The notes beneath the pieces were generated by a model that did not search any database, was not told the DNA's origin, and saw only the letters and a list, made by a program, of their open reading frames with translations. This document shows, one piece after another, positions 1 through 64,000 of a stretch of 64,000 bases of DNA. Each line of letters opens with the position of its first letter. Position 1 is the stretch's first letter. Source of the stretch: an uncultured delta proteobacterium (GTDB lineage: Bacteria > Myxococcota_A > Polyangia > Polyangiales > Polyangiaceae); NCBI GenBank assembly GCA_963841435.1, contig CAWJCS010000006.1, positions 1,408,001 through 1,472,000 on the forward strand, written 5' to 3'. Both the position numbers and the translations under genes were made by a program.

Positions 1-2
1 AC

Positions 3-3000
3 GAGATCGTCCCGCGCCTCTCGGCGCTCCTCGAGGAGCGCGCCCGTTTCACCGAGCTCTGCGACCTCTGGGAGGCGCAGGGCAAGACGCGTCGCGAAAC
101 GTCGCCCGACCAGGCCGCCGACCTGTTCGCGCGCGCCGCGGTGCTTGCCGAGTCGCGCCTCGAGGACGCAAAGCGCGCCTTTGCCGACTACGTGCGCGGT
201 GCCGAGCTCGGCAGCGAAGCCGCGCTCGAGGCGCTCGCACGCATCCACGAGGCGCGCGAGAACCACGCCGAGGCCGCCGAGGTGCTCGCGCGCCTGACGG
301 CGATGTCCTCACCGGAGACGCTCGGGGGGCGCGCGCTCCGGCTCGCGGCCGCTCACACCGCGCTCGAAGACCCCGACAGCGCTCGCGCCTGCCTCGAGCA
401 AGCCCTTCCGATCGCCTCCGAGACGGCAAGCCTCAGGAAGCGTCTCGCGGAGCTCTACCGCGAGGGTCACGACTTCACGGGCCTGGCGGCGCTGCTGACC
501 GAAGAGGCGAATCTCGCAGAAGATCCCGACAAAAAGCTCGGCTACCTGCGCGAGGCGGCCGACCTGCACCAGCGCGAGCGCCGCGATCCCGCCTCCGCGG
601 TGCCGCTGCTCGAGCAGGCCGTGGCGCTCCACCGCGACGACGCCGTGCTCAGGGTCTCGCTCGCGCTCGCGCTCGATGCCGCCGGGCGGCACGGCGATGC
701 GGCCAACGTGCTGAAGGAGCAGATCGAGAGCTACGGCGCGCGACGACCGAAGGACCGCGCGCAGGTTCACTACGAGCTGGCGCGCGTGCTGCTCAAGGCG
801 GGCGCCGAGGCCGAGGCCCTCGCCGAGCTCGACGCCGCCTCGCGCATCGATCCGACCCATCCTGGCATCACGCAGCTTCTCGCGAGTGTCGCGTTCCGTC
901 AGGGCGATCTCGATCGCGCGGAGCGCATGTATCGCGCTCTCCTGCTCACCGCGGGCAAGGACGCGACGGGCCCGGGCCGGACGGACGCCCTCGTCGCCCT
1001 CGGCGAGATCGCGGGGCGGCGCGGAGATCAGGGCCGGGCCGCCGAGTTCTTGGAGTCGGCCTTCGAATCGGCGCTCGAGAACCCGCGCGAGGCCGAGCTT
1101 CTCGAGTCCGCGCTGCGCAGCGCCGGCAAGAAGGAGGAGCTCGCGCGCCTGCTCGAAGCACGGCTCGCACAGGGCCTGCGCCCCGAGCAGACGGCGCTCG
1201 TGGTCGGCGAGCTCGTCGAGCTCCTGTTCGAAGCGGGGCGCATGTCGGCTGCCGAAGCGCTCCACCCGCGTGTCCGCGCGGCCCTCGAGGAGCTCGGCCA
1301 GGCGGGTTGTCTCGACGATGACGTGTGGGCGGCGCTCGGCCGCGCGTTCGAGCTGCTCGACGACTCCGCGGCCGCGGCGACGGTGCTCGAGCACCGGGTG
1401 AGCCTCGGCGCCCGTTCGAGTCGGCCCCCCGCCGATGCGGAGCTCTTCTACCGTCTCGCGACGGCGCGCCTGTCCGATCCCAAGACGCGCCTGCAAGGCG
1501 TGGGTTTGCTCGAACGGGCGATGGACCTGAGGCTCGATCTCGAGCGCGCACAAGAGCTCTTGGCGGCCGATCTCGGCGACGTTTCGCGCGAGCCACGCGT
1601 TCTCGCGCTGCGCGAGCGCATCGCCCGTGCGAGCGGCGACAAGCACGCGCTCGTCGCCGCGCTGGCGGCCCGCGCCGGCGCGCCGGGGGCTCGCCTGCCC
1701 GTCGTGCGCGAGGGCATCGAAATTGCCCGTGAAATCGGCGACGTGGCGCTCATCGACACGCTCGCCAGGGCCGCTCTCGACAACGACGACATCGAGCTTT
1801 CGGCCGAGGAGCGCGGCTGGCTCAAGCTCGAGCTAGCGAGGGTGCGTGAGGCTGCCGGCGACGCCGAGGGGGCCATGACCTTGCGCGAGGAGGCCGCCTC
1901 CGAGCTGCCGGAGAGCGAAGGGCGCGATCTTCTGCTCGAGGTTGCCGGAGCCGCCGAGCGCGCGGGGGACGATGCGCGCGCCGCGAAGCTGTACGCGAAG
2001 GTGCTCGCCGAGGACTCGAGCGAGCAGCGGGCGTTCGTCCCGCTGCTCGGCGTGTACGAGCGGCTCGGACAGCGCGACGCTTGGCTCTCGCTCGTCGAGC
2101 AGGCGATTGGCGCCGTCGTGAGCGTGACGGAGCGCTCGGCGCTGCGCCTCCGGCAGGCGCGCGCGCTCGCCGCGAAGAAGAGCGGCGTGAAGCGCGCCAT
2201 CGACGTGCTCGGCGACCTCCTGCTCGACGAACCGGGCCACCGCGAGGCCTTCGACTTGCTCTCGGAGCTGCTCGAGCGGGCCGGTCGGTTCGTCGAGCTC
2301 GCCGAGCACATGGCGCGCGAGCTCGACGGCGCCTTCGAGCGCAACGAGACGGCCGCCATCGCCGAGCTCGCGCCGCGCCTGATCGCGGCCTACGAGCAGG
2401 CCGGCGCCGCCCGCGAAGCCGCCGACGTCTGCGCCCGCGCGCTCGACGTGATGAAGGACGACCGCGAGCTCGTGCGCTTGCTGCTCAGGCTCGCGGAAGC
2501 GACGGGCGAGGTCGATCGCATCGCCGACGCGCTCGAACGGCTGCTCACGGTCGAGCGCGGTCCCGCGGCGGGGGGCATCGGTCGGCGTCTCGCCACGCTG
2601 CGCGAGGCCCAGGGCGACGCCGCGGGCGCTCAGCGAGCGCTCGAGCTCGCCCACCTCGCCAATCCCACCGACGAAGAGATCCAGAAGGCGCTGTTCGGCC
2701 AGCTCGAAGCGAGCGGCGACGCCGGGCGGCTGTCGGAGCTGCTCGAACAGGCGCTCGAGCGCTCTCCCGGCGACCGGGAGCTCCTTTCGCGCTGGGCGGC
2801 CCTGGAGCTTCAGCAGGGAAACCACGACAAGCTCACCGTGGCGCTTGGCCGGCTGCTCGAGGGGACCCCCGACGATGTCGAGCTCCTCAAGCGCCGTGCG
2901 GCGGCGCTCGCCGAGCTCGAGCGCAAGGACGAGGCACTCGAGGATCTCCGACGTGCCGCGGCCCTGGACCCGACCGCGACGCCGGAGCTCGTCGAAGCGC

Positions 3001-4067
3001 TCGAGCAAGCCGTGCTGAGGGCCAATCCACCTCGCGACAGCCAGCTCGCCCTCGAGCTCGTCGATCTGTTCGAGGCGAGCGGTGATCTCGAGAGCGCGCG
3101 GGCGCGCCTCGCCGACTTCCTCATGGAAAAACCCGAGGATCTCGTCGGTTTCCGCCGGCTCGCCGCGCTCGACCAGAAGCTCGGCAACGCCGCGGAGGCG
3201 CTCATCACGCTCGAGCGTCTCGTGGCGCTCGAGACGGGCAGCGGCCTCGTCAACGTGGCGCTCGCGCTGGCCGAGGCGGCCGAAAAGGCGGGGCAGCCCG
3301 AGCTCGCGCGGCCGGCGCTCGAGCGCGCCTTCGAGGCCGAGCCCGAGCAGGAGGCCGTGCGGCAGCGGCTCGAGGCGCTTTATCAGACGCTCGGCGCGTT
3401 CCGTGAGCTCGGCGAGCTGGTGTTGCAGCAGGCGGCGCTCGTCGAGGACCCCCAGACGCGGCTCGACCTCGTGCTGCGTGCGGCCGAGGCGCTGTTGATG
3501 CCCGACGCCGACGTCGCGACCGCCATCAAGGTGCTCGAGGTGGCCCGCGAGGAATCGCCAGCGAGCGTCGAAGCCGCAACGCTCCTCGCTCGCGCCTATG
3601 CCGCGGGAGGCAGCCCGGAGCGCGGCCTCGAGGTGTTGAAGGGCGTCGCCCAGGCCAACCGCGGCCGCCGCACCAAAGCCATCGCTCAGGTTTATCAGCA
3701 GATCGCCGCCATCCATCTCGAGGAGGGCTTCTTGAGTGACGCCCTCGAGGCGCTCTCGAAGGCCTTCGAATCCGACTCGAAGAACGCGCACCTGGCCCTC
3801 GAGGTCGGCAAGCTCGCGCTCGAGACGGAGGAAAGCGATGCCGCGCAGCGCGCGTTCCGCGCCGTCACCATCATGCGCGCGCCGGGCCCCGAGGGTTCGG
3901 GGGGAGCCACGCCCGAGGAGAAGGCGGAGGCGAACTATCAGCTCGCCGTGCTCGCCCACAAGGGCGGCGACACGCGCAAGGCCCGCGTCCTCGTGTCCAA
4001 GGCGCTCGCCGACAACGGCGCGCACGAGCAAGCTCGCAGCCTGCTCGGCGAGCTCGATCGGCGCTGA
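3..4067 (+). CDS. Very large TPR-repeat protein (myxobacterial AgmK-like), 5'-partial
   Basis: Frame is open from base 3, so the gene starts before the window. Continuous Ala/Leu/Glu-rich TPR helices (e.g. AQVHYELARVLLKAG..EALAELDAASRIDP). Confidence 0.85.
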   Translation, partial: EIVPRLSALLEERARFTELCDLWEAQGKTRRETSPDQAADLFARAAVLAESRLEDAKRAFADYVRGAELGSEAALEALARIHEARENHAEAAEVLARLTAMSSPETLGGRALRLAAAHTALEDPDSARACLEQALPIASETASLRKRLAELYREGHDFTGLAALLTEEANLAEDPDKKLGYLREAADLHQRERRDPASAVPLLEQAVALHRDDAVLRVSLALALDAAGRHGDAANVLKEQIESYGARRPKDRAQVHYELARVLLKAGAEAEALAELDAASRIDPTHPGITQLLASVAFRQGDLDRAERMYRALLLTAGKDATGPGRTDALVALGEIAGRRGDQGRAAEFLESAFESALENPREAELLESALRSAGKKEELARLLEARLAQGLRPEQTALVVGELVELLFEAGRMSAAEALHPRVRAALEELGQAGCLDDDVWAALGRAFELLDDSAAAATVLEHRVSLGARSSRPPADAELFYRLATARLSDPKTRLQGVGLLERAMDLRLDLERAQELLAADLGDVSREPRVLALRERIARASGDKHALVAALAARAGAPGARLPVVREGIEIAREIGDVALIDTLARAALDNDDIELSAEERGWLKLELARVREAAGDAEGAMTLREEAASELPESEGRDLLLEVAGAAERAGDDARAAKLYAKVLAEDSSEQRAFVPLLGVYERLGQRDAWLSLVEQAIGAVVSVTERSALRLRQARALAAKKSGVKRAIDVLGDLLLDEPGHREAFDLLSELLERAGRFVELAEHMARELDGAFERNETAAIAELAPRLIAAYEQAGAAREAADVCARALDVMKDDRELVRLLLRLAEATGEVDRIADALERLLTVERGPAAGGIGRRLATLREAQGDAAGAQRALELAHLANPTDEEIQKALFGQLEASGDAGRLSELLEQALERSPGDRELLSRWAALELQQGNHDKLTVALGRLLEGTPDDVELLKRRAAALAELERKDEALEDLRRAAALDPTATPELVEALEQAVLRANPPRDSQLALELVDLFEASGDLESARARLADFLMEKPEDLVGFRRLAALDQKLGNAAEALITLERLVALETGSGLVNVALALAEAAEKAGQPELARPALERAFEAEPEQEAVRQRLEALYQTLGAFRELGELVLQQAALVEDPQTRLDLVLRAAEALLMPDADVATAIKVLEVAREESPASVEAATLLARAYAAGGSPERGLEVLKGVAQANRGRRTKAIAQVYQQIAAIHLEEGFLSDALEALSKAFESDSKNAHLALEVGKLALETEESDAAQRAFRAVTIMRAPGPEGSGGATPEEKAEANYQLAVLAHKGGDTRKARVLVSKALADNGAHEQARSLLGELDRR

Positions 4068-4119
4068 GCGCTCGCGAGGCTCGCCAACGACGGGATTTCG
4101 TGAAATCCTCCCGCGACCC

Positions 4120-4401
4120 ATGGCGCGACGCGAGAAGCGACTCACGAAGAAGGAACGAAAAGCAATGGCTCCGGGCGAGCACCAGCACGACCACGAGCAT
4201 CGCCACATCCACTGCATCGCCTGCGGTCGCCATCTGGATCCGGCGGAGTTCGAGAGCGACCCCCCGTCCGCGCTCGAGATCACCTGTCAGCACGGTTCGC
4301 GCTTTCCGTCGTGCGCCGCGTGCGAGGTCGAGGCCCGGGCGCGCGTCGCCGAGCACGACCGCACGGGGAAGCCGCCGCAGGTTGCCGGCGCCTGGCACTG
4401 A
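4120..4401 (+). CDS. Small His/Cys-rich putative zinc-binding protein (93 aa)
   Basis: ATG at 4120; MARREKRLTKKERK, HQHDHEHRHIH, CIAC, CQH, CAAC. Confidence 0.7.
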   Translation: MARREKRLTKKERKAMAPGEHQHDHEHRHIHCIACGRHLDPAEFESDPPSALEITCQHGSRFPSCAACEVEARARVAEHDRTGKPPQVAGAWH

Positions 4402-4407
4402 AGAGGG

Positions 4408-5892
4408 TCAGTCTTCGTCGGCGGCGTGGCCGTCGAGATGCAGCATGGCGCCGACCCAGCCCGAGAGGTAGGTGTCGGTCGCGCCACCGGCGATGACGCA
4501 ACGACTCGCGCCTGCGCAATCGGGCTTGCCGTTGAAGTCGAAGCCGTATTGCAGCACATCCACGCCGCCGACGATGCTCAGGAAACCGAGCATCTGATAG
4601 CCGCCCATGACGCCGAAATCGAGGCCGCTGCCCGTCGCGCCCGGGAACCACACGCCGTCGAGATCGATCTCTTTGAGGGATTGCAAAAAGCGGGGTGCCA
4701 CGTGCCCGCCCAGCTTGATCTTGCCGAATTGCAGGCGAATATCGATGCCGGGGCGGATGAACGTGTACTTCGCGTCGGGGACGAGCGCGTAGGGCTTGGG
4801 TGGCGCGTAGACCTCGTCCCCCTTCAGGATGAAGGAGTGCGCGCCGTACTCCATGAACACGCCGAGCTCGTGCTTGCCGAGTGGAAAGCGTCCGCGCAGG
4901 CCCACCTGGTACGTCAACGACGAGGTGTTGAGGCCCGTCGTGAACGTCTGGCCGGTCGCCGTCGTCTCTTGGTACGAGGTGGCCGTGGCGATGCCGAACT
5001 CGTAGCGACCCTGGATGCCGATGTGCGACCAAGCGTCGTTGCGGAAGAACGCGATCGGGTAGAGGCGCAGGCTCGCGATGACCGCCGGGCCGAGCGGCAG
5101 CGAATAAGGGTGCAATTCGGGGCTGCGCGCGTCGGTGTACTTGAAGTTCCGATTGTAGCCGCGTAGCCCCACAATCAGCTCGAGCGGCCGGAGGCCGGGT
5201 CCCGTGCTCGCCGAGGAGCCGCTCGCCTCGTCGCTCGAGGAGGACGAATCCGAGTCACCGCTTTCCTCGTCCTCTTCGTCCTCGTCCTCGTCCTTGGCCA
5301 CGAGCTCACCGTCGACGAGCTCCGGCTCTTCTTCCTCGACGAGCTTCTTCTTGCCTTTTTTGCCCCCGGTCGCCGCGGCGCCGGCGCCTGCCGCAACGGG
5401 CACGGCGCCACCCTTGGGAGCCGACGGATCCTTCGCGCGGGCGATGGGATCCGCGATCGAGATCTCGAACTCGTTGTCGACCGCCTTGAGCAGCCCGAAC
5501 GAGCCGCCGCCGCCCTTGATCTCGACCGCGTCAACGCGCTCACCCTTGCCGCCGTAGACCGTGACCGTGAGGTTGTGGCGGCGTGAGATGACGCCGACCA
5601 GGATCGCGTTGGCGCCCATGGCGGTGGCCATCTTCGCGTAGCTCTTCTGCGAGCCGCCCGCCTTGATGTCTTCGGCGTCGGTGACGACGTAGCCGCCGCT
5701 CTTCCGAAGCACTTCGAGCACCTTCTGGCGCACCTTCTTCGACCCCGGGCCGGAAAAGCTCCCGACGGCGACGGAGACCTTTTCCTGCGACGCGGCGTAC
5801 GCCGGGCGGGGCACGAGCACGCTCGGGGCAATGCCCAGGGCAATGGCGGCGCACAATGTGAGCGCCCTTCGGGAGACGGGGCCGATGGACAA
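4408..5892 (-). CDS. Exported protein: N-terminal alpha/beta domain, acidic linker, C-terminal probable outer-membrane beta-barrel
   Basis: Signal peptide ending AYA; D/E/S-rich linker; alternating amphipathic strands with Gly and aromatic residues. Start uncertain (TTG 5892). Confidence 0.7.
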   Translation of the reverse strand: MSIGPVSRRALTLCAAIALGIAPSVLVPRPAYAASQEKVSVAVGSFSGPGSKKVRQKVLEVLRKSGGYVVTDAEDIKAGGSQKSYAKMATAMGANAILVGVISRRHNLTVTVYGGKGERVDAVEIKGGGGSFGLLKAVDNEFEISIADPIARAKDPSAPKGGAVPVAAGAGAAATGGKKGKKKLVEEEEPELVDGELVAKDEDEDEEDEESGDSDSSSSSDEASGSSASTGPGLRPLELIVGLRGYNRNFKYTDARSPELHPYSLPLGPAVIASLRLYPIAFFRNDAWSHIGIQGRYEFGIATATSYQETTATGQTFTTGLNTSSLTYQVGLRGRFPLGKHELGVFMEYGAHSFILKGDEVYAPPKPYALVPDAKYTFIRPGIDIRLQFGKIKLGGHVAPRFLQSLKEIDLDGVWFPGATGSGLDFGVMGGYQMLGFLSIVGGVDVLQYGFDFNGKPDCAGASRCVIAGGATDTYLSGWVGAMLHLDGHAADED

Positions 5893-5915
5893 GGGCTGGT
5901 TCTCGAAGGACCGTT

Positions 5916-6605
5916 TTACTGCGCTGCGGCCAGAGACTGAAAGAAATCTAGGAAGCACTGGCGCCGCTGCCCGTTGGCATCCCAGCCGAGGTTGACTGAG
6001 TTGCCCGGGCTGAGCGGCATGTCGTCACCGCAGCCCGCGGTCGCCCCGGGGGTGAGCTTCTTCACCACCCAGCTGTTCGCGAAGTTCTGCGGATCGATGA
6101 GCAACTCGCCAGGAGGGCAGATCGTAGCAATCTCGGTCGCGTCGCAGGCCCTGTAGAGCACGCCGGGTGGGGAGCAGTTGATGTCGCCGTGCGTGGCCGG
6201 GATGCCCACCATCTGAGCCGCGATGGCGTTCGGATCCTTCAGGATGAGGTTGGCGTAGTGATCGACCGCGTTGTGGCAGCCCTGGCGCGCGCAGTTCTGG
6301 CTCAGGGCATCGGTGATGTCTACGTCACACGAAGCAGGCGTCACCACCATGCCCGTTCCCGCCGTGCCGGCCGTCCCGCCGGTCGCGTCACCCGCGGTGC
6401 CAGCCGTGCCGCTCGTGCCGGCGCCCACGCCCGTGCCGCTCGACCCACCGGCCGACGCACCGCCGGCGAAGTAGGGGTTCTCGAGATCGGCGCCGCCGGG
6501 GCAGCCGCTCAAAAGGAGCGAACCGGCCAGGCTCAGCACCGGAATAGCCATCTTTCTTGCCACCCCCACGAGGCGCCTGGCGAACATCAACTTCCTATCG
6601 TTCAT
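5916..6605 (-). CDS. Cys-rich lipoprotein with CX4CH motif (paralog A), possible c-type cytochrome
   Basis: Lipobox LLSGC, Gly/Thr linker, CARQGCH, distal DDMP; clear paralog of 9794-10438. Confidence 0.7.
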   Translation of the reverse strand: MNDRKLMFARRLVGVARKMAIPVLSLAGSLLLSGCPGGADLENPYFAGGASAGGSSGTGVGAGTSGTAGTAGDATGGTAGTAGTGMVVTPASCDVDITDALSQNCARQGCHNAVDHYANLILKDPNAIAAQMVGIPATHGDINCSPPGVLYRACDATEIATICPPGELLIDPQNFANSWVVKKLTPGATAGCGDDMPLSPGNSVNLGWDANGQRRQCFLDFFQSLAAAQ

Positions 6606-6616
6606 GGGCACGAGGG

Positions 6617-7063
6617 GAGATGGTAGCATCCGAGAAACGCTCCTCCAGGGAAATCCAGGTAAACTCCGGCAGGTTGTAGACGATGCACCGCTTCGAACGC
6701 GACGAGCTTAAGACACTCACGAAGAGTAGCTTCGCGCGTGACCTTTCGATCCGTTTTCAGGATGTGGACGCTGCCGGCATAATTTTTTACCCCCGGGTGC
6801 TGGAGCTCTGTGGAGCTCTGTCATGATGTCTATGTCGAGTTTCTCGCGGCGGCCGGGTCACCTTTACCTGGAGCCCTGCGCGGTCCATGGATCGCCCCGA
6901 TCCGCCACGCTGAAGCCGACTATTTCCGACCGTTGCGCTTCGGCGATCGAGTCAACGTCGCCATCGTGCAGACGCACCTCGCGCCGGCCGACGAGCCCAG
7001 CGAATTGACGCTCGGCTACTGCATCGCCAGGCTCGATGGCGGCGTCGCCCAAAGCGTCCACAC
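6617..7063 (+). repeat. Direct repeat copy 1 (~450 bp), about 95% identical to 9273-9718
   Basis: Aligned by eye: about 22 substitutions, one 10-bp tandem duplication (tggagctctg) and one 9-bp deletion. Confidence 0.95.
6683..7063 (+). pseudogene. Hot-dog thioesterase pseudogene (frameshifted, 3'-truncated copy of 9339-9797)
   Basis: Same ATG context as 9339; the 10-bp duplication at about 6801-6820 shifts the frame; homology ends at 7063. Confidence 0.9.
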
Positions 7064-7447
7064 GTCCGCTGCGGGAACCGCCCGGCCCAGTCGCTATCGA
7101 CTGCGTCGCCCGAGGGTCGCCCGCGTGGCACTCTTCGTCGTCCCCGGCGCGGAGCGCGCCGTCGGCGCGCCTCGAAGGTCGCCGGTCCTGACTGTCCGCA
7201 TCGCATCCATGGCTGCTCGCTCTGCGCGAGGCGATGGAACCTCCGCACGCCCGGCGATGATCAAACGACGCACCAAAGGCCTACGCATGCCGGACATGAT
7301 CCCGGCGACGATACCTCTGATCCAGGGCGATGCAAGGTCCTTTCGCCGAAGAGTCTCGCTCGCTCAGGAAATGGCGTGACGGGGTTCGCGCCCAGGCGTA
7401 TCTGAGGAGCAGACGCCGGAGGGACACCGGCGCAGGAGGTTGGGTGC

Positions 7448-7936
7448 ATGAGAACTATCAGCCAGCGGGTGATCGGAGTATTTCTAGGCGTTGCCGGGGT
7501 GTGTGCGTACTCTCTCGTTGCTGCCGCGTCGGACGACGAGGTCGCGCATGGAAGCATGTGTGCGCCTGACGAATACACGCTCGACGGAGGGACGTGGCTC
7601 CCCTCCTTCAATGGCCTGGAAGTGACCCCGGGTTCATCGACCGCTGGGGTCGTCTGCCCGATTGTTCGGGACAACTTGACGAGTGGAATCACCACCGTAT
7701 GGGTGCGTCTGGACCCGAGCACGGATGACGTTGGATGCGACCTAATGTCGCTTTCGTCGGATGGGTACTTGGGCGGCTACGACGACACGGGCGTTGGGTA
7801 CACGAGCGGGTCGTCACCGCAGAGCATCACGCTCAGCGGTTCGGGTCTCTCCAACTACACCAACGGTTCGTACGTTGTGTTGTGCGGCAGCGATGCCGGG
7901 TTCAGCGTGCTCAGCGTGCGCTGGCAGGAACCGTAG
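7448..7936 (+). CDS. Secreted beta-rich protein with four Cys in the mature part
   Basis: AGGAGG RBS, signal peptide ending VAAA, motif VVCPIVRD; AT-richer codon usage than the flanks. Confidence 0.8.
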   Translation: MRTISQRVIGVFLGVAGVCAYSLVAAASDDEVAHGSMCAPDEYTLDGGTWLPSFNGLEVTPGSSTAGVVCPIVRDNLTSGITTVWVRLDPSTDDVGCDLMSLSSDGYLGGYDDTGVGYTSGSSPQSITLSGSGLSNYTNGSYVVLCGSDAGFSVLSVRWQEP

Positions 7937-7956
7937 TCCCTTCGTCCGGTCGAGCT

Positions 7957-7997
7957 GCTCCACCGCCCCGGGCTCCGTGCCCGTGAAGCGGTGGAGC
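7957..7997 (+). other. Intergenic GC-rich stem-loop
   Basis: gctccaccgc ... gcggtggagc with inner cgggc/gcccg stem; no U tract. Confidence 0.55.
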
Positions 7998-8038
7998 GCC
8001 CCGGCCGCCACCGCGCTGCCTCTGCCTGGAGTGCTAGA

Positions 8039-8746
8039 ATGCTGATCTCCGGTCGTCGCATAGTCGTTGGTGGCGTCGCGACAATAGTGGTCGTGGGAGC
8101 GGTGATCTCGTGGAGGAAGACGAGGGTGGACCGCGACTTGAGGAAGCCAACGGCCGGGTCCGTCGAAGCGCAGCGGCTGGAGCGTGACCTGGAGAAACTT
8201 CGGCGGGAGGTGCGGACAATGACGCGCCTTCAGCTCGTGGCGACAGCCCAGTCGCCGATACCGTCCGGCCAGAGTTCCGATGGGGTCGAGGTGCCGATTC
8301 CGGTAGAGGAAGAAGCAGCGAGCAGCGAGGAGCCGGCGGGGGGTGCGGTTGACAGTGCGGATGACGAGACGCTCACGCAGAGGCAACGGGAACGAACTCG
8401 CCGACGCGCAGAATTCTTGAAGCAGAAGCATGCCCTGGAAGTCAGGGATCCGGAGTGGGCGTCCGACACCGAAGATGCCCTGCAAGCCGCCGTCGTAGGG
8501 CTCCGGGAGCGGGACAAATCGTCAGCGCGCCTTGTGCTCGGGGACTGTCAATCAACGATGTGCGTCGTCAACGTTGACACGGCGGCCGCTGAGCCTCAGG
8601 GCCGGGTTCCCATGGCGCTTGGCAGATTGGGCTTCCGAACGTTCGGGAGCGCGGACATCGACGATGGGACGGGAGAGATTCACTGGACAATCTTTGTGCA
8701 ACGCCCCGGTTTTCCACTGCCCACACCGCCCGACTCCAACCCCTAG
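8039..8746 (+). CDS. Membrane-anchored hypothetical protein (N-terminal TM, coiled coil, C-terminal E.RDPEWA...CxxxxC domain)
   Basis: ATG 8039; hydrophobic IVVGGVATIVVVGAVI; CQSTMC. Confidence 0.7.
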   Translation: MLISGRRIVVGGVATIVVVGAVISWRKTRVDRDLRKPTAGSVEAQRLERDLEKLRREVRTMTRLQLVATAQSPIPSGQSSDGVEVPIPVEEEAASSEEPAGGAVDSADDETLTQRQRERTRRRAEFLKQKHALEVRDPEWASDTEDALQAAVVGLRERDKSSARLVLGDCQSTMCVVNVDTAAAEPQGRVPMALGRLGFRTFGSADIDDGTGEIHWTIFVQRPGFPLPTPPDSNP

Positions 8747-8806
8747 AACCCAAGAGAGCAACACCGCGTTCTGAGACATGGCCGGGTCGAGCCCTGGAGG
8801 CCCGTG

Positions 8807-9231
8807 GAGCAGCGTCATCCAGCCGGTGTCAACCTGCAGCTCCTCGCCCGGCTTACCATCGACGACCGGCAGCGTGACCGCGCGCCGTCCGAAGCCAAGC
8901 TCGACGGCCGCGAAGCGATGCAGCGTCGAGTACGGAACGGCGACCCCTGGCGCTGCAGCAATCGCCGCACTTTCGACAGCCGGACGCCGTCGCTGAGCTT
9001 CTGCTCGAGGAACGGCCGCTGCTCGACGCACGCTCGCCAAGCCTCGCCGTGCTCGCGTGGCGACGCGCCACTGAGCTCCGTCATGACGGCGGCCAGCGCC
9101 TCGTCGGTAAGCGATGCAGCGCCGCCCGCGAGCGCGAGCCCGCACGCTTCCGCCGCGCGCACGTACCGCCGCACCGTCTTTGGATCCAACCCGACGCGAG
9201 CCGCGATCCGTTTCTTGCCAGCCCCAGACAA
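8807..9231 (-). mobile_element. istA: IS21-family transposase (IstA) remnant, truncated at both ends and frameshifted near 8945
   Basis: HTH GKKRIAARVGLDPKTVRRY; second frame gives VPYSTLHRF...PGEELQVDTG (IstA motif PGExxQVD). No istB and no terminal repeats seen. Confidence 0.85.
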
Positions 9232-9272
9232 GCTACACGGAACGCGGACGTGCTGTTCCAGGCAGGTAAACA

Positions 9273-9718
9273 GAGACGGTAGCATCCGAGAAACGCTCCT
9301 CCAGGGAAATCCAGGTAAACTCCGGCAGGTTGTAGACGATGCACCGCTTCGAACGCGACGAGCTTAAGGCACTCACGAAGAGTAGCTTCGCGCGTGACCT
9401 TTCGATCCGTTTTCAGGATGTGGACGCTGCCGGCATAATTTTTTACCCCCGGGTGTTGGAGCTCTGCCATGACGTGTATGTCGAGTTTCTCGCGGCGTCC
9501 GGGTCACCTTTACCTGAAGCCCTGCGCGGCCCGTGGATCGCCCCTATCCGCCACGCTGAAGCCGACTATTTCCGACCCTTGCGCTTCGGCGATCGGGTGA
9601 CCGTCGCCATCGTCCAGACGCACCTCGCTCCGGCCGACGAGCCCAGCGAAGTGACAATCGGCTACTGCATTGCCAAGCTCGATGGCGACGTTGCCTGCGT
9701 CGCCCAAAGCGTCCACAC
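9273..9718 (+). repeat. Direct repeat copy 2
   Basis: Matches 6617-7063 at an offset of about 2656. Confidence 0.95.
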
Positions 9719-9797
9719 ATTCGTGGACGCGAAAACGATGCAGCGCGTCGCGATCCCGAAGCGCCTGCGAAAAGCGCTCGAGCGGATCAACGGCTAG
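9339..9797 (+). CDS. 4HBT/hot-dog acyl-CoA thioesterase; candidate DHNA-CoA thioesterase
   Basis: IRFQDVDAAGIIFY..LELCHDVY and P(I)RHAEADYFRPLRFGD motifs; about 1.5 kb from menE. Confidence 0.85.
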   Translation: MHRFERDELKALTKSSFARDLSIRFQDVDAAGIIFYPRVLELCHDVYVEFLAASGSPLPEALRGPWIAPIRHAEADYFRPLRFGDRVTVAIVQTHLAPADEPSEVTIGYCIAKLDGDVACVAQSVHTFVDAKTMQRVAIPKRLRKALERING

Positions 9798-10438
9798 CCG
9801 GGCGGCGGCTCGACGAGCGATCGAAAGAAATCGAGCAGGCAATTTCGCCTCTGCTCGCTCCAGCCGTACGTCGGCGAGTTTCCGGGGGGCGCTGGCATGT
9901 CGTCCCCGCAGCCCATGGCGCCCCCAGGTGTGAGCTTTCTCACCACCCAGCTGTCGTCCGGGCTCTGCGAATCGAGCAGCAGCGCGTTCGGGGGGCAGAT
10001 GGAGGCAATTTCGGCAGCGTTGCAGGCGCGAAAGGGCTCGCCGGGCGCATAGCAGCCGATGTCGCCGTGCGTCGCGGGCTTGTCGACGAGCTCGGCGGCG
10101 AGCGCCTCTGGTACCAGGAGATTGAGGCCCGCGTAGTGCGACGCCCCATCGTGGCAGAAGCTGCGCGCGCAGCTGTCCTTGAGCGCTTTCGTGATGTCAA
10201 CGTCGCACGATGCCGGCGTGGTCACTCCCGCGCCCGCCGTTCCGCCCGGGGCGCCCGTAATCCCGCTCGCACCGGTGCCGCTCGATCCGCTGCCCGACGC
10301 GCCTGCGAAGTAGGGAGCGAAGCGCTCGGCGTTTTCGAGCTCCGCGCCTCCCGGGCACCCGGCCAGGCAAAGCGCCAGCGTCAACGCGAGCGCACGACGC
10401 GCGGTCGTGGAGCCGCGCTTCCGAGCTTTCGGATCCAT
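9794..10438 (-). CDS. Cys-rich lipoprotein with CX4CH motif (paralog B)
   Basis: Lipobox CLAGC, CARSFCH, GCGDDMP; paralog of 5916-6605. Confidence 0.7.
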   Translation of the reverse strand: MDPKARKRGSTTARRALALTLALCLAGCPGGAELENAERFAPYFAGASGSGSSGTGASGITGAPGGTAGAGVTTPASCDVDITKALKDSCARSFCHDGASHYAGLNLLVPEALAAELVDKPATHGDIGCYAPGEPFRACNAAEIASICPPNALLLDSQSPDDSWVVRKLTPGGAMGCGDDMPAPPGNSPTYGWSEQRRNCLLDFFRSLVEPPPG

Positions 10439-10621
10439 CCGATCTGCCTCGTTCATCCGCGCGCGGATGGATCCTGATCCCCAAAAGAGACCTCGCGGCG
10501 GCAAATCTCGCAGGTTCGTGGGGGATTATGCCGCCCCGAGGATCCGGCGCGCCGCCTCGCGGCAGCGATGGTTGCATGCGTCCCGTTGGTCCTGAGCCTC
10601 GGGTAGGGGTAGATTCGGGGG

Positions 10622-11233
10622 ATGGCGGTTGCGGTCCCGCAATCCCTCGGCGAGCTACCCAAGGTGCTGCCCGAGCAACGCATGCTCATCTACGGCGTGA
10701 GCTGGAAGGACTACGTCATTTTGCGCGAGGCGCTCGATACGCCGGGGCTTCGCATGACCTACTGCGAGGGAGCGCTGGAGCTGACGAGCCCGTCTCGTAC
10801 CCATGAGCTGCGCAAGACGACCATCGCACGGCTGGTCGAGCTCTATGCGTTCCTCCGCGATCTGCCCCTCGCAGGCTACGGCTCGACCACGTTTCGGAAC
10901 GAAGCGAAAGAGCGCGGCGCCGAGCCGGACGAGTGCTACCGCGTCGGCTCGCTGATGAAGGACGGTGAGATCCCGGACATCGCGCTCGAGGTGATTCACA
11001 CAAGCCCGCTGCTCGACAAGCTCCACGTGTACCGGGGGCTCGGCGTGCCCGAGCTCTGGCTGTTCGAGGACGGCACCTTCAAGCTCTACCGCCTGGGCGA
11101 GGCGGGCTACGAGCCCATCGATCAGAGCGGATACCTTCCTGAGCTCGATCTGTCGCTGATTGCCGAGCTCGCCGTCCGCGACGACCAGCACCAGGCCCTC
11201 CGCGAGCTCCGCGATCGCTTGACCGCTGGCTGA
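10622..11233 (+). CDS. Uma2/DUF820 family putative endonuclease
   Basis: GVSWKDY, RMTYCEG.LE..SP, EPDECY, PDIALEV, Y..LGVPELW. Confidence 0.9.
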   Translation: MAVAVPQSLGELPKVLPEQRMLIYGVSWKDYVILREALDTPGLRMTYCEGALELTSPSRTHELRKTTIARLVELYAFLRDLPLAGYGSTTFRNEAKERGAEPDECYRVGSLMKDGEIPDIALEVIHTSPLLDKLHVYRGLGVPELWLFEDGTFKLYRLGEAGYEPIDQSGYLPELDLSLIAELAVRDDQHQALRELRDRLTAG

Positions 11234-11277
11234 ACAGGCTGAACCGGCCGCGCCGGCTTCAAAACGCGGCCTGCGGG

Positions 11278-12763
11278 TCAGCGCTTCTGGACAGCCTGAC
11301 CGAAAAGCGAAAGAGCAGCCCGGCGATCGATCTTGCCGCTCGGCAAGACGGGCAGCTGCGCCACGACGACCAGGCGGCGAGGCAGCTTGTGCTTGGCGAG
11401 CGTTCGGCGAAGCTCGGCGACGAGCGCGTCGGGCGCAGGGCCGCCCGGCGAAAGCACGACGAGCGCCCCCACGAGCTCGCCGAACGTCGCATCAGGCACG
11501 CCCGTGACGAACGCGGCGCGCACGGCCGGCACGGCGAGAAGGGCGGCCTCGACCTCGCGCGGATCGACATTCTCGCCCCCCGTGACGATGAGAATCGCTC
11601 GCACGGCCCGTGACGACGAGCGCCCCCCGTTCGTCGAGGTAGCCGAGGTCGCCCGTCCGGTACCACTCCGCACGAGGATCGCTTTCGGGCTCGCCGGCGT
11701 AGCCGCTGAAGAGCGTCGGTCCGCGGACCTCGAGGGCTCCAGTGCCGGACGCCGCGTCGACTTCGGCGATGCGAAGCTCGACGCCCGGCAATGGGGGACC
11801 GACGGCGTTGCCCTCCTGCGGGTCGAAGCGCTCGGCGTAGCGCCGCGTGGCGACCTGCGAGCAGGCTTCTGTGAGCCCGTACGTCGGCAGCAGGGGGACC
11901 CTTCGTTCGTGCGCCAGGGTCGCGAGGTTTTTCGGACAGGCCGCGCCACCGACGAGGACCGCGCGCAGCGTGGGCGGCGGCGTGAAGGCCACCTCGGGTG
12001 AGAGCAGCCGTTCGAGCAGCGCGGGCACGACGGAGAGCTGGGTCACGCGAGCGTCGGCCACGCGCCGCGAAAGCTCGCCGGCGCGAGCCAGCAGCGAGCC
12101 GCCCGGCTCGAACAACACGAGCGCCCGCCGCGTCACGAGCGCCCGGACGACAATCATCAGCCCGCCCACGTGCGCGAGCGGGAGCGCGAGCAGTGTGCGA
12201 TCGTCTGGCTCGACACCGACTGCGGCCGCGTGGGCGCGCGCTGCGGCCACGAGCGCCCGATGGCTGAGCCTCGTGAGCTTCGGCACCCCCGTCGTGCCGG
12301 ACGTGGCGACGAGGGCGGCGATGCGCTCGGGGTCGAGCCCGGGCGTTCCTGCGCCCGCCGAGGGGGATTCGTCGCGGGCCGAGCCTGCGTCGTCGCCGGC
12401 CGAAGCCGCCTCGCGGGTCGAGCGCGCGCCCTCGCCGCTCGGCGGCGCCTCGAGCGCCCCGGCGCGCTCCACCAGCGTTTTTCGCTCGCTCGGGGTGAGC
12501 CGCGCGTGGAGCGGCAGCGCGGGCGTTCCGGCTGAAAAAAGCGCGAAGAGCGTCGTCACGCTGGCGAGCGTCGGTTCGGCGACGAACGCGACGGGCCGCT
12601 CGCCCCCGGTGTCGAGCACGGCGGAGAGCTCGCCGAGCCGCACGCGAACCCGTTCGGCGAGGTCGCGGTACGAAAGCTCCGTGCCTTCGCCGAGCACGGC
12701 AAGCTCGCTCGGTGCGGCTCGCGCGGCGTCGAACACCGAGAGCGTCGAACCGAGCGTGGTCAT
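11278..12763 (-). CDS. menE: o-Succinylbenzoate-CoA ligase (apparent +1 frameshift at about 11593)
   Basis: TSGTTGVPK, TYGLTEA, RTGDLG. Removing one base gives GRASDLIVTGGENVDP...LPSGKIDR. Confidence 0.85.
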
Positions 12764-13858
12764 GACCTCCGGTCGTCGAGGATGGTCGCGCCGGCGAGAG
12801 CGTCTTCGAGCGTCAGGCCGAAGCCTGGCTCCGTCCAGGGCCGCAGACGGTCGAACGTCCCGGGTGAGGCAGGGGGGCCTCACCGTGCCGAGGCCGACGT
12901 GCGGGGCCAGGCCGTCCGCGGGCCGCCCGGGACCCAGCGCGAGAGCGAAGGCCGCTGTCGCCGCGTAGGCGACTGGACCCTCGAGCGCGTGGGAGGCGAC
13001 CGCGACGAGCCCCGCGCGCTTGGCCTCGCTCGCCAGCTCGAGCGCGCGACCAATGCCGCCGAGCGTCGTCGGCTTGAGGATGGCGGCGACGAACCCGGCG
13101 AGTCCGGCCCGTCCGAAATCCGGCCTGCTTTCGGCGAGCGTCTCGTCGAGCCCGAGCGGGATCCCGATGCCCGCCTGCGGCAGCTCGGAAGCCGGCTCTT
13201 CCAGATAGCGGAGACCGACCTGCTCGAGCCGCGCGGCCACGGTGGCATCGAGCGGCAGGTGTCCGCTGCGATTGGCGTCGGCTCGTAGCTCCACGTCGGG
13301 CCCGAAAGCCGTGCGGAGCGCCTCGAGCAACGCGACGCCCGGGTCGCTCGATTCGAGCGTGTAGAGCTTCACCTTGAAAGACCGGACGCCTCGTTCGAGC
13401 GCCCCGTGCGCCTCACGGAGCGCCTCGTCGATGTCGGACGCTACCCACAGCGAGAGCTCGAGGGCGTCGGGTGGGGCGCTGTCGGGGCCGCGGAGCAGCG
13501 CCCACGCCGGCTTTTCGGTTTGGCGCGCCGACAGGTCCAAAAGCGCGCTCTCGAGCGCCATCCGAGCGGCCGGGCTCCGGAGCCCGCGCGACGCCGCGCG
13601 GAGCGCCCCGGCGGCGTCGTCGTTCGGCGCGAGCCCTTCGAGAGGCTGGCCGAGCAGCTTCGAAAGCTCGGCGCGGGCCGCGGGCACGCCATCTTGCGAG
13701 TAGGCGGGCAGGGGTGCGGCCTCGCCCAACCCGCGCCGGCCCGCTTCGTCCTCGACGACGATCGTGAGCCCGAGCCGCTCGCTCCAGCTCCCGGCGGCGC
13801 TCGACTTCGTCGTCGCAAGCCGTCGGCGGTGCTCGACCAGCCGCACCACGCGGATCAC
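12760..13858 (-). CDS. menC: o-Succinylbenzoate synthase (apparent +1 frameshift at about 12875)
   Basis: GEAAPLP, FKVK, LRADAN, YLEEP, LDE, LKP..LGG. The shifted frame ends ..[12 protein letters not shown] with an ATGA overlap to menE. Confidence 0.8.
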
Positions 13859-14781
13859 AGGACGTTCGTCCCGAGCGAGAGCCCCAGCGAGAACAGCACG
13901 CCGTGGAAAAACAGCAGCTTGGCCGTGCGGGCGAGCAGGGGATTTAGCGCACGGCCGCGCTCGCGCGAAACGGCGCGCATCAGGGGCACGGCAAACGGTA
14001 GGGTGAGAAGCGGCAAGAGGGCCACAGGGCCGGCGAGACGAAGGCCCACGAGCCCGAGGGGGACCGCGTAGGCGAGCGCGAGCAGGAGCCCGTACTCGTA
14101 GAGTACCGCGCGTTCGCCGAACCGCACGGCGAGCGTGCGCTTGCCGGCTCGCACGTCCGTCTCGCGGTCGCGCAGGTTATTGACGACGAGGATGGCCGTG
14201 GCGAGCGCGCCGACGGGGATGGCCGCGACGGCCGAGAGCGGTGTCACGGTGTGGGCCTGGACGAACGTGGTGCCGCACACGGCGACGAACCCGAAAAACA
14301 CCATGACGAACAGGTCGCCAAGCCCGTGATAACCGAGCGGATACGGCCCACCCGTGTACGCGACGGCCGAGAGCATCGAGGCGAGCCCGATGACGACGAT
14401 TGCGGGCCCCGCCACGGCCGTGAGGTAGAGGCCCACGAGCAGCGCGAGCCCGAGCACGACGTACAGGCCTCGCCGCATGCTCGCCGGGCTGAGCAGCCCC
14501 GCCTGGACGGCGCGCAGCGGCCCGAGCCGCTCGGCGGTATCCGCGCCCTTCTCGAAGTCGAACACGTCGTTCGCGAAGTTTGCGGCGATCTGCAGGAGCA
14601 AGGCGCCCGTGAGCGCCGCGAGCGCGGGCAGGGGACGGAACGCCTCGGCCGCGACGGCGCACGCGCTACCGACGAGCACGGGCACGACGGCCGCGAGCAG
14701 CGTGGGCGGCCGTGCCGCGAGCACCCAGGCGCGCGCCGAACCAGGGCGCGTGAGATTTTGGTTCTCGATCAGGGTGCTCAT
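13855..14781 (-). CDS. menA: 1,4-dihydroxy-2-naphthoate polyprenyltransferase
   Basis: [50 protein letters not shown]. Confidence 0.95.
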
Positions 14782-14886
14782 GACGGATGGGGTCAGCGTG
14801 GCGTTCGGCACGCCGGGCCTTTTTTGGGGTTGAATCGCTCGGCGGCACGCTGCGAGCGCACCGTGGGCCTTCGCCCGGTGCTTCGT

Positions 14887-15704
<818 letters not shown>

Positions 15705-15712
<8 letters not shown>

Positions 15713-16451
15713 GGGGGCCTCGGCCTTTCAGCGCGGAATCTAGCGCGTCTGCGACCCGATCCGGTCGCTCGAGCAGGAGATCGTGACCGGCGCCCGGCGC
15801 GAGGCGCAGGGTCGCCCGGGGCAGCGCGGCGGCGAGGGATTGCCCGAGCGCCAGGAACTTCGTGTCGAGCTCGCCTGCCATGACCGTAACCGGCACGTCG
15901 AGCCCCGGCAGGTGGGGGCGCTGGTCCGGCATGCTGCCGAGGCCGAGCACCTCGAGCGACCGCGCGAGCGCCTCGGCGTCGTGGCCGAGGCGCTCGGTGC
16001 GGCGTGCCTCGCGAAGGCCCGGTGCGAGCTCCGCCTGCGACGCGAAGAGTGGCTGCGCCTCCCAGGCTCGGACGAACGACGCGAGCCCTTCCGTGCGAAG
16101 CAGCGCCGCCCAGCGCGCGTCGCCTGCGCGGCGCTCGGCGCGCTCGCCGTCGGTCGCGAGGCCGGGATGGGCGCCCACGAGCACGAGGTGCCGGACGCGG
16201 AGCGGGTCGAGCGTCGCGACGCGCAGAGCGAGCCGTGCGCCGAGCGAGTAGCCGGCGAGCACGACGGGCTCGGGCGGCAGGAGCGAGAGCAGGCGCTCGG
16301 CCTCGGCGTCGAAGCTCGTGGCAAAGGGCGCGGCGGCGCCGTGGCCGAGCAGCGCCGGGCAGAGCGCAGGAGTGCCGGGCAGGCGGTCGAGCACGGCCGC
16401 GAACGAGCGCGGCGAGCCGGTGAAGCCGTGGAGGAGGACGAGCGGGGTCAC
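15705..16451 (-). CDS. menH: SHCHC synthase
   Basis: LHGFTGS, GYSLGAR, R...D..WA, W..QPLFASQ, GELD.KF; operon context. Confidence 0.9.
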
Positions 16452-16452
16452 C

Positions 16453-18261
16453 CTAGCTCCCCGGGCGCGCGAGGATTGGCTCCAGGCGCAGCTCGAGCTC
16501 GCGGGCCGCAGCGCGGCGTACCTCGCGGGCGCTCGTCGGTCCGACGCGCGCGTGAATCAGCGTCGCCGACGGTCGCTCGAGCGCGAGCCGGACGGCGCTC
16601 CGAAGCTCGGCGAGCGTGTGGGGCTCGGACGGCGGCAAACCGAAGAGCCCCGCGGCGTGGGGGATCGATAGCGTGGGTGGCGTGAGCCAGAGGGGACGCA
16701 GGCTCGGGGTCGCTTCATAGAGCGCCGCCACGGGCAGCTCGTCGAAGATCCGGCCGCCGTCGTTGTCGAGCACGAGGATGGCGAGCGGCGTCGTCACCTG
16801 GCGCGCGGCGGCGAGGCCGCCGAGATCGTGGGCGAAGCTCACGTCGCCGACGAGGACGAGCGTCGGGACGCTGCTCGCGCAGGCCGTGCCCGCGGCGCCG
16901 GACACGATGCCGTCGATGCCGTTCGCCCCGCGCTGGCTCGCGACGCGGAGGCTCCGCGCGGAAGCAGGGACGAAAGCGTCGAGCTCACGGACCGGCAGGC
17001 TGTTGCCGACGACGAGCAGGCTTCCGGCGGGCATGCTCTCGACGGCCGCTCGCACCACCGCGGGCTCGCTCGGCTCGGCGCCGCCGGTGCTCCCTTCGAC
17101 CGCGTCGTCGATTGCGGCGCGGGCAGCCGCGTTCGCAGCGCGAAGCAGCTCCGCGTAGCGCCGCTGCGCCGCGCTCGGGGCTCGCCCGCCGAGCGCCTCG
17201 ACGAGGGCGCCGGCGACGCGGGCGAGCGGACCCTGGACGAGCACGCGTGCGCGGCTCGAGGGGTCGGACCAGCCGTGCTCGGTGACCACGGCAAGCTCGG
17301 GGGCGCCGTCACCGCCGAGCAACCGCTCGAGGACGCTGGAAGTCGGCGTCGCCCCGAAGCGGATCACGAGGTCCGGCTTCAAAGCCGTGCGGCCCGCCTC
17401 GGAGCCGAGCAGCCAGTCGAGCGCGTCAACGGCGCCGGCCGGCTGGGTGCCCGCGAAGCGCAGCTGGCTCGTCGCCTCCGCGTAGACGGGCAGCGAGGCC
17501 CGCTCGCCGAGCGCGGCGACCGACGCCGCCAGGGTCGCGTCCCAGACCGGCACGGGGCCCGCGACGATCACGGCGCGCTCGGCCGACCGGAGACGCTCCG
17601 CGAGCTCGGCGACGCCCGCGGCTTCGGGCTCACGCGTCGGGGGCCAAGCGCGCGTCACGCCGCCCGCGATGAGCGCGTCAACGCGAGCCCTGGTTTCGCG
17701 CTCGGCGTCGCTTTCTGGGGGGCTCGGTTCGAGCGGCTTTCGGGCACGCGCGTTCAGGTGCACGGGGCCCGGCTCCGGCGAGCGACTGGCGAGCAGGGCC
17801 TGCGCGGCGCTGCGCGCGAGCCCGGCGAGCGCGGAAGGGCTCGGGTCGGGCGTCCCGAGGTCGAAGTAGGCGCGCACGTAGCCGCCGTAGATCTTGTCCT
17901 GATCGATCGTCTGCGCCGCGCCGACGCCTTGCGCCTCGAGCGGCCGGTCGGCGGTGAGCACGACGAGCGGCAGCCGCGCGAGCGAGGCCTCGACGATCGC
18001 AGGGAAGAAGCTTGCCGCGGCGCTGCCGGAGGTCGAGAGCACGAGCGCCGGCTCGCCGCTCGCTCGCGCGAGGCCGAGCGCGAAGAAGGCCGCCACGCGC
18101 TCGTCGATGAGCCCATGGCACTCGATGCCGGGCTCCGAAGCGAGCGCCCAGGCGAACGGTGTCGAGCGCGATCCCGGGCAGATCACCGCGTGGCGGAGCC
18201 CTGCCTGGCGCAAGCTGCTCGAAAGGAGCCGTGACCAGTCACCCAGGAGCGCGCCGGTCAT
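16453..18261 (-). CDS. menD: SEPHCHC synthase
   Basis: CPGSRSTP, IDER.AAFFALG, TADRP, GPVHLN, GNSLPVR, RGANGIDG, GD.SF.HD. Confidence 0.95.
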   Translation of the reverse strand: MTGALLGDWSRLLSSSLRQAGLRHAVICPGSRSTPFAWALASEPGIECHGLIDERVAAFFALGLARASGEPALVLSTSGSAAASFFPAIVEASLARLPLVVLTADRPLEAQGVGAAQTIDQDKIYGGYVRAYFDLGTPDPSPSALAGLARSAAQALLASRSPEPGPVHLNARARKPLEPSPPESDAERETRARVDALIAGGVTRAWPPTREPEAAGVAELAERLRSAERAVIVAGPVPVWDATLAASVAALGERASLPVYAEATSQLRFAGTQPAGAVDALDWLLGSEAGRTALKPDLVIRFGATPTSSVLERLLGGDGAPELAVVTEHGWSDPSSRARVLVQGPLARVAGALVEALGGRAPSAAQRRYAELLRAANAAARAAIDDAVEGSTGGAEPSEPAVVRAAVESMPAGSLLVVGNSLPVRELDAFVPASARSLRVASQRGANGIDGIVSGAAGTACASSVPTLVLVGDVSFAHDLGGLAAARQVTTPLAILVLDNDGGRIFDELPVAALYEATPSLRPLWLTPPTLSIPHAAGLFGLPPSEPHTLAELRSAVRLALERPSATLIHARVGPTSAREVRRAAARELELRLEPILARPGS

Positions 18262-18268
18262 CGCGCGT

Positions 18269-19663
18269 TCACTCGGCGACCCCGAGGGCGCCGAGCAGCG
18301 TACGAAGCTTCCAGCGCGTCTCGGTGAACTCCGCGGCCGGCGCGGAGCCCTTCACGATGCCACAGCCCGCGTAGAGGTGTGCGACCTTGCCCGAGAGCAC
18401 GCCCGAGCGGATCGCGACGGCCATCTGTCCGTCGCCGGCCGGGTCGAACCAGCCGACGGGCCCTGCGTACCACCCGCGCTCGTCGGGCTCGTGCGAATGG
18501 ATCCACTCGAGCGCGCGCAGCGTGGGGACGCCGCCGACGGCGGGGGTCGGGTGGAGCCGCTCGACGAGATCGAGCAGGTGGGGGGTCCCCTTGAGCGTTG
18601 CGGCCACCCGCGTGCGAAGGTGCAATACGTGGCGAAGCTCGTAGATCTCCGGCGTCGCGGCGTGCTCGAGCCGTTCGGCGAGCGGTTCCAACGCATGCAG
18701 GATCTCGCGCAGCACGAAGGCGTGCTCGCGCTGGTCCTTTTCGCTCGTCAGCAGCCGCTCGCGGGCGTCGGGCTCGAGGGCGCCCATCGAGCCTGCGACG
18801 GCGCCCGTCTCGAGCAGGCTGCCGGTCTTCTGCGCGAGCCACTCGGGAGTGGCGCCGAGGAACGTGACGCCGTCCTTGCGAATCAAGAAGCGAGTGCATT
18901 CGGGGGCCTGCTTGCGCAAACGGAAGAGCACCTCGGCGGGCTCGGGAGCGAGGTCGAGCGTCAGCGAAACGCGGCGCGAGAGCACGACCTTTTCGAGCGT
19001 TTCGCGGGCGATCTCTCCGCGAATGGACTCGATGAGCGCCGCCCATTCCGTGTCGGGCCGCTCCTCGAGGCGGCGATGGCGAATCGAGGTCGGGCCGGGC
19101 TCGAAGCCGCGCGCGAGGACGTCGAGGGCGCGGGTCGTCCCGGCGATCAGCCCATCGCGAGCACCCGGCCGAGCGAGGCGCTCGGGGGTGGCGGCGACGA
19201 CGAGCCGAGCACCGCCAGCGTCGACGACGTAGGCGAGCTCCGGCAGGACGAAGCGGGCCTCGCCGAAGGGTTGCCAGAAGCTCGCGCCGGGCTCGCCGTC
19301 ACGGAAGGCGAAGCCGCCGACCACGCGGGGCACGACGGCGCTCGCGCCGAAGAGCCCGACGGAGCGCACCCCCCGGAGCAGCTCGCGGCCGGCGCGGCCC
19401 ACCGACGTGAAGCGCGAGCGACCGTGACCCTCGAGCACGGCGGCGTTGCCGAGCGCAGCGAGCTCGAGCCCACCGTTCGGCGCGGTCCAGGCGACGGCGT
19501 CGCCGGTCTGGCCGAAAAGCAGCGCCTCGCTCGGAGCGATGGGGGCGGGGAGGGCAACGAGCGTCGTCTGCCCGCTCGCGAGGGCCTCGTCGAGCGCGCG
19601 GCCGAGCGCGTCCTCGACACCCGCGGAAAGGCCCGCGAAGGCGTCCTCGGCGCGCAGTGTCAA
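18269..19663 (-). CDS. menF: Isochorismate synthase
   Basis: KVVLSR, FLGATPE, KD.REH, LHPTPAVGG, RGWYAGPVGW, YAGCGIV. Confidence 0.9.
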   Translation of the reverse strand: MTLRAEDAFAGLSAGVEDALGRALDEALASGQTTLVALPAPIAPSEALLFGQTGDAVAWTAPNGGLELAALGNAAVLEGHGRSRFTSVGRAGRELLRGVRSVGLFGASAVVPRVVGGFAFRDGEPGASFWQPFGEARFVLPELAYVVDAGGARLVVAATPERLARPGARDGLIAGTTRALDVLARGFEPGPTSIRHRRLEERPDTEWAALIESIRGEIARETLEKVVLSRRVSLTLDLAPEPAEVLFRLRKQAPECTRFLIRKDGVTFLGATPEWLAQKTGSLLETGAVAGSMGALEPDARERLLTSEKDQREHAFVLREILHALEPLAERLEHAATPEIYELRHVLHLRTRVAATLKGTPHLLDLVERLHPTPAVGGVPTLRALEWIHSHEPDERGWYAGPVGWFDPAGDGQMAVAIRSGVLSGKVAHLYAGCGIVKGSAPAAEFTETRWKLRTLLGALGVAE

Positions 19664-20373
19664 AGGGCCCCCTTTGGCGTCGCCACGTACAGGTGGCAGA
19701 CGCCGAACGTCAGCGGGACGAGCTCGAGCGACGTGAGCCCCGAGCGCTCGATGAGGGACACGAACTCATCGGCGGGAGGAAACGCCGCGATGGAGCGCTC
19801 GAGGTAGCGGTACTCCGGAGCGCGCGAGAGCAGCGCGCCCACGTGCGGCACGAGCGTATGGACGTGGAAGCGGGCGAGCCGCGCGAGCGCCCCCTTTCGC
19901 GGCTCCGAGAGCTCGAGGATGGCGATGCGCCCACCCGGCCGCGTGACGCGCGCCATCTCGGCGAGGGCGAGCCCCCGGTCCGGGACGTTGCGGATGCCGA
20001 AGGCGATGCTCACGGCGTCGAAGCTCTGGTCCGGGAAAGGCATCGCCTCCGCGCCGCCCTGGACGAGCGAGATACGCGCCGAGAGACCCCGGCTCTCGAC
20101 CTTCCCGCGGCCCACCTCGAGCATGGCCGACGACGGGTCGAGCCCCACGACTTCGGCGCTCGGCTCGGATTTTGCGATGAGCAAGGCGAGGTCGGCCGTG
20201 CCGGTCGCGACGTCGAGCACGCGTGCCCCGGAGCGCAAAGCGAGCGCGCGCACCGTCTTTTTTCGCCAGCTCTGGTCGACGCCGAGCGAGATCACCCGGT
20301 TGACGAGGTCGTAGCGGGCCGCGATGGCGTCGAACATGGCGCCCGAGCCGTTGGGGGCGGGTGCGGTGCTCAC
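19660..20373 (-). CDS. menG: Demethylmenaquinone methyltransferase (UbiE/MenG)
   Basis: MFDAIA.RYD..N...SLG.D..WR, LDVATGTAD, FGIRNV, Y.YL..SI..FP. Confidence 0.92.
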   Translation of the reverse strand: MSTAPAPNGSGAMFDAIAARYDLVNRVISLGVDQSWRKKTVRALALRSGARVLDVATGTADLALLIAKSEPSAEVVGLDPSSAMLEVGRGKVESRGLSARISLVQGGAEAMPFPDQSFDAVSIAFGIRNVPDRGLALAEMARVTRPGGRIAILELSEPRKGALARLARFHVHTLVPHVGALLSRAPEYRYLERSIAAFPPADEFVSLIERSGLTSLELVPLTFGVCHLYVATPKGAL

Positions 20374-20945
20374 GAGCCTCCGTACATCTTGAGCAACGGC
20401 GTCGGATCGATGGTTTTGCCGGCGGCGAGCGCCGTGAGTAGGGTCTCGCCGAGCTTGGAAAGGCGGCGGAGCTCGCCCAGTCGCTCGCGCTTGAAGGCCA
20501 GCGACGGGCCTTTCGTCGCGCGCTCGTTCGGCAGCGCACGCTGCGCCGCCTCGAGCGCTTCGCCGAACCCACGCACCAGGGAGAGCTCGCGCTCGCGCAG
20601 CACGCGCTGCACGAGCCGGCCGATGCTCGTCTCCGCTTCGTAGAAGTCGCGGCGCTCACCCGGCCGCCACGATTTCTTCACGGCGCCCCACTTCGCGAGC
20701 TCGCCCATGGCCATGCTGACGGCCCCGGCGCTCATGCGAAGCGCCTCGCCGATCTCGGCGGCACCGAGCGGCTCCGGTGACAGGTAGAGCAGGGTCCAGA
20801 TCCGCCCCATGGGACGCTTGAAGCCCCAAAACTCCATCAGCCGCCCGACGGAATCGGCGACTTCGAGCTCGGCCTGGGTGACGCGGCCCCCCTGAGCGTC
20901 GCCGCCGGCGGGCCCGGAGTCCGTTGGATCGCTTTGAGCTTTCAA
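20370..20945 (-). CDS. GbsR/MarR-family winged-helix transcriptional regulator
   Basis: G.L.EFWGF.R.MGRIW.LLYLS, EI.EAL.MS.G.VS....EL..WG.V, GERRDFY.AE. Confidence 0.85.
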   Translation of the reverse strand: MKAQSDPTDSGPAGGDAQGGRVTQAELEVADSVGRLMEFWGFKRPMGRIWTLLYLSPEPLGAAEIGEALRMSAGAVSMAMGELAKWGAVKKSWRPGERRDFYEAETSIGRLVQRVLRERELSLVRGFGEALEAAQRALPNERATKGPSLAFKRERLGELRRLSKLGETLLTALAAGKTIDPTPLLKMYGGS

Positions 20946-20958
20946 AACTTCTTGAAAG
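20939..20958. promoter_or_regulatory. Palindromic operator candidate CTTTCAA-N6-TTGAAAG
   Basis: Perfect 7-bp AT-rich inverted repeat over the regulator's start, in the divergent region. Confidence 0.6.
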
Positions 20959-21055
20959 TTTAGGTCTGGTCCCCGGGAGGGTCAAGGTGAGGACGGGCCC
21001 GGCCCTGACGCGCGGACGTTGGCTCCCGGCCCGGACCAGATGTAGCGTGGTCGAA

Positions 21056-22405
21056 ATGGCAGAGACCGTCGCGTCCGGTCGCCGCGCCGCCGTCGTCGGC
21101 TCGGGACCGGCGGGCTTTTATGCCTCGGAATTTTTGCTGCGGGCCGGGCTCAGCGTTGACCTTTACGAGCGCCTGCCCGCCCCGTTCGGCCTCGTGCGCT
21201 ACGGCGTTGCGCCCGATCATCAGACGATCAAGCGCGTCGCCGCGGCCTTCGACCGCACCGCCAAGAACCCCGGGTTTCGCTTCTTCGGCAACGTCGAGAT
21301 CGGAAAGTCGCTCACGATCGACGAGCTCAGGAGCGCCTACGACCTCGTCGTCCTCGCGTACGGCGCCTCCTCGGATCGGCAGCTCGGCGTTCCCGGCGAG
21401 GACCTCGCCGGCAGCCACGCCGCGACCCAGTTCGTCGCCTGGTACAACGCCCATCCCGAGCACAAAGACGATCGCTACGATCTCGCGACCGAGCGCGCCG
21501 TCGTCGTCGGGCTCGGCAACGTCGCGCTCGACGTGGCGCGCGTGCTCGTGAGAAGCCCCGACGAGCTTGCCACGACGGACATCGCCGGTCCTGCGCTCGC
21601 AGCGCTCAGGGAAAGCCGCGTGCGCGAGGTCGTCTTGCTCGGGCGGCGCGGCCCGGCCGAAGCCGCCTTCGACCAGGGCGAGCTCGCGGACATCGCCGCG
21701 CTCGCCGGCGTCGAGGTCACGGTGGAAGGCGACGTGAGCCTCGCCGTTCCCGAAGGCGCCGACGCGGCGACGCGCAAGAACGTCGAGTTCCTCGCGACGC
21801 TACCGCGCGAGCCGACCGGCAAGACGGAGCGGCGCGTGCGGCTGCGCTTCCTCGCGTCGCCGAGCGAGCTCGTCGGCGAGGGCGGGCGCGTGCGCGCCGT
21901 GCGCTTCGAGGACAACGTGCTCGTCGAATCGGGCGGCAAGGTCTCGGCGCGCGGCAGTGGGCGTTTCCACGACCTTGCGGCGGGACTCGTGATCCGCTCG
22001 ATCGGTTATCGCGGCCTCGCGCTTCCGGGTGTGCCGTTCGACGAGAAGCGCGCGCTGATCCCCAACCAGACGGGGCGGGTGCTCGGGGCCGGCGGCAGTG
22101 CGATCCCAGGGCTTTATGCGACCGGCTGGATCAAGCGTGGCCCGACGGGGCTCATCGGGACGAACAAGGCCTGCGCCAAGGAAACCGTGGACCAGGTGCT
22201 CGCCGATCTCGCGGCGCTGCCCGCTCCGGTGCTCGCGCCCGAGGCACTCGAGGCGAAGCTCGTCGAACGGGGGGCGCGCGTCGTCGGCTACGAGGCGTGG
22301 CGCCGCGCCGACGCGCTCGAGCTCGAGCGGGGCAAGGCGCTCGGCAAGGCGCGCGACAAGCTCGCGACGGTCGAAGCGATGCTCGACGCCGCGCTCGGCG
22401 GCTGA
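21056..22405 (+). CDS. Ferredoxin-NADP+ reductase (FprA/adrenodoxin reductase type)
   Basis: VVGSGPAGFY, PFGLVRYGVAPDH, G.GNVALDVAR, GWIKRGPTGLIG. Confidence 0.92.
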   Translation: MAETVASGRRAAVVGSGPAGFYASEFLLRAGLSVDLYERLPAPFGLVRYGVAPDHQTIKRVAAAFDRTAKNPGFRFFGNVEIGKSLTIDELRSAYDLVVLAYGASSDRQLGVPGEDLAGSHAATQFVAWYNAHPEHKDDRYDLATERAVVVGLGNVALDVARVLVRSPDELATTDIAGPALAALRESRVREVVLLGRRGPAEAAFDQGELADIAALAGVEVTVEGDVSLAVPEGADAATRKNVEFLATLPREPTGKTERRVRLRFLASPSELVGEGGRVRAVRFEDNVLVESGGKVSARGSGRFHDLAAGLVIRSIGYRGLALPGVPFDEKRALIPNQTGRVLGAGGSAIPGLYATGWIKRGPTGLIGTNKACAKETVDQVLADLAALPAPVLAPEALEAKLVERGARVVGYEAWRRADALELERGKALGKARDKLATVEAMLDAALGG

Positions 22406-22440
22406 CGAGCCGGATCGCCGTGCGGCAGGTGGCGTGCGAC

Positions 22441-22477
22441 GGTGCGCGAGGGTGCGCGAGGGCGCGCGAGGGTGCGC
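22441..22477. repeat. 10-bp tandem repeat, (ggtgcgcgag) x about 3.7
   Basis: ggtgcgcgag ggtgcgcgag ggcgcgcgag ggtgcgc in a convergent intergenic region. Confidence 0.75.
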
Positions 22478-22563
22478 CCCGTGGAACGGCGCGTGAAAGC
22501 GCTGCCCGCGGCGTGGCACGGTGGTCGCCCTCAAATCCTCTCGAAAGCTGGGGCCGCCGTCGC

Positions 22564-24303
22564 TCACTTCGCGCGAGCGAGCCAGAGCCCGGCGCGGTCG
22601 CCGAAAGGCACCGAGTAGAGCAGGCCGTTGCCGGCGTAGAGAAAGTCGGAGACGCCGTCGTTCACGATGCTCGTGAAGCCGAGCTCCAGGTTTCGGTACT
22701 CGAAGCGGCCGGTATCGCGCTTGCTGTCGTAGTCGGCGAGCCAGGCAATGCCGGGCAAAAAGTCTTCGCGGCTGTCGAGAAAGTCGTGGCGCGGGTGGAA
22801 GACGTGGTGCGCGATGGGTGACGGCGTGAAGTAGGGGTGCGCGCAGCCCGTGCCGCCGCCGTCGCACGTGGGCACGCCGATCGACAGCGTGCCCGACGTG
22901 CCGTCGAAGTCGTTGAACATCGCCACGCGCCCGTGGAGATCCTTGTACGCGTAGTGGCGACGCGGGACGCCCTCCATGACGTGCTCGACGTGGTCGTCGA
23001 CGATGCGGGCGAGCGCGCCCGTCGTGCCGTTCCAGTCGACGAGCAGGGGAGCCCAGTCGAGGCCCGTGCCGTCGCGCAGCACGTCGTCGGCGAGCGTGTC
23101 GATGGTGCCGTCGGGCTTCCAGCGCAGGTAGCGGCCGCGCTCTCCGTCGAGCTCGACGAGCGCGTAGCCGTAGTCGTCCTTGCTGCTCACGGCGGCGCGC
23201 TCGAGCGCTGCTCGCTCGCCGAGCTCGATTTCCTCGCGCTCGAGGTTTCTCACGAAGAGCGTCCCGAGCCCGACGGAGTAGTCGATGTCGCGGAGGAAGA
23301 ACGACCAGAGCGCGTCGCGCTCGAGGTCCGGGCGCGACACGCCGGACGGCAGCACGATCCTGAGCGCCCGCGGGTCCGCCTGGATCCCGTAGTCGACGAG
23401 CGTGTCGTCGCGATCGTCCCAGATGCGGATCGGGCCCGCCTCGCACGGTACGAGCATCGACACCCAATGTTGCGACGACGAGGGGAAGCCGAGCTCGCAG
23501 CCCTGCTCGGCGACGAGCTCGAGGTCGAGCGCGGGGCGGCCATTCACGCTTTTCAGCGTCGCACGCGAGATGCCCGGCGTTTCCTCGTAGAAGAGCTTGC
23601 CGCCCGTGATGCCCCAGGCGACGACGCCGTCGCCGAAGCGTTGCACCTCGTGCCACTGGTCGTCGAACGCGACGATGGTTCCCCCGCTGTAAACGAACGT
23701 GAGCGAGCCGACGCCCGTCAGCGTGGGTCCGGCGTTTTCGAGGAGAAGCTCCGCGGATTCCGCGTCGGCGGAGAGCGCCACGAGGTTGCCCTGCGAGCGC
23801 AAAACGAGGCTCCGGGTCGGGGGGTTGTCCTTCGATACCGGCTGGGGCGGGTCGATCATCGCTACGGGCGGGAGCTCCGCCTCGGGCAAGGTGAACGCGG
23901 AGACGTGGCACGCCTCGTCCGAAAAGCTCAGCGTGCCCTGGCTCTTGCCGGCGGGAAAATGAGCGATGTACGCGCGCTCGAGAGCGGCGTTGCCGCCCGC
24001 CCAGTAACGGCCCACGTCGGGGATCGCGCAGGGGCGCGGATCGGCGTAGCGCATGGAGTAGAGCCCGGTGTCGCCGTCCTTGGACGAACGCGCGATCAAG
24101 AACAGCTCGTCCGAGGCGATGAGCGTCATGTAGCGATATCCGCCGCTCACGAGCCGATAGCCGGGCGCGTCGAGGTAGGTCTTCACGGGCGGGAAGAGCG
24201 CGTCCCCGGCGTTCTGGAAGCCTTGCACGATGTCGCAGCCGAGAAGCGCCGGCGAGCAGCCGACGAACGCGGTGACGAGCAGACGGCGTCGCAAGGTCAC
24301 CAA
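22564..24303 (-). CDS. Hypothetical lipoprotein, beta-rich (propeller-like)
   Basis: GGAGG upstream, lipobox LLGC, strong GC3 bias; start approximate. Confidence 0.7.
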   Translation of the reverse strand: MVTLRRRLLVTAFVGCSPALLGCDIVQGFQNAGDALFPPVKTYLDAPGYRLVSGGYRYMTLIASDELFLIARSSKDGDTGLYSMRYADPRPCAIPDVGRYWAGGNAALERAYIAHFPAGKSQGTLSFSDEACHVSAFTLPEAELPPVAMIDPPQPVSKDNPPTRSLVLRSQGNLVALSADAESAELLLENAGPTLTGVGSLTFVYSGGTIVAFDDQWHEVQRFGDGVVAWGITGGKLFYEETPGISRATLKSVNGRPALDLELVAEQGCELGFPSSSQHWVSMLVPCEAGPIRIWDDRDDTLVDYGIQADPRALRIVLPSGVSRPDLERDALWSFFLRDIDYSVGLGTLFVRNLEREEIELGERAALERAAVSSKDDYGYALVELDGERGRYLRWKPDGTIDTLADDVLRDGTGLDWAPLLVDWNGTTGALARIVDDHVEHVMEGVPRRHYAYKDLHGRVAMFNDFDGTSGTLSIGVPTCDGGGTGCAHPYFTPSPIAHHVFHPRHDFLDSREDFLPGIAWLADYDSKRDTGRFEYRNLELGFTSIVNDGVSDFLYAGNGLLYSVPFGDRAGLWLARAK

Positions 24304-24421
24304 GAGTGAACCTCCCATGTTATGGGACTTCATAGTGGACCACGAGCGCCATGGAGGGTCAACGTACGGGCGGTGCGGTGCGCGGCGCTCGCCTTCGTGG
24401 TACGACAGGGCCGGCTTGGTG

Positions 24422-26722
24422 GTGTCGGTTTTAGCGCGCAGGCACGCGACGCGAAGGTCCACACGCGCGCTCTTCTTTCTCGTGGCGCTCGCGGGGCGCG
24501 CAGCCATGGCCGCCGAGCCGATGCCTTCCGCCGGCGACGCGCGCGCCGAGCACGAGGTCACGCCGCCTGAGCCCGTGAGCACGCCGATCGCCTATCCCGA
24601 GGGTGAGACGCGCCGCGCGGAGGTCGCGCTCGTCCTCGAGCTCGATCGGACCGGTCACGTGACCGCCGTCGAGGCACTCTCCGGAACGTCGCCGTTCCGG
24701 GAGCGCGCGCTCGAAGCCGCGCGGGGCTGGCGGTTCCGCCCCGCGCTGCGCGACGGCGTGCCCGTCGCCGCCCGCTATCCGTACACGGTGCGCTTCGAGC
24801 CGCCCAGTGCGCCCGAGAAAGCAGCCGAAGCGCCCGCCGCTGCCCCTCCGGGCGCCACCGCCGCCGCGCCTGCCGCCCCGCCGGCGCCGCCCCTCGAGGT
24901 GGTCGTCCGCGGCGAGCGCACGCCGCTGCCGAGCGCCGGGTCGGTGACGCTGACGCGCGAAGAGGCGGGCTCGATCCCCGGTACTTTCGGCGATCCGCTG
25001 CGCGCCGTCGAGGCGCAGCCGGGCGTCGTGCCGATCGTGTCGGGGTTGCCGCAGTTCTTCGTGCGGGGGGCCCCCCCGGCCAACGTCGGGTTCTTCATCG
25101 ACGGCATCGACGTGCCGCTGCTCTATCACGCGTTCTTCGGTCCCTCGGTGATTCACCCCGGGCTCATCGAGAGCGTGACGCTGCACGGCGGCGCGCCCCC
25201 GGTGCGCTTCGGTCGCTACGCGGGGCCCGTGGTGAGCACCGAGGTACGCCCGCTCGAGCGGCGTCTCGGCGGCGAGGCGAGCGTGCGCACCGTCGATGCC
25301 GGCGTGCTCGGCGAGGTCCCCTTCGGTGGTTGCGACGGCGCCGACACGCCGGGCTGTCAGCGCGGCAGCGTGCGGCTGGGCGGGCGCTACTCGTACACGG
25401 GCCTCATCCTCTCGCTGCTCGGGGACGCGAAGCTCGACTACTGGGACTACCTCGGCCAGGCCGGCTATCGCGTGGGGAAACACGACGAAATCGGCCTGCT
25501 CGGTTTCGGCGCCTTCGACCACTTCGAAGCGGGCGGCACGGGTCAGCAAGGCGGCGGCGAGGTGGCCTTCCACCGCGTCGATCTGCGCTGGGACCGGCGC
25601 ACCACGGCGACCCGGCTCCGCGTCGGCGCGACGTTCGGATACGACTCGACGGGCGGTGTCGAGGAGGCGACGAGCCTCGTTAGAGACAAGTCGCTCAGGC
25701 TGCGCGCGACCCTACAACGAGAGCTCGCGCCCGAGGTGACGCTCGAAGCGGGCATCGACGGTCGGCTCGACGACTACGAGCTCGAGACCGATCCTCTGCT
25801 CTTGAACTTCGCCGACTACTCGCGCCTCTTTCCTTCGCGCACGGAGACGAGCGGGGGCGCCTACGTCGCCTTCGAGCTCACGCCCGTACGCGGCATCCGC
25901 ATCGCCCCTGGCATACGGACGGACGTTTATCACGACCGCGGCGTCACGGCGGTCGGCGTCAACCCGCGCGTTTCCGCGGAGGTCGATCTCGGCCGGTACG
26001 TGACGGTGGAAGAATCGGTCGGTATGGCGCATCAGAGGCCGAACTTCGTGCCGCAGGTGCCCGGCGCCCAGGTGGCGGACCTGCCGGGTGGCTTGCAGGA
26101 AGCGTTGCTCGCGAGCTCGGGGGTGCGTGTCCTTTTGCCCGCCGATTTCAAGGCGCGTGCCACCGTGTTCGAGAACGGCTTCTTCCACACGCTCGATCCG
26201 CTCGGCAGCCGCCGGGACTTCACCATCGATCGAACCGTGCTCGACCGGCGCACGACGATCCGCGCCGCCGGCCTCGAGTTCAAGCTCGAGCGGCCCATCA
26301 AGGGCGGGCTCGGCGGGTTCCTCTCGTACACGCTCTCGCACTCGGTCGCGTCAACAGGGCGAGAGGAGTCGGTCACCGGCTTCGATCGCCCCCACGTCGC
26401 GCAGCTCGCGCTCGGCTACGACTTCGGCTCGGGCTACACGGCCGGCGGGCGGGCGATCGCCTACTCCGGGGTGCCGGAGCTCAATCTCGAGCGGACGCCG
26501 CACTTTACCGACCGCCGCCGGGGGCGCCCTTATTTCCGCCTCGATCTGCGCGCCCAGAAGCGATTTCGCCTCGGGGAACATGGCTACTTCGGCGTGATTG
26601 CCGAGGTGCTGAATGCGACCTCGACGAGCGAGGTGGTGCGCCTCGATTGCGGCGAGCGATGCGCTGCGCGCGTGGCAGGCCCGGTGATTTTGCCGAGCAT
26701 CGGCGTGGAGGCCGGACTATGA
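24422..26722 (+). CDS. TonB-dependent receptor with N-terminal TonB-C domain
   Basis: WRFRPA..DG.PV TonB-C motif; plug PGTFGDP.RA...PGV, VRG.P....FFIDG; barrel ending LPSIGVEAGL. Confidence 0.9.
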   Translation: MSVLARRHATRRSTRALFFLVALAGRAAMAAEPMPSAGDARAEHEVTPPEPVSTPIAYPEGETRRAEVALVLELDRTGHVTAVEALSGTSPFRERALEAARGWRFRPALRDGVPVAARYPYTVRFEPPSAPEKAAEAPAAAPPGATAAAPAAPPAPPLEVVVRGERTPLPSAGSVTLTREEAGSIPGTFGDPLRAVEAQPGVVPIVSGLPQFFVRGAPPANVGFFIDGIDVPLLYHAFFGPSVIHPGLIESVTLHGGAPPVRFGRYAGPVVSTEVRPLERRLGGEASVRTVDAGVLGEVPFGGCDGADTPGCQRGSVRLGGRYSYTGLILSLLGDAKLDYWDYLGQAGYRVGKHDEIGLLGFGAFDHFEAGGTGQQGGGEVAFHRVDLRWDRRTTATRLRVGATFGYDSTGGVEEATSLVRDKSLRLRATLQRELAPEVTLEAGIDGRLDDYELETDPLLLNFADYSRLFPSRTETSGGAYVAFELTPVRGIRIAPGIRTDVYHDRGVTAVGVNPRVSAEVDLGRYVTVEESVGMAHQRPNFVPQVPGAQVADLPGGLQEALLASSGVRVLLPADFKARATVFENGFFHTLDPLGSRRDFTIDRTVLDRRTTIRAAGLEFKLERPIKGGLGGFLSYTLSHSVASTGREESVTGFDRPHVAQLALGYDFGSGYTAGGRAIAYSGVPELNLERTPHFTDRRRGRPYFRLDLRAQKRFRLGEHGYFGVIAEVLNATSTSEVVRLDCGERCAARVAGPVILPSIGVEAGL

Positions 26723-27681
26723 GATGGCCGATGCTGCGTGGGCTCGCCTCGGTGTCGTCGGTCGTCTTGCTCGCGACCGCTTGCAAGAAGACGTCGGCGC
26801 CGCCCGCGCCGAGCGCCGACGCGAGCGCTTCGGCCGTTGCGAGCGCGAGCGCCGCGCCGAGCAGCTCGGCGGCCATGCTCGACGCCGGACCCGACGCCGC
26901 GGCGCCACCCGAGCTCGTCGTGCCGGCGGGCAAATCGAGCGGGGGTGTCGTCACCGGCTCTTTCGCAGTGCGAGCGCTTTCCGAGAGCTCGGGCTTGCCG
27001 TTCGAAAAGCTCGTCGACGCCTGCGGCGCCGCCGGGAAGTTTCCGTGCTCGGAGAGCGCCTGGCAGCGGGCTTGCGAAGCGAGCCCCGAGCTCGGCAAGG
27101 CGGAGGCCTTCACGTACTCGACCGACTCGGGAAAGCTCGTCGTGCGCGGCGGGCAGGGCGGCTGCGCCGGGCGGCGCCTCGACGCCGCGTCGAGCACGAA
27201 CGCCGCCCGCGCGACGCTCTGCTGCGACCGCGCCGTCGGCATCGAGGGCGGTGACGCAGCGGCGGCCGAGCACGTCGCCGCGGAGCTCGTCGTGTTCGAG
27301 CGCTGCGTGCGCGAGCAGCGTGCCGAGGATCTCGCGGGCATCGCCGCCGAGAAGCTCTTCATCGGCGGTCAGCAGCACCCCCGCGAGCAGGCGCTGCCCG
27401 CCGTGCTCGCCGCGCTGCTTCCGGACGCTGGCACCGAGCTTTCGTTGCTCGACACCTGCCGCGCCGGAACGCCCGCCGGGGCGCCTTCCACGACGGGCGA
27501 GGCCGCGCTGGATCTCACGTGCCGCGTCGTGCGCCTCGTCGCCGGTGCCCCGGAGAGCGTCGTGTGGCGATTCAAGGCAACCGGTGCCGAAGCGCGGCTC
27601 TCCTGCGTGGACTTCGGCGAAGCGCCCGTGGGCGGCGAGCGAAAGCAGCGCGTCGGCGGGTTCCTGCCCTCGGGGCACTGA
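26719..27681 (+). CDS. Lipoprotein with a degenerate FGE-sulfatase/C-lectin-like domain
   Basis: Lipobox ATAC; ACGAAGKFPCSESAWQRAC, VVRGG, TLCC; ATGA overlap with the receptor gene. Confidence 0.65.
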   Translation: MRWPMLRGLASVSSVVLLATACKKTSAPPAPSADASASAVASASAAPSSSAAMLDAGPDAAAPPELVVPAGKSSGGVVTGSFAVRALSESSGLPFEKLVDACGAAGKFPCSESAWQRACEASPELGKAEAFTYSTDSGKLVVRGGQGGCAGRRLDAASSTNAARATLCCDRAVGIEGGDAAAAEHVAAELVVFERCVREQRAEDLAGIAAEKLFIGGQQHPREQALPAVLAALLPDAGTELSLLDTCRAGTPAGAPSTTGEAALDLTCRVVRLVAGAPESVVWRFKATGAEARLSCVDFGEAPVGGERKQRVGGFLPSGH

Positions 27682-27695
27682 GCGGTGACGGCTCG

Positions 27696-29300
27696 TCAGC
27701 TCCCGGCACCGCCGAGCGTCGTGCAGGCGGTCTGGCTGCCACCGTCGCACGCCTGCTTGAGCAGCGCGCGGCCGCGCTCGGCGTTCTGCTCGACGCCGTT
27801 GCCGTCGAGGTACCGCGTGCCGATGTACTCGCAGGCCTGGGCGTTGCCGAGCGTGCAACCGCGCTCGTAGAAGCGTGCGGCCTGCGCCTGATCGACCGCG
27901 GTGCCGCTGCCCTTGGCGAACATGAAGGCGAGGTTGCTGCACCCAATCGGCTCGTCCCCCTCGCACGCGCGCTTGAAGAGCGAAAACGCCTTGGTTTTGT
28001 CCTCGGGGACGCCCTCACCGTCGTCGTAGGCGGCACCGAGATTGATGCATCCGGCGGCTTTTCCTGCGTTGCAGGCCTGCTCGTACAGGGTGATGGCTTG
28101 CGCCTTGTCGGCGTCGACGCCCACGCCGTCGTAGTAGAGGTTGGCGAGGTTGAAGCAGCCGTTGGCCTCACCGAGCTTGCAGGCGCGTTCGAACGACGCT
28201 GCCGCTCTTTTCGGATCGGGCGCACCGGCTTCGGAGGAGAGCAGCGCGATGCCGAGGTCGGAGCAGCCCCCGCCGTGCTCGAGGCCGCACGCTTTGTCGA
28301 ACAGCTCGAGCGCGCGCTTCGGGTCCTTCGCGAGGCCGGGCGCGCCTGCGACGTAGAGGCGGCCGAGGGCGTGGCAGCTGCCTCGCTCGCCAGCGGTGCA
28401 TTGTGCGGCGCAATCCTTTTGATCGCCGGGACTACACTCGTGCGTTGCGCCGGCCTTCGCCTTGGTGCATTTGCCTTCGCTGAGCACGCTGCCGGCCGGG
28501 CAGGCCGTCTCGGTCTCCGGGCTCGCGCGTGGTGTGGCGACGTTCGCCTCCGTCGAGATCGGCACGAGATTGAGCCTGATGAGCGCGGCGCAGTTGCGTG
28601 GTGGGGTCGTCTGCGCCTGATCGCTCTCTTCACAGGCTTGGAGGCGACCGTCCTCCACGCGCGATAGGCGGCTCGAGCTGCTGCCTGCCTGGGCGCCCGC
28701 GCCGAACAGCGCCGCCGCCGACGCAACGCTTGCGCGGTTACCCGCCTGCATCACGAAGGCGCCCACGTTCGCTCCGCGCACGAAGTGGGTCGCTCCGTCG
28801 CATTGCCCGCTGAGCTCGCCCCGGGAGAGGGCAAAGCGCGTCGAGGTCAGGTTGCCGACCAGCGCCGTCGCGAGGTCGAGCGTCGTACCGCGAGCGAGCT
28901 CGGAGTCGAGCTGTGCCACGAGCGTGGCGCCCGAGAGCGGCAGGTTCATCTTGATTTCGTCGGCGTCGGCGAGGCGGATGAGCTGCTCCTTGAGCACGAC
29001 GCCCTTGAAACCGTAGCTGCCCTCGACGTGGCAGTCGGCGAGTAGCTCGAGCTGCCGGCAGTCGTAGGAGACCACGGCGAGGCCATCCGACATGGCGACC
29101 TCGAGATCGACACGCTGCTCGGGCCGCCAGTCGACGACGAGGGGCTTTGCGCCACGGCTCACGTCGCGACAGGCTGGCGCCTCGCCGAGGGCAGCGGCGC
29201 CCGTCACGGCCTCCGGGCGTACGGCCTTGGCGGCCCCACCGGCGCTGCAGGCAGCCGAGGGCAACGCGACGAGCGCGAGCGAGACCAGACCCTTGTGCAC
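27696..29300 (-). CDS. Lipoprotein with C-terminal Cys-type Sel1 (HcpA-like) repeats
   Basis: AGGAGG then GTG at 29300; lipobox SAAC; repeats GC..LG..Y..G.GV..D...A...Y..AC. Confidence 0.85.
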   Translation of the reverse strand: MHKGLVSLALVALPSAACSAGGAAKAVRPEAVTGAAALGEAPACRDVSRGAKPLVVDWRPEQRVDLEVAMSDGLAVVSYDCRQLELLADCHVEGSYGFKGVVLKEQLIRLADADEIKMNLPLSGATLVAQLDSELARGTTLDLATALVGNLTSTRFALSRGELSGQCDGATHFVRGANVGAFVMQAGNRASVASAAALFGAGAQAGSSSSRLSRVEDGRLQACEESDQAQTTPPRNCAALIRLNLVPISTEANVATPRASPETETACPAGSVLSEGKCTKAKAGATHECSPGDQKDCAAQCTAGERGSCHALGRLYVAGAPGLAKDPKRALELFDKACGLEHGGGCSDLGIALLSSEAGAPDPKRAAASFERACKLGEANGCFNLANLYYDGVGVDADKAQAITLYEQACNAGKAAGCINLGAAYDDGEGVPEDKTKAFSLFKRACEGDEPIGCSNLAFMFAKGSGTAVDQAQAARFYERGCTLGNAQACEYIGTRYLDGNGVEQNAERGRALLKQACDGGSQTACTTLGGAGS

Positions 29301-29397
29301 CGATGACCTCCTGAGCCCAGGCATGAGAGCAAAGCTACGGCGTGAAAACAACGGGCGAGGGAGCGCCCTCGGGTGGAACGTGGCAAGCTCGTCGCGG

Positions 29398-29952
29398 ATG
29401 ACCTCTCGGCGCTCGATCCCCGCGATCACCGCGCTTCTCGTGCTCGTGGCCTCGTCGCTGGCCGCGCCCGTCGTCGCGCTCGCCGACGAGGACGATAAGG
29501 CATTCGATCCGAAGGACTACGCCGCCGAGCTCCAGGGCTACGTGCCGGGCGCCTCCGCGCTCGAGGGCAAGCTCCTCGCGCCCTGCTGCTGGACGCAAAC
29601 GATCGACATCCACGGTTCCGAGGCGGCGCTGGAGCTCCGGCGCGAGATCCGGCGGCGCTTGCTGGCCGGCGAGAGCTCGGACGCCATCGAGGCGTCGATC
29701 GTGCAGCGCTTCGGCCCGAGGATCCTCGCCGTACCGCCGGGCAGTCCGCTCAAGAACGTGGCTGCCGTCATGGCGCTCGGCATGGCCGGCGCGGGCGGCG
29801 CGGCGTTCATGATGCTGAAGCGCTGGCGAGCCCAGGGTGGCCGCGATGCGAAGCCGAACCCCAAGAAGGGCGAGGCTCCGTCCGAGGGTAAGCAAGCGGA
29901 GCTCGACGCACGTGTCGACGCCGAGCTCGACGAGCTCGACAACGACCCCTGA
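29398..29952 (+). CDS. ccmH: Cytochrome c maturation protein, CcmH/NrfF N-terminal type
   Basis: Signal peptide, LLAPCCW.QT...H.SE.A..LR.EI...L..G.S...I....V.RFG..IL..P, then a TM helix. Confidence 0.75.
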   Translation: MTSRRSIPAITALLVLVASSLAAPVVALADEDDKAFDPKDYAAELQGYVPGASALEGKLLAPCCWTQTIDIHGSEAALELRREIRRRLLAGESSDAIEASIVQRFGPRILAVPPGSPLKNVAAVMALGMAGAGGAAFMMLKRWRAQGGRDAKPNPKKGEAPSEGKQAELDARVDAELDELDNDP

Positions 29953-29954
29953 CA

Positions 29955-32201
29955 TTAGCGCGCGGTTTTCGTGCGCGCCGTGCGGCCCTTGGCGCGTTTC
30001 GCGGGCGCCACGGCGGCGACCTCGCCCTGCGCGGGGGCGCGCCCGGATGAGGACCCATCGCTCGGGGCTTTGCCCGTCGCCGGGGCACGCCCGGACGCGG
30101 ACGCACCGCGCGGGGCTTTGCCTTTCGCCGGCGCGCGCTTGGACGACGACGCCCCGCCCGCGGCTTTGCCCTTCGCGGCGGGCGCCTCGTCGGCTGGATT
30201 CACGTCGTCGCTCTTCACGAACGCCGCCGCCGCGGCCGCGGCCGCCCGCGCGGCGCGCTCCGTCTCGCCGCGCATCTCGAACAAAAAGCGACTCGGGATC
30301 GACGCGCGCGCCTTGCCCCACTTCGTGCGCGCTTTCGCGAACGTCATCGTGAGCGTCGAGCGAGCGCGCGTCACGCCCACGTAGCAGAGCCGCCGCTCCT
30401 CCTCGATACTGCGCCCCTCGCCCACGGAGCGCGCGTGCGGCAAGAGTCCCTCCTCCATGCCGACCAGGTACACGTGCATGAACTCCAGGCCCTTGGCGCT
30501 GTGCAGCGTCATGAGCGTGAGGGCATGGCGCTGCCGCTCGTCGTCGGTCTCCGCGTCGCGTCCGGCGAGGGCCGTCTCCTCGAGAAAGCCGAGCAGCGAG
30601 GGGTTTTCGGCGCGCGTTTCGTAGAGCGACAGCGAATTGACGAGCTCTTCGACGCCGAGCCAGCGCGACTCGGCATCCGCGGTCTCGCGATGCACGCGCC
30701 GGATCTCCGAGCGGTAGTCGATGCTCTCGATGAGCTCCCGGGTGAGCGCCGAGAGCGGCTCGAGCCCGAGGCGAGCGCGAAAGCCCTCGAGAAGCGCCTG
30801 GAAAGCGACGATGCGCGCGCCGACGCCGTGCGCGAGGTCGGGGTTGTCGGGTGCCTCGCCGAGCACGGCCCAGAGCGGTACGCCGCGACTCACGGCGACT
30901 GCCATCAGCACCTCGACGGTGCTCGGGCCGATGCCCCGCGGCGGCGTGTTGATGATGCGCAACAGCGACACCTCGTCCGAGGGGTTCGCGAGCACGCGCA
31001 GGTAGGCCAGCACGTCGCGCACCTCGCGCCGGTCGTAGAACGAAAGGCCGCCCACGAGCACGTACGGCACGCCGGCGCGGCGGAGCTCGAGCTCGAAGGC
31101 GCGCGGCTGCTCGTTGGTGCGAAACAGGATCGCCATGTCGCTCGCGGGGATGCGCGGGCCGCCGTCGCCACGCAGCCGGCTCTCGATTTCGCGAACGACG
31201 CCCTCGGCCTCGGCGACTTCGTCCTCGAAGCGCAAGAAGCGCGGCGCGTCGCCGCCCTCCGCCACGGGAATCAGCGTCTTTTCGTGGCGCGACCCGTTGT
31301 GGAGGATGAGCTTGTTGGCGAGCGCGAGGATCGGCGCCGTCGAGCGGTAGTTCTGCTCGAGCCGCACGACCTTGGCCTCGGGCCAGTCGCGAGAGAAGCC
31401 CAAGATGTGCGCGATCTCGGCGCCGCGCCAGCCGTAGATCGACTGATCGTCGTCGCCGACGACGCAGAGATTGCGATGCCGTTCGGCGAGCGCCAAGAGC
31501 ACGCGATACTGAAGATCGTTGGTGTCCTGGTACTCGTCGACGAGCACGTGGTCGAAGCGCGATGCCTCGGCGAAGCGCGCCTCCGGATGCTTTTGGAAGA
31601 GTGCCTCGGTGTTGAGGAGCAGGTCGTCGAAGTCCATGGCGCCGCAGGCCTTCAAATTCGCCTGATAGCGGCGAAAGGCCATGGCGCCGAGCTCCTCGCG
31701 CTCGCGCTCGGCCGCGTCTTCGGCAGCATCGGGCGCGAGACCGCGGTTCTTCCAGCCGCCGATGAGCGCCAGGAGATCCCCCGGGCGGAGCTTCTCGTGC
31801 CCGACGCGCACGTCACGCAGAGCCGTCCGCGCCATCGATTCCTGATCGCCGCGGTCGTAGATCGAGAAGTCCTTCGGGTAGCCGAGCAGGGGCGCGTGGC
31901 GCCTGAGGATGCGCACGCAGAGCGAGTGAAACGTCGAGATTTCCGGTGGCTTCTCCCCGCGCGAGCGCTTGCCGAGCAGCGCGCGGGAGCGGTCACGCAT
32001 CTCGCGCGCGGCCTTGTTGGTGAACGTCACCGCGAGGATGCGCGAGGGCGCGATGCCGCTCCGGATGAGCTCCGCGAGGCGGTACGTGATGACGCGCGTC
32101 TTGCCCGTGCCGGCACCTGCGAGCACGAGCAGGGGTCCGGACAGCGTCGTGACCGCGTCGCGCTGCGCGCGGTTCAAGAGAGGAGGGCGAGCCTCTGTCA
32201 T
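29955..32201 (-). CDS. UvrD/Rep/PcrA-family ATP-dependent DNA helicase
   Basis: LAGAGTGKT, VTFTNKAA, VDEYQD, VGDDDQSIYGWRGA, QNYRS, TLHSAKGLEF, EERRLCYVG.TRA. Confidence 0.95.
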   Translation of the reverse strand: MTEARPPLLNRAQRDAVTTLSGPLLVLAGAGTGKTRVITYRLAELIRSGIAPSRILAVTFTNKAAREMRDRSRALLGKRSRGEKPPEISTFHSLCVRILRRHAPLLGYPKDFSIYDRGDQESMARTALRDVRVGHEKLRPGDLLALIGGWKNRGLAPDAAEDAAEREREELGAMAFRRYQANLKACGAMDFDDLLLNTEALFQKHPEARFAEASRFDHVLVDEYQDTNDLQYRVLLALAERHRNLCVVGDDDQSIYGWRGAEIAHILGFSRDWPEAKVVRLEQNYRSTAPILALANKLILHNGSRHEKTLIPVAEGGDAPRFLRFEDEVAEAEGVVREIESRLRGDGGPRIPASDMAILFRTNEQPRAFELELRRAGVPYVLVGGLSFYDRREVRDVLAYLRVLANPSDEVSLLRIINTPPRGIGPSTVEVLMAVAVSRGVPLWAVLGEAPDNPDLAHGVGARIVAFQALLEGFRARLGLEPLSALTRELIESIDYRSEIRRVHRETADAESRWLGVEELVNSLSLYETRAENPSLLGFLEETALAGRDAETDDERQRHALTLMTLHSAKGLEFMHVYLVGMEEGLLPHARSVGEGRSIEEERRLCYVGVTRARSTLTMTFAKARTKWGKARASIPSRFLFEMRGETERAARAAAAAAAAFVKSDDVNPADEAPAAKGKAAGGASSSKRAPAKGKAPRGASASGRAPATGKAPSDGSSSGRAPAQGEVAAVAPAKRAKGRTARTKTAR
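30031..30174 (-). repeat. Three degenerate 48-bp repeats encoding a basic helicase tail (KGKA..G.S.S.RAPA)
   Basis: Visible in both DNA and translation. Confidence 0.7.
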
Positions 32202-32352
32202 CGGGGGGGGCGGGAGGCTAGCAGGCGGCGAGGACCGAACGGGATACGCGAAGGGAACGCGATTCTTTTTTTTTCGAGGCGGCCAGGCGGCCCGTGGACT
32301 TTGGGTCTTGTCGCGCGGGGCTTGCGTCTCTACCTGTACGCCGTTGCCGTTT

Positions 32353-33105
32353 TTGCACGTGGAAGTGAAGGGCGTCGGTCGTTCGGTCGTTTTCTGTCAC
32401 GGCTTCGGCGGGAGCGCTCGCAACTTCCGCCCGCAGCTTCGGGCGCTCTCCGACCATTACCGCGTCGTCGCGTACGACACGCGTGGCCACGCGCGCAGCG
32501 CCGCGCCCACCCTGCCGGAAGACTACGACTTCGAGCGGCTGGTCGACGATTTCGAGCGCGTGGCCGAAACCGAAGACGGGAGCCCGGTCGTTGCCGCGGG
32601 CCTCAGCCTGGGTGCCGTGACGGCGCTCGCGTTCGCGGTCCGGTGGCCGGAGCGGGTTCACGCGCTCGTGCTCGCGTCGCTGCCGGGCGCGGCGACCGCG
32701 CGCGGCCCTTGGGCAGCCGCCTTTGCGGACGCCATCGAGGCGGAAGGGCTCGAGGCGGCCGGCGCCCGCTTCGTCTGGGGAGCGCGCTCGCGTTTCGATC
32801 CCGCAGGCGCGGCGCTCATCAAGCGCGGCCTGATGGAGCACCCGCCGCACGCGCTCGTGGCGATCCTGCGGCGCGCGCTCGCCGCGCTGCCGTCCGTGCC
32901 GGGCCTCGCCGCCGACGTCGCGTGCCCCGTGCTCGTCATCAGTGGCGGCGAGGACACGGCGGCGCTCGCCGAGGTCGAGGAGGTGCTCGCCGTGGCGCCG
33001 CACGTCGAGCAGGTGACGATCCCGAACGCGGGCCACGTGGTGAATCTCGCGGCGCCGGAGGCGTTCAATGCGCGGGTGCGGGCCTTTTTGGATGCGAATC
33101 CGTGA
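32353..33105 (+). CDS. Alpha/beta hydrolase
   Basis: HGFGGS, YD.RGHA.S, GLSLG nucleophile elbow, G.ED, AGH.VNL..PE.F. Confidence 0.85.
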   Translation: MHVEVKGVGRSVVFCHGFGGSARNFRPQLRALSDHYRVVAYDTRGHARSAAPTLPEDYDFERLVDDFERVAETEDGSPVVAAGLSLGAVTALAFAVRWPERVHALVLASLPGAATARGPWAAAFADAIEAEGLEAAGARFVWGARSRFDPAGAALIKRGLMEHPPHALVAILRRALAALPSVPGLAADVACPVLVISGGEDTAALAEVEEVLAVAPHVEQVTIPNAGHVVNLAAPEAFNARVRAFLDANP

Positions 33106-34750
33106 GGTGGGCCGTGAGCAGGCCCGTCGCCGAGCCGCCGACCACTCGCATCTCGACGACGACCTCGGGGCCCGTGACGGAGTCCGCATCGGCCGCACAC
33201 ACGCGCGTGCTCGCGACGTTCGAGCCACGTGAAAGCGCGAGCTCCGCGCCTTCGGCCGTGACGAAACGAAGCTCCGCGCCCTCGGCGCCCGCGCCGAGCG
33301 CCAGCGTCGCCTCGAGGCAGCGTCCGTAAGGCAGCGTGAGCGTGCGCTTGGCAATCGCCTCCGACGTGAGTGGATGCTCGTACACGGCACCCACGCGCCG
33401 GGCGGAGTCGATGATGCCGCGCTCCAGCATGCGGTGCAGCAGCCGCCCTGCACCGAGCGGGTGCGCTTCGAAGAGCTTCGGGGTGCCGCGCTCCTGCCGA
33501 AGCTCCACGGCGAACGGACCGGGGCGCGCGAGCGACTCGGCGTCGAGGCGGGCTCGGCCGGCCTTGCCGCACACGAAAAGCACCGGTTTCGGGCCTTCGT
33601 CGCGCGCGAGCAGCGCGCCGTCGTCCGCGTAGACCCAGACCCTCACGCCGCGTAGCGGAACGCCGCTCACCCAGTCGAGTCGGACACAGCCGCCCGGTAG
33701 GTCGAGCGACGTGCTCAGCCGCCGGCCGAGCGGCAGCGTGCCCGAAGCGACGACGCGACCCGCAGCGTAGCCGGCGCGCGCGAGCTCGGCGGAACGAAGC
33801 CGCCGTTCGTGGTTCACGTCCTCGCTCGCGAAGATCTCGAGCTTCTCGGTGGTGCGCTCGATGTCGCCCTCGGTTCCCTCGCGCGAGCGCGACATCATCA
33901 CGACCGCGAGTCCGATGCCGCCGTGGGGGCGAAGCTCCAGCGTCACGGTGGCGGGCGCGGGCGAACAGACGACGAGCGAGCGGTCGCGCCCTACGGCGTC
34001 CGCCCGCCCGATGATGCGCCCGTCGGCGTCGAGCAGCGTGAGGTCGAGCCCGGTCACCTCGTCCGACGGGATGGCGAGCACGTCGAGGCAGCGTTCGGCG
34101 TCGATCGGCGCAGAAAGCCGCGTCGGCGTGCGGGCGTCGAGCGGCACGGCGACGCGCCTGAGGTCGACCCACTCGCCGCCGACGAGCCGCCGGTGCTCGT
34201 CGATGCGCTCGTCGAGGCCCGGCCACACCGTCATGCGCCGAGCGAGCTCGCCGGGGCGATAGCGAGCGCCGTAGGCCTTCGCGACGCGCTCGGCGTCCCG
34301 CAGGAGCACGCGCTCGGCGCCGACGGCGACGAGGCCGTGGCCGGCCGCGATGCGCGCCATCAGCATGACGCGGCGCGGATGCGGCGGGCAGATGAGTAGC
34401 GACGGCGTCTTGTCGGAGCCCTCGTCGGAACCGAGCACGGCCCCGTCCTCGCCGTAGGCGAAGAGATCGACGTCGTCCACCGTCGAGGTGGCACGCGCGA
34501 TCGCGATCGCGCAGTCACCTTCGGGCACCTCGAGCAGGCTCGTCACGCGGTCACCCGCGACGCCGCCTTCGACGGCCAGCACCTCGGCGCCTCGCTTTGC
34601 CTCCGGGGAGAGCCAAGCGCTTTCGTTCGGCTTGCCGGGCAGCTTGCCGAAGCGGCCGGCCTTTTCCGTTTCCGCCGGGGGGCCCTGGCGGGAGCAGCCG
34701 AGCAAGAGCGTGAGCCCGAAAAGCTTCGCGAGCAGCGCGCCCCGGGTCAT
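33065..34750 (-). CDS. Lipoprotein with four Cys-bracketed PPC-like beta-sandwich repeats
   Basis: Lipobox LLGC; four units C...D(V/L)DL...D.DG..L..D...L..C. Confidence 0.7.
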   Translation of the reverse strand: MTRGALLAKLFGLTLLLGCSRQGPPAETEKAGRFGKLPGKPNESAWLSPEAKRGAEVLAVEGGVAGDRVTSLLEVPEGDCAIAIARATSTVDDVDLFAYGEDGAVLGSDEGSDKTPSLLICPPHPRRVMLMARIAAGHGLVAVGAERVLLRDAERVAKAYGARYRPGELARRMTVWPGLDERIDEHRRLVGGEWVDLRRVAVPLDARTPTRLSAPIDAERCLDVLAIPSDEVTGLDLTLLDADGRIIGRADAVGRDRSLVVCSPAPATVTLELRPHGGIGLAVVMMSRSREGTEGDIERTTEKLEIFASEDVNHERRLRSAELARAGYAAGRVVASGTLPLGRRLSTSLDLPGGCVRLDWVSGVPLRGVRVWVYADDGALLARDEGPKPVLFVCGKAGRARLDAESLARPGPFAVELRQERGTPKLFEAHPLGAGRLLHRMLERGIIDSARRVGAVYEHPLTSEAIAKRTLTLPYGRCLEATLALGAGAEGAELRFVTAEGAELALSRGSNVASTRVCAADADSVTGPEVVVEMRVVGGSATGLLTAHLTDSHPKRPAPAH

Positions 34751-36022
34751 TCGTCCTCCACGCCGGGGCGCAGGCGGCCCGATTGGAAGACGGCCGCCAT
34801 CCAGACGAGCCCGAGCCCGCGCGCGTCGATCTCGAGCAGGGCGCGGTCTTCCGGCCCGGCGCAGAACCCCAGCGCAGAGCCCGCGACGTCGCCGCGCAGT
34901 GGGCTCTCGACGTCGCCACGAGCGGTGCGGGCCGCGAGCGACAGCGCCGAAGCCTCGCCGCGCAGACCGACGACGAGCGCCACGTAGCACGCGAAGGGCT
35001 CGACCTCGATGCCCATCTGCGTATCGCCCTGTACCCCGAGCGACTCGTCGGCGAGGCGCGCGCCAGCGAGCGGAATGTGCTGGTCTCGGACGAGCGCGCT
35101 CATCTTGGCTCGCACGTCGGCGGCCCAGCGCCTGGGCAGCGCCGGCTCGAGGTCCCAGCGAGCGCGCAACAGCTCGAGTCGAGAGAACGGCGCCGCGCCG
35201 GCGAACCTGAGGCTCACGGGCAGCGGCGTGCCGACGCAAAGGAGCGCGCCCGCGTCGCTGCTTTCACCGTGGTCCTGGCCCAAAAGCTCGCCCGTGTCGG
35301 TGCGCGTGAGCTCGAGATCGACGTCGGCCGTGCGCTCGCCCGCGTCGTCGCTCAAGAGGTCGAAGCGATGACACCCCGGGCCGAGCGTCAGAACGGTCGT
35401 TCCCATGCCGAAGGCCGAGGCCGCGACGTCTTGCCGCGCGAGCTCGATGGCGCCCTCTCGAGCGGCTCGTGCCTCGATGGCGCGGAGCCTGAGGGCGAGC
35501 GGAAGCATCCCTGGGCGCGGTCCGAGCCCGGCCGTCGGCGCGATGGGCCCCGGGTCACGGTTCGGCAGCACGGTGGTGAGCGCCGGAACTGGCTTGTCCG
35601 ACGAGACGATGATGGTCTCGATCACGGCGCGCGGCGAACGCATCTGGATGGCGAGCAGGGCGAGTCGGGCCTTGTCCTTGCCGCAGCGTGAGAGCTCGAG
35701 CGCGCCCGCGAGGCTTCCTTCGGGCGTGTCGTCGTCGTGCGTGGCCAGCGCGGGCGCATCCAGGAGAAAATAAGTGCCGCTCGTGCCGAGCAACACCACC
35801 GTCGCGCAGCCGTGGCGTGACGGCATGAGGAGCTCGGGGGGAAGCAAGAGCGGCAACGATTCGCCGCGCTCGAGCAGACGCGGCGCGAGGCGCGTCACGT
35901 GGCCGAACGCGCTGTAGGCGAGCACGACGCGCTCGACGTCGTTGCCGAGGTCGGCTCGGGCGACGCCGGCCACGAGAAGGAGCGCGGCGACGAGCCCGGC
36001 CTTGAGGCGCGTTCGACGCCAC
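34747..36022 (-). CDS. Secreted protein with three similar repeats (apparent +1 frameshift at about 36012)
   Basis: Signal ..RLKAGLVAALLLVAGVARA; GTG 36022 joins the frame if one A is removed; overlaps the downstream paralog (ATGA). Confidence 0.65.
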
Positions 36023-36027
36023 GATCG

Positions 36028-36537
36028 TCAGTCCACTCGCTCGAAAGGCGCCTCGACGAAGGCGCGTGCGCCCCCGTCCCATACGAACAATCGATGAGCC
36101 GTCACCTGGCCGGCGTCGACCGCCGTGACCAGGTAGCAAAGGTCGTGGCTCGGGTCGCCGGTGCCCCCGAGCGTCATGCTGGCGGCGTCTTCGGCGCTGA
36201 AATACGCGCCGCAGTCGAGGTGCGAATGAAAGAACACCTTCACCGGGCGCCCGCTTTCGCGCCCATCCGCGATGGCGCGTTCGAACTTGAGCGCGTTGAT
36301 CTTGAAGTACTCGCGCCCCGTGCGCGGATGCCCATCCGGATCGACGGCATGGTACTTGTTGGCGAGGTTCTCGAGCTCGACGGCGCGATCGACGGCGAGC
36401 TCGTCGTCGGCGGGGCCCTCGAGGTAGCCACACGCTTCCTCGTCGCGCGCGTACGCGGCGACTCCGGCGCGCTCGACCTCGCTGAGCACGGCCCGGGGGA
36501 TCTTCACGCCCCCGCGCATCCAGGCTGGTACCGTCAT
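36028..36537 (-). CDS. JAB/MPN+ metallopeptidase (Mec-like sulfur-carrier peptidase)
   Basis: EACG, JAMM motif HSHLDCGAYFSAED. Confidence 0.9.
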   Translation of the reverse strand: MTVPAWMRGGVKIPRAVLSEVERAGVAAYARDEEACGYLEGPADDELAVDRAVELENLANKYHAVDPDGHPRTGREYFKINALKFERAIADGRESGRPVKVFFHSHLDCGAYFSAEDAASMTLGGTGDPSHDLCYLVTAVDAGQVTAHRLFVWDGGARAFVEAPFERVD

Positions 36538-36541
36538 CGCT

Positions 36542-37489
36542 CTACCAAGTGTAACGCCGCTCCCACTTGAGCGGCGCGAAATAGCGATCGCCGCGATCAC
36601 AGGCGATCGTGACGACGCAGCCGCCGCCCGCCTCGCGCTGAGCTCGCTCGGCGACCACCACCGCGCCCGCGACGTTGGCGCCCGTCGAGTGACCGACGTG
36701 CAGGCCCTCGAGGGCCGCGAGCTTGTCCGCCATGTCCCAGCCGTCTTCGGTCGAAACCGGCAAGATCTCGTCGGGCACGTCGCGATCGAAGATGGGTGGC
36801 ACGATGCTCGAGCCCATGTGCTTGAGGCCTTCGAGCCCGTGCAGCGCTTCGGCCGGCTCGACGGCCACGCAGTGCACGGGCCGCGCGTGCTCGTGCAGCC
36901 GGCGCGTCGTTCCCATCATGGTCCCGCTCGTCCCGAGGCCGGTGACGAAGTGCGTGATGCGGTCGCCGAGCGCATCGAGGATCTCGCCGGCCGTGCCGTG
37001 ATAGTGGGCGAGGGGATTGGAGGGGTTCGAGTATTGATCGGGATAGAAGTACTTGTCGGGGGCCTCGGACACGACTTCCTTCACGAGGCGGATGGCGCCG
37101 TCCGAGCCCTCGAGTGGGTCGCTGAAGATGAGCTCCGTGCCGAACGCTTGCGTGATGTCCTTGCGGGCTTTGGTCACGTTCTTCGGCATCACGAGCTGGA
37201 CGCGAAAACCGAGCGCCGCGCCGATCAGCGAGTACGCGACGCCCGTGTTGCCGCTCGTCGAATCGATGAGCGTCTTGTCGGGCGTGAGGCGCCCATCGGC
37301 CATGGCGTCACGCACCATCCGCAGCGCCGGTCGGTCTTTGACGCTGCCCCCGGGGTTCGCAAACTCGAGCTTGACGTAGATCTCGACGTCGGGTGCGTTG
37401 GGCGCCACTTTGGAAAGCCTGAGGAGCGGCGTGTTGCCGATCGCGTCGAGAACGGACGCGAGCCTGCGCGAACGTGCGTGGCGCCTCAC
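36542..37489 (-). CDS. cysM: PLP cysteine synthase, CysM type
   Basis: IGNTPL, KLE..NPGGSVKDR, TSGNTG, GLGTSGT, CDRGDRY. Confidence 0.85.
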   Translation of the reverse strand: MRRHARSRRLASVLDAIGNTPLLRLSKVAPNAPDVEIYVKLEFANPGGSVKDRPALRMVRDAMADGRLTPDKTLIDSTSGNTGVAYSLIGAALGFRVQLVMPKNVTKARKDITQAFGTELIFSDPLEGSDGAIRLVKEVVSEAPDKYFYPDQYSNPSNPLAHYHGTAGEILDALGDRITHFVTGLGTSGTMMGTTRRLHEHARPVHCVAVEPAEALHGLEGLKHMGSSIVPPIFDRDVPDEILPVSTEDGWDMADKLAALEGLHVGHSTGANVAGAVVVAERAQREAGGGCVVTIACDRGDRYFAPLKWERRYTW

Positions 37490-37767
37490 GGGCCGCCCTC
37501 GAGCACGTGCCTGAGCTGCCGCAGGGCCCTCCACGCGCCCGCGGCGTCGCGACGCGGCCCTTCGTGTCGAAACACCGTGGCGTGCGCGAAAGGCAGCGGA
37601 GGCCCCGAGGCCGGCGCGATCTCGTGCACACCCGCGCGCGCGAGGTACGTCGCTTCCGTCCACGCTTCGGGCGAGGCGGCGACGCCCAAGCGCGCCGCCT
37701 CGATGCGGGCCTGTCCGTCGTCCCCGACCTCGGCCAGAAGCCGCTGCCGCGCGTAGCGATCGCCCAT
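37486..37767 (-). CDS. Small ThiF/MoeB N-terminal-like protein (93 aa), catalytically degenerate
   Basis: DRYARQRLLAEVGDDGQARI and YLARAGV motifs, no GxGxxG; TGATG overlap upstream and GTGA overlap downstream. Confidence 0.75.
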   Translation of the reverse strand: MGDRYARQRLLAEVGDDGQARIEAARLGVAASPEAWTEATYLARAGVHEIAPASGPPLPFAHATVFRHEGPRRDAAGAWRALRQLRHVLEGGP

Positions 37768-38036
37768 CACCCGCCCGCGATGGCCGGCACGATACTGATC
37801 TCCGTTCCGGCGCCGAGCTTCGTCTCGAGGCCGTCGAGGAAGCGAACGTCCTCGTCGCCGACGTAGATGTTGACGAACCGTCTCACGCCCTTTTCGTCGA
37901 GCAGGCGATCCTTCAGCCCGGGGTGCTGCTTGTCGAGGGTATCGATGACCTCGCGCAGCGTTCCGCCGTTCACCTGGACTGCATCGTTGCCACCCGTGAG
38001 GGTGCGGAGGGGCGTCGGGATGCGTACGGTGATCAT
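37767..38036 (-). CDS. Ubiquitin-like sulfur carrier (MoaD/ThiS/CysO family)
   Basis: V.IPTPLR..TGG, FVNIYV..EDVRFL.GL.T, C-terminal PAIAGG. Confidence 0.92.
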   Translation of the reverse strand: MITVRIPTPLRTLTGGNDAVQVNGGTLREVIDTLDKQHPGLKDRLLDEKGVRRFVNIYVGDEDVRFLDGLETKLGAGTEISIVPAIAGG

Positions 38037-38836
38037 GGGTGGGCTCCTTGTTCTTGGCTGGTGGCGTCGCTCGAGCAGGTTTCGGTGTAGCAAACGCCGT
38101 CGATTCGAGAAATCCTAGGGCTCTTTCCGCAGAGTGGGCAGTCGTCACGCGCCGTGAGCGGGACGGTTCGCAGCCGGTCGCGGAGGCCGTCGTAGGTGAA
38201 GAGGATGCCGTGGCGCGGCGCGCCCACGAGCACGGAAAGCGCCAGATCGGCCATGAGCGCGCCCGCGAGGCCGACCACCGGGCCCATCACGCCCGCTTCG
38301 GCGCAGCTGTCCGCCGCGCCGGCCGGCGGGAGGTCCTCGAACAGGCACCGGTAGCACGGCCGACCGTCCGCCCCGACCCCGAGCACCGTGGCGCGAAAGC
38401 GCACGGCAGCGCCGTGCACGACGGGACGGCCTGCGAGGTGGCAGGCGTCGGCGGCGAGAAACTTGGTCGCGAAATTGTCGGCGCCCTCGAGCACGACATC
38501 GTAGTCCGCGACGAGCTCACGCGCGTTGTGAGGCAGGAGGCGCGTGCGGCGCGCTTCGATGCGCTGGAACGGCCGTGCCACGCGGCCGAGGGCGTCGAGC
38601 GCGGCGTCGAGCTTGTCGCGGCCCACGTCGGCGTCGCGATAGAGGATCTGGCGGTGCAGATTGGTCTCTTCGACCCGGTCGTCGTCGGCGAGCGCGACGC
38701 GTCCGACGCCCGCTTCCACGAGCGCCAGAGCCGCCGGGCAGCCGAGGCCACCGGCGCCGATCACGAGCGCGCTCCGTTCAGCGAGCGCGGGGCTCACCGC
38801 ACCAGGCTTTGGGCGTTCAGGTTCGAAAGTATTCAT
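38033..38836 (-). CDS. MoeB/ThiF-family E1-like adenylyltransferase lacking the N-terminal RYxRQ segment
   Basis: VIGAGGLG, D.D.VE.TNLHRQ, DNF, PCYRC, SCAEAGV.GP, CPLC. Confidence 0.9.
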   Translation of the reverse strand: MNTFEPERPKPGAVSPALAERSALVIGAGGLGCPAALALVEAGVGRVALADDDRVEETNLHRQILYRDADVGRDKLDAALDALGRVARPFQRIEARRTRLLPHNARELVADYDVVLEGADNFATKFLAADACHLAGRPVVHGAAVRFRATVLGVGADGRPCYRCLFEDLPPAGAADSCAEAGVMGPVVGLAGALMADLALSVLVGAPRHGILFTYDGLRDRLRTVPLTARDDCPLCGKSPRISRIDGVCYTETCSSDATSQEQGAHP

Positions 38837-39791
38837 CGAGGCTGAAATAGCGTTCCCCGGTATCGCAGAGCACCGTGACGACCGTCTTTCCCTCCCCGAG
38901 CTCGGCGGCAAGGTCGAGCGCGATGGCGACGTTCGCGCCCGCGCTGATGCCGACGAGCAGGCCCTCGCGCTTCGCGAGGTCGAGCTTCGTGCGGTAGGCG
39001 CGATCGTCGGAGACGGTGCGCACCTCGTGAGGCACGCTCGCGTCGTAGTTTTTCGGCACGAAGCCCGCGGCGATGCCCTGGATTTTGGTGGGGCCGCGCT
39101 CGCCGCGCGAGATCGTCGCGCAGGATTCGGGCTCGACGGCGACGACCCGGCACGCGGGGAAGCGCTCGGAGAGAGCGCGCCCCGCGCCGCTCACCGTCCC
39201 GCCCGTGCCCACGGCAGCGACGAACGCGTCGATCGGCTCCTGCCCCATCGCGTCGAGGATCTCGCGCGCCGTATGCTGGTAGTGAACCTCCGGATTCGCG
39301 GCGTTTTCGAACTGCTGGGGCATGAAGGAAAGTGGCGTCGACGCGGCGAGCTCGCGCGCTTTCGCGATGGCGCCGTCCATCTGCCCCGCTTCGGGCGTGA
39401 GCACGACCTCGGCGCCGAAGGACTGCAAAAGCTGCCGCCGCTCGAGGCTCATGCTCTCGGGCATCGTGAGCACGCAGCGATAGCCGCGTCGCGCACACAC
39501 GAGGGCGAGGCCGATGCCCGTGTTGCCGCTCGTCGGCTCGATGACGACGCCACCCGGCGCGAGCCGCCCCTCGCGCTCCGCGCGTTCGATCATCGCGAGG
39601 CAAATGCGGTCCTTCACGGAGCCGCCGGGATTCATGGCCTCGAGCTTGCCGAGGACACGCGCGCGCGGGCGCTCGCGTCCGAGCTGTCGGATCTCGACGA
39701 GCGGCGTGTCGCCGATCAGCTCGAGCACGTTGTCGTAGACGAGCGGGTGGTCGGGGGACGCTCGATGGCGTGCTTCAGATGACGTAGACAT
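38817..39791 (-). CDS. cysK: Cysteine synthase A
   Basis: NPGGSVKDR, EPTSGNTG, MPESMSLERR, GTGGT, KIQGI.AGF, CDTGERY.S. Confidence 0.9.
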   Translation of the reverse strand: MSTSSEARHRASPDHPLVYDNVLELIGDTPLVEIRQLGRERPRARVLGKLEAMNPGGSVKDRICLAMIERAEREGRLAPGGVVIEPTSGNTGIGLALVCARRGYRCVLTMPESMSLERRQLLQSFGAEVVLTPEAGQMDGAIAKARELAASTPLSFMPQQFENAANPEVHYQHTAREILDAMGQEPIDAFVAAVGTGGTVSGAGRALSERFPACRVVAVEPESCATISRGERGPTKIQGIAAGFVPKNYDASVPHEVRTVSDDRAYRTKLDLAKREGLLVGISAGANVAIALDLAAELGEGKTVVTVLCDTGERYFSLDEYFRT

Positions 39792-40236
39792 TGCGTTGCG
39801 AAAAAGGACGGCTGAGGCCGAGCTCGCTGGCGCGAGCGCAGACATCCGCGATTGTCACGGCGTCGAAGCATGCCTCGACGCGCGCGGAAAGGTCTCGGAA
39901 GACCGATTCGGTCACCCGGCGCGAGTCGGCGAGGCCCTCGGCGCGGCGCGTGCCCGTCTCGCGGTCGCCGAGCGCGATGGGGCCCTCGAGCGCCCGCACG
40001 ACATCGCCGAGCCGCACGTCGCTGGCCCGCCGGGCGAGGCTGTAGCCGCCCTGGGGCCCACGCTTGGATCCGACGATGCCCGCGCGCTTCAGGTCCTGGA
40101 AAATCTGCTCGAGAAACCGCGGGGGGATCCCCTGGCGCTCGGCGATGTCCTTGACCTGCGTGGGACCGCCATCGTTGTAGAACGCGATGTCGAACAGCGC
40201 GCGCACGGCGTAACGACCCTTGTTCGAGAGCTTCAC
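39775..40236 (-). CDS. Rrf2-family regulator (CymR/IscR-like)
   Basis: KLS.KGRYAVRAL, IAERQ.IP..FLEQIF..LK..G.V.S.RGP.GGY.L; lacks the IscR three-Cys cluster. Confidence 0.92.
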   Translation of the reverse strand: MKLSNKGRYAVRALFDIAFYNDGGPTQVKDIAERQGIPPRFLEQIFQDLKRAGIVGSKRGPQGGYSLARRASDVRLGDVVRALEGPIALGDRETGTRRAEGLADSRRVTESVFRDLSARVEACFDAVTIADVCARASELGLSRPFSQRNVYVI

Positions 40237-40253
40237 GAAGGCCTCGTCCAGGG

Positions 40254-40281
40254 AGGCTAATTGTCGCATCGGATTTGTCAA
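40254..40281 (-). promoter_or_regulatory. Sigma70-like promoter of the Rrf2-cys operon
   Basis: TTGACA-N16-TAGCCT on the minus strand. Confidence 0.55.
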
Positions 40282-40328
40282 GAACCGACCGCGGCGTCGC
40301 CCTCGAGCGGCTGCGGGGCCCCCGTACT

Positions 40329-42026
40329 ATGTTGAAAGGAGTGCGACCGGCGTTGGTCTTTTGGGGGGCGCTCGGCGTGCTCGCGCTGGTCCGATGCGGG
40401 GGGCGGGCCGAGGAGCGAGCGCGGGTTCACTCCCAGCCGATGGGCGGCACCGCAGGAACCGCGGGGACGGCGCCCGTTGGCGGTGAAGCGGGCGTCTGTT
40501 CCGGGTGCGGCGGGGAAGGAGGTGAAGGGGCGCAGGGTGGGGTGAGCGAGATCGCGGGGACGGGTGGCCGCGCGGGCGGCGCCGGGAGCTCGGGCTCGGG
40601 CGGTGGTGGCGGTCTCGGCGCAGGGACGAGCGGGATGGGCGGCCTGGCTGGCGAGGCCGGCCAAGGCGGCGCGGGGGACGAGGGTGTGGCGCTCACGAAG
40701 CTCGCCGTGTACCAGGCCGTCGAGGTGCCGCTCATGTCGGGCGGGCGGATTCCGGCGCGCAACGCCGCGCTCGTGGCGGGGCGGCGGGCGCTCGTCCGGG
40801 CGTGGCTCACTCCGAGCATGACGGCCGCGCCGCGCGCGCTCCGGGGAACGTTGACGCTCGAAAACAGCCTCGGCGAGAGCACGTTCGACGCCGACTTGAC
40901 GCTCGCGGTCCCCTCGACCGACGCCGAGCTGGGCTCGACGCTCGACTTCGAAATTCCCGCCGCGCTCGTGAGCGAAGATGCGGCGCTCGCGGTCACGGTC
41001 TTCGACGCGGAGGACGACGTGGAGCTTGCGCGTTGGCCGGTGAGCGGCAAACAGGCGCTCGCTGCCGAGGATTCGCACGGACCGTTCGTGCTTTCGCTCG
41101 TGCCGCTCGTCGTCGCAGGCCATGTGCCCGACCTCTCGATCCCGGTCCGCAAGCGTTACGAGCGGCTCATGCGCGCCATGTATCCGGTGCCCGACCTCGT
41201 GGTGACCGTGCACGGCGCCGTGACGCTGTCGTTCGACGTGCTTGCCGACGGCACGGGCTGGGACGAAGCGCTCGACGAGCTCTACGCGGTGCGCGCCGCC
41301 GACGACCCGGCGCCGAATGCCTACTACTACGGCGTGCTCACCCCCCGCGCGACGAGCGACGAGTACTGCCCGCGCAACTGCACCGTCGGGCTCTCGGTCG
41401 TCGCCGGGGCGAACGAGGAGCTTTATCGGGGCTCGATCGGCACGGGTTACTTCGACCGACCGAGCGACACGTTCTCGCCGGAGACCATGGCGCACGAGCT
41501 CGGCCACGCGCTTGGTCGCGACCATTCGCCTTGCGGCACGACCGACTCCGATCCGCGGTTTCCGTACGGCGACGGTTTCATCGGCAGCTGGGGTTACGAC
41601 GGCTCGAGGCTTCGCAACCCCGCCGTCGATACCGACGTCATGGGCTACTGTGTGCCGGTCTGGATCAGCGACTATACCTACGATCGCCTCTTCACGCGGA
41701 TCGCCTACGTGAACGGGCTTGCTCCCCGCGAAAGTGGCAACGCCCTGCCTGGTGGGGCCAAGACGTCCTTCCGTACGCTCGTCGTGCGGCCGGACGGCAC
41801 GCTCCGCTGGGGCCGCAAGAAGGTCACGCGTGGCGAGCCACCGGCGACGAAACGGAGGGTGGAGCTTCTCGACGCGAACGGTCGGGTCCTCGCGACGATC
41901 GAGGCGCCGTTCGCGCGTTTCGATCACTTGCCCGGCGGCTTTCTCACGCTGCCGTCCGGCGTGGTTGACGCGCCGGGCGTCGCGTCGCTTCGCGTCGGCG
42001 CCCAGACGCTGCGACGCGCTCCGTGA
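40329..42026 (+). CDS. Exported zinc metallopeptidase (M66-like) with Gly-rich linker
   Basis: HELGHALGRDH, PCG, D.MGYC...WISDY; hydrophobic N-terminus with Cys. Confidence 0.8.
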   Translation: MLKGVRPALVFWGALGVLALVRCGGRAEERARVHSQPMGGTAGTAGTAPVGGEAGVCSGCGGEGGEGAQGGVSEIAGTGGRAGGAGSSGSGGGGGLGAGTSGMGGLAGEAGQGGAGDEGVALTKLAVYQAVEVPLMSGGRIPARNAALVAGRRALVRAWLTPSMTAAPRALRGTLTLENSLGESTFDADLTLAVPSTDAELGSTLDFEIPAALVSEDAALAVTVFDAEDDVELARWPVSGKQALAAEDSHGPFVLSLVPLVVAGHVPDLSIPVRKRYERLMRAMYPVPDLVVTVHGAVTLSFDVLADGTGWDEALDELYAVRAADDPAPNAYYYGVLTPRATSDEYCPRNCTVGLSVVAGANEELYRGSIGTGYFDRPSDTFSPETMAHELGHALGRDHSPCGTTDSDPRFPYGDGFIGSWGYDGSRLRNPAVDTDVMGYCVPVWISDYTYDRLFTRIAYVNGLAPRESGNALPGGAKTSFRTLVVRPDGTLRWGRKKVTRGEPPATKRRVELLDANGRVLATIEAPFARFDHLPGGFLTLPSGVVDAPGVASLRVGAQTLRRAP

Positions 42027-42038
42027 AGACGCCCTCGG

Positions 42039-43802
42039 TCAGTAGAGCGCGGCGATTGCCTTGTCGTACTTTTTCACGACGGCGTCGCGCTTGACCTTGA
42101 GCGAGGGCGTCAGCATCCCGTTCTCGACGGTGAAGTCCTCCATCACCACGAGGATGCCGCGCGGCCGCTCGTACGACTTGAACGTCAGGGAAACGCGGTC
42201 GAGCTCGGATTGCAGCGCCCTTTTCACTTCGGGGTCCGTCGTCGGCTCCCCCGAGAACGGGCGGCCATGCTGCACGGCCCAGCGCTGCAAGCCCTCGCGA
42301 TCGGGCACGACGACCGCCACGTTGTGGGGCCTGTTGTCGCCGTAGAGCATCACGTTGGTGATGAGCGGCGAGAGCTTGAGCTGCTCCTCGAGCGGCGACG
42401 GCACGACGTATTTTCCGTTTTCGAGCTTGTACTGCTCCTTGATACGACCCGTGATGTAGAGGTACCCGTCGGCGTCGAGGCGGCCCATGTCCCCTGTGCG
42501 CAGGCCGTGGTCGGCGGTGAACACGCGGGCGTTCTCTTCGGGGCGGTTGTGGTAGCCCTGCATCACGTTGTGCCCGTAGACGATGATCTCGCCGTTTTCG
42601 GGATCGCCCGTGACATCCGTATCGATCGCGATGCGCACGCTCGGCAGGGCCTTGCCGACGCTGCCGATGCGCTGATTATCCGGAAAGTTGGTCGAAACGA
42701 CCGGGCTCGCTTCGCTCAAGCCGTAGCCCTCGTACACATCGATGCCGAGGGCGTTGACGAACTCGGCGACGTCTTTGCTCAGCGCCGCGCTGCCGCTCAC
42801 GGCGAAGCGCAACCGGCCGCCGAGGCGCGCGCGCACCTTGCGGAAGATCAGCGTGTCGGCGAGCTTCAGGCTCGCGAGCGCGACGGGGCCCAGTCGCTCC
42901 CCGCGCGTGCGGCGCGTGGCCGCGGCGAGGCCTGCGCGAAACAGCGCGCGAATCGCGCCGGGCTTGTCCTCCATCTGCCGGGTGATGCCCGCGTAGACGC
43001 GGTTGAAGATGCGGGGCACGGCGATCAGAACGGTTGGCTTTACCTCGCTGAGGTTCTGCACGAGGTTCTCGACGCTGTCGTTGATGGCGATCGACAGGCC
43101 GAGGCTGAGGAGCGAATGGAGCTCCGCCGTCTGGCCGAACGCATGGGCCCAGTACAAGAACGCGAGCGAGCGATCGGTCGGCCCGAGCGGGAACACGATG
43201 TTCACGTCGTTCACGTTGGCGCAGAAGTTTGCATGGGTGAGCACGACGCCCTTCGGCAGCCCCGTCGTGCCCGACGTGTAGATGAACCCGGCGATCTCGT
43301 TGGGGGCGGGGTGCTCGGGCGGCGTCGGCGCGTGGCTGCCCTGGCTCTCGATGCTCTTGAACGACGCGGGGTCGTCCGCGGGGAGCTCGATGCCGATGAG
43401 GTGCTCGATGCTCGGCACCTCGACGCGCCGGGACTGCAGCTTTTCGTAGATCACTCGCTTGGACGCGATCACGATGCGCGCGGCGCAGTCGTTCAGGATG
43501 AAGACCCACTCGTCGGCGTGCTGGGCCTCGTACATCGGCACGAACGTGGCGCGCAGGCCGTAGCTCGCGTAGGCCGCGACGGCCCATTCGATGCAGTTGT
43601 CCGCGACGATGGCCACGCGGTCTCCAGCGCCGACCCCCAGGCGTCTCAGCCCGCTGCGGAAGGCATCCACCCGCGCCTGGAAGTCGCGGTAGCTGATGTA
43701 GGACCAATTCCCGTCGTGTTTCGTCCCGAAGAGGTCATGCTCGGCGAAGTCCCGGCAGCTCTGCTCGTAGAGATCGACGAGGTTCTTGAAGGAACGCGTC
43801 AT
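42039..43802 (-). CDS. fadD: Long-chain fatty acid-CoA ligase
   Basis: YTSGTTG.PKGV, EGYGLSE, RTGD.G, GRIKE..KLENGKYV.P, LTPSLKVKR. Confidence 0.9.
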   Translation of the reverse strand: MTRSFKNLVDLYEQSCRDFAEHDLFGTKHDGNWSYISYRDFQARVDAFRSGLRRLGVGAGDRVAIVADNCIEWAVAAYASYGLRATFVPMYEAQHADEWVFILNDCAARIVIASKRVIYEKLQSRRVEVPSIEHLIGIELPADDPASFKSIESQGSHAPTPPEHPAPNEIAGFIYTSGTTGLPKGVVLTHANFCANVNDVNIVFPLGPTDRSLAFLYWAHAFGQTAELHSLLSLGLSIAINDSVENLVQNLSEVKPTVLIAVPRIFNRVYAGITRQMEDKPGAIRALFRAGLAAATRRTRGERLGPVALASLKLADTLIFRKVRARLGGRLRFAVSGSAALSKDVAEFVNALGIDVYEGYGLSEASPVVSTNFPDNQRIGSVGKALPSVRIAIDTDVTGDPENGEIIVYGHNVMQGYHNRPEENARVFTADHGLRTGDMGRLDADGYLYITGRIKEQYKLENGKYVVPSPLEEQLKLSPLITNVMLYGDNRPHNVAVVVPDREGLQRWAVQHGRPFSGEPTTDPEVKRALQSELDRVSLTFKSYERPRGILVVMEDFTVENGMLTPSLKVKRDAVVKKYDKAIAALY

Positions 43803-43902
43803 GCTCCCGAGGCAGCATAGGCCGGAAGGACCGAGCCGCGTCAACCGTAAGCCGGCGACCCGGCTGGCAAGCGGCGCGCGGCCGTGGCAGAGAACGGCCG
43901 CC

Positions 43903-45373
43903 GTGCCGACCTATTCGATCGTGACGTTCGGCTGCCAGATGAACCAGCACGATTCTCGCCGGATCGGCGAGGTGCTCGACGCATCCGGCTGGACCGAGGC
44001 GAGCACCCTCGAGCAGTCGGATCTCGTGCTCTTGAACACCTGCAGTGTGCGCGAGAAGGCGGAGCAAAAGCTCCGGAGCGAGGTCGGGCGCCTCGCCGAG
44101 CTCAAGGCGAAGCGACCCGCTCTTTTGATCGGCGTCGCCGGCTGCGTGGCACAACAGGAAGGCGAGCGTCTCGTCGCGCGCATGCCCCACGTCGATCTGG
44201 TCGTCGGCCCCGACAACCTGTCGGAGCTTCCTGCGATCCTCGCGGACGCCGAGCTCGGGGGCCCGACGCAGGTGCGCACGGTGTTCGATCTCGACGCCCC
44301 CCGCTTCCTCGCCGCGCGCCCGCTCCCCGGGGCGGCGCGCCCCACCGACTTCGTGACGACGATGAAGGGCTGCAACGAGCGTTGCTCGTTCTGCATCGTG
44401 CCGACCACGCGCGGCCCCGAACGCTACCGCCCGGCCCGCGAGATCGTCGAAGAGATCGCGCGGCTCGTCGCGGCGGGGACGCGCGAAGTGACGCTGCTGG
44501 GGCAGACGGTGAACAGCTATCGCGACCCGGAGCGCTCGCTCCCGGAGCCGGATGGCGCGGGCGAGCGCGCGTTCGTTCACACGCACCCGACCACGCAGCG
44601 CGAGGACGAAAGCGAATTTCCGGCGCTGCTCCGCCGTATCGCGAGCGAGGTGCCCGAGCTCGGGCGCCTGCGCTACACGAGCCCCCATCCGCGCCACCTC
44701 ACGCGTTCGTTGATCCGCGTGCACGCCGAGCTCGAGGTGCTCGCGCGGCACGTCCATCTGCCCGTGCAGTCGGGCAGTGACCGCGTGTTGAAACGCATGC
44801 TGCGGCGCTATTCGGTCGCCGAGTACCACGAGCGCGTCGAGGCCTTGCGCGAGGCCGTGCCGGGCGTGACGCTCTCGACCGACGTGATCGTCGGCTTTCC
44901 CGGTGAGACGCCGGACGACTTCGCCCGGACGCTCGACCTCGTCGCGAGCGTCGGATTCACGGGCCTGTTCGGCTTCAAGTACTCCACGCGTCCCTACACG
45001 CCGGCGCTCAAGCTCGACGGCGAGCCGCCCGAAACGGTGAAAGACGAGCGGCTACAGGCGCTGTTCGCGGTCTCGGACCGCGCGCGCGCTGATCACCTCG
45101 CTTCGCTCGTGGGGACGACCGTCACGGTGCTCGTCGAGGGGCGGAGCAAGGGCGCGTCGTTCACCGGGCGCAGCGAGCGCAACGAGATCGTGCATTTCGA
45201 CGCCGACGCCGAGCTCGTGGGCCGCATCCTGCCGGTCGTGGTCCGCCGCGCATTCAAAAACTCGCTCGGCGGAGCGATTCGAGCCTGCGTGGCTTTCTCG
45301 CCTCGAGCGTGGGGCGCGCCCGCCGCCACCCGACGCCGAGCGCCGCGTTCGTGCGCTCCCCGTCTTGCCATGA
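43903..45373 (+). CDS. miaB: tRNA-i6A37 methylthiotransferase (apparent +1 frameshift at about 45278 near the C-terminus)
   Basis: TFGCQMN, NTCSVREKAE, GCVAQQEG, CNERCSFC, QSGS, D.IVGFPGET, TRAM domain. Confidence 0.93.
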
Positions 45374-45891
45374 CCGCGGTCGTCCGTGCTTACCGCGGTA
45401 TCGTGCCGCGCCTCGGGCGCGACGTGTTCGTCGCGCCCACGGCGGCCGTCGTGGGTGACGTTGAGCTCGGCGACGAAGCGAGCGTCTGGTACGGCGCCGT
45501 TTTGCGCGGCGACGTGGGGCGCATTCGCGTCGGACGCCGCACGAACGTGCAGGACCTGGCGGTCGTGCACATGTCGCTCGGCGAGTCGAACGCCGAGCTC
45601 GGTGACGACGTGACCATCGGCCACCACGCCGTGATCCACGGGGCGATCGTCGAGGACGGCGCGCTCGTCGGCATCGGGGCGATCGTGCTCGACAACGCCG
45701 TCATCGGCAGCGAAGCCATGGTGGGCGCTGGTGCGCTCGTGACGGCGGGCATGCGCGTGCCGCCCCGCACGCTCGTGCTCGGAACGCCCGCGCGCGTCGT
45801 GCGACCGCTCGACGAAGGTGAATGGACGCAGGGCCGCGTCTTCGCGGCCCGCTACGTCGGTGTGGCGCGCGAGCACGCCGTCGCGGGCTGA
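45370..45891 (+). CDS. Gamma carbonic anhydrase / YrdA-like hexapeptide-repeat protein
   Basis: VVGDV.LG..ASVW..AVLRGD, TNVQD..VVH, TIGH.A.IHG. Confidence 0.9.
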   Translation: MTAVVRAYRGIVPRLGRDVFVAPTAAVVGDVELGDEASVWYGAVLRGDVGRIRVGRRTNVQDLAVVHMSLGESNAELGDDVTIGHHAVIHGAIVEDGALVGIGAIVLDNAVIGSEAMVGAGALVTAGMRVPPRTLVLGTPARVVRPLDEGEWTQGRVFAARYVGVAREHAVAG

Positions 45892-45909
45892 GCCAGCGCT
45901 CTGCCGCCG

Positions 45910-46110
45910 TCAGCCGCCGCCGACGAGGTGCACGATCTCGAGCCGATCGTCGGCGGCCAGCGGCGTGGTGGCGTGCTTGGCACGCGGGACGACTTCGCGG
46001 TTTCGCTCGACGGCGACGGGCCCCTCGGTGAAACCGAGCAGCTCGACGAGCCCGCGCACGGTGAGCCCGTCGCTCACGTCTCGCTCTTCGCCGTTGACCG
46101 TCAAGCGCAT
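45910..46110 (-). CDS. thiS: Sulfur carrier ThiS
   Basis: [29 protein letters not shown]. Confidence 0.9.
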
Positions 46111-46180
46111 GGTTTGGCCCTTCCTCCTCGGCGTGGGGACCCGGGCCACGTAGCACGTTCGCGCCGGGTCGGGGCCCGTT

Positions 46181-47629
46181 TTGCGAGTGGTGCCGGACGC
46201 GCTAGCCTTCGCACGGTGCGATTTCCTGGTCGTGACAGCGATCGCCGCCCTGGCCATCCCGCTCGGTGTGGCTGCCGTCGCCGGACCGCGTGTCGCGCGG
46301 GCCCTCGACGACCGCGTGGCGGTCACCTGTGCGGGCCTCAGGCTTCCGCCGGAGCGGGAGCTCGACCCGTTCGTCGCGGATCTCGCCGCACGGGCCCAGC
46401 AGCGCGAGGCGTTCCTCGCGCTCCCGGAGGGCATGCGCCCGGTGACCTTCGCGGCGCTCGGCATCGAGCTCGATCGCGAGGCGACGCACGAGCGCCTTGC
46501 GCGGGAGCGCCGGGCGCCGCCGCTTTCGACCCGGCTTTTCGCGCTGATTCGGGCGCCGGGTGAGCCACCACGCGTCGAGCCCGCGTTCCGCTTCGATGAA
46601 ACGCGCGCCCGCGGCTTCCTCGGCGCGCTCGCGAGCGAGCTGCACGAAGATGCGGTTGACGCGCGCCTGGACCTCGAGGGTCACCAGCGCGTTCCCGAAG
46701 CCGTCGGGCGCGATCTCGACGTGCCGGCCACGCTCCGTGCCGTTGCGGTGGGCGAGCGCCGCGAGCTCGCCGTGTTCGGCGCGGTGTTCGAGCCCATCCC
46801 GCCCACGGTGACGCTAGCGGCGCTCGCCTCGGTTGACGTGTCGAAGGTGCTCTCGAGCTTCGTCACGGATTTCTCGAAGAAGTCGCGCTCGCGCGTGCCG
46901 AACATCCGCCGGGCCGCCGCTTATCTGAACGGCGTCGTGCTGGGCCCGGGCGAGGTCCTGAGCTTCAACCGCGTCGTGGGTCCCCGCACGGCGGAGCGAG
47001 GCTTCAAGAACGCCCCGGTGATCGTCGCCGACGAGCTCGAGCAGGGCCTGGGCGGGGGCGTGTGCCAGGTGGCGAGCACGCTCTTCGCGGCGTCGATGCT
47101 CGGAGGGCTCGAAATCGTGACCCGCCGCAGCCACAGCCGCCCGAGCGGCTACGCTCCGCTCGGGCTCGACGCCACCGTCATCTACCCGGAGGTGGATCTT
47201 CGGCTCAGAAACCCCTATGCCGCGCCCGTGATCATCCACGCTTTCGTCCCCGACAGCCGCACGTTGCACGTCGAGCTCCTCGGCTTCGAGATTGGCCCCG
47301 TCCGGCATTCGTTCGCCGTCGAGCGGCGTGACCCCTTCGCCCGCCGCGTGGTCGTGAAGTCGGAGCTCTCTTCCGGCACCGTTGACAAGCGCCAGGATGG
47401 CCACGAGGGCTACGAGGGCAAGAGCACGCTGCTCGTGACCGCCACGGACGGGACCCGTCACGCCCGGCGCTACTCGAGCACGTACTACCCGGTGCCGGAG
47501 GTCTATTGGGTTGCCCCCGATGTCGACCCCCGCTCGCTCCCGCCGCTCCCCGAGGGCGCGCGTGGTGTCGAGCTCACGGACGAGGCGACGGCAGCTGACG
47601 GCGAACGAGGAGACGCCCGTGAGCCCTGA
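46181..47629 (+). CDS. VanW-family protein
   Basis: R..NI..AA..LNG.VL.PGE..SFN..VG.RT.ERGF, GGGVCQV.STL, HS....Y.P.GLDATV. Confidence 0.9.
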
Positions 47630-49439
47630 GAGCGCCGCTCGCTTTCTCGTCGTGCTCGCCGCCGCGACGGCGGGCTGCCGCCGCGAGGCGCAGGGTCACG
47701 CGGCAGCGTCGGCGTCGGCGTCGGTGGCAGTCCCCGTCGGTCACGCGCCAGCGCCGGTCGATCACGGCGAGCTCGACACGAAGGCGCCCACGGACGCACC
47801 GAGGCTTGCTGCCACGGTGATCGCGACCACCGTGTACAAGCTCCCCGATACCGACTCGCGCCGCCTCGGCTACGTGCGCCTCGGCGGCATCATCCGCCGT
47901 GATCCGGAGCCGGTGCCCGGCAAGGGCTGCAAAGCACAATTTTACCACGTCTACCCGATCGGGTACGTCTGTACCGAGGAGGCGACGACCAAGCTCGATG
48001 CGCCCCTCGTGCGTGCTGCGAGCCGCCGCCCCGATCTCGACAGACCCCTGCCGTATGCGTACGGCTTCGTCCGCGCCACGGCGCCCCAATACCTTCGCAT
48101 CCCGACCCGGGCCGAGCAGGAGAAGAGCGAGTTCAAGCTCGAGGAGCACATGGCGTGGTTCGCCGAGCACCGGGCCGAGGTGCAGACCGTGGTTCTCGGC
48201 GCGAACGACGTGCCGCTCGACGAACGCGGCTACGCCACGCCAGGGCTGAAGCCGCCGCCCGGCTTCCGGCTTTCGACGGAGCGGAGCGACAACGAGCGCC
48301 TCGGCGGCCAGGGCCCCAACGATCCGATCCCATTCTGGCTCGTCGGGGGTCGCCAGATCCCGAACGTTTCGGGTTTCGAGGTGCCGGAAACGGCGATCTT
48401 CGCGGACCGCGTGCGCCGCAAGACGGGCCTTTCGCTCGTCGGCGCTTTCGAAACGGAGAGCGAGGGTCTGCGACGCCGTTTCGCGGTGACCGTCGATCTC
48501 CGGCTCGTCCCCACCACGAAGGTGAAGCCCGACACGGGCAGCCCTTTTCACGGCATCGAGCTGAGCGACAAGCTGCCCATGCCCTTTGCCTGGGTGGTTC
48601 CGAGCGACGCCAGGAGCTACCGGCTCGCGAAGGACGGCGACGAAGCCAGCCCCGACGTAGAGCTGCCCCGCCGCGTGATCGTTCCGCTCACGGGCAAGGC
48701 TCGCATCCAGGCAGGCGAGCGCTTCTACCAGACCTCCAAGGACCCGACGGCGTGGCTGCGTGCGAAGGACCTCGCCATCGTGGCGCCACCGGCCGAAATG
48801 CCCGAGGTCGCCGACGCCGGTAAGAAGTGGATCGACATCTGTATCACCCAGCAAACGCTGGTTCTCTACGAAGGCAAGCGCCCGCTCTACGCTACTCTCG
48901 TTTCGACGGGTCGCGATCGCCTCGGCGACCCCAAGACGACGCTGTCGACGCCGCGCGGGACCTTCACGCTGCAGAGCAAGCACATTGCCGCCGCGATGGA
49001 CTCCGACGAGAACTCGAGCGTCGCGGGCGGCACGCGCACCCGCAGCGTTGCCCACTCCGAGTCCTCGAAGGCGACCATCGAGCGCCTGCTCCGCGCGCGT
49101 GAGCACGGCGAGACGTTGAACGAAGAGGACCGCCGACGCCTCGCCAACATCGACAAGGGCCGCGACCCCGAGTACGGCATCACCGTGCGCCGCGGTGCGT
49201 CCGGCTTCGAGCTTCGGGACGTCCCCTGGATCCAGTACTTTGCCTCCGGGTACGCCATCCACGGCGCCTACTGGCACGACGTGTTCGGCATCCCACGCAG
49301 CCACGGTTGCGTGAATTTGTCGCCGATTGACGCTCGAATCGTATTTCGCTTCACCGATCCGCCGGTGCCCGAGGGCTGGCACGGGATCAACGTGAGCAGT
49401 GAGATGGGTGAGGGCACCACCGTCGTCATCCGCGAGTAG
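47619..49439 (+). CDS. L,D-transpeptidase (YkuD) lipoprotein
   Basis: Lipobox TAGC; WIDI....QTL..YEG, VSTG, TP.G.F, HGAYWHD.FG..RSHGCVNL. Confidence 0.9.
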   Translation: MSPESAARFLVVLAAATAGCRREAQGHAAASASASVAVPVGHAPAPVDHGELDTKAPTDAPRLAATVIATTVYKLPDTDSRRLGYVRLGGIIRRDPEPVPGKGCKAQFYHVYPIGYVCTEEATTKLDAPLVRAASRRPDLDRPLPYAYGFVRATAPQYLRIPTRAEQEKSEFKLEEHMAWFAEHRAEVQTVVLGANDVPLDERGYATPGLKPPPGFRLSTERSDNERLGGQGPNDPIPFWLVGGRQIPNVSGFEVPETAIFADRVRRKTGLSLVGAFETESEGLRRRFAVTVDLRLVPTTKVKPDTGSPFHGIELSDKLPMPFAWVVPSDARSYRLAKDGDEASPDVELPRRVIVPLTGKARIQAGERFYQTSKDPTAWLRAKDLAIVAPPAEMPEVADAGKKWIDICITQQTLVLYEGKRPLYATLVSTGRDRLGDPKTTLSTPRGTFTLQSKHIAAAMDSDENSSVAGGTRTRSVAHSESSKATIERLLRAREHGETLNEEDRRRLANIDKGRDPEYGITVRRGASGFELRDVPWIQYFASGYAIHGAYWHDVFGIPRSHGCVNLSPIDARIVFRFTDPPVPEGWHGINVSSEMGEGTTVVIRE

Positions 49440-49533
49440 GTGCGGGGGTGGGGGAGGGGTGGTAGCTTCTTCGTTGCGATGCCTGCCGAATGTAGCGATC
49501 GGGGCGGGTGGAGCCGGCCATGAAGGGGAAGGG

Positions 49534-51198
49534 ATGACGGCCGGTCGAGGACGCGCGCTGGGGTTGGCCTTCTTGGTCGGCGGGCTCGCCGCCGGCTGTG
49601 CGTCGTCCGATGCGGGCTCCGACCGGCCCACCCTCGCCGCGCCCGAGGACCTCTCGTGTCCCGGAGCGCCCCTCGATCCGACGCCAATGCGGCGCCTCAC
49701 GCGTTTCGAGTACACGAACGCCGTCAGCGACACGCTCGGCGTCGATCTCGACGAAGCCATCCTGTTCCCGCGCGACGAAGTGGGGCTCGGTTTCGACGAT
49801 CAGGCGACGACGCTCGGCCTCACGGACCTCCACGTCGAGGGGTACCTCAAGGGCGCCACGCTCGTCGCCGACACGCTTGCGGCCGATCCGGCGCGCGTCC
49901 ACGCGCTCGCCGGGTGCGACGACGACAGCGAGAGCTGCGCTCGCCGGCTCGTTTCGACCCTCGGCCGGCGCCTCGAACGGCGAAATCTCTCGGACGCCAA
50001 CGTCGAGCGGCTGCTCGCATTCTTCGAGGGCGACTTCTCCGAGAGCGGCTTCGCCGAGGGTGCGGGGCAGGCCGTCGCCGCGCTGCTGCAAAATCCGCGC
50101 TTCTTGTACCGCATCGAGCGCGCCCCCGCGGGTGAAGTAGCGAGCACGCTCGCCTCGCCCTGGGTCCTTTCGTCGCGGCTTTCGCTGTTGCTCTGGGCGT
50201 CCGTGCCGGACGACGCGCTACTCGAGGCCGCCGACGCGGGGCGGCTCGCGTCGGCCTCCGACGTCGAGCGCGAAGCACGCCGCATGCTCGCCGACGAGCG
50301 CGCGCGCCGCGGGGCGCTGCATTTTTACCTACAATGGCTCAAGCTCTCGGATTTTGCCGAGGTCGAGAAGGACAACCAGCTCTTTCGGATCTGGAACGAA
50401 ACGCTACGCTCCGATCTCGAGAACGAAACGAGGCGCTTCCTCGACGCCGTCCTCTGGGAGGATGACGCGCGCCTTCAAACGCTGCTCACGGCGCCCTACA
50501 CGTTCGCGAACGCGCTGCTCTCCGACTTTTACGGCTTGCCCATCGGCGATCCCGATCAGCGCGAGCTCGAGAAGAAAAGCTTCGGGCGCGGCGTGCCGCG
50601 CGCCGGCTTGCTCACGCAGGGCTCGATCCTGAGCGTGCAGGCGAAGGCCAACCAGACCGATCCCATCCACCGCGGCAAATTCATCAGGGAGCAGTTTTTC
50701 TGCCAGATCCCCGAGCCGCCGCCGCCCGACCTCGTCGTCTCGCCCCCGCGCCTCGACCCGAGGAAGACCACACGCGAGCGCTTCGAGCAGCATCGTTCCG
50801 ATCCGGCCTGCGCCGGGTGTCACGAGCTGCTCGATCCGGTGGGGCTCATCTTCGAGCACTACGACGCCATCGGCCAGTACCGGGAAACGGAGGCGGACCA
50901 GCCAGTGGACGCGACGGGCTACCTCGCCGATACCGACGTGAGCGGCGAGGTCAACGGTGTGCTCGAGCTCGGTCAGCGTCTTTCCCAAAGCGCCGAGGTA
51001 CGAGCTTGCGTCGTCAAGCAGTGGTTTCGCTACGCCGTGGGGCGGGGCGACACCGACGCGGACGCCTGCACGCTCGACGCGCTGGGGCAGGCTTTCGCCG
51101 CCAGCCACGAGAACCTCCGCGAGCTTTTGGTGGCCATCACGCAAACGGCACCTTTCCTGACCCCCGCGCCTGCACCGGAGCCCGAGCCCGAGCCATGA
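49534..51198 (+). CDS. DUF1592/DUF1588-family lipoprotein with a CxxCH motif
   Basis: RRLTRFEY.N, LL..P.FLYR.E, RLS..LW.S.PD, RAGLLTQ, P.HRG, CAGCH..DP.G..FE.YD..G. Confidence 0.85.
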   Translation: MTAGRGRALGLAFLVGGLAAGCASSDAGSDRPTLAAPEDLSCPGAPLDPTPMRRLTRFEYTNAVSDTLGVDLDEAILFPRDEVGLGFDDQATTLGLTDLHVEGYLKGATLVADTLAADPARVHALAGCDDDSESCARRLVSTLGRRLERRNLSDANVERLLAFFEGDFSESGFAEGAGQAVAALLQNPRFLYRIERAPAGEVASTLASPWVLSSRLSLLLWASVPDDALLEAADAGRLASASDVEREARRMLADERARRGALHFYLQWLKLSDFAEVEKDNQLFRIWNETLRSDLENETRRFLDAVLWEDDARLQTLLTAPYTFANALLSDFYGLPIGDPDQRELEKKSFGRGVPRAGLLTQGSILSVQAKANQTDPIHRGKFIREQFFCQIPEPPPPDLVVSPPRLDPRKTTRERFEQHRSDPACAGCHELLDPVGLIFEHYDAIGQYRETEADQPVDATGYLADTDVSGEVNGVLELGQRLSQSAEVRACVVKQWFRYAVGRGDTDADACTLDALGQAFAASHENLRELLVAITQTAPFLTPAPAPEPEPEP

Positions 51199-52508
51199 CG
51201 ACACGCCGCAACCTGCTCAAGGCCGCCCTCGGCGCCAGCATCGGCCTGCCCTGGCTCGAAACCCTCGCCGGGCGCCCGGCCCACGCTCAGGCGGCATCGA
51301 GCGCGCGGTTCGTCGCGATGTTCTCGCCGAACGGCACGATCCGCGAGCAGTGGCGGCCGACCGGCAGCGAGACCGACTTTACGCTGTCGCCCATTCTCGC
51401 GCCGCTCGAGCCTCACCGGAGCGATCTCGTCATCGTGTCGGGCGTCGACCAGCAAGGTGGGGGCGGCGACGGGCATCAGAACGGCATCAGCGGCATGCTC
51501 ACCGGAGGCGGGCTCCTGCACGGGCCGTTCGCGGGCGTGGGCGCGCCGCCCACGGGCTGGGCGGAAGGACCTTCGGTCAACCAGCGACTGGCCGACGTGA
51601 TCGGGCGCGCCTCCACGTTCCGCTCCCTCGAGATCGGCGTGCAGGTGGGCGCCGCCGACAACTGGGGGCGCATGTGCTACCGCGCGAAGAACCAGCCGCT
51701 CGCTCCGCGCGAAGACCCCGGCCGGCTCTTCGACAACGTCTTCGGCCCTCAGCTGCTCGACCCGGCCGAGCGCGCGCGACGAAGCGCTCGCAGGCAGTCG
51801 ATCCTCGACTACGTGAAAGACGAGCTTTCCGCGCTTTCGAGCGAGGTGAGCGCCGCGGATCGCCAGCGGCTCGACGCGCACCTCACGTACCTGCGCGAGG
51901 TTGAGGCGCGCTTGCGGAGCCAGGCCGAAAGCGCAGGGGATTGCACGCTGCCGCCGCGTCCCGAGGCCTCTTCGTCGGGCAACGACGCGTTCCCCGAGGT
52001 CGGCGCGCTACAGACCAATCTTCTGGTGCTCGCGCTCGCCTGCGGCCAAACCAGGGTTGCGTCGCTCCAATGGTCGCGCTCGGTGTCGCAGGTACGCTTC
52101 ACCTGGCTCGGCATCGACGACAGCCACCACGCGCTCTCCCACCTCCCCGACAGCGACGCCGCTGCACAGGACAAGCTCCTTCGCATCAACCGCTGGTACG
52201 CCGAACGCTTCGCCGATCTCGTCACGAAGCTCAAGAGCTACCCGGAGGGCGACGGGACGCTCTTCAATCAGTGCCTCCTTTTCTGGTGCAACGAGCTCGG
52301 CAAGGGCAACACGCACAGCCGCGACGACGCTCCCTACGTGCTCGCCGGCAGCGCTGCGGGGGCCCTCACGACGGGGCGCTACCTCGAGTACGCTGGAGAC
52401 GTCCCTCACAACGATCTTCTGGTCTCGATTCTCGGGCTGTTCGGGCTGCCCGATACCACCTTCGGCCGCCCGGAGTGGTGCAACGGCCCGCTCGTTGGCC
52501 TCGCCTGA
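51195..52508 (+). CDS. DUF1552-family protein, Tat-type signal
   Basis: TTRRNLLK...LPWLE, F.PNG, R.SILD, D..RLD.HL...R.VE, HH.LSH, NELG.GN.H. Confidence 0.85.
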   Translation: MTTRRNLLKAALGASIGLPWLETLAGRPAHAQAASSARFVAMFSPNGTIREQWRPTGSETDFTLSPILAPLEPHRSDLVIVSGVDQQGGGGDGHQNGISGMLTGGGLLHGPFAGVGAPPTGWAEGPSVNQRLADVIGRASTFRSLEIGVQVGAADNWGRMCYRAKNQPLAPREDPGRLFDNVFGPQLLDPAERARRSARRQSILDYVKDELSALSSEVSAADRQRLDAHLTYLREVEARLRSQAESAGDCTLPPRPEASSSGNDAFPEVGALQTNLLVLALACGQTRVASLQWSRSVSQVRFTWLGIDDSHHALSHLPDSDAAAQDKLLRINRWYAERFADLVTKLKSYPEGDGTLFNQCLLFWCNELGKGNTHSRDDAPYVLAGSAAGALTTGRYLEYAGDVPHNDLLVSILGLFGLPDTTFGRPEWCNGPLVGLA

Positions 52509-52537
52509 AACCACGAAGCGACCCAGGTCTCGCCGCC

Positions 52538-53291
52538 ATGCTGCAACGCCCGCTCCTCATCGCCCCGCTGTTCGTCGCCTCGCTCGCCTTGCTCGGCTGC
52601 TCGGGCGACTCCGCGGCCCCTCTGCCCGAGGTCGCCACCGACACCGAGCACTGCACCGACACCCTCGTGGGCCCGATCAATCCCACCCTGCTCATCGACG
52701 ATTTCGAGGACGCGGACAGCCAGAATCGCGCCCGTCTCGGGTCACCAGGGCACCTGGTGGCTCACGACCGACATGACCGCCGGCACGACGACGCCGCCGG
52801 GCGACCAGGCCGTCTCGCCGGAGCGCATCCTCGGGGGGCGCTGTGGCAGCAAGTACGCCATGCGCATCACCGGCGAGGGCTTCACCGCGTGGGGCGCCTC
52901 GTTGAGCGCGAGCTTCGGTTTCGAAGGCGACGACCTCGCGCCCATCGATGCCTCCGCGTTTCGCGGCGTCAGATTCTGGGGTCGCGTGGGCGAGAGCAAC
53001 ACGAGCCCCCTCCGCGTGCAGTTCCAGGACACCAACACCTACCCGGAGGGCGGCGTCTGCAACCCGAGCCCGGAGGCCACCGACGGCTGCTACAACGGCT
53101 TCGGCACGACCGTCCTGCCCCTCGACACCGAGTGGCGGCTCTATGAGCTGCCGTTCGAGCGGCTCGGCCAGCGCGACTTCGGCCTACGCCCCGACGCGCT
53201 CGACACCTCCAAGCTCTACGCCGTGGAGTTCGGCGTCGTGCAAAGCACCGTGTTCGACTTCTGGGTCAACGACATCTGGTTTTACGAATGA
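52538..53291 (+). CDS. Lipoprotein with a CBM11/galactose-binding-like domain (apparent +1 frameshift at about 52724)
   Basis: Lipobox LLGC; LIDDFED, WGA, DAS.F.GV.FW, W..Y.LPF..L, FDFWV.DI.F. Confidence 0.7.
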
Positions 53292-53361
53292 GCCGGGGAG
53301 GGCCCAGGTCGGATAGGTGCGGCAGAGGGGCCGACCAGCGCGAGCAGGCTCGGTCGCGCCG

Positions 53362-54417
53362 CTACGGGTAGCCGCCAGGATCTTCGAGCGCCGTCGTCTC
53401 CGGCACGCCGAGCATCAGATTGAGGTTCTGGATGGCCTGCCCAGCGCCACCCTTGACGAGGTTGTCAACGGCCGCGAACGTCGTCACGAGCCGGGAGCCA
53501 TCGCCCTCGGGGCCGATCAGCGCGCCCACTTCGGCGTAATTCGAGCCCGACACGGCGACGACCTCGGGCAGCCGGCGCGCCGGCACGCGAACGAAGGGCT
53601 CCGACGCGTAGGCGCGCCCTTGCACGGCCGCGAGGTCGGCCTCGCTGACGGCGGCAGGCGCACGGAAGAAGGCCGTCGCGAAGATACCGCGCGCGAGCGG
53701 CGCGGAGACGGGGACGAAGAACAACGCGAGGTCCTTGGCACCGGCGCTTCTGAGCGCTGCCTCAATCTCGGGCGCGTGTTGGTGCGAGAGCGGCCGGTAC
53801 GTCCGGAGGTTCACCGAACGCGTCGGGTGATGCGTCGTGGCCGTGGGCGTCACGCCGGCGCCGCTCGAGCCCGTGATGCCGACGACCTGCACGTCCCCCG
53901 ACAGCCAGCCGGCCTTGGCGAACGGCAGGAGCATCAGCTCGATGCTGGTTGCGAAGCAGCCGGGCGACGACACGAAGCGCGCGGTGCGGATGGCGTCGCG
54001 GTTTAGCTCGGGCAAGCCGTAAACGAAGCGCCCCAGGAGCTCGGGTCGCGCGTGGGGCCCGCCGTAAAAGCGCTCGTAGGCGGCGAGATCCTTCAGACGG
54101 AACGCGCCGGACATGTCGATCACCTTCACGTTGCGGTCGATCACCTGGTCGACGACTTCGATGCTCGCGCCGTGCGGCAAGCCCATCAGCACGACGTCGA
54201 GATCGGCGACCGCGCGCTCGGGCGGCGGATTCTCGAACGCGAGATCCGTCAGGCCTTCGAGGTGCGGCAAGGCCGAACCGATGGGCTCGCCGACGTGATC
54301 CGCGGCGCACACCCGTACGAGCTTCACGTGGGGATGCCCGATGAGCCGCCGCACGAGCTCCGCTCCGGCGAACCCGGAGCCGCCGAGCACGCCGACCCGG
54401 ACGCGGTCCTTCGTCAT
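53362..54417 (-). CDS. argC: N-acetyl-gamma-glutamyl-phosphate reductase
   Basis: GGSGF.G.EL, LPHG, D.SG.FRL, YGLPE, PGCF.T, SGAG, DNLVKG.AGQAIQN.N. Confidence 0.95.
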   Translation of the reverse strand: MTKDRVRVGVLGGSGFAGAELVRRLIGHPHVKLVRVCAADHVGEPIGSALPHLEGLTDLAFENPPPERAVADLDVVLMGLPHGASIEVVDQVIDRNVKVIDMSGAFRLKDLAAYERFYGGPHARPELLGRFVYGLPELNRDAIRTARFVSSPGCFATSIELMLLPFAKAGWLSGDVQVVGITGSSGAGVTPTATTHHPTRSVNLRTYRPLSHQHAPEIEAALRSAGAKDLALFFVPVSAPLARGIFATAFFRAPAAVSEADLAAVQGRAYASEPFVRVPARRLPEVVAVSGSNYAEVGALIGPEGDGSRLVTTFAAVDNLVKGGAGQAIQNLNLMLGVPETTALEDPGGYP

Positions 54418-56141
54418 TCTTCCGTGCCGCTAACCGTAATCGGAATCCAGAGCGTGCGCACCTTCACGCTGCTGCCGCGCTTGGTGTAGCCCGCGAGGCC
54501 GTAAAGGACGTTCCACCAGTGCCCGTTCGGGGTCTCGCCGTAGCTGAAGGCGGGGAAGATGTGGACCTCCCAGTCCGTGCCCGTCGAGAGACGGCTCTCG
54601 TGGTAATACACGTTGCCGACGAGCTGGGACGTTTCCTTCTCGCTCGAGAAGCGCCAGAACAACGGGAACGCCACGGTGGCGCGCGACTTCGAATCCGCGA
54701 AGTCCCAGAAGAACGGCGCAACGACCGTGTGCGTGCTCGTCGCGTCACGCCCGACGTAGATGATCGGATGAAGGTTCGTCGACCAGCCGCGAACGCCGTG
54801 GGTGTGCTGGAAAAATGGCGTGATGAACGTGGTGTCGCTGACACCGTAGCGCGTGGATCGCGCGAAGAAGGGAAACAGCGCGTGGGTGGACTCGCGCGGG
54901 CTCGTGCGTGAAAAATAGAAGGGGAAGAGCAGGTTTTGCGTCAGATCGATGTCCGGGTCGCGGTAATGCCAGAAAAGGGGCGTCACCATGTCGAGCTCGG
55001 TGCGACCGCGATAGCGAGCGTAGCCCCAGGTGACGAACGTGCTCTCGTCGTGCTCGCCCGTGGCCGTGAGGAACAAGGGGTTGACGAACAACGACTCCTT
55101 GCCCTTGTGCCCGTAGTGGAAGAACGGGAGCAGCGTCGTGTGGCGCTCGTCCTTCCCCCAGATCGAATAGTAGAGCGGCAGAATGTGGAACATCTCCCGC
55201 TTCTGCGTGTGCTCCCGGTAGTACGGCCCCCACACGTTGACCCACGAGAGGTCGCGATCGTTGTAGTGGTAGTAGTGGAGCAGGGGCGGGATCGTTTCGT
55301 ATTTCGATTCGGCGTTCTGGCCGTAGAAGTAGAAGGGCGCGACGCCGAAATCGAGGTTCTGCGCCGTCCGCGTGTCGCACTCGCTGCCGCCCGTCCACGA
55401 GCAGAACACGGGGCCGACGAGGTTGAAGCCGCCCCGCCCATTGGTGGAGGTGTAGGTGAGGAGCGGCGGGATGATGGTGTAGCCGCCGTGCTTGCGCTTG
55501 CCGCCGAAGTAGAGCGGCGCGACCCAGTTGTCGCGCTCCCCGGGGGCAACACGATTGACGACGGGTCCGACGATCGTCGTGCGACTCTTCGCGCGCTCGT
55601 CGACCAGGTTCCAAAAGAGCGGGAACAGCACGTCGTCGGAGACCTCGGCGCTGCGACGGTTGTAGTAGAGCCCGCCGAAAAGCGAGGCTCGGTCGACGAC
55701 CGCGGGGTCGGTGCGGGAAGGCTGCTTGCGCTCCGCCCACACCGGAAAGGCGAGCCGGAAGGAGTAGCTCCCGCTCTGTTCCGTGTAGTACGGGCCGTAG
55801 AAGCCGTAGGTCGTCTTCTGACCTCGGCCCTGCTCTTGCCACTCGGGGCGAAGGTCGCTGCCGATGCGGCCGAGCGTGCGGCGCTGGACGGTGAGGGGCT
55901 CGTCGGGGAGCGTCGGCTCGCCGCCGGGAGCGACGACCGTCTCCTCGGCACCGGGTGCAGCGTGCGTCTCCGGCTCGTTCGGATCCTTCTTGGGCTTCTT
56001 CTGCTGCTGCGGCTCCGGGGCGCCCGAGCCGAAGCCCGGCATCAGCCCGCCGCCCATGCCGTCCTGGGCGAAGGCCGCGCTGCTCGACGCCACGAGCACG
56101 CCGAAGATCGCCCCGGAGAGCAGCCGGCGCCGCCCGCTCAC
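54414..56141 (-). CDS. Exported protein with about 26 aromatic Pro-turn repeats of about 16 aa
   Basis: Signal ending AFA-Q; repeats such as VLFPLFW, VAPFFW, LLPFFH. Confidence 0.75.
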   Translation of the reverse strand: MSGRRRLLSGAIFGVLVASSSAAFAQDGMGGGLMPGFGSGAPEPQQQKKPKKDPNEPETHAAPGAEETVVAPGGEPTLPDEPLTVQRRTLGRIGSDLRPEWQEQGRGQKTTYGFYGPYYTEQSGSYSFRLAFPVWAERKQPSRTDPAVVDRASLFGGLYYNRRSAEVSDDVLFPLFWNLVDERAKSRTTIVGPVVNRVAPGERDNWVAPLYFGGKRKHGGYTIIPPLLTYTSTNGRGGFNLVGPVFCSWTGGSECDTRTAQNLDFGVAPFYFYGQNAESKYETIPPLLHYYHYNDRDLSWVNVWGPYYREHTQKREMFHILPLYYSIWGKDERHTTLLPFFHYGHKGKESLFVNPLFLTATGEHDESTFVTWGYARYRGRTELDMVTPLFWHYRDPDIDLTQNLLFPFYFSRTSPRESTHALFPFFARSTRYGVSDTTFITPFFQHTHGVRGWSTNLHPIIYVGRDATSTHTVVAPFFWDFADSKSRATVAFPLFWRFSSEKETSQLVGNVYYHESRLSTGTDWEVHIFPAFSYGETPNGHWWNVLYGLAGYTKRGSSVKVRTLWIPITVSGTEE

Positions 56142-57421
56142 AGAGCAGCCTCCGCGGCGGGCGGCGCCGTCGCGATGAGCTCGCTCGCCTTTTTAACCAC
56201 TTCGCCGCGCAGAACCTCCGTCTGCGAGCGCGCGCGGAGATCCTTCACGGCCACGACGCCGCGCTCGAGCTCCGTGTCACCGAGCACGAGGCAGAGCCGG
56301 GCCCCGAGCGCGTCGGCGCGGCGGAGCAGGCTCTTCAGCGACCCGCCGCGCGTGTCCGCCTCGGCCGGGATCCCCGCGGCGCGGAGCTCACGGGCGAGCA
56401 GGAGCGACGCCTCGGCCGCTCGCTCGCCGAGCGGCGCGATGAAGCAAGCCGTGCGCGGGCCCTCGTCCGACGCGGGCATGGCAAAGAGCATGCGCTCGAG
56501 CCCCATCGCGAAGCCGATGGCCGGCACCTCGGGGCCGCCGAGCTCACGCACCATGCCGTCGTAGCGACCACCGCCAAGCAGCGCATTTTGCGAGCCGAGC
56601 GCGGGCGACAGCCCCTGGATCTCGAATAGCGTGCGCGTGTAGTAGTCCAGTCCCCGCACGAGACCCGGCGTGAGCTCGTACGGTGTCCCCAGCGCCTCGA
56701 GCGAGCGGACGAGCCCCTCGAAGTGCGCGCGGTCGTCGCCTTCTAGCAGCTCGAGGATCGACGGCGCGCCGCGGACGGCTTCCTGGTCCTTCGGGTTCTT
56801 CGAATCCAGGATGCGCAGGGGGTTGTCGGCGAGCCGCCGGCGAGCATGCTCGCTGAGCTCGTCGGCCTTGGGCTCGAGGTAGGCCGCGAGGGCGCCACGG
56901 TAGCGCTTTCTCGTCTCCGGCCCGCCCAGGGAATTCACCAGGACTTTCACGTCTCCGACACCGAGCTTTTCGAGGACACCGACGAGCATGTCGATGAGCT
57001 CGGCGTCGCAGCCGGGTCCGGGATCGCCGAAGATCTCGGCCCCGGCTTGGTAAAACTGACGGTAACGTCCGCGCTGGGGCTGCTCGGCGCGAAACATCGG
57101 ACCGAGATAGTAGAGGCGGCTCACGGGCTCCTTCGCGTGCCCGGAGCTCGAAACGTAGGCGCGCGCGACGCCGGCGGTCCCTTCGGGCCGGAGCGCCAGG
57201 GACTCGCCACTGCGCTCGAGCACGAACATCTGCTTCTCGACGATCTCGGTCGCCTCGCCGATGGAGCGCACGAAGAGCTCCAAGGGCTCGAGGACGGGCG
57301 TGCGGATCTCTCGGAAGCCCGCGAGCTCGAGCTCGCGGCGGAGCACTCCTTCGAGGAGGTGCCAGCGCCCGATCTCGTCGGGGAGGATGTCGTTCATCCC
57401 CTTGACGGCGCGAAGGTTCAT
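56138..57421 (-). CDS. hisS: Histidine-tRNA ligase
   Basis: KGMND, LRPEGTA, GPMFR.E.PQ.GRYRQF, LVRGLDYY, GGGRYD, GFA.G.ER. Confidence 0.97.
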   Translation of the reverse strand: MNLRAVKGMNDILPDEIGRWHLLEGVLRRELELAGFREIRTPVLEPLELFVRSIGEATEIVEKQMFVLERSGESLALRPEGTAGVARAYVSSSGHAKEPVSRLYYLGPMFRAEQPQRGRYRQFYQAGAEIFGDPGPGCDAELIDMLVGVLEKLGVGDVKVLVNSLGGPETRKRYRGALAAYLEPKADELSEHARRRLADNPLRILDSKNPKDQEAVRGAPSILELLEGDDRAHFEGLVRSLEALGTPYELTPGLVRGLDYYTRTLFEIQGLSPALGSQNALLGGGRYDGMVRELGGPEVPAIGFAMGLERMLFAMPASDEGPRTACFIAPLGERAAEASLLLARELRAAGIPAEADTRGGSLKSLLRRADALGARLCLVLGDTELERGVVAVKDLRARSQTEVLRGEVVKKASELIATAPPAAEAAL

Positions 57422-57489
57422 GGGTCGAGGGTCAAAAGCCGGGCCCCGCTGTTAGCAGCTCTCCCGAGAAGGTGCTATCCACATCGGCC

Positions 57490-57912
57490 GTGCGAGCTGC
57501 GGGCGTCGATGTCGGCCGGGTGCGTGTCGGCGTGGCGGTTGCGGACGAACTGGGACTGTTTGCCCACCCGCGCGCCCACGTGGACGGACGGGACCCTCGG
57601 CGGGCCGTCGAGGCGCTCGCGGCGCTCGCCCGGGAGGAGCAAATCGGGACGTTCGTCGTCGGCCTGCCCCGCTCGCTGGCCGGCCGGGAGGGGCCGTCGG
57701 CGCGCCGTGCTCGCAAGTTCGCGCGCGACCTCGGGGCGAGGACGGGAGCCCGCGTGGAGCTTTTCGACGAGTGGCTCTCGACGCGCGAGGCGAGGACCAA
57801 GCTTTCGTATCAGGGGCTCTCCGACCGGGAAGCGAGAGAACGCATCGACAGCGCGGCGGCGGCGGTCGTGCTCCAGTGCTGGCTAGACGCCCGGCGTGGC
57901 AAGGTCGAGTGA
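57490..57912 (+). CDS. ruvX: YqgF/RuvX nuclease
   Basis: GVDVG..RVGVAV.D, VVGLP, DE..ST, ID..AA...LQ..LD. Confidence 0.92.
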   Translation: MRAAGVDVGRVRVGVAVADELGLFAHPRAHVDGRDPRRAVEALAALAREEQIGTFVVGLPRSLAGREGPSARRARKFARDLGARTGARVELFDEWLSTREARTKLSYQGLSDREARERIDSAAAAVVLQCWLDARRGKVE

Positions 57913-59093
57913 ACGCGCCCGCTCGGCGAAAGCGCGGGCGGCAGCGCGGCGGAAAGCGCGCGCGCGGGCGCTCCACGCCGTCCGCGCGCTCCACACCGTC
58001 CGCGCGCTCCACACCGTCAACGCGCCCGGGGCGTCCCAAGGCGGGTCGCCGCACCTGGCTGTGGCTGGTCGCCGCGGGCGCCGTGCTGCTCGGCGCGCTC
58101 TTTGGGTTCGTGGCCTGGGCGCGCGACAGCGGCCCGGGCCCGGGCCGGCGCGTCGTCATCGAGGTGCCAGCCTTCGCCACGGCCTCGACGCTCGCCGCTG
58201 ACCTCGTGGCGCACGGGGTCCTCAGGCGCGCGTTTCCGTTCTCGCTCTATTTCGAGCTCTTCACGGTGGGCCCGGCGCCGGGGCGCCACGTCCTGCGCGA
58301 CGATCTCGGACCGCGCGAGCTCGCGCAGCGCCTGAGCCGGTCGCCGTCGCGCGGCACGCGGCGGGTGACCCTGCCCGAAGGCTTTCAGCACCTGCAGATC
58401 GCGGCACGCCTGTCCGACCTCGACGTATGCGACGCCGACGCATTCCGCGCTGCCGTCAACGACCCGGCCCTGTGCGCCGAGCTCGGCATCCGCGGCCCGA
58501 GCGCCGAGGGCTATCTCTTTCCGGCGACCTACTACCTGCCCGTGGATGCCGATCCGAAAGGCGTCGTCCGCCAGCTGGTCTCGGAGACGCGCCGGCGACT
58601 CGCTCGCGTCAGCGCGGCACACCCCGGCGCGCTTTCCGAGCTCGCGCGCCGTGACGGCTTCGGCGAGCACGAAATTCTGACTTTGGCGTCGATCGTCGAG
58701 CGCGAGTCGGGCGACTCGCGGGAAGATCCCGTGATTGCGAGCGTGTTTTTCAACCGCCTCCACGATCCGACCTTTCGCCCGCTGCGCTCGCTGCAGTCCG
58801 ACCCGACCGCCGCCTACGGGTGCCTGGTTTCGCCCGAGCGCGCGCCGAGCTGTGCAGCCTTTCGCGGCCCCATCCTGCCCGCGATGTTGCGTGACGCGCA
58901 AAACCCCTACAACACGTACCGCCACGCGGGCCTGCCGCCCGGCCCCATCGCGAATCCGGGCGAGAGCGCGCTTTCGGCCGTGCTCGCGCCCGCGACCACC
59001 GACTACCTCTACTTCGTTGCTGCTGGGGGTGGACGACACCGCTTCAGCCGGACCTTCGACGAGCATCGGCAAGCCATCGCGGGTGGACGCTAG
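57909..59093 (+). CDS. mltG: Endolytic transglycosylase
   Basis: VT.PEG, EGYLFP.TY, LASIVERE, ASVF.NRL, LQSDPT, NPYNTY...GLPPGPI.NPG, YLYFV. Confidence 0.93.
   Translation: MNAPARRKRGRQRGGKRARGRSTPSARSTPSARSTPSTRPGRPKAGRRTWLWLVAAGAVLLGALFGFVAWARDSGPGPGRRVVIEVPAFATASTLAADLVAHGVLRRAFPFSLYFELFTVGPAPGRHVLRDDLGPRELAQRLSRSPSRGTRRVTLPEGFQHLQIAARLSDLDVCDADAFRAAVNDPALCAELGIRGPSAEGYLFPATYYLPVDADPKGVVRQLVSETRRRLARVSAAHPGALSELARRDGFGEHEILTLASIVERESGDSREDPVIASVFFNRLHDPTFRPLRSLQSDPTAAYGCLVSPERAPSCAAFRGPILPAMLRDAQNPYNTYRHAGLPPGPIANPGESALSAVLAPATTDYLYFVAAGGGRHRFSRTFDEHRQAIAGGR
57969..58022 (+). repeat. Three 18-bp tandem repeats (RSTPSA) in the mltG N-terminus
   Basis: cgctccacgccgtccgcg / cgctccacaccgtccgcg / cgctccacaccgtcaacg. 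Confidence 0.8.
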
Positions 59094-59134
59094 CCAGCAC
59101 CGGATGTATTGCCTTGCCGATCCTGGAGAACGCG

Positions 59135-61108
59135 ATGGACGACTTCGAAAAGGCGGTGCACACGATTCAATTTCTGTCGGCGGACGCCGTCGAGAAGGCG
59201 GGCGCGGGGCACCCCGGGACGCCGATGGCGCTCGCGGGCATCACCGTCAACATTTTCACGCGGTACCTCCGCTACGACCCGACCACGCCCGATTGGCCCA
59301 ACCGTGATCGTTTCGTGCTCTCCTGCGGGCACGCGTCGATGCTGCTCTACTCGGTGTTGCATCTCGCCGGGTACGACCTCCCACTCTCCGAGCTGCAGGC
59401 CTTCCGGCAATGGGGCTCGAAGACGCCGGGACACCCCGAGCACGGCCTAACGCCCGGCGTCGAAACCACGACGGGCCCGCTCGGACAGGGCGTCGGCAAC
59501 GCCGTCGGGTTCGCGCTCGCCAGCAAGCTGGCCGGCGCCAGGCTGAACCAGCCCGGTTCCGAGGTCTTCGACTATCGCGTGTTCGCTCTGGCTTCGGACG
59601 GCGACCTCATGGAGGGCGTTTCGGGCGAGGCCTCGAGCATCGCGGGCCACCTCGGGGTCAACAATCTCGTCGTCGTCTACGACGACAACAAGATCACGAT
59701 CGACGGCAGCACGGACCTCTCCTTCAGCGAGGACGTCGCGAAGCGTTACGAGGCCTACGGCTGGTCCGTCCAGCGCGTCGACGGACATGCGCCCGACCAG
59801 GTTAGAAAGGCCCTCGATGCGGCCGTCGCGCACCGCGGCTCGCCGTCGCTGATCCTCGCGCGCACGATCATCGGCATCGGAGCGCCCACGAAGGCCGGCA
59901 CGAGCAAGGCGCACGGTGCTCCGCTCGGCCGCGAGGAGATCGACGGCGCCAAGCGCGCTTGCGGCTGGCCGCTCGAGCAATTCTTCGTCGCACCGGAAGC
60001 TCGTGCGCTCTTCGCGAAGCGCGCCGCCGAAAATCGTCCGCTCCGCGAGGCGTGGGAGAAGCTCGCGCGTGGGCTCACGGGTGAGCGCGCCGCCCTGTAC
60101 CAGAAGCTCACGACGCGCGCGGTGCCCGACAACCTGTATGCGGAGCTGCTCGCGGTCGCCCGGACACTCAAGCCCGACGCCACGCGCAGCTCCGGCGCCG
60201 CCGTCGAGCAGAAGGCCGCGGCGCTCGTGCCCGCCCTCGTCGGCGGGGCCGCCGACCTCGCGGAGTCCACCAAAACGACCATCAAGGGCTCCCCCGACAT
60301 CAAGCGCGGCGAGTTCGCCGGCCGAAATTTCAATTTCGGCATCCGGGAGCACGGCATGGCAGCCATCCTGAATGGCCTCGCGCTCTCGGGCCTGTTCGTC
60401 CCGTTCGGCTCGAGCTTCCTCATCTTCACCGACTACTGCCGCCCGTCGATCCGCCTGTCCGCGCTGATGGAGCAGCAGGTCATTTACGTCTTCACGCACG
60501 ACTCCGTGTTCCTCGGCGAGGACGGCCCCACTCATCAGCCCGTCGAGCAGCTCGCCTCGCTACGGCTGATCCCGAACCTCGACGTGGTCCGCCCAGCGGA
60601 CGCGCTCGAGTGTGCCGCCGCGTGGACGTACGCACTCACGCGCCGGCACGGCCCCACGCTCATCGCGCTGAGCCGCCACAAGTTGCCCGCGCTCGAGCGC
60701 CCCGACGGCTTCGACACGGCGCGCATGCTCGACGGGGCGTACGTCCTTTCGGACGCCGACAAACCCGAGGTCGTCATGATCGCGACGGGGAGCGAGGTAT
60801 CGGCTGCCGTCGCCGCGAAGAAGCTGCTCGAAGAAAAGGGGCGGCGTGTGCGGATCGTGAGCGCGCCCTGCGTTCAGGCGTTCGAGCGCATGCCGCCCGA
60901 AAAGCGCGCGGCGATGCTGCCGTCGGGGCCACTGCTCGTTTCGGTGGAAGCCGGGCGAACCATGGGGTTTGCGGCGCTGACGGGGCCCTCGGGTCTGAAC
61001 ATCGGTGTCGATCGCTTTGGCGCTTCCGCCCCCTGGGAACGTCTGGCCGTCGAGTTCGGGCTCACGGGCGAAGCCATCGCGGCGCGCGTCCTGGAGCGTC
61101 TCACGTGA
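59135..61108 (+). CDS. tkt: Transketolase
   Basis: GHPG.PM, RDRFVLS.GH, TPGHPE, TTGPLGQG, DGDLMEG, FGIREH, GEDGPTHQP. Confidence 0.97.
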   Translation: MDDFEKAVHTIQFLSADAVEKAGAGHPGTPMALAGITVNIFTRYLRYDPTTPDWPNRDRFVLSCGHASMLLYSVLHLAGYDLPLSELQAFRQWGSKTPGHPEHGLTPGVETTTGPLGQGVGNAVGFALASKLAGARLNQPGSEVFDYRVFALASDGDLMEGVSGEASSIAGHLGVNNLVVVYDDNKITIDGSTDLSFSEDVAKRYEAYGWSVQRVDGHAPDQVRKALDAAVAHRGSPSLILARTIIGIGAPTKAGTSKAHGAPLGREEIDGAKRACGWPLEQFFVAPEARALFAKRAAENRPLREAWEKLARGLTGERAALYQKLTTRAVPDNLYAELLAVARTLKPDATRSSGAAVEQKAAALVPALVGGAADLAESTKTTIKGSPDIKRGEFAGRNFNFGIREHGMAAILNGLALSGLFVPFGSSFLIFTDYCRPSIRLSALMEQQVIYVFTHDSVFLGEDGPTHQPVEQLASLRLIPNLDVVRPADALECAAAWTYALTRRHGPTLIALSRHKLPALERPDGFDTARMLDGAYVLSDADKPEVVMIATGSEVSAAVAAKKLLEEKGRRVRIVSAPCVQAFERMPPEKRAAMLPSGPLLVSVEAGRTMGFAALTGPSGLNIGVDRFGASAPWERLAVEFGLTGEAIAARVLERLT

Positions 61109-61464
61109 CACTGCCCGTCGTGCTCGTTCCTCACCCGCACGTGCGGGTCGAGCAGAGCGTGCTCGGCGGCAGCCCCTACGTCGTCGGCTCGCGCGTCCCC
61201 GTGCGCCGCCTGTTCAGCTTCTTCGAAAGTGGTGCCAGCGTGGAGCGCATTCTCAAGCGCTACCCGCAGCTCGGTGCAGCCAAGGTGCTCGACGCGCTCG
61301 CCTTTGCGCTCGACAATCCCGAGGTGATCGAGGCGGACGCGCGACGCGAGCACGAAATCCTCGCGCGTGCGGGTCACAAGCCCAAAAAGCAGGGCGACGG
61401 TTCTGCGCAGATCGAGCTGCCGTTCGCGTCACCCTCGCGCACGGGCCCGGCGAGCCGAGGCTGA
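61105..61464 (+). CDS. DUF433 domain protein
   Basis: VLGG.P.V.GSRVPV, G.S.E.IL..YP.L....V.DALAF; GTGA overlap with tkt. Confidence 0.85.
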   Translation: MTLPVVLVPHPHVRVEQSVLGGSPYVVGSRVPVRRLFSFFESGASVERILKRYPQLGAAKVLDALAFALDNPEVIEADARREHEILARAGHKPKKQGDGSAQIELPFASPSRTGPASRG

Positions 61465-61552
61465 TTTCGGCTGCCCGGCACCCGAAAAACCGGGCTCAAA
61501 GCGAGACGCCGGCTTTCAACTACTGGATTTAACTGACTTTTCATCGCTTCGA

Positions 61553-61581
61553 TTCACAAGTGCCGCTCTGCCGAGTAGGTT
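61553..61581 (+). promoter_or_regulatory. Sigma70-like promoter for the Cys-rich lipoprotein
   Basis: TTCACA-N17-TAGGTT with an AT-rich upstream tract, then a 5' hairpin and GGAGGAGG RBS. Confidence 0.5.
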
Positions 61582-61636
61582 GCCCCCTCAACCGAGCTGC
61601 CTAACCCAATTGGGGCGGCACGGAGGAGGATTCAAC

Positions 61637-62944
61637 ATGCGTCCCAATCGTGGTCAGAGAGTTGGTGGAGCCGTCATTGCAGCGATGCTTCTCGCGTCGC
61701 CGTTGTTGATGGACTGCGGCAAGAAAGGCGCCGGGGGAGGTCCCGCCATTCCGGGTGCCGACAACCTTCCGGGTGGCGGTGCGCTGCCAGGAGGTTGCCC
61801 CGCCAACATCGCTGACGCCGAGGCCGTTATGTCGGCAAACTTCGGCCTAGAAGGTGAGCTCGAAGGCAAGGTCAAGGCTGCGCTCTCGGCAGGCGCCACG
61901 CTGCAGGGCATCGCCGCGGATCTCGAGGCCGAGGTCGCGATGGCGTGCGGCAACCTGGCAAAGGATCTCGGCGCCACCGACGCCGACCTCGCTCCGAAGG
62001 AAGACGGCCCGGGCAAGAAGGCGGAAGCCGCTTGCATGGCTGCCTCGAAGTTCGTCGGCGATCTCAAGGCGAAGGCCAAGGGCAGCCTCAAGGTCGAGAT
62101 CAAGCCGCCGCGCTGTTCGGCATCCATGAACGCCATGGCCGAATGCGCTGGAAAGTGCGACGCAACCGTGAAACCCGGCTCCGCGAAGGTGGAGTGCGAG
62201 GGTGGCAAGATCAGCGGCGAGTGCTCCGGCAAGTGCGAGGGCGAGTGTGCCGTTCAGGCCGGCGCCAAGTGCGAGGGAAGCTGCAGCGGCAGCTGCACCG
62301 GTGAGTGCTCCGGTGACATCTCCGGCAAGTGTGACGGCACCTGCGAAGGCAAGTGCGACGGCAAGGACACCAAGGGCAAGTGCGCCGGCACCTGCGACGG
62401 TAAGTGCAAGGGCAAGGCCACCGCGAGCTGCAGCGGTACCTGCAAGGGCACCTGCAGTGCCAGCTGCACGGTCCAGGCCAAGGGCGAGTGCAAGGGCGAG
62501 TGCTCCGGCAAGTGCAACGTCGAGATGAAGGCGCCGAAGTGCAGCGGCGAGGTCAAGCCGCCGGAGATGAGCGCCGAGTGCAAGGCGAACTGCAACGCCG
62601 AGGTGAACGCGAAGCTCGAGTGCACCCCGGCTTCGGTCATGGCCAAGGTCGAAGGTTCGGCGGACGCTCAGGCGGCTGCCAAGCTCAAGGCCGCACTCAC
62701 CAAGGACCTGCCCGCCATCCTCAAGGTCTCGATGGGCATGAAGGGCAAGCTCGAGGGCGTGGTCGGCAGCGTGAAGGCCGGCCTCGAGGGCGGCAAAGCA
62801 GCGATCACCTCGGGTGGTGACGCGGCGCTCAAGGTCGGCGCCTGCTTCGCCGCGTCGATTGACGCCCAGGCGAAGGCGGCGGTTTCGATCGACGTGTCGG
62901 TGAAGGCGAGCGCTTCGGCGAGCGCCTCCGCCAGCGCCGGCTGA
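61637..62944 (+). CDS. Cys-rich (CxGx-repeat) probable lipoprotein
   Basis: Strong RBS, signal peptide ending LLMD-C, 33 Cys counted by hand, own terminator. Confidence 0.85.
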   Translation: MRPNRGQRVGGAVIAAMLLASPLLMDCGKKGAGGGPAIPGADNLPGGGALPGGCPANIADAEAVMSANFGLEGELEGKVKAALSAGATLQGIAADLEAEVAMACGNLAKDLGATDADLAPKEDGPGKKAEAACMAASKFVGDLKAKAKGSLKVEIKPPRCSASMNAMAECAGKCDATVKPGSAKVECEGGKISGECSGKCEGECAVQAGAKCEGSCSGSCTGECSGDISGKCDGTCEGKCDGKDTKGKCAGTCDGKCKGKATASCSGTCKGTCSASCTVQAKGECKGECSGKCNVEMKAPKCSGEVKPPEMSAECKANCNAEVNAKLECTPASVMAKVEGSADAQAAAKLKAALTKDLPAILKVSMGMKGKLEGVVGSVKAGLEGGKAAITSGGDAALKVGACFAASIDAQAKAAVSIDVSVKASASASASASAG

Positions 62945-62960
62945 GCCCCACAGCGGTCGT

Positions 62961-63006
62961 ACGGCCCGTTTCGGCGCTCGGCGCCGGAGCGGGCCGTCGG
63001 CTTTTT
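62961..63006 (+). terminator. Intrinsic terminator
   Basis: acggcccgtttcggcgc-tcg-gcgccggagcgggccgt followed by cttttt. Confidence 0.8.
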
Positions 63007-63026
63007 GTGCTCCCCGGGCGGAGGCT

Positions 63027-63998
63027 TCAGCCCGCCACGGAAGCCACGTCGCGGCGGGCGGCCTCGGCCATTTCCTCGACCATCGCTTTGAGCACATCGG
63101 GGTCGGGGCCTTCGAGCATCAGGCGGAGCTTGGGCTCCGTGCCGCTCCAGCGCACGAGCACGCGTCCACCGTCGCCGAGCTTGGCCTCGGCGTCGGCGAT
63201 GCGACGCGTGAGCTCCGCCATCTCCGCGAGGGGGCGGCGCGCCGCGAGCTTCACGCTCTCGAGCACCTGCGGCACGCGCTCCATCGAGCGCGCGAGCTCG
63301 CTGAGCGGGCGCGCCTCACGAAGCATGATGGCGAGCACCTGCAGCGCCGCGACGATGCCGTCGCCCGTGGTGGCGTGCTCGGCGAACACCAGATGCCCCG
63401 ACTGTTCGCCGCCGAACGTGAGGCCGTCACGGCGCATTTCTTCGACGACGTAGCGATCCCCGACGGCCGTCCGCCGTAGCTTCGCTCCCGCCGCTGCGAG
63501 CGCCCGCTCGAGCCCCATGTTGCTCATTACGGTTGCGACGACGACGCCCTTCGCGAGTCGCCCGGCGCGCTGCATGCGCGTGCCGCAGAGCGCCATGACG
63601 GCATCTCCGTCGACGATTTCGCCCCGCTCGTCCACGAAGATCACGCGGTCGGCGTCGCCGTCGAGAGCCACGCCGAGGTGGGCTTTGCGCTTCTTCACTT
63701 CGCCTGCCACGTGCGCCGGATGGAGCGCGCCGCACGCGCGATTGATGTTGAGCCCGTTCGGCCGGCAGCCGATCGCCGTGACCTCCGCACCGAGCTCGGC
63801 GAGCACGGCAGGCGCGACACGGTAGGCGGCGCCGTGCGCCGCATCCACGACGATGTTGAGGCCGTGCAGCGTGAGCTCGCGCGGGAAGGTGCCCTTGGCG
63901 TAAACGACATAGCGCCCGAAGGCGTCGTCGAGCCGCTCGGCGCGTCCGACGCCGCTGCCGCTCGAGCCGAGCCCCACGAGCTTGGGATCGGACATCAA
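63027..63998 (-). CDS. glmM: Phosphoglucosamine mutase, 5'-partial
   Basis: D.AHGA.Y, PNG.NIN..CG, DGDADR, TVMSN.G, VGDRYV, GGEQSGH, TGDG, R.SGTEP. Confidence 0.95.
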   Translation of the reverse strand: MMSDPKLVGLGSSGSGVGRAERLDDAFGRYVVYAKGTFPRELTLHGLNIVVDAAHGAAYRVAPAVLAELGAEVTAIGCRPNGLNINRACGALHPAHVAGEVKKRKAHLGVALDGDADRVIFVDERGEIVDGDAVMALCGTRMQRAGRLAKGVVVATVMSNMGLERALAAAGAKLRRTAVGDRYVVEEMRRDGLTFGGEQSGHLVFAEHATTGDGIVAALQVLAIMLREARPLSELARSMERVPQVLESVKLAARRPLAEMAELTRRIADAEAKLGDGGRVLVRWSGTEPKLRLMLEGPDPDVLKAMVEEMAEAARRDVASVAG

Positions 63999-64000
63999 CG

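Follow-up and report, generated by a model that had tools for sequence, protein, structure and literature searches.

Translation of the window, i.e., the whole 64,000-nucleotide stretch of DNA analyzed here, gives a forward-strand coding sequence at positions 61637 to 62944 for a protein of 435 amino acids with 33 Cys, which by sequence comparison is a member of an uncharacterized lipoprotein family of Polyangiaceae/Polyangia. The source organism is a soil myxobacterium (Polyangiaceae). The features of the locus, including those taken from the AF2 model of the protein, are as follows.

61622..61629, + strand: Shine-Dalgarno-like GGAGGAGG, read from the sequence, 7 nt 5' of the ATG at 61637
61637..62944, + strand: coding sequence of the 435-residue protein
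61637..61717, + strand: signal peptide with an atypical lipobox, L-M-D-C27-G, at its end; the N-terminal Cys is conserved
61853..62077, + strand: N-terminal pair of long helices (AF2), residues 73-110 and 127-147, with conserved C104 and C133
62084..62221, + strand: N-terminal side of the predicted collar (AF2, DSSP), with strands 150-156 and 159-163, helix 164-174 (C160-X9-C170-X3-C174), a connector, and C187
62222..62356, + strand: arm 1, residues 196-240, with 12 C-x-G-x lattice units, 10 Cys, and vacancies at A208 and I228
62357..62380, + strand: tip loop DGKDTKGK, residues 241-248, with a probable two-residue turn at K246-G247
62381..62515, + strand: arm 2, which mirrors arm 1 over residues 249-293 and has 10 Cys, with A261 and A281 as its vacancies
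62516..62653, + strand: C-terminal side of the predicted collar, with C302, a connector, helix 313-325 (C315-X3-C319-X9-C329), and strands 328-330 and 333-339
62666..62935, + strand: two long C-terminal helices (residues 344-391 and 396-433), which include the conserved C403, and after them an (SA)n tail
62961..63007, + strand: intrinsic-terminator-like hairpin of 17 pairs (13 G-C), followed by a T-run

Alignments with homologues begin at residues 1 to 3 of the protein as read from the assigned ATG. A preliminary description of this DNA had called the gene standalone, with a promoter-like site, a strong ribosome-binding site, and a terminator. The last two are in place upstream of the ATG and downstream of the coding sequence, and their joint presence agrees with a standalone gene, but a sigma-70 consensus scan of positions 61100 to 63100, which covers promoters of the sigma-70 type only, returned 0 sites. 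The five neighbors scanned are housekeeping genes, encoding HisRS, YceG, transketolase, a DUF433 protein, and GlmM, and in five related genomes the ortholog is syntenic with tkt-DUF433. Near a paralog, one neighbor matches Pfam, as a ParA/Mrp-type ATPase, and the other three flanking open reading frames scanned are without a match. The protein family is present in 20 of the 23 genomes sampled within the same taxonomic family, frequently as multiple copies, and its homologues number at least 1,895 at 90% clustering.

The N terminus of the protein has n- and h-regions followed by the conserved Cys, and from its position C27 is the probable lipid-anchor Cys, which leaves 32 others, just as had been counted. 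The Asp at position -1 of the lipobox is atypical (consensus, [LVI][ASTVI][GAS]C), and most close homologues have D or N there; the commonest motifs among 258 homologues examined are LMDC (25), LNNC (18), and IVDC (13), and distant family members carry the canonical LAGC or LSGC. A profile search of the genome gave two VKOR matches above the cutoff and no match to DsbB. Taken together, the signal peptide, the lipobox-like Cys, and the genomic VKOR imply an oxidizing compartment.

Cysteine spacing in the protein and its relatives

The 28 Cys from Cys160 (codon start, 62114) to Cys329 (codon end, 62623) are separated by gaps of 9,3,12,8,3,3,7,3,3,3,7,3,3,[8],3,3,7,3,3,3,7,3,3,8,12,3,9. These 27 gaps form an exact palindrome centered on DGKDTKGK (residues 241 to 248), so that the mirror-symmetric spacing noticed earlier is reproduced on the translation with identical coordinates. 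When the same 27 gaps were shuffled 100,000 times, palindromic runs reached at most 21 gaps, in 2 shuffles, and never the full 27. Within this protein, however, the inner arm gaps (3,3,7,3,3,3,7,3,3) are themselves palindromic, and its core alone could therefore just as well be read as a direct repeat; strict mirroring is confined to the outer 9,3,12 and 12,3,9.

The gap patterns of homologues remove this ambiguity. Relatives in the Polyangiaceae and related myxobacteria have about 50 distinct gap patterns, each perfectly palindromic, and many of these have arms that are not self-symmetric, such as 3 3 7 3 3 3 3 3 3 [8] 3 3 3 3 3 3 7 3 3 in P0142; tandem duplication is therefore no explanation for them. 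Palindromes of 29 to 37 gaps occur in P0149, P0172, P0258, and P0266, and relatives have up to 19 mirror Cys pairs. A short natural variant, P0163, has the gaps 9 3 12 8 3 3 7 3 3 8 12 3 9. A census of 134 family representatives carrying both outer motifs found perfect palindromes in 80 and, in a further 50, equal numbers of Cys per arm with only 1 to 3 loop-length differences, so that Cys counts are equal in both arms of 130; another consists of two modules, each a perfect palindrome, and three have an unpaired extra Cys. Loop asymmetries of 1 to 3 residues are found in about a third of the representatives. Arm spans are equal in 242 of 308 proteins and differ by at most 1 residue in 285, and 80 of the 308 have an odd number of Cys per half, which makes pairing confined to one half impossible in those proteins. 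Gaps within arms are almost all odd (3, 5, 7, 9, 11), which keeps the in/out alternation of residues, and gaps of 8 and 12 occur mainly at the base and tip. Cys triplets per arm are common (3 3 7 3 3 7 3 3). The long forms of the family are tandem two-module proteins only, and fusions to other domains were not found among them.

Comparison across the family also indicates how Cys are lost, namely, one per arm and at mirror positions. The 223 distinct mirror-vacancy pairs include A/A (70), I/A (44), F/G (17), A/G (15), F/A (15), and I/V (11), and Gly is the mirror partner of 17 of 34 Phe but of 0 of 56 Ile at vacancies. Judged from these substitutions, lost Cys pairs are replaced by apolar, size-compensating residues. 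The mirror co-loss and the size compensation indicate 14 cross-arm disulfides and an out-and-back topology, as far as sequence comparison can tell, and they fit mirror pairing of Cys rather than neighbor pairing or metal sites. The preliminary description had itself proposed that length variants be examined for symmetric change, and Cys blocks are indeed gained and lost in both arms alike. Together with the equal arm counts in 130 of 134 representatives and the mirror co-loss, this upholds the out-and-back register that it had suggested.

Predicted structure and path of the arms

AF2 modeled the whole protein with a pLDDT of 88.0 and a pTM of 0.81 and the domain alone with a pLDDT of 92.9. The predicted picture is that of a helical-bundle base, whose halves are the N- and C-terminal long helix pairs, a small alpha/beta collar, where the outer pairs of the CX9CX3C motifs are found, and arms of (CxGx)n; the two flanks of the excursion, N- and C-terminal, pack together. 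The helical base proposed earlier thus finds its counterpart in these helix pairs. The arms do not extend over 81 residues, as had been proposed: periodic beta arms are predicted only at 196-240 and 249-293, and the outer three Cys pairs sit in the alpha/beta base, either within helices 164-174 and 313-325 or next to them. At the tip, AF2 places strand at 243-245, a break at 246-247, and strand again at 248. A set of 104 distinct 8-residue tip loops has Gly at position 7 in 96 members and D or N at position 4 in 60; this conservation suggests an x-G two-residue turn at 246-247, giving exactly the 8-residue central gap.

Searches with the sequence and the model returned little beyond the family itself. 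By sequence, the PDB gave low-complexity noise only (an ARID protein, E = 0.001; eL29, E = 0.1), and the ESM Atlas gave only clusters of the protein's own family, with automatic names (FliK, keratin-associated) that are meaningless. Against Pfam and NCBIfam, the only profile matches are below threshold: Bactofilin PF04519 (25.6 bits, E = 1.5e-5, residues 244-323; cutoff, 27.9 bits) and TIGR04114, tSAM_targ_Cxxx (11.1 bits, E = 0.47, residues 212-226; cutoff, 20 bits). PF04519 is precomputed on some homologues, and PF27846 (tSAM_targ_Cxxx_rpt) is precomputed on all 120 of the close homologues listed, including one at 86% identity, so that the present protein likely belongs to PF27846 (Pfam 38.1). 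Foldseek found nothing in the PDB at E ≤1e-3 with either the whole model or the domain. Its top weak rows are flagellin/FlgL and reflect only a general layout of helices plus an insert. Wide VIA searches gave only generic helical bundles with the whole model (Z ≤8.7) and, with the domain, 0 of 48,161 chains at Z ≥5, a result that neither shows nor denies novelty of the arm fold. The best domain match (Z = 4.8) covers the collar only, and VIA matches of ~50 residues span both of its sides. In these searches, the modeled arms match no solved structure. A literature search at the level of listings and abstracts found no paper on the family.

The model and the sequence covariation agree on a second register. 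In AF2, the secondary structure of the base has its symmetry point at i+j=489, but that of the arm strands, with an 8-residue period, lies at i+j=493, four residues off the Cys mirror at 489. Interarm charge covariation is likewise strongest at offset +4, i.e., at i+j=493, where the mean r is -0.142 and 17 of the 22 position pairs are negative (z = -6.9 relative to 200 shuffles, with phylogeny uncontrolled), compared with -0.030 at the mirror offset of 0; offsets -2 and -6 are mildly negative, and values at the base are noisy. The middle position of CxxxC is Gly in 2,268 and Ala in 537 of 2,835 cases, with polar flanking positions. Volume covariation at this position is confounded by architecture differences between proteins, and the same-architecture sequence set for full covariation has an Neff of only 21.

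A two-start antiparallel beta-helix may reconcile the two registers, 493 for the strands and 489 for the Cys mirror, and is consistent with the 8-residue period as well. In the model that we propose, the N- and C-terminal helix pairs would build the helical-bundle base, and the chain would make its excursion between them at residues ~150 to 340. The three outer Cys pairs would staple a beta-beta-alpha/alpha-beta-beta collar, in a layout like that of twin CX9C/CX3C motifs, and ten inner pairs would lie within the two (C-x-G-x)n arms. That the excursion runs out and back with each outgoing Cys bonded to its mirror Cys, for 14 disulfides, is highly probable. We put at even odds that the arms are this hairpin coiled into the two-start helix, with 8 residues per turn per arm. 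The lateral hydrogen-bond neighbors of residue i would then be 493-i and 485-i, with the mirror residue 489-i directly opposite, on the far side of a very narrow lumen; the even-numbered Cys and Gly residues would point inward, with disulfides filling the lumen, and odd-numbered polar residues would point outward. For this protein we infer a coiled, tightly packed arm rod of roughly 6 nm with a cystine-filled lumen, in which each 4-residue unit would add ~0.48 nm; the rods of relatives would range from ~1.5 to 9 nm through units gained or lost in pairs.

A crude C-alpha helix model indicated feasible geometry, with a Cys-Cys distance of 6.0 Å across the lumen and a lateral spacing of 4.95 Å, but the same geometry is strained, with i/i+2 C-alpha distances of 5.4 to 7.7 Å. 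The two-start model predicts lateral contacts at both +4 and -4, but charges at -4 are not complementary (+0.039), and the second edge (485) is without direct covariation support. Other packings were also considered and set aside. In a planar meander sandwich, orthogonal two-layer packing, nested coils, and an in-plane ribbon at 491 with diagonal disulfides, not all mirror Cys touch, given 6-residue strands with antiphase breaks, and a flat two-start solenoid of 16 residues brings only the even lattice pairs into contact.

Of the alternative explanations, an extended or gently twisted two-stranded beta-hairpin with directly opposed Cys rungs survives best, although we consider it unlikely. It would be a cystine ladder of the theta-defensin kind on a giant scale, with arms forming a thin spike of ~16 nm (25 nm in the preliminary description), and it would share with the coiled model the mirror Cys spacing and mirror co-loss. 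The even spacing within arms is as expected for a single beta-strand face, charges two residues apart in the same arm are complementary in a beta-like manner (i/i+2, -0.135 and -0.174), and the arms have no compact fold match. However, the strands and breaks of the two arms in AF2 fall into phase under 493 but not under 489, in a simple ribbon the 493 register would put Cys opposite non-Cys, and charge complementarity is found at 493 and not at 489. The solvent-exposed face of a ribbon would not need Gly or Ala at each intermediate position, and tip-loop conservation places the turn at 246-247 rather than at the palindrome center, 244-245. The 8-residue strand period, the 493 register, and the Gly/Ala at every second inward position thus speak against the extended 25-nm spike.

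A metal-binding role, in which the Cys are ligands (Fe-S, Zn, or Cu(I) storage; metallothionein- or Csp-like) at sites shared by both arms, is improbable. The very high Cys content would suit it, as would weak, generic VIA matches of the helical bundle to copper storage proteins (6q6b, Z = 6.8; 6zif, Z = 6.6), but the Cys lie in the beta arms and not in the Csp-matching helices, and the signal peptide, lipobox-like Cys, and genomic VKOR imply an oxidizing compartment. Furthermore, Cys are lost in twos, one per arm, and not in fours, three-Cys runs per arm are common, and the residues that replace lost pairs are apolar and volume matched.

Slightly more improbable again is a one-start beta-solenoid, like bactofilin or the Tenebrio antifreeze protein, in which CxxxC neighbors form disulfides and the palindrome is a by-product of repeats. 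The weak Bactofilin match to this protein, the PF04519 annotation of some homologues, and the short AF2 strands with x-G breaks are in keeping with such a fold, but the Bactofilin score falls short of the Pfam cutoff and the VIA search, with 0 of 48,161 chains at Z ≥5, gave no solenoid match. Single vacancies per arm at mirror positions would strand unpaired neighbors; 80 of 308 proteins have odd Cys numbers per half; arms that are not self-symmetric are mirrored and not repeated; the N- and C-flanks of the excursion are packed together in AF2; and charges at intra-arm i/i+8 are not complementary (+0.067 and +0.046).

That the protein is instead a substrate of a radical-SAM or other Cys-modifying enzyme, its Cys being converted to thioethers or similar links, is very improbable: the repeat-family name tSAM_targ_Cxxx, PF27846 on the 120 homologues, and the faint TIGR04114 match point that way, and the TIGR04114 family name presumably implies a radical-SAM partner gene nearby, but the TIGR04114 score is below its cutoff, none of the five neighbors scanned is a radical-SAM protein, the sole Pfam-matching neighbor of the paralog is the ATPase, a 435-residue exported protein with a folded helical base is far from a short precursor peptide, and this reading would not explain why Cys are lost in mirror pairs.

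Possible role in the cell envelope

The best explanation for the gene product is an exported, probably lipid-anchored structural protein of the Polyangiaceae cell envelope, and for the structural reading as a whole we estimate a probability of about 0.55. A rigid envelope strut is our best guess at function. The fuller proposal is doubtful, namely, that of a rigid strut or projection of fixed length, resistant to proteases and denaturation, located in the periplasm or at the surface and oxidized by a VKOR-type disulfide pathway.

The family is a Polyangiaceae core gene that is often multicopy and probably expressed well. Soil RNA-library contigs of relatives (likeness, at least 85%) cover 26, 22, and 25 of 30 bins, compared with 6 bins for one DNA run, which, as contig depth cannot rank expression, gives only a hint that family members are transcribed. 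No sequencing run contains more than 9% of the sampled words. Braun's lipoprotein (Lpp; PF04728) has no match in the search for its profile, and the family is a candidate element of envelope architecture in a group without this protein. If the coiled reading of the arms is true, Polyangia would hold graded, disulfide-locked rulers or struts of ~1.5 to 9 nm on a lipid-anchored helical bundle, and such rulers could set envelope distance in bacteria without Lpp.

If mirror pairing holds, the 14 rungs of this protein make it the longest natural cystine ladder known by far, and the symmetric gain and loss of units would amount to a clean case of a contact map written into indel evolution. It is possible, though we hold this tentatively, that the arms form an all-L ribosomal two-start antiparallel beta-helix with a cystine-column lumen and length steps of ~0.48 nm per paired CxGx unit. 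An all-L, two-start, cystine-filled beta-helix is a fold class not known from any solved protein; should the arms prove to be coiled in this way, they would extend to natural L-chains a fold class previously considered to require D,L-peptides and would provide a very stable rod scaffold of programmable length.

Comparison with known systems

In the cyclic theta-defensins and in two-disulfide beta-hairpin peptides such as protegrin and tachyplesin, 2 to 3 parallel disulfide rungs with C-x-C spacing connect two antiparallel strands within 16 to 18 residues. The present protein likewise has mirror-placed Cys with palindromic spacing on what are predicted to be two antiparallel strands. In contrast, it would have 10 C-x-G-x rungs and 4 outer pairs inside a 435-residue lipoprotein, and no flat ladder can accommodate the shift between its strand register (493) and its Cys mirror (489).

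The outer motifs, C160-X9-C170-X3-C174 and C315-X3-C319-X9-C329, mirror each other as in the twin CX9C/CX3C hairpins of CHCH domains and small Tim proteins. C170, C174, C315, and C319 are on the predicted packed helices 164-174 and 313-325, and C160 and C329 are in flanking strands, making one compact collar. Unlike those mitochondrial proteins, this one is bacterial and exported, with a beta-beta-alpha/alpha-beta-beta collar and ~140 residues between the helices.

No curated models other than PF27846 and TIGR04114 touch the family. The former captures the Cxxx repeat, but as an 18-position repeat model it is silent on mirror symmetry, the helical base, and lipidation. Bactofilins are cytoplasmic, Cys-poor, one-start right-handed beta-helices, whereas this protein has a signal peptide, a lipobox-like Cys, and 28 lattice Cys, and its excursion would start and end at the same collar. 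In granulin/epithelin, too, the Cys pattern is palindromic, and short beta elements stack into a rod with a column of disulfides along its axis, which the proposed arms would resemble; this module runs one way from N to C, with interleaved bonds such as C1-C3 and C2-C5, CC doublets, and 12 Cys, and it has no sequence relation to this family.

The Tenebrio molitor antifreeze protein is a one-start parallel helix with coils of a 12-residue TCT repeat, intracoil disulfides between Cys near each other in sequence, and Thr-rich ice-binding ranks. Like it, the modeled arms would have inward Cys of x-C-x strands, a narrow lumen bridged by disulfides, and polar outward ranks. Here, however, the evidence requires interarm mirror pairs, an 8-residue period, and antiparallel arms: the repeat is of 4 residues and the AF2 strand period is 8, mirror co-loss and Cys parity exclude pairing in one arm only, and no chain of the Tenebrio type is among the best 50 VIA matches or at Z ≥5.

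Gramicidin A, among other D,L-peptides, forms a double-stranded antiparallel beta-helix, for which it needs alternating D and L residues, so that every side chain faces outward and a pore is left. The geometry proposed for the arms would be like it in having two antiparallel strands about one axis, lateral hydrogen bonds at both edges, and ~7 to 8 residues per turn; it would differ in being built from a ribosomal, all-L chain, with Gly/Ala or Cys turned inward and the lumen filled with cystines.

Gene, neighbourhood and cysteine spacing

The cysteine-ladder lipoprotein is encoded among housekeeping genes, as follows.

Farther upstream: YceG and HisRS
59114-61108, + strand: transketolase
61108-61464, + strand: DUF433 protein, between the transketolase and cysteine-ladder genes
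7 nt upstream of the ATG at 61637, + strand: Shine-Dalgarno-like GGAGGAGG
61637-62944, + strand: cysteine-ladder open reading frame of 435 codons (ATG at 61637, stop codon at 62942-62944)
62961-63007, 3' side of the cysteine-ladder gene: terminator-like hairpin of 17 bp, then a T-run
63027 onward, strand opposite to the cysteine-ladder gene: GlmM

The strong ribosome-binding site and terminator of the preliminary description were thus both recovered, but a sigma-70 consensus scan of 61100-63100 found no site matching the promoter-like one that it had also claimed. The order transketolase-DUF433-cysteine-ladder gene is kept for orthologs in five related genomes (loci L004, L006, L007, L008, and L009). 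On both strands, the gene is overlapped by other long open frames (e.g., 416 aa at 61847-63097, - strand), as is usual in DNA with so few stop codons; among the frames overlapping it, homologues were found solely for the + frame at 61637.

The translated protein has 33 Cys. From Cys160 (codon at 62114) to Cys329 (codon ending at 62623), the gaps between successive Cys read 9,3,12,8,3,3,7,3,3,3,7,3,3,[8],3,3,7,3,3,3,7,3,3,8,12,3,9, and the exact mirror reported earlier was re-derived from the translation as a 27-gap palindrome centered on the tip loop DGKDTKGK (residues 241 to 248). When these gaps were shuffled 100,000 times, no palindromic run exceeded 21. Four conserved Cys (C54, C104, C133, and C403) lie outside the palindrome. 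The inner arm pattern is symmetric in itself, so the core alone would also be consistent with direct repetition at a period of 53; in this protein taken alone, only the outer 9-3-12 / 12-3-9 gaps are strictly mirrored. Judged from sequence, the ambiguity between mirror and direct repeat is settled by the relatives. The C terminus (62912-62941) is a low-complexity (Ser-Ala)n tail, ...ASASASASASAG, and the family consensus likewise closes with S-x-S-x-S-A.

Family distribution and conservation of the mirror

Of 8,000 candidates scored in a word-indexed search, 1,895 proteins reached E ≤0.001; the 120 matches listed share 62 to 86% identity, and all carry a precomputed PF27846 annotation (tSAM_targ_Cxxx_rpt, a name obtained via ESM Atlas). 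An exhaustive HMMER search gave 821 representatives at 50% identity with E ≤0.001, 171 of them at ≤1e-30. The local Pfam and NCBIfam libraries, which lack PF27846, yielded nothing above threshold for the window protein and only Bactofilin (25.6 bits versus 27.9) and TIGR04114 (11.1 bits versus 20) below it. All 50 loci in one-genome-per-species contigs are from MAGs of uncultured Polyangiaceae, Polyangiales, Myxococcales, or Myxococcota or from MAGs bearing broader or older labels for that lineage (Proteobacteria, delta proteobacterium). Among 301 sampled genomes of the phylum, the window's own being one, 56 had a match, including 20 of the 23 others sampled from the window's family. No strong match fell outside the same class, and there were up to six matches per genome, some in tandem. 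Tandem arrays of two to three paralogs occur in other Polyangia (G215:C4:269183-271824, G270:C103:10928-13581, and G210:C12:3058489-3061341).

The window's genome (7.78 Mb in 6 contigs, 95% complete) holds a second copy with 36% identity to the window protein. A third, weak match (L003, G000:C3:768237-768527, - strand; E = 1.4e-4) has 34% identity over residues 199 to 290 within a 400-aa open frame and may be another Cxxx-repeat protein lacking the helical base. Among the longer proteins of the family, none was found fused to a different domain. P0132 (831 aa) consists of two tandem complete modules with different patterns, each a perfect palindrome, and the only three longer relatives found (P0271 to P0273; 789 to 832 aa), which carry PF27846 alone, are probably two-module forms of the same kind.

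Perfect palindromes are present in 102 of the 120 close homologues listed. For a broader comparison, 147 of the 150 representatives listed had at least 8 Cys gaps, and both outer motifs were present in 134 of these, the other 13 being fragments or lacking a motif. Among the 134, 80 are perfectly palindromic, 50 have equal numbers of arm Cys with just one to three loop lengths differing (mostly by one residue), 3 have one extra Cys, and 1 is the two-module P0132. The first two groups bear out the symmetric gain and loss of Cys that the preliminary description had proposed as a check. The perfect palindromes represent about 50 distinct architectures, many with arms that are not self-symmetric, for example:

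3 3 7 3 3 3 3 3 3 [8] 3 3 3 3 3 3 7 3 3
3 3 3 5 3 3 3 3 3 3 [8] 3 3 3 3 3 3 5 3 3 3
two further patterns with 37 gaps

Because such arms are mirrored and not repeated, the palindrome cannot have arisen by tandem duplication. Across 308 proteins with 6 to 38 Cys per domain, the two arms cover the same number of residues in 242 and differ by at most one residue in 285. Each half has an odd Cys count in 80 of the 308, which makes pairing within one half alone impossible in those proteins.

Predicted fold and probable pairing of the arms

AlphaFold2 (AF2) with a 146-sequence alignment gave a pLDDT of 88.0 and a pTM of 0.81 for the whole protein and a pLDDT of 92.9 for residues 148 to 342 alone, with the following predicted elements.

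Base, N-terminal helices: 73-110, 127-147
Base, C-terminal helices: 344-391, 396-433
Collar, outward side: strands 150-156, 159-163; helix 164-174
Collar, return side: helix 313-325; strands 328-330, 333-339
Outgoing arm strands: 199-206, 211-216, 219-224, 227-232, 235-240, 243-245
Returning arm strands: [248], 252-258, 261-265, 269-273, 277-284, 288-293

In this model the excursion starts and finishes in one small collar whose elements are symmetric about the Cys mirror (i+j=489), and the inner Cys of the CX9CX3C / CX3CX9C motifs sit on the collar helices. The best VIA structure matches to the domain (Z at most 4.8, ~50 aligned residues) bridge both collar halves, which suggests that the modeled flanks pack together. 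The arms, (CxGx)n at residues 196 to 240 and 249 to 293, are predicted as short strands separated by x-G breaks with an 8-residue period.

Gaps within the arms are nearly all odd (3, 5, 7, 9, or 11), those of 8 and 12 falling mainly at the base and tip; Cys therefore recur at even intervals, and a beta-strand's in/out alternation is nowhere broken. At the center of CxxxC, Gly accounts for 2,268 of 2,835 cases and Ala for 537, with polar residues (S, E, K, D, T) on either side. A gap of 7 is a lattice vacancy, a CxGx unit whose Cys has been replaced, and it is found at mirror positions. The replacing residues in 223 distinct mirror loop pairs are apolar and volume compensating (A/A 70, I/A 44, F/G 17, A/G 15, F/A 15, I/V 11, V/A 10), with Gly opposite 17 of 34 Phe but none of 56 Ile, as expected of two residues touching directly in a tight core. 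Disulfides between CxxxC neighbors, or Cys4 metal sites formed by arm Cys, would be alternatives to pairing across the mirror; both are opposed by the loss of Cys one per arm and by runs of three Cys per arm. The mirror-partner vacancy loops AVQAGAK (residues 205 to 211, 62249-62269) and TVQAKGE (278 to 284, 62468-62488) are alike in the same N-to-C reading direction, a likeness beyond what mirror pairing alone predicts.

The predicted strand/break pattern is in phase at i+j=493 (tip turn K246-G247, closing pair 245/248) and out of phase at 489. Between-arm correlation of side-chain charge was calculated for 271 distinct arm pairs aligned on the Cys lattice from the tip (Neff 165), with significance from 200 row shuffles that ignore phylogeny.

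Charge correlation between arms by register
Offset +4, i+j=493: mean r -0.142; 17 of 22 position pairs negative; z -6.9, phylogeny ignored
Offset 0, i+j=489 (mirror): mean r -0.030
Offset -2, i+j=487: mean r -0.069
Offset -4, i+j=485: mean r +0.039
Offset -6, i+j=483: mean r -0.079

Register 493 applied to the window protein gives the pairs K239-D254, E237-K256, D233-K260, E223-K270, and E201-K292, with no like-charge clashes. Of 104 distinct 8-residue tip loops, 96 have Gly at position 7 and 60 have D or N at position 4, position 6 being mostly D, K, or N; this conservation fits a two-residue x-G turn at 246-247. Taken together, the charge, strand, tip-loop, and vacancy data indicate that polar faces pair at 493 and Cys and their replacements at 489.

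Among the geometries worked through, the one in which every mirror pair would touch is a two-start antiparallel beta-helix. The hairpin would coil with 8 residues per turn per arm, placing residues 493-i and 485-i laterally beside residue i, with residue 489-i level with it and diametrically opposite across the lumen. A turn at 246-247 would set C249 beside D244, half a turn past C240 and hence opposite it, giving the 8-residue central gap exactly as observed, and a narrow lumen crossed by cystines would restrict inward positions to Cys or Gly/Ala, matching observation. A crude C-alpha model placed Cys 6.0 Å apart across the lumen and 4.95 Å apart laterally, with some strain; the second contact edge predicted at -4 was not directly seen (mean r +0.039). 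Flat ribbons, meander sandwiches, 16-residue solenoids, orthogonal layers, and diagonal disulfides were rejected, since none of them brings every mirror pair into contact. With a rise of ~0.48 nm per CxGx unit, the 12-unit arms of the two-start helix would form a rod of ~6 nm. Of the earlier proposal of a hairpin of ~25 nm projecting from a helical base, the AF2 model retains the base, built from N- and C-terminal helices, and the length would be replaced by this shorter rod.

Export, possible function and comparison with known systems

The N terminus carries a signal peptide, and its conserved Cys lies within L-x-[D/N]-C-G. The lipobox-like motif (window 61637-61717) is atypical at -1, with Asp or Asn in most close homologues (LMDC, LNNC, or IVDC, then G), and distant members have a canonical lipobox (LAGC or LSGC); the Asp/Asn form may be a variant specific to the Polyangiaceae lineage. 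The count of one probable lipid-anchor Cys plus an even 32 holds, leaving enough for 16 disulfides. Two VKOR matches above cut-off (L015, G000:C3:874117-874542, and L016, G000:C5:1723157-1723477) indicate that a disulfide-forming pathway exists in the window's genome; no match to DsbB or to Lpp (PF04728) was found in this 95% complete assembly, and VKOR is the probable route of periplasmic disulfide formation.

Contigs of relatives in soil metatranscriptomes span most of the gene; from uncontrolled contig coverage, this is a hint that family members are transcribed. Core-gene synteny, near-universal presence in the family, the strong Shine-Dalgarno sequence and terminator, and multiple paralogs of different rod lengths without enzyme domains all fit an abundant structural envelope protein. 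More specifically, a stiff strut or projection of fixed length is the role we propose, a candidate held at well below even odds.

The only curated model touching the family is the repeat model PF27846/TIGR04114, and full-text literature searches, judged from titles and abstracts, found no paper on it. For the base, VIA returned generic helical bundles only (Z at most 8.7). For the domain, none of 48,161 PDB representatives reached a Z of 5, and the arms had no PDB match, Foldseek returning nothing at E ≤1e-3. That the arm fold is categorically new is a possibility that we place somewhat short of even. As a concept, the family belongs with disulfide-laddered hairpins, a known kind, and its nearest counterparts would be the cystine-ladder hairpins of theta-defensins and the helical hairpins with twin CX9C/CX3C motifs. 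For the arms, the geometry proposed here would most resemble the disulfide-cored beta-helix of the Tenebrio antifreeze protein and the gramicidin double helix.
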